NCBI RefSeq assembly: GCF_006345805.1
Contig: NW_021823582.1
Coordinates: forward strand, 1-21,686
From: Octopus sinensis
Lineage: Eukaryota
DNA length: 21,686 bases
Reading direction: 5' to 3'
The notes under the pieces: model-generated
Told to the model about the DNA's origin: nothing
The model's database searches: none
Seen by the model: only the letters and a program-made list of their open reading frames with translations
Program-made: the position numbers and the translations under genes
Part shown: in pieces, positions 1 to 21,686 of the stretch
Numbering within the stretch: the stretch's first letter is position 1
Layout of the letters: the number at the start of each line of letters is the position of its first letter

Positions 1-418
1 TGTATGTGTGTGTCTTTGTATGTTGTGTCTTTGTAATGTTGTGTCTTGGTGTGTGTGTGTGTGTCGTTGTTATGTGTGTGTGTTTAAGTCTGTGTGTGTC
101 TTTAGTATGTTGTGTGTCCTTTGAAGTGTGTTTAAGTTCTGTGGTGTGTCTTTGTAAGTATGTGTCTTTGTATGTGTGTGTCTTTGTATGTGTGTGTCTT
201 TGTATGTGTGTGTCTTTGTGTGTTTGTGTCTTTGTGTGTGTGAGTATATGTCTGTGTGTGTCTTTGTATGTGTGTGTCTTTGTATGTGTGTGTCTTTGTA
301 TGTGTGCGTCTTTGTATGTGTGTGTCTGTGTGTCTTTGTTGTGTGTGTCTTTCTGTGTGGTGTGTCTTTGTGTGTGTGTGAGTATTGTCCTGTGTGTCTT
401 TGTGGTGTGGTGTGGGTG
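1..418. repeat. TG-rich minisatellite, ~16-bp unit TGTGTGTGTCTTTGTA
   Basis: Unit recurs directly (e.g. 165-330). The overlapping C/V and H/T ORFs are repeat translations. Confidence 0.9.
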
Positions 419-582
419 TAAAACACCGCCAGACGACTCTCTCAAAAGTCTGCGACCAGGTAACATGTACTTTGCTTCTGCTAATTCTTTTAATCGTTCG
501 CGTAGTCTCCGGCAGACATAGACACAGTCTCAGCACTTTCATCTTTGATGCAGCGGAACATGCGGAATATGAGAACTGAAAG

Positions 583-895
583 GAACGCAAAACATCCAGA
601 TAGACGATACAAAGAAAACAAGGACCAATCATTCGAAGTTTTCTTTCTTCAGTCGAGTTCCAGATTATCCTTGAAATTTCGGCTGGCTATACTCAAGATT
701 TCTCCAATCTGGCCAGCCCCAAGGAAAAACTAAGCTAAGAGTATTAGATACCTTGGAAGAAAGCAGCGAATGTATACAAAAACAAGGACGGAAAACGACA
801 ATGTTACAGAATATAAATACAATTATAAATACAATAAAATATAACAGCATAACAACAGGTGTCTTTCGACTAAGGACGAAATAAATTAAGCTGGC
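583..895. mobile_element. Dispersed repeat, copy 1 (reverse-complement of 17347-17663); class uncertain
   Basis: Shared blocks such as CAAGGAAAAACTAAGCTAAGAG and CTTGGAAGAAAGCAGCGAA are present as reverse complements at ~17463-17513. Confidence 0.8.
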
Positions 896-1002
896 GCGTG
901 TGGAAATGAAGCCTTACAGTAGAGATACAAAAATTTCATAAACACAGGGAAGAATATCGATGTTGCATGGACAACGGTCAGACCAAGAAATAAAGAAAGA
1001 TA

Positions 1003-1057
1003 TAATATATATAGATAGATAGATAGAGAGAGAGAGAGACAGACAGAGAGACAGAGA

Positions 1058-1100
<43 letters not shown>
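1003..1100. repeat. (TA)n-(GATA)n-(GA)n compound microsatellite
   Basis: Directly visible. Confidence 0.95.
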
Positions 1101-1102
<2 letters not shown>

Positions 1103-1103
<1 letters not shown>

Positions 1104-1256
1104 GACGATAAGAAAATAGAGAAAAAAACAACAAATAGAAGTGTGTCTGTGGTGCTAAAAACCCATTATTTAATTAAGCAGGTGAGAGTAATAATGGCTT
1201 TTTAGCACCATAGACACACTTCTATTTGTTGTTTTTTCTCCATTTTCTTTTCGTCT
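1103..1256. repeat. Foldback inverted repeat, ~67-bp arms (1103-1170 / 1190-1256), 19-bp spacer
   Basis: AACAACAAATAGAAGTGTGTCTGTGGTGCTAAAAACCCATTATT pairs with AATAATGGCTTTTTAGCACCATAGACACACTTCTATTTGTTGTT with few mismatches. Confidence 0.92.
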
Positions 1257-1397
1257 GTATATACATTAAACTACGGTTTACCTTTTTAAATTACCTGCTG
1301 CCGTATACCTTACACCAAGGACCATACTTACTGAGGTAATTACCAGCAGTGCCTCTGGATACTTCTGTCCGTTAGAGGGCTTAACACCTCTAAATTA

Positions 1398-1570
1398 TAC
1401 CTTACATCTACATGTATATATACATGCATATATGGGTACAGGACACCAAAAAAACGTCGAACACAATGAGAAACGAAAACATAAACACAAAACCAAAATG
1501 TGTTTATGTTTTAGTTTCTTATTGTGTTCGACGTTTTTTTTTTGTGTATACATACATGTAGAGGTAGGTA
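1398..1570. repeat. Foldback inverted repeat, ~42-bp core arms (1448-1489 / 1499-1540), 9-bp spacer, looser outer arms
   Basis: AAAACGTCGAACACAATGAGAAACGAAAACATAAACACA versus TGTGTTTATGTTTTAGTTTCTTATTGTGTTCGACGTTTT (2 mismatches). Outer arms TCTACATGTA / TACATGTAGA. Confidence 0.9.
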
Positions 1571-1658
1571 CGTAACATATATGTATGTATATATGCATAT
1601 GTTTTATTTATTAATTTATTATATGACGGAACGCACGCATCCATTTCTAAGTACGATT

Positions 1659-1659
<1 letters not shown>

Positions 1660-1690
<31 letters not shown>

Positions 1691-1730
1691 ATATATATAT
1701 ATAATATATAATATATATATATAATATATA
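1660..1730. repeat. (CT)n-(TA)n microsatellite
   Basis: Directly visible. Confidence 0.95.
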
Positions 1731-2226
1731 AAAACTCTAGTTGTGTGTGAGTGTCTGTCCCTTCGTTTAGATTCCTAACTCCCCCACATTTTGCGGTGGC
1801 AGTTTACCCAAATTCGGGGTATCTTATAGTCGTGATTCATATCGAGCCCGTCTGACTATTAGCGCGCGTCTACGATGAGTCTACGATTTTAAAAATATTT
1901 AACATCATTTTTATTCCATTTTAATGCATAAAATGCATCGTGGTTTCGATGGCTGGCGGAGTTGGCGTCCACGCTCACAGCTGCACCTGTTTGCTTCTCC
2001 CCTTCCCTCCCTCGTGAAGCTGTGGGGAAGGATGTAAAGAAATCAACGTCGTAATGCGTTGTCAAGGAGACCAGCGTTCTTTTAGAACAACGACTTCATG
2101 GCTTGAAACACCAAAACAAAAATGGCTAAGAAAGCCCGATTGGCATCTATAAGGGAAGTAACTCTCTAAAAATGCTTATATAGTTATTTCTCTACAAACC
2201 CGAGCAACGCCGGGCGATACTGCTAG
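1722..2226 (+). mobile_element. Non-autonomous Helitron, long variant
   Basis: 3' GC hairpin CCCGAGCAACGCCGGG (2199-2214), 8-nt spacer, CTAG (2223-2226), then T. Homologous to 3013-3315. The 5' TC end is blurred by the TA repeat. Confidence 0.8.
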
Positions 2227-2331
2227 TATATATATATATATATATATATATAACGTATATAATAAGGAAAGGAAAAAAAATAGAAGAGTAGACGTTATTT
2301 TATTCCACGTTGGTACGTATATCCAATAAAA

Positions 2332-2420
2332 GTTCTACAAGTTGTTTCCAAGCCTACTTAATTCAAAACAAAACGAAATATAATTCTTTTGAAATCACAA
2401 TTAGGCTTTTCCTCCGGATT
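2332..2420 (-). ncRNA. Degenerate type I hammerhead ribozyme (relic)
   Basis: Minus strand: CGGAGGA (2416-2410, one change from CUGANGA), stem II AAGCCUA/UAGGCUU with inner UUCAAAA/UUUUGAA, then GAAAC-AACUU-GUA. Stem I is only about 2 bp. Confidence 0.5.
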
Positions 2421-2527
2421 CATTAATTGGAATGAATGGGTTCCACCAATAAAAATACAAAAATCTTTACAATAGCCCAGGAGGAGCGAACCTGGATGTT
2501 TAACATCCCTTTGAAGGATTTAGGTTC

Positions 2528-2573
<46 letters not shown>

Positions 2574-2574
<1 letters not shown>

Positions 2575-2803
2575 TCTTTATTCTTTTATTCTTTTTTCTT
2601 TTACTTGTTTCAGTCATTTGACTGCGGCCATGCTGGAGCCCGCCTCTAGTCGACAATCGACCCCAGGACTTATTCTTTGTAAGCCTAGTACTTATTCCAT
2701 CGGTCTCTTTTTGCCGAACCGCTAAGTTACGGGGACATAAACACACCAGTATCGGTTGTCAAGCGATGTTGGTGGGGACATATATATACAGACACACACA
2801 CAC

Positions 2804-2852
<49 letters not shown>

Positions 2853-3007
2853 AATATAATACGACGATTTCTTCCAGTTTCCGTCTACCGAATCTACTCA
2901 CAAGGCTTTGGTAGAAGACACTTTCCCAAGATGCCACGCAGTGGGACTGAACCCGGAACCATGTGGTTGGTAAGCAAGCTACTTACCACATAGCCACTCC
3001 TGCGCCT
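2574..3007 (-). mobile_element. tRNA-derived SINE family A (CORE-like, octopus OR-type), near full length, with internal CA/TA microsatellite
   Basis: Minus head GGCGCAGGAGTGGCTATGTGGTAAG (A box) and GGGTTCAGTCCC (B box), CORE-like GGCATCTTGGGAAAGTGTCT, and an (AAAGAATA)-type 3' tail. The family name is from recollection, not a search. Confidence 0.85.
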
Positions 3008-3012
3008 ATATA

Positions 3013-3315
3013 TCTTTATATCTAAAAGTGAAGTTGTGTGCTGTCTGTCTCCTACGATTTAGATTCCTAACTACTCCCACATTTTGCGGTGCAGTTTAAT
3101 CAAAGGCGGGTATCTTATAGTCGTGATTCATATCGAGCCCTTCTGGGTATTAGCGTGCGTCTACGATGAGTCTACGAATTTAAAAAAAATTTACCATCAT
3201 TTTTTCCCATTTTTAATGCATTTTTTTTGCTATTATATAAGGGAAGTAACTCTCTAAAAATGCTTATATAGTTATATCCCTTACAAACCCGAGCAACGCT
3301 GGGCGATACTGCTAG
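3013..3315 (+). mobile_element. Non-autonomous Helitron, short variant (303 bp)
   Basis: Canonical A|TC...CTAG|T boundaries. Subterminal hairpin CCCGAGCAACGCTGGG (3288-3303). No TSD. Confidence 0.88.
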
Positions 3316-3351
3316 TATATATATATATATATATAATATATAGTATATATA

Positions 3352-3425
<74 letters not shown>
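3316..3425. repeat. (TA)n-(GA)n microsatellite
   Basis: Directly visible. Confidence 0.95.
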
Positions 3426-3428
<3 letters not shown>

Positions 3429-3521
3429 ATGTCTTTCTTTTTCTGTCTTAATCTCTCATTTGCAGACCCATGAAAATCGAACTTCTACTAACTACTTTCC
3501 CTATGTATCTGTATATATATA

Positions 3522-4282
3522 TATCCGTAATAATGAAGGGTGAAATTAATTAATTTGGAATAATTATCAATTACACCAAGTAGTCTTCGGCATGTAAAAG
3601 CCTCATTCGAAGGAAAATTTAAGTAATACTAAGCAATAAAGGGTTTAGCAACGAATTGCCTTACCACATACCGAATTTAGAAATAGCAGTCAAAGAGTTA
3701 TAGCTATTTCTTCTTCTACTAAAAAGGGAGATCTCAGTAAAAACAGCATTGGAAGGCAGACACAAACAGGTAAGAGAGAATGAATTGACGGCAATCTATC
3801 ATACATTTTTAAGTTATCTACGGACGTACGTTTCGAAATCAAGTTTTTAGGAAAGCATAAGAATTAAATATTAAATATTAAATAATTCTATCTTACCGAA
3901 ACTTCTTTTCTCTTCAGCGTAGAATACTATAATCATAAATGATTATATATTGAATTTTGAGATACTAGAAGGCACCACTCAACTCAGTATCAGAGCGAGC
4001 TAGAATCCGCAACTAGTATCACCGAATTCAATTTGTGAATGAAACGATTGTGTCACCAGCCCCTTCCCACCCGCGTGTAGCCAAAACAAGATGCTGGTCA
4101 TCTACTGAGATAAATATGGTTATCCGTAATAATGAAGGGTGAAATAATTAATTTGGAATAATTATCAATTACACCAAGTAGTCTTCGGCATGTAAAAGCC
4201 TCATTCGAGGAAAATTTAAGTAATACTAAGCAATAAAGGGTTTAGCAACGAATTGTCTTACCACATACCGAATTTAGAAATA
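3522..4282 (-). mobile_element. Non-coding hammerhead-bearing retroelement (retrozyme / Penelope pLTR-like): 599-bp monomer plus ~163-bp terminal direct repeat
   Basis: 3522-3685 repeats at 4121-4282 (two 1-bp indels, one substitution). (TA)n on both flanks, hammerhead inside, no long ORF. Confidence 0.8.
3817..3923 (-). ncRNA. Type I hammerhead ribozyme with extended stem II
   Basis: Minus strand: UCUACG-CUGAAGA-[76-nt stem II: GAAA/UUUC, AAGUUU/AAACUU, AGAAUUA/UAAUUCU]-GAAAC-GUAC-GUC-CGUAGA. Perfect 6-bp stem I, all core nucleotides present, predicted cleavage between 3823 and 3822. Confidence 0.88.
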
Positions 4283-4490
4283 TATATATATATATATATA
4301 TATCATCGAATCGTAGCCGCTCTCTCCTTCTCTCTCCCCCTCTCTTTCTGTCTCACTCTCTCTCTTTCTCACTCTGTATCTATACATATATGTATGTATG
4401 TGTACATATATGTACGTATGCATGTGTATATATATAAATATATGTATATGTAAGCATATATGTATGCATGTGTGTTTGTATATATATATA

Positions 4491-4539
<49 letters not shown>

Positions 4540-4646
4540 TATATGTGGTGTGTGTGTGTGTGTGTATGTATGTATACATATATATAGGTATGTGCATATG
4601 AATATATATTTATATATATATATGTATGTATATGTATGTGTATATG

Positions 4647-4679
<33 letters not shown>

Positions 4680-4817
4680 ATGTATACGTATGTATACATA
4701 TATGTACGTATGTATATTATATATGCATGAATATATATGTATACATATACGTATGTGTGTAATATACATGCATATATGCATATATATATATACACAACTA
4801 TTTCTTTGTATATATGC

Positions 4818-4864
<47 letters not shown>

Positions 4865-4965
4865 TATATATAATAGCTGTGTGTGTGTGTTATAAATATA
4901 ATAGATATGCCTGGACATAAATGTGTATGTGTATGTGTATGTGTGTGTACGTGTGTGCGTGTGTA
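4281..4965. repeat. Compound (TA)n/(CT)n/(TG)n/(TATG)n low-complexity tract
   Basis: Directly visible. Confidence 0.9.
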
Positions 4966-5539
4966 TTCCTTCACAAATAGCCATGTTTATACAATTAAAT
5001 TCAAATCTATTTGATATTTCATATTTCCTCCCTTAATAATCTCTCTAAACATTATATTATAATCCATTGTACACAACTTGTATTTGCAATTTATTACAAA
5101 TTACATATTTCAGTTTTATTGTCTTCATTCTAAATTAAATAAAGAATTGGCAGAGGGGAAAAGCAAAGACATACATTTAATGTTAGAACAACCCATGATA
5201 CGCCTTTCCATGTGGCAAAGTGAAAGTAGACAATGTTTAAATACAGGAAAGCACTTGCGCTTTCAGCCCCGATTTTTTCCCTTTTGTGTTCTACTTTCTA
5301 TGTTTTACCTACGAATTAATTGCAGACACGGAAGGAATTCGTATTTTGCTAACGACACATCACATAACGACACATTGACATCACCTAAATAATATATTGA
5401 TATATATCTGCGTGTGTATATTTAAATATATCTACAGGGCGTTCAGGTTAACTTTGACAACACTTCATGCCTCCATTTTTCAGAAACAGTTTTATATTTA
5501 TTGGTGAAGAATCAACGGCGTTGGAGAGCATAAATATTG

Positions 5540-6116
5540 TTTTCACATTTTGGCATGAAACCAGCAATTTTTGAGGTAGGAGTAAGTCTCTTACATCGAC
5601 CCCAGTGCGTAACTGGTACTTATTTAATCGACCTCGAAAGGATGAAAGGCAAAGTCGACCTCGGCGCAATTTGAACTCAGAACGTAGCGGCAGACGAAAT
5701 ACCTATTTCTTTACTACCCACAAGGGGCTAAACACAGAGAAGCCATGCAAGGACAGACAAACGGATTAAGTCGATTATATCGACCCCAGTGCGTAACTGG
5801 TACTTATTTAATCGACCCCGAAAGGATGAAAGGCAAAGTCGAACTCGGCGGAATTTGAACTCAGAACGTAACGGCAGACGAAATACCTATTTCTTTACAA
5901 CCCACAAGGGGCTACACACAGAGGGACAAACAAGGACAGACAAACGGATTAAGTCGATTATATCGACCCCAGTGCATAACAGGTACTTATTTAATCAACC
6001 GCGAAAGGATGAAAGGCAAAGTCGACCTCGGCGGAATTTGAACTCAGAACGTAGCGGCAGACGACATACCGCTAAGTAATTCGCCCGACTAGCTAATGAT
6101 TCTGCCAGCTCGCCGC
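5540..6116 (-). mobile_element. tRNA-derived SINE family B, tandem trimer (183-184-bp period)
   Basis: TCGACCCCAGTGC at 5596, 5780 and 5963. Minus head GCGGCGAGCTGGCAGAA, B box GAGTTCAAATTCC, core GCCTTTCATCCTTTCGGGGTCGAT. Confidence 0.9.
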
Positions 6117-6129
6117 TTATCTATCTCTT

Positions 6130-6475
6130 TTACCGGACCATTAACTTGCAGGGTCGTAAACAAACCGGCTCTGTTGTCAGGTAATGGTGGAATAACAAAT
6201 ACAAATACAAACACAAAGACTTACACCCACACTTATATACCACGGGCTTCCACACAGGGGTCGATATAAACGACTTAATCTGTTTGTCTGTCCTTGTTTG
6301 TCCCCTCTGTCTGTAGCCCCTTGTGGGCTGTAAAGAAACAGGTAAAAGAGACAGATAGAATAGGTACCAGACTACGAAATAGGTACTACAGTCGATTTGC
6401 TCAACTAAGAAAAGAAAACCTTCAAAGCAGTGCCACAACATGGCTGCAGTCCAATGACTAACGAAAGTACAAGAT
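6130..6475. mobile_element. Mosaic of SINE fragments: family A body (-, ~6130-6257), family B segment (+, 6257-6344), family A 3' end (+, ~6360-6475)
   Basis: Matches to 2715-2780, to 16912-16999, and to the reverse complement of 2600-2700 (CATGGCTGCAGTCCAATGACT). Confidence 0.7.
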
Positions 6476-7001
6476 GAACGATATACTAGCGCACATGATA
6501 GTTGAATAGTAGATGTACAGTAGTATTTAAGTATGCTAATATTTACGAGACAAATACGCATTAATATGGTATACGATAAATGTGTTAATATTGATAAATA
6601 CATATACATATTAATGTGTTAATATAACGGCGCGATGGCGGTGTGCAAGACAAGCAAATTAACACTTACGTATCAGTCTGTTGGCTTTCTTACCTACAAA
6701 CGCATTAAAATAAGCAGCTAGAATACCATCGCAGCTAATGTGATAGTATGGTGGTATTTAAATATCTAAAAAGAAATATTAATGTATGAAGAAACAAAAA
6801 GAACGAGTGTTAGTATTCATATATACATAATCACGTGAATGCCTTAATATGGAAAGTGTGCTGCTATCAAAATATACAAAGAAATTTGAATGCGTTAAAG
6901 GCTAGAGTATGGCGGTGTCATAGATAGAAAGACATATAACTCATACCGGATGCCCAATAAATCATTTTAATTTTTGATAAAAATTTGATAAAGAATCTAA
7001 T

Positions 7002-7757
7002 TGTGTGTGAGTGTGTGTGTGTTTGTTTGTTTTGTGTGTTAGCCTTGTTTGTTTTGTCTGTTTGTATGTGTGTGGATGTAAGTGTGTGAGCGTGTGTGCA
7101 GACGTACGTGTGTCGTATGTATGGTGTGTCGTCTGTATGGAGTGTCGTCTGTACGTATGAATGTGTGTGTTTGTGTTTGGCGTTTCTTTGTAGTTTTGTG
7201 GTTTCATATTTTGTTTTCTCTTTTCTTTCTTTCTTTTTTGTGTGTGTCTATGTGTGTATGTACGGTATGCATATGTGTGTGTGTATATGTGTGTGTTATG
7301 TGTGTGCTGCTTTACTTCTGAGTGTGTAAGTCGTTGATTTATATTTATATATATATACACACACACATACATACATATACATATAAGTGAGTGTGTGCGT
7401 GTATATGCATATATATATATACATATACATTTAACAACAAATAATTTTATACGACTATATATATATATATATGCGTGTGTGCATGTGTATGTATATTTGT
7501 GTATATACAGGCACATACATAAACGCACTTATTCAAATATATACACCCGTACGCGTGTATGAGACTTCATTATATATATATTTTCTCTTCCTTTAATGTC
7601 ATGTACCTACTCGTATGTGTATATATATATTATATATTATATATGTCTGTGTACAGACATGTGTATAATCTGTGTGTGTAGTCATACACACACACATATA
7701 TATATATATAAATATATACATCATACATATGCATATATATATATAGATATAGATATA

Positions 7758-7810
<53 letters not shown>
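7002..7810. repeat. Degenerate (TG)n/(TA)n low-complexity tract
   Basis: Directly visible. Confidence 0.85.
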
Positions 7811-7812
<2 letters not shown>

Positions 7813-7961
7813 TATTTTTTTGTATATATTTCATATTTTCAAGAAAACAATTTCTTCTGTGATTTATGATTTTGTCTTTTCATTTTATTCATTATTTTTG
7901 GGGTATTTTTGTTTTGCTTTTTGTTCTTTTCAGAATTTCTTTTACTCACCTACAAACATTT

Positions 7962-8399
7962 ACCTCCTCCTCTTCTTCTACTTCTTCTTTTTGCTCTTCT
8001 TCTTCTTGCTCGTCTTCTTCTCTTTCGTCTTCTTCTTCCTTTTCTTTTTCTTCTATTTCTTCTTCTTCCTTTTCTTCTTCTTCTTCTTGCTCTTGTTCTT
8101 GTTCTTGTTCTTCTTCTCTTCTTCTTCTTCATCTTATATTCCTTCTTTTTCTTGCTCTTCTTCTTCTTGCTCGTCTTCTTCTTCTCTTTCGTCTTCTTCT
8201 TCCTTTTCTTCTTCTCCTTCTTGCTCTTGTTCTTGTTCTTCTTCTTCTTATTATTATTATTATTATAATTCTTCTTCTTCTTGCTCGTCTTCTTCTTGCT
8301 CTTCTCCTTCATCATCATCTTTTTCATTTCCTTCATCTTCTTCTTCTTTCTTCCCTCTACTCCTCTTCTTTTTCCCTCTAATTATCATCCTAAACCTTC

Positions 8400-8432
<33 letters not shown>
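7962..8432. repeat. Imperfect (CTT)n polypyrimidine tract with (TTA)n and (CT)n
   Basis: Directly visible. The poly-S/F/L/K/R ORFs are its translations. Confidence 0.92.
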
Positions 8433-8629
8433 ACTCCCTCTCTTATTTTCCGTCTCTTTTTTCTTCATTCTTCATTTATATACGACATTTACCTCCCACT
8501 GCTATCATTTTTTTTTCTTCATCAAAATCTTCTTCTGTCGCAAAATGCGCGTAGAAGTATGTACATGTGGTTAAATGTTGAGCGGGGCATGGTAGGCGGG
8601 ATTAGGTGTGAATTTACACTAATAAATAA

Positions 8630-8661
<32 letters not shown>

Positions 8662-8863
8662 CTATGAAGTTTGACATGTGAATATATATATACTTATACA
8701 TATATATGTATATATACGCATGTGTATCTATATATAAATATATATATATATATGTATATAGATAGACAGATAAATCAATAGTGTATTCATATATTATACA
8801 GATTATTATATTTGAATGCACAATTGGCTTGTTGTTCCTCTGTGTCTTTCTCATATATATAAA

Positions 8864-8898
<35 letters not shown>

Positions 8899-8902
8899 TA
8901 TA
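8630..8902. repeat. (TG)n/(TA)n low-complexity tract
   Basis: Directly visible. Confidence 0.85.
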
Positions 8903-8976
8903 TGGAGGGGGGAGGCAGAGAGGAACAATAAGAGGCACAATATAGTGAAAGTTGTTTTCTGTAAAATTGTTGCTGA

Positions 8977-9230
8977 CTATTTCCGGTTTCGTTTCGGACT
9001 CAGAAATCTCATGAAATATTCTTCTTTTGCCTTCCAGAGGAGGTCGTTCTCTTCATTTATTTTATGAAGAGAGATAATTGTAACTCCCCCTTGTGCATAG
9101 GATCTCTACATGGTATGAGTCTAAGTGCGGGATGTTTTATTTGATGTCTTTGCACATTTACACGGTTGGTTAGTTTCGCTTTTGTTTCCCCAATATAATG
9201 TTCGTTGCATCGTGGCCATGTGATACAATG
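8977..9230 (-). pseudogene. Penelope-like element GIY-YIG endonuclease, C-terminal fragment (frameshifted)
   Basis: HCITWPRCNEHYIGETKAKLTNRVNVQRHQIK (YIGET motif, conserved Arg). After a frameshift: KINEENDLLWKAKEEYFMRFLSPKRNRK* (catalytic Glu helix and PxxN end). Confidence 0.8.
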
Positions 9231-10063
9231 TCCTGACACAAAACCGTACGGCTCCCCTTCTTGGTTAATTCTCTTCCAAATTAATTTTTCAGCATCTTTC
9301 ATGATCTGCTCCACTAATTTGATACGTCCGAAATTATTCTCTCTGAGAGAGTTAATTGCAGTGTTACAAGGGTAAACATTGCCTTTACCCTAGTGACGCG
9401 TCCCCAAAGTCCATCCCTCCTCGCCGTGGTTGGGACACTGAAAACGGGTAGTGTCAAAGCTATGCCGTCGGGAACTTCGGTTCCTGGTAGGGCCACCCAA
9501 GGCGGATTGGTCTGACACCGAGTGGTATTAGGGCCATGACCCGGCAGACGGGGCTCAGGTGAAAATCCTCGGAGTGTCTGTTTCGGCAACCGGCGGTTCC
9601 TCGGTCGTTCTGTCCCTGCGTCTGCGGACAATCTGCGGCAAACAGGATGTCTTTACATGCGGGATTGTTGGGGACCGCTTGTGAAATTCATATTCCCACA
9701 AAACTTCTTCCACTGCCATGGTTCGAGATGCCTCGAGGGTGGTGGAAGAAGCCGACTCAACCCGCCCAGGGTGAATGTCGCCACAAGTACAAATACAAGT
9801 AAGTTACCCTAGTGACAGATCCTTAGAATGCTACAACGCCGATCGTCGGGTGTGACATCTTTCTGTACGGGAACTATGCCATATCCTACTCTGTTAGGTA
9901 TTTTAAGCCTTTCAGCACCAATTCCTGACGGTCCAAGAGCTTCCCCTACATTCATACTTTGAACTGCTTTCTCGATCATACGGTCGTCTTCTGGAATGGC
10001 TGGTTCCTCTGTTGGGTCCAAGTTGGATAGACATTCGTTCTTCCATGTATTATCCGCATTGAA
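9231..10063 (-). pseudogene. RTE-clade LINE ORF fragment (start of RT domain), decayed and interrupted by the 9398-9803 insertion
   Basis: IEKAVQSMNVGEALGPSGIGAERLK (KAPGP-type motif), ICH*GKG across the TSD, ENNFGRIKLVEQIMK (NYRGIKL motif), and PYGFVSG (QFGF motif), all in the expected order. Confidence 0.85.
9398..9803 (+). mobile_element. 406-bp non-autonomous RTE-derived retroposon with 13-bp TSD
   Basis: TTACCCTAGTGAC at 9385-9397 and 9804-9816. 3' tail ACAAGT-ACAAAT-ACAAGT-AAG. GCTATGCC...TAGGGCCACCCAAGGCGGA resembles the RTE/BovB 5' UTR motif. GC-rich. Confidence 0.85.
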
Positions 10064-10071
10064 AAAAGTGT

Positions 10072-10461
10072 TTCAGATTTGTTTCAAATTTTGGCACTAG
10101 GCTAACAATTTCGGGAGCAAGGGTAAGTCGATTACATCGACCCCAGAATACAACTGGTACTTATTTTATCAACCCCGAAAGGATCGACCTCGCAGAATTG
10201 GAACTCGGATCATAAAGACGGACGAAATACCTATTTCTTTACTACCCACAAGGGGCTAAACACAGAGGGGACAAACAAGGACAGACAAACGGATTAAGTC
10301 GATTATATCGACGCCAGTGCGTAACTGGTACTATTTAATCGAGCCCGAAAGGATGAAAGGCAAAGTCGACCTCGGCGGAATTTGAGATCAGAACGTAACG
10401 GCAGACGAAATACGGCTACTCATTTTGTCCGATGTGTTAATGATTCTACCAGCTCGCTGCC
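10072..10461 (-). mobile_element. SINE family B, tandem dimer
   Basis: Two units (AAGTCGATTA at ~10125 and ~10296), head CCAGCTCGCTGCC ending at 10461, tail TTTTGGCA as at ~5548. Confidence 0.88.
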
Positions 10462-10670
10462 GTAAGAGCCTTTCATGTTAGCATCGATGCCGCTTTCTTT
10501 TCCAAATTACCAAATGCAAGAAAGTCATTATCATAATCACAAAGTGCAACTGTACCCGTTGCTTCTCTCCCACGACATCTCAATTTCCTCTCATACACAA
10601 CCTTGCAATCTTGGACATGTTTGTCACCAGACCTCAAGCTGGAAAAAAAAGATGTCAACAAACCTCTTAC

Positions 10671-10833
10671 GTTAACAAAGCTCTCACGTTGCGAACTAAA
10701 AATGTCGCCGAATTTCCCTTCAAGCTACGTGGAATAATTTTCTGCACAACGCCACTTCTCTGAATATTTCCAGGATTATCTCTTCGCATCTCTGATTGCT
10801 GTCTCATTGCTGTTTCCACGAGGATAAAGCCGC
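10671..10833 (-). other. Candidate exon (coding status unknown)
   Basis: Non-repetitive. Acceptor TTATTTTCTTTTCTTGTCATGCATTGACAG. Possible donors GTAAGA (10670) or GTGAGA (10687). Confidence 0.3.
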
Positions 10834-10909
10834 CTGTCAATGCATGACAAGAAAAGAAAATAAGAATAACAACAGCTAAAATCCGTTTAATCATCTACAT
10901 TACTGGGAG

Positions 10910-11811
10910 GTGTGTGTATGTGTGTGTGCGTGTATATGTGTGTGTGTGGCATGTATTCCTGCGAAGATGTGTATGTATATAAATATATTTTTACATACAT
11001 GTATATACATATAATATATATATATATTATATATATATATATATATTATATATTATATATTATATATATATATATTATATATATATAATACAATATATAT
11101 ATATCATATATATATTATATATACATAATATATTTATATTTATATATTATATATAGATAGATAGATAGATAGATACATACATACATATAGATATAGATAT
11201 ATACATATATACATATATATACATATACATATACATATATACATATATACACACATATACATACATATATATACATATACACACACACATATATATATAT
11301 ACACATATATAGACAAATGCCTGTGATACATGTTTATGTATACATATATTTATGTGTCCAGGTATGTATCTGTGCAGACAGGTGTGTGTATGTATACGTG
11401 TGAGCGTGTGGGGGGGAGGCTCCCGTCTGCGTGCATATGTGCCTATGTGTAATGTGCAATGTGCACGTGTACGTGTGTGTGTGTGCGCTTGTATGTGTTT
11501 CCTTGGTGTGTGTTTAATCTGCCGAATCGATCTGTCTGAGATTTATCAAGGAGACCATGTCAATTATCCATCAAAGAATTTCTGGTCAAAGAATTCGCAG
11601 ATAAATACATGTACAGACATATATGTTGGTACCTGTGTATACAGGCACACATATATATGCATATATATATATATATATAGTATATATATATATATATTAT
11701 ATATATATGCATATATATATATATATATATATATGCATATATATATATATATGCATGTATAAATATTATATATACATACATATATATATATGTGTGTGTA
11801 TATATATGTAT
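10910..11811. repeat. (TG)/(TA)/(GATA)/(TACA) low-complexity tract with a short unique island (~11500-11610)
   Basis: Directly visible. Confidence 0.85.
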
Positions 11812-11942
11812 ATACGTTTTCGCAAAAAGTTTTTATAGAAATGTATATATCTATATATGTTTATATATATGTATGTGCATATATATAATATATATATATA
11901 TATATTATATATATATATATAGATAGATAGATAGATAGATAG

Positions 11943-11994
<52 letters not shown>

Positions 11995-12045
11995 GATATA
12001 CATATTTCTATATATATACATTTATATAAAAAAATTTGCGAAAGC

Positions 12046-12088
<43 letters not shown>

Positions 12089-12114
12089 TACGATAGATAG
12101 ACAGATAGATATAC

Positions 12115-12189
<75 letters not shown>

Positions 12190-12307
12190 GATATACATAT
12201 TTCTATATATACATTTATATAAAAAAATTTGCGAAAGCGTATATATATATATTATATATATATTATATATATATATATAATATATATATAGATAGATAGA
12301 TAGATAT

Positions 12308-12370
<63 letters not shown>

Positions 12371-12475
12371 CATACATACATATTTCTATATATATACATT
12401 TATATAAAAAAATTTGCGAAAGCGTATATATATATATATATACATATATACGATAGATAGACAGATAGATATACC

Positions 12476-12553
<78 letters not shown>
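11812..12553. repeat. Composite tandem repeat (~190 bp: unique anchor + (TA)n + (GATA)n) x3, plus an inverted anchor copy
   Basis: TTTGCGAAAGCGTATA at 12035, 12228 and 12413. Diverged reverse complement TATACGTTTTCGCAAAAA at ~11811. Confidence 0.88.
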
Positions 12554-12554
<1 letters not shown>

Positions 12555-13182
12555 GCACACAAATTTATGCTTTAATGCTTTGATGAATCTATGCTTTCTC
12601 TTCCTCTCTCTCTCTCTCTCTCTATCTCTGCAATATATACATGAATACCATATATATATAGACAGGCATATATATACAGATGCACACACATACACACATA
12701 TTTATTCATGTTTAGGAGTATACGTATCACTATATGAAAGCACCCAACCATTCATACGCGCGCGCACATACAAATACTTACACCCGTACGCAGAATCAAT
12801 CACACGAATATATTCAGTTACATATACAGGTATGTATGTTTGTGTGTGTCTTTGTGCGTGTGTGTGTATAGATGAATGTATGTATATGCACGTATGTATA
12901 TATATTTATATACTTATATACACTTCGATAATTACGCAAAAAATACTATTTGTTTAATATATCGAATATGAAAATGATATATACATGAATACCATACACA
13001 GACATATACACACACACTCACGTACATATAAACATATATTTACAGATACACAAACACACACACAAGTACACACAAAGTACACATACACTCGTTCCCACAT
13101 GTATTCATGTATGCAGGTATGCAAGTATGTATATATGTGTGAGTGTATGTATTTGTGTGTCTAAATCTCAGCAAAAATAATA

Positions 13183-15707
13183 CGTTGTGCTTTCGAATAT
13201 GAGAATATGTGTGTGCGAATGTGTTGTTCTTGCGAATATGGGAATATGTGTGTGCGAATGTGTTGTGCTTGCGAATATGAGAATATGTGTGTGCGAATGT
13301 GTTGTGCTTGCGAATATGAGAATATGTGTGTGCGAATGTGTTGTGCTTTCAAATATGAGAATATGTGTGTGCGAATGTGTTGTTCTTGCGAATATGGGAA
13401 TATGTGTGTGCGAATGTGTTGTGCTTTCGAATATGAGAATATGTGTGTGCGAATGTGTTGTGCTTGCGAATATGAGAATATGTGTGTGCGAATGTGTTGT
13501 GCTTTCGAATATGAGAATATGTGTGTGCGAATGTGTTGTGCTTGCGAATATGAGAATGTGTGTGTGCGAATGTGTTGTGCTTTCGAATATGAGAATATGT
13601 GTGTGCGAATGTGTTGTGCTTTCGAATATGAGAATATGTGTGTGCGAATGTGTTGTGCTTTCGAATATGAGAATATGTGTGTGCGAATGTGTTGTGCTTG
13701 CGAATATGAGAATGTGTGTGTGCGAATGTGTTGTGCTTTCGAATATGAGAATATTGTGTGTGCGAATGTGGTTGTGCTTTCGAATATGAGAATATGTGTG
13801 TTCGAATGTTTTGTGCTTTCGATAGAGAATATGTGTGTGCGAATGTGTTGTGCTTGTGAATATCAGAATATTGTGTGTCGAAATGTGTTGTGCTTGCGAA
13901 TATGAGAATATGTGTGTGCGAATGTTTTGTGCTTGCGAATATGAGTAGTGTGTTCGAATGTTTTGTGGCTTTCGAATATGAGAATATGTGTGTGCGAATG
14001 TGTTGTGCTTGCGAATATGAGAATATGTGTGTGCGAATGTGTTGTGCTTGGCGAATATGAGAATATTGTGTTTCGAATGTGTTGTGCTTGCGAATATGAG
14101 AATATGTGTGTGCGAATGTGTTGTGCTTGTGATATCAGAATATGTGTGTGCGAATGTGTTGTGCTTGCGAATATGAGAATATGTTGTGCGAATGTGTTGT
14201 GCTTGCGAATATGAGAATATGTGTGTTCGAATGTTTTGTGCTTCGAATATGAGAATATGTGTGTGCGAATGTGTTGTGCTTGCGAATATGAGAATATGTG
14301 TGTGCGAATGTGTTTGTCTTTGCGAATATGAGAATATGTGTGCTCGAATATGTTGTGCTTGCGAATATGAGATATGTGTGTGCGAATGTGTTGTGCTTGT
14401 GAATATCAGAATAGTGTGTGCGAATGTGTTGTGCTTGCGAATATGAGAATATGTGTGTGCGAATGTGTTGTGCTTGCGAATATGAGAATATGTGTGTTCG
14501 AATGTTTTGTGCTTTCGAATATGAGAATATGTGTGTGCGAATGTGTTGTGCTTTCGAATATGAGGATATGTGTGTGCGAATGTGTTGTGCTTGCGAATAT
14601 GAGAATATGTGTGTGCGAATGTGTTGTGCTTGCGAATATGAGAATATGTGTGTGCGAATGTGTTGTGCTTGTGAATATCAGAATATGTGTGTGCGAATGT
14701 GTTGTGCTTGCGAATATGAGAATATGTGTGTGCGAATGTGTTGTGCTTGCGAATATGAGAATATGTGTGTTCGAATGTTTTGTGCTTTCGAATATGAGAA
14801 TATGTGTGTGCGAATGTGTTGTGCTTGCGAATATGAGAATATGTGTGTGCGAATGTGTTGTGCTTGCGAATATGAGAATATGTGTGTTCGAATGTGTTGT
14901 GCTTGCGAATATGAGAATATGTGTGTGCGAATGTGTTGTGCTTTCGAATATGAGAATATGTGTGTTCGAATGTGTTGTGCTTGCGAATATGAGAATATGT
15001 GTGTGCGAATGTGTTGTGCTTGCGAATATGAGGATATGTGTGTTCGAATGTGTTGTGCTTGCGAATATGAGAATATGTGTGTGCGAATGTGTTGTGCTTT
15101 CGAATATGAGAATATGTGTGTGCGAATGTGTTGTGCTTGCGAATATGAGGATATGTGTGTGCGAATGTGTTGTGCTTTCGAATATGAGAATATGTTTGTT
15201 CGAATGTGTTGTGCTTGCGAATAGAGAATATGTGTGTGCGAATGTGTTGTGCTTGCGAATATGAGGATTGTGTGTTCGAATGTGTTGTGGCTTGCGAATA
15301 GAGAACATAAGTGTGGGCGAATGTGTTGTGCTTTCGAATATGAGAATATTGTGTGCGAATGTGTTGTGCTTGCGAATATGAGAATGTGTGTGTGCGAATA
15401 TGTTGTGCTTTCGAATATGAGAATATGTGTGTGCGAATGTGTTGTGCTTGCGAACATCAGATTATGTGTATGCGAATGTGCTGTGATTGCGAATATCAGA
15501 ATATGTGTATGCGAATGTGTTGTTCTTATAAATATGCGAATATGTGTGTACGAACATGTGCTTGCAGATATGAGAATATGTGTGCTAACATCTCGTGCTT
15601 GCGAATATGAGAATATGTGTATGCGAATGTAGTGTACTTGCGAATATGAGAATATGTGTGTGCGAATTTTATTTACTTGCGAATTTGAGAATATGATTTT
15701 TGCGAAT
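13183..15707. repeat. 39-bp minisatellite GCGAATATGAGAATATGTGTGTGCGAATGTGTTGTGCTT, roughly 64 copies
   Basis: 13-aa periodicity in the ORF track (CEYENMCVRMCCA). The array decays after ~15460. Confidence 0.97.
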
Positions 15708-15709
15708 TG

Positions 15710-16325
15710 TTTTTGTGTATGTGTATCTTTATATATTTGACAGATATTTGTGTCTGTGTGCTTCTGTGTTTGTATGTTAGTTTGTCTCAATTTGCGTGTG
15801 TCTGTGTGTGTATTTGTAGTTTGTTTTTTGTTTGTATGCATTTGTGTATGTATCATTATTTGTGTCTGTGTGTGAAAGAGCGAAGAATATGTGGATGTGA
15901 GCATAAATAAATAAATATCCATGTGTATGTGTATGTCTGTATATATATATATATATGTGTGTGTCTGTGTTTATGTGAGTGTGTAATCATATATATGTGT
16001 GTGTATACATATAGATACGTTTATATGTATACACATATGTATAAATTGATATGTACATATATATATGTGTGTGCGTGTGTATATATATTACGGTACATTT
16101 ATATTATATAAAGCATGATATTTGATATGTTTTCTGTAATTTACTAATACGGTATATGTATACACACACACTCACACACACATACAGACATGCACATACA
16201 CACACACACACACACATATACACAAACACATATATATATGCATTCATTATATTCGTATATGTACAGATATGTGTAGGTATGTACACCTATAAGTGCATAC
16301 GTGTGTCTGCGTATGTATATATATC
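15710..16325. repeat. Degenerate TG/TA/CA low-complexity tract
   Basis: Directly visible. Confidence 0.8.
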
Positions 16326-16611
16326 GCACCTATCTGTGTGCTTGCGACGTGTTACTCTGGTTTGTGTTTGTACGAGTTTTGTGTATCTGTTTTTATCTCT
16401 CCATTTCTATATCTTACGCTCTCTTTCACAATTTCCTTATCAATATATCATGGTTTTCTCTACCAATTAATCACCAAAGAAACTTTTTCTTCGTATCTTT
16501 TTCCAACATGATTCTTAATTGATAATAGACCGAGCAGAAAATTCCAGCCAAAGACGAATTCCTCGGTGTTGTTTCGATTCCTAGACGCGTCCATTTTGTA
16601 AACTTCTTTCA

Positions 16612-16757
16612 GCGCAGGCAACGGCTGTGTGTTTGAGAAGCTCGCTTTGCGATCACGTGGACTCGGGTATCAGTACCACTGCAAGGAATTTTGTGCCCCG
16701 GGCTGTCCAGTGCCATGTGAGGGAATTTGGTTGACAGAAACTGCGGGGAAGCCGGCG
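16612..16757 (+). mobile_element. Degenerate SINE family A 5' part
   Basis: GCGCAGGCAACGGCTGTGTG...CAGTACCACTGC...TTGTGAG-like block...GAAACTG aligns to the reverse complement of 2870-3007. Confidence 0.6.
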
Positions 16758-16766
16758 AGCGTGGAA

Positions 16767-17071
16767 GCGGCGAGCTGGCAGAAACGTTAGAACGCCGGGC
16801 GAAATACTTAACGGTATTTCGTCTGCGTTACGTTGTGAGTTCAAATTCCGCCGAGGTCGACTTTGCCTTTCATCCTTTCGGGGTCGATAAATTAAGTACC
16901 AGTTACGCACTGGGGTCGATGTAATCGACTTAATACCTATGTCTGTCCTTGTTTGTCCCCTCTGTGTTTAGCCCCTTGTGGGTAATAAAGAAATAGGTAT
17001 TTCGTCTGCCGCTACGTTCTGAGTTCAAATGCTGCCGAGGTCGATGAATTAAGTACTAATTACGCACTGGT
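16767..17071 (+). mobile_element. SINE family B: head, one unit, and an internally deleted second unit
   Basis: GCGGCGAGCTGGCAGAAACG head, GAGTTCAAATTCC B box. GGTATTTCGTCTGC recurs at ~16813 and ~16996. Confidence 0.9.
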
Positions 17072-17346
17072 AATAAATGTCTCCTGAAAGAGTCTCAAAA
17101 CTTCTAGAATGGACCTTATATCTACATACACACACATATATATGGGAGAGAGATAGGGGGGAAAGAGCAAATATTCAGGAGTGAATATTTATATGGATAT
17201 TATTAGTTATTAACGAGGGCAATATGAATAATTGATAACAGCAATAATAAAATAAGTAGTCACGGCCCTAAATTAGCATTATTATTGGTGGTTTAATGAG
17301 GGTTTTAACTCTTATGTCTAGCAGACCGGCACATTCGTGTGCCCTT

Positions 17347-17663
17347 GCCAGCTTAATTTAATTCGTCCTTAGACGAAAGACACCTATTGTTAATGTCCTG
17401 TTATTTGCTTTTGTATTTGTGTAACATTTCTCCGTTTTTTTCCGACCTTGTTTTCGCATACGTTCGCTGCTTTCTTCCAAGGAATCTAATGCTCTTAGCT
17501 TAGTTTTTCCTTGTGGCTGGCCAGATTGGAGCAGTCTTGAGCATAACCAGCCGAAACTGAAAACATAATCTAGAACTCGACTGAGGAAAGAAAACTCCGA
17601 ATGACCCGTCCTTGTTTTTTCTTGTCCTTTTTTTTGTATCATCTGTCTGGATGTTTTGCATTC
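17347..17663. mobile_element. Dispersed repeat, copy 2 (inverted relative to 583-895)
   Basis: GCCAGCTTAATTTA...TCTGGATGTTTTGC is a collinear reverse complement of copy 1. Confidence 0.8.
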
Positions 17664-17953
17664 TTGTCCCATTTTTTATATTCCTTTATATATATTGTTG
17701 TATTTAGGAATGGTCATGTTGCCAGTTTAGCCTATAAAAACACACGCACTATATATTTGGTGTTAATTTGCTTCAGCTTTATTTTTTACATTAATCTTAA
17801 TCTTATTTCGGCCAGAGTTCATCACACTTCTGTGACCTCATATATATATAGTGCGTGTGTTTTTATTGGCTAAACTGGCCACATGACCATTCCTAAATAC
17901 AACAACATCTGTTTCAACACACGATTTCACATCAAGAATCTTGCAAAGCAAAC

Positions 17954-17979
<26 letters not shown>

Positions 17980-17985
<6 letters not shown>

Positions 17986-18130
17986 GATGGCCTGCAACGC
18001 AATTTCCATCTACAAATCTACTCACGAGTCATTGGTCGGCACGAAGTTATAATCATAGCAAACGAAACACTGGCCAAAGATGCCGCGCAGTGAAACTGAA
18101 CCCAAAACCACACGGCCAAGCCTGCGCACC
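17980..18130 (-). mobile_element. Degenerate SINE family A 5' fragment
   Basis: AATCTACTCAC...AGATGCCGCGCAGTGAAACTGAACCC...CCTGCGC matches 2890-3006. Confidence 0.7.
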
Positions 18131-18399
18131 TGTCAGCCAATAACAAATAACAACTTCGTCATTCAACAAAATGGACGTTTACTCAATGAACTCTTTATTG
18201 TTAATTCTTTTTAAAATGTTGTTTTCATGATTTTTTTTCTTTTTCTCAAAATAATTTGATTAAAAAACGTTCGATAAGTCCATTTGCTATAAAGATTCGC
18301 CATTGGCAATTGGATTCATCGAATTCTCCTTCTGAATTCTTCAATTGAATAATTGGCGCAGGCGCAGACGATCGCTAGTTTCTATGGGGTTCAGATTGT

Positions 18400-18550
18400 T
18401 TATCTTTTAGCCTTTTACCACCAATCTTTCATTTGTTTCAGTCATTGGACTGCGGCCATGCTGGGGCACCGCGTTGAAATGTTTTTGTCGAACATTATGC
18501 TTTTCTTTTTAAAGCTTGATACTTATTTAATTAGTTTCCTTTTTCCGAAC
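18400..18550 (-). mobile_element. SINE family A 3' fragment
   Basis: TTGTTTCAGTCATTGGACTGCGGCCATGCTGG matches 2605-2636. Confidence 0.75.
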
Positions 18551-18864
18551 AGAGATTTATATGCAGATTTATTCAGCAGTTACTTACTTCTTTTCATTTC
18601 TTTGCCTACATGTGTTTCTCCAGCAATTAACTAATGCACACTGCAAAAATGTGCATCTTTATACGCATTTAATTGTTAATTGCCGATTCTTCAGGGTGGA
18701 ATCGACTTGTAGGTGCAGAAATGTATGTCCTAGCTTTTTAAAACCTTTCTACCCGAATACATTTCCCATTATTGCCTGTCAGATGTATTTTCACCAATTC
18801 ACTAAGACAAAAATATATTTTGTTACACGTAATAGCCTTCACTTAGTTTCCTTATTCGCCTACC

Positions 18865-18867
<3 letters not shown>

Positions 18868-18901
<34 letters not shown>

Positions 18902-18947
18902 GTTCTCTCTTTCTCTCTCTTTCTCTCTCTCTCTCTCTCTATCTCTC
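18868..18947. repeat. (CT)n microsatellite
   Basis: Directly visible. Confidence 0.92.
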
Positions 18948-18986
18948 TGAAAAGAGAGAGATACATGCATATACATGCACACTTAC

Positions 18987-19041
18987 AATTGACTACAACA
19001 GTTTGTGCGGGAAATCGTGAATCTGTCTTTATCAACACCAA
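18987..19041 (-). other. Candidate 55-bp exon
   Basis: Acceptor CTCTTTGCTCCCTCAG and consensus donor GTAAGT. Two frames are open (LVLIKTDSRFPAQTVVVN; GVDKDRFTISRTNCCSQ). Confidence 0.4.
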
Positions 19042-19359
19042 CTGAGGGAGCAAAGAGTCGTCGAAACATTATGCTATTATAGTTCTTGGAAATATATGTG
19101 AGATAAATAAAGAACTGCTTGTAAAGTATGCATGACCGAAACTCAACTGCGAAGACATCTTAACTGAAAAGTCATCACACATATGTAATGGATAATTCCA
19201 ACGGAAAGACATCAATTTTAGCTTAGACATTGTAAATTATCCAGAGCTCTTTACTTTCACCTCACAGCATATATCCGTACGATACTTAACAAGACTGGTT
19301 AAAAATTGGATAAGAAGGCTATCAACTGATATGAAGAAGCAGATATCATATATGATTAA

Positions 19360-19535
19360 GTATGTGTGTATGCATATATATATATATATGTACGTATGTA
19401 TATGTGTATATATATATATACGTATGTATGTATATTAATATATATTACGTATATATATACATATATTGTATATATACATATATATATACATATATATGAA
19501 TATATATTATGTATATATATATTGTATATATATAC

Positions 19536-19568
<33 letters not shown>

Positions 19569-19704
19569 TGTATGTATGATTGTATGTATGTTTGTATGTA
19601 TGTATATATGTATGTATGTATGTATGATTGTATGTATGTGTGTGTGTATGTAGATATGTATGTATGTATGTATGTATGCTTGTATGTATGTATGCATGTA
19701 TGTA

Positions 19705-19735
<31 letters not shown>

Positions 19736-20152
19736 GTGTATGTATGCATGTATGTATGTATGTATGTACGTATGTATGTATGTATATATGTATGTATGTA
19801 TGCATGCATATATGCATGTATGTATGTATTTACGTAGATATGTATATATATATGTATGTATGTATGAATGTATGTATGTATGTATGTGTGTGTATATATG
19901 TATGTATGAATGTATGTATGTATGTATGTATGTATGTATGTATGTATGTATGTATGTATGTATGTATGTATGTATGTATGTATGTATGTATGTATGTATG
20001 TATGTATGTATTGGTGTGTGTATGTATGTGTATGTATGTATGTATGATGTATGTTGTATGTATGTATGTATGTATGTATGTATGTATGTATGTATTGTAT
20101 GTGGTATGTATGTATGTAGGTATGTATGTATGTATGTATGTATGTATGTATA
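19360..20152. repeat. (TA)n-(GATA)n-(TATG)n microsatellite tract
   Basis: Directly visible, with a long near-perfect (TATG)n at ~19910-20010. Confidence 0.95.
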
Positions 20153-20469
20153 TTCGTACGGACCTTAATACAAATGAGAAACGCTATTATTTTTCCAATA
20201 TATGTCATGAAATATTCTTCTTCAAAATTCTTTGCCATGTTTTATTGCTTTTTTTATTTTTCTTCTTTTTTCATTCGTCATTCAATTTTGTTTTGTTTTT
20301 GTTTTTTTTCTATGACTTGAAGATTCTCTGGAGTTTCACATGGAAGTGGTGTGAAGAGAGAAGACACACGAAGGGACAGGTACGTCTGTGCGTCTATGTG
20401 TGTATGTTTGAGTGTGTGAGCGTGTTTGTCAATATATATACATATATATATGTTACATGTAAGTAGGAA

Positions 20470-20895
20470 TGTATGTATATATATATATATAATATATATA
20501 TATATTATATATGTGTGTGTGTGTTGTGTGTGTGTGTGTGTGTGTGTAAGTATATATACATAGTACATATGTATATATAAGTATTATAAGTATATATATA
20601 TATATAATATATATATATAATATATATATATATCTATATATATATATACTTATATATATACTTATATAGTATATATATATGCATGTATATGTATGTATAT
20701 GTTATATATGCTTCTGCTTATATGTGAGTCTTAAATCATACACGCGTACAGACAGCCACATGTATATGTGCGTGTGTGTGTGTGTATGTACGTGTATGCA
20801 CACACACACTATATATATATATACACATATATGTATACATCATATATGTGTATAAATGTATACACATATATACATATATATTCATATATATACAT

Positions 20896-20940
<45 letters not shown>

Positions 20941-20947
20941 CTATATA

Positions 20948-21003
<56 letters not shown>

Positions 21004-21007
21004 TATA

Positions 21008-21043
<36 letters not shown>

Positions 21044-21065
21044 CGAGTGAATGTATGTATATGTA
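20470..21065. repeat. (TA)n/(TG)n low-complexity tract
   Basis: Directly visible. Confidence 0.9.
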
Positions 21066-21190
21066 TGGACAATTACCTAGAGAATTTATTTACATTTTAA
21101 GTTTTTCGAAAACTAATAACACACTACGACAGGTAGTTTACTAATGAGTATTACTAATTCATTTGTCTTTGTGTGTGTGTGCGTGTGTGT

Positions 21191-21225
<35 letters not shown>

Positions 21226-21527
21226 AGAAGAGCTCCATAACCGTGCCCCTTGTCTGCGTATGTGAGTATACGTGACGGTGTGAGCGCCGCCGTCTTCGTC
21301 CGGCCCCGTGTGTGTTCCGTGAGTCTGTGATGGTGTTGAAATTGTTAGCAGTGCCAAAGAATATGATGAAATTTAGGTTTATCCTTCACTAATGAGGTGT
21401 TGAAATAGGATATTGGTTTTCTTTGTTTTTTTCTTTTTCTTTTCTCTTTTCTTTTATTTTATTTGGTTCTGAAAGAATATACGTGTGGTGTTTAGCTAAT
21501 TTACTTATTTGCACTTTGTCGTTACGT

Positions 21528-21644
21528 TATATATATATATATGTGTGTGTGTTAGCTCGTGTGTGTTAGCTCGTATGTATGTATGTAGTATGTATGTATG
21601 TATGTATGTATGTATGTATGTATGTATGTATGTATGTATGTATG

Positions 21645-21686
<42 letters not shown>
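21528..21686. repeat. (TA)/(TG)/(TATG)n/(GA)n microsatellite
   Basis: Directly visible. Confidence 0.92.

Follow-up and report, generated by a model that had tools for sequence, protein, structure and literature searches.

Two Fixed Start Sites in a Noncoding Hammerhead Repeat of Octopus sinensis Suggest Probable Insertion into (TA)n in trans by a Penelope-Like Enzyme

Introduction

Non-LTR retrozymes of animals have family consensus lengths of 51–972 bp in the available text of Li, Clavereau and Pollet (2026, bioRxiv 10.64898/2026.07.22.740005), where their arrays are ascribed to local amplification and cleavage is reported for only one out of nine predicted Xenopus retrozyme dimers. Circular retrozyme RNA has been shown in coral, mussel, and axolotl (PMC7229834; Li et al. 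2026); Penelope-like elements (PLEs) were named as candidate mobilizers of retrozymes (Cervera and de la Pena 2020, PMC7229834). For the PLEs, it is described that a purified enzyme extends each of the two strands of the DNA and begins synthesis at a pair of sites inside the RNA, which delimit the tail, and that uncleaved RNA is its main in vitro substrate (PMC11167929). PLE tails measure 30–40 bp and a Cys-rich linker before the endonuclease is a mark of Neptune and Nematis (PMC8557442). A tail at one end only has already been described qualitatively for PLEs (PMC8557442, PMC3846280).

A literature search covering main texts, for the most part outside subscription journals, returned no cephalopod retrozyme and no PLE-type insertion ends of a retrozyme, and neither "hammerhead" nor "ribozyme" occurs in the available text of an octopus repeat annotation (PMC13282606). 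Here, a hammerhead-bearing element within a stretch of 21,686 nt from Octopus sinensis (contig NW_021823582.1 of assembly GCF_006345805.1, hereafter the window) is compared with its relatives throughout the source genome. Judged from its sequence, the locus is a 5′-truncated copy of a hammerhead-bearing non-LTR retrozyme, a known class of element.

Materials and Methods

Unit positions (q) were calculated as the window position minus 3521. The RNA sense was taken as the hammerhead strand, and low q values lie on the RNA 3′ side. A total of 181 arms in 114 loci of the source genome were mapped. The loci were chosen in three ways: the best DNA matches, the first places matching the ribozyme pattern, and all places matching q128–153 within the first 109 Mb of contig C1. 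Locus L085, apparently a duplicate, was left out of the pooled end and pairing counts, the haplotype and cut-site counts, and the wrap counts, and was kept in the comparisons of arm-end scatter and sister-arm divergence. The search for a partner element consisted of four protein or family searches of the source genome plus 40 longer stretches, and recovered several C-terminal GIY-YIG families and none with an N-terminal endonuclease (Naiad-type).

Results

Structure of the window copy

A first-pass annotation of the window, made from the letters alone, had described a direct repeat of about 163 bp at a 599-bp period with three differences and (TA)n on both sides. The repeat was recovered as positions 3522–3685 (164 nt) and 4121–4282 (162 nt) with a period of 599 and three differences, consisting of two single-base gaps and one substitution, and TA runs border the element on either side (table 1). 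A motif scan of the whole window returned a single match, a type I hammerhead that is complete, reads on the minus strand, and, as had been claimed, lies outside the direct repeat. Its stem I is formed by CUACG (3922–3918) pairing with CGUAG (3822–3818; 5 bp), the core contains CUGAAGA (3917–3911) and GAAA (3834–3831), and the predicted cut follows GUC. Helix II comprises 76 nt and helix III is capped by a palindromic GUAC. The predicted hammerhead fold has an energy of −18.3 compared with a free MFE of −19.4, a cost of 1.1 kcal/mol, and the 599-nt unit folded as a circle reaches an MFE of −151.8 compared with −119.3 ± 5.6 in 40 shuffles (z = −5.8). Rfam gave three matches in one search, none of which is a hammerhead, and no hammerhead among the 150 matches listed of 176 in another; the motif rests on the motif scan and the fold.

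The unit has a low GC content (34%) and no LTR features were seen. The claimed absence of a long ORF was confirmed in that no stop-to-stop frame of at least 70 aa lies inside the element, the sole exception being a 77-aa frame that extends into the TA flank. We also agree that the window copy, with one ribozyme, could not excise a monomer alone. Two other repeats were observed in the window. At positions 5579–6070, a dispersed repeat that looks SINE-like forms a 184-bp tandem (2.7 copies) and is present again in inverted orientation at about 10190–10330 and 16826–17044, and positions 13184–15711 contain a 39-bp minisatellite (65 copies, 90% matches).

Table 1. Features of the hammerhead-bearing element in the window.
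Feature	Position	Strand	Basis or remark
Whole insertion: single arm, 1.27 units, RNA-3′ end at site A	3522..4282	-	Second unit 5′-truncated at unit position 164
Complete 599-nt unit, predicted to be highly paired as a circle	3522..4120	-	Repeat period, folding, tandem period in arrays of the source genome
Partial second unit (formerly "terminal redundancy")	4121..4282	-	Repeat alignment
Type I hammerhead motif, predicted cut 3823/3822	3818..3922	-	Motif scan, fold, variants at tolerated positions
104-nt "tail" between start sites A (3522) and B (3626)	3522..3625	-	End mapping
Structured 3′ module of ~200 nt, likely RT-recognition element	3522..3726	-	Alignment between related families, compensatory changes in four helices
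Left (TA)n target remnant	3512..3521	.	Sequence
Right (TA)n target remnant	4283..4303	.	Sequence

A young multicopy family

A DNA search of the source genome with the element identified 1,379 candidate places. The 40 places that were scored gave 192 matches, and among the 150 listed, apart from the window's own, identities range from 94% to 98%; the matches listed lie mostly in tandem arrays. A 26-mer from the ribozyme has 946 exact occurrences (0 for the reversed control) and a 26-mer from q128–153 has 2,179. Exact internal tandem junctions number 1,560 genome-wide, compared with none for the reversed controls, and the longest arrays in the mapped loci contain about 13–14 units. A local duplication at a single-copy locus is rejected by the 1,379 candidate places and the 946 exact 26-mers. 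Contigs of four sequencing runs (organisms A and B, four studies; RNA or DNA) cover most of the unit and little of its flanks.

The copies form a young, dispersed, noncoding multicopy mobile family. The first-pass annotation had proposed a nonautonomous, hammerhead-bearing, TA-targeting family and had suggested a search of the source genome for tandem multimers and TA flanks, and both are present there. Its remark that the monomer exceeds those of animal retrozymes does not hold, since 599 nt falls inside the consensus range of Li et al. (2026) as given in the available text. At every core and stem position that was scored, 178 out of 246 units agree with the window copy, and the commonest ribozyme variants affect tolerated positions (N7, and an A-to-G substitution that leaves a U-G pair in stem I). 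In 28 loci that were not picked by the ribozyme pattern, 0/336 core sites compared with 156/16,061 sites are variant, a weak sign of core conservation.

Two fixed RNA-3′ ends and their pairing

The RNA-3′ end of the arms lies either at q1 (site A, window 3522) or at q96–111, mostly q105 (site B, window 3626), and the 5′ ends are scattered over the unit. Genome-wide, at least 1,085 exact TA-flanked ends were found at B and 701 at A, with none in the reversed controls, and a TA run is present at 125 out of 127 outer ends compared with 10% of background 20-mers. Variable circular permutations had been expected of the family. Random circular permutation is ruled out by the fixed A and B ends, and since only the 5′ end varies, the "terminal redundancy" of the first-pass annotation is a 5′-truncated second unit and not a terminal repeat. 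A motif, AAT-(G/A)A-GGGT, is located 10–20 nt inside both A and B. At window positions 3532–3541 and 3635–3644 this start-site motif contains AGGGT, and in several related families it reads TTAGGG at B, which resembles the telomere repeat and may be a coincidence.

In a tail-anchored sample of 47 insertions, 28 have a pair of inverted arms that meet at their 5′ ends. The other 19 have a single arm, which ends at B in 16 and at A in 3; the window copy, a single arm with an A end, belongs to the rarer single-arm type. Altogether, 63 two-arm insertions were mapped. In seven of them one end lies at neither site, and in the remaining 56 each end is at A or at B. The 56 scorable insertions comprise 54 A+B and two B+B pairs and no A+A pair (P = 2e-14). 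Pairing by end coordinates alone, using the first 100 B and the first 77 A ends listed and partly representing the same insertions, gave 41 A+B pairs out of 42, one B+B, and no A+A. Inverted insertions therefore carry the tail at one end only in 54/56 and 41/42 cases. Such insertions, in which two inverted arms carry one end of each kind, are a feature that the first-pass annotation had not raised. The two arms overlap by 1–12 nt at 32 of the 63 junctions, show no overlap at 4, and are separated by small inserts or gaps at 27. Twin priming of the L1 type on one linear RNA was considered and rejected: it predicts A arms that end near B, and the A-arm ends are scattered.

The template of reverse transcription

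Many arms exceed a single unit, with 89 out of 181 wrapping past the unit end back into the unit and 65 out of 181 crossing at least two cut sites. No accumulation of 5′ ends at the cut site, which would have marked linear cleaved templates, was found in the mapped arms (1/75 within unit positions 292–306; 3/76 within 296–306, P = 0.16); an excess of ends at unit positions 290–330 (11/76, P = 0.014) refers to an interval picked after inspection. Neither is there an excess of indels at the cut site, and the long arms are therefore unlikely to derive from linear monomers with template jumps. Ahead of the first cut site (q301), arms terminate at a rate of 0.55 per 100 nt, six times the rate of 0.088 per 100 nt beyond it, and this excess of short-arm ends may reflect palindromic joining spots or a second, linear class of template.

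In the 22 insertions with at least three full units, 127 differences from the majority of the family are fixed, 218 variants are singletons (in part due to assembly error), and 23 are confined to subsets of units. Private variants are fixed in all units in 7 of the 22 insertions, and units diverge by about 1.9 nt within an insertion compared with 10 between insertions. Some of the subset variants are common to neighboring units (L101 and L106), indicating that local amplification also occurs, and some look like homopolymer errors. A comparison of unit order between sister arms, intended to distinguish a circle from a multimer, yielded few informative variants, which likewise resemble homopolymer errors. 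The homogeneity within arrays fits copying round a monomer circle, and it also fits the copying of homogeneous arrays with some local amplification.

Uncleaved linear multimers explain the arrays equally well. The same PLE-driven insertion could have used a multimer that was transcribed from a pre-existing array and stayed linear and uncleaved, with no circle involved in the window copy, and we regard this as a possible, rather doubtful alternative. It would account for arms that cross cut sites without scars and for the presence of shared master haplotypes (an identical haplotype is common to different insertions in 4 out of 231 pairs), and it agrees with the dominance of unprocessed PLE RNA as a substrate in vitro (PMC11167929) and with the poor monomer cleavage that a weak palindromic helix III predicts (PMC4209133, available text). 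However, unit number cannot rise by linear copying, the star-like arrays, in which private variants are fixed in every unit, call for a monomer bottleneck at some stage, and the weakly supported core conservation together with the fully replaced stem I in the second family described below suggests that the ribozyme is used. We lean slightly toward a circle as the template for reverse transcription.

Sister arms and the number of primings

Sister arms differ by a median of 0.34%, compared with 2.1% to other arms (38 out of 45 pairs scorable), and have 49 rare variants in common, compared with a mean of 2.6 and a maximum of 17 in 300 shuffles. In a few pairs (L067, L112), the sister arms diverge more than usual. 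The end points of sister arms correlate (rho = 0.58, 26 pairs). Because shared master haplotypes exist, the identity of sister arms could also stem from two RNAs of one source, and for this reason we can only infer copying from the same molecule.

Instead of two primings, one cDNA (or an antisense RNA) could have folded back at a palindrome and primed itself to give the inverted arm, the second end being defined by endonuclease resolution. Fold-back synthesis predicts what is seen in many short pairs, where both arms terminate at nearly the same point, and is compatible with the near-identity of sister arms and with the clustering of junctions at palindromic spots (7 out of 75 ends at unit position 227); self-priming has also been proposed for the inverted repeats of PLEs (PMC3846280). 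We nevertheless consider it improbable. Among the 31 A+B pairs with a tail-less B arm, 12 contain neither arm within the other and three are disjoint, which favors two primings unless central deletions followed, an extra step that fold-back would demand. In addition, B is the usual start of single-arm copies (16/19) and hence a primary start site. Priming of both target ends on one RNA is the reading that we prefer, with some reserve.

Related families and a shared 3′ module

A sister family with a 562-nt unit (2,537 candidate places) has a hammerhead of its own, in which stem I is entirely different, and its copies start at q1 and at q88–99. In 30 loci of this family, 15 out of 16 distinct two-arm insertions are A+B and none are A+A or B+B, the query having begun at A, which biases against finding B+B. 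Copies were also observed at L003:560–988, L257, and L278, one of them directly beside an insertion of the first family. The two families align clearly only over the 3′ 170–200 nt (69% identity). The module in this region contains four helices with compensatory changes: across six sequences, the 37 predicted pairs are 94.5% paired, five of them with double changes, and the covariation score was reached by 0 out of 500 shuffles, the sequences being related and the structure being derived from the same alignment. These data give moderate support to the predicted structure of the ~200-nt module, and the module is likely an element recognized by the reverse transcriptase. Further related families were met as bystanders in the fetched loci, and other type I hammerhead motifs, in further repeat families, were observed at L150:9264 (-), L147:2327 (+), and L142:980 (+).

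Penelope-like elements in the source genome

The source genome contains several RT plus GIY-YIG families with a Cys-rich linker before the endonuclease (Pfam on one). Two young PLE families (L336 on contig C8 and L338 on contig C1) carry intact RT/GIY-YIG ORFs of 775–781 aa with an upstream frame, and pseudo-LTRs (pLTRs) that end in TA with an optional tail of ~30 nt. The young PLE with the 775-aa ORF (RT and GIY-YIG motifs) is comparable in age to the retrozyme (1.7% pairwise) and has a minimal hammerhead-like motif, read by eye. It ends in TA with or without the ~30-nt tail, and one of each was present in five out of five inverted insertions seen. No match to the retrozyme 3′ module occurs in the pLTRs of either young family, these pLTRs align with neither retrozyme unit, and no module was found downstream of the other GIY-YIG families sampled (the best 150 of 5,000–16,000 candidates per protein search).

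Loci with both the module and PLE coding sequence number 10 out of 202, and the eight that were viewed (L079 and L319 lie outside this set) are separate, TA-bounded insertions. The first-pass annotation had suggested looking for copies that adjoin an RT/GIY-YIG ORF, and no examined copy is joined to a Penelope ORF. That the units are solo pLTRs of an autonomous PLE, with satellites formed by local unequal crossover (the route of Li et al. 2026, in whose available text Xenopus retrozymes match pLTRs), would agree with the PLE-type tail, the inversions, and the variants common to some neighboring units, but is highly improbable given that 89 out of 181 arms continue past the unit end into the unit again, that the two arms of an insertion are frequently both multimers whose lengths correlate, and that PLE coding sequence occurs at so few module-bearing loci, separated by a TA run in those viewed.

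In three loci (L105:2100–2290, L112:1640–1750, and L248:2460–2620), the retrozyme is nested in the TA tract at PLE 3′ ends, consistent with a shared target. The window itself contains a degenerate Penelope-type GIY-YIG fragment at 9060–9389 (-), which gave 146 matches among the best 150 of 6,016 candidates in the source genome; this family is old and shows no sign of the retrozyme module. Pfam returned nothing on five window frames near 9060–10072.

Discussion

The directly observed multimeric arms, fixed ends, and TA flanks indicate that a PLE-type enzyme very probably inserts the retrozyme as multimers. Insertion into (TA)n in trans by a Penelope-like RT/GIY-YIG endonuclease is likely for this noncoding hammerhead repeat with two fixed starts. 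In the proposed mechanism, transcription of tandem arrays would yield the hammerhead strand, from which pairs of ribozymes would release monomers, and these would circularize. The enzyme, whose identity we infer, would bind the ~200-nt structured module and cut a TA tract. Each target end would then prime cDNA on the same RNA, one at A and one at B, 104 nt away, matching the observed one-of-each pairing and the identity of sister arms, and both cDNAs would run on through successive units. Joining of the two cDNAs head to head at short microhomologies or palindromes would give an inverted two-arm insertion, and where a single arm survives, its 5′ end would be joined to TA, as in the window copy.

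A more specific and much more tentative proposal is that a dimeric Penelope-type enzyme with two active sites copies one circular RNA, with A and B as dedicated sites and rolling-circle synthesis until the cDNAs meet, and that the module is a portable signal, unrelated to the pLTR of the enzyme and common to a superfamily of parasitic RNAs. If true, this dual-site rolling-circle reading would explain the tails and inverted repeats of PLEs as well as the entry of animal ribozyme circles into the genome.

The near-strict rule of one A and one B end is a constraint on any model of PLE integration. The insertion scars described here carry a PLE signature, which bears on the enzyme that mobilizes animal retrozymes and on whether multimers arrive as such or grow in place, and for a noncoding hammerhead repeat they are available in counts large enough for testing. 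A short RNA with two mapped starts, together with the intact ORFs of two young PLEs from this genome, offers a direct in vitro test system for trans-mobilization and rolling-circle reverse transcription.

The window family resembles EN+ PLEs of the Neptune type (PMC8557442, PMC3846280, and PMC11167929, available text) in its 5′ truncation, partial tandems, inverted 5′-truncated copy, one-ended tail, (TA)n bias, and a hammerhead upstream of two start sites. Unlike these PLEs, the retrozyme has no ORF, its tail measures 104 nt (87–98 in the second family) compared with 30–40, and it has no sequence match to the pLTRs sampled. It carries a full type I hammerhead, whereas the young PLE of the same genome has a minimal motif, and, unlike an autonomous PLE or an attached pLTR, the unit contains no RT plus GIY-YIG ORF and is not fused to PLE coding sequence in the loci viewed. 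With the animal non-LTR retrozymes, as described in the available text of PMC7229834 and Li et al. (2026), it shares a noncoding low-GC tandem repeat with one type I hammerhead per unit, dispersal as monomers to multimers, no LTR features seen, and co-occurring PLEs; the helix II of 76 nt differs from those of the published animal retrozymes. Mobilization by PLEs is argued in those accounts from co-occurrence and pLTR similarity and here from insertion ends, and compared with their available text, insertion ends, TA targeting, tails, and inverted arms are described only for the present family. The window family is a new retrozyme family for which the evidence on the mode of insertion is unusually clear.
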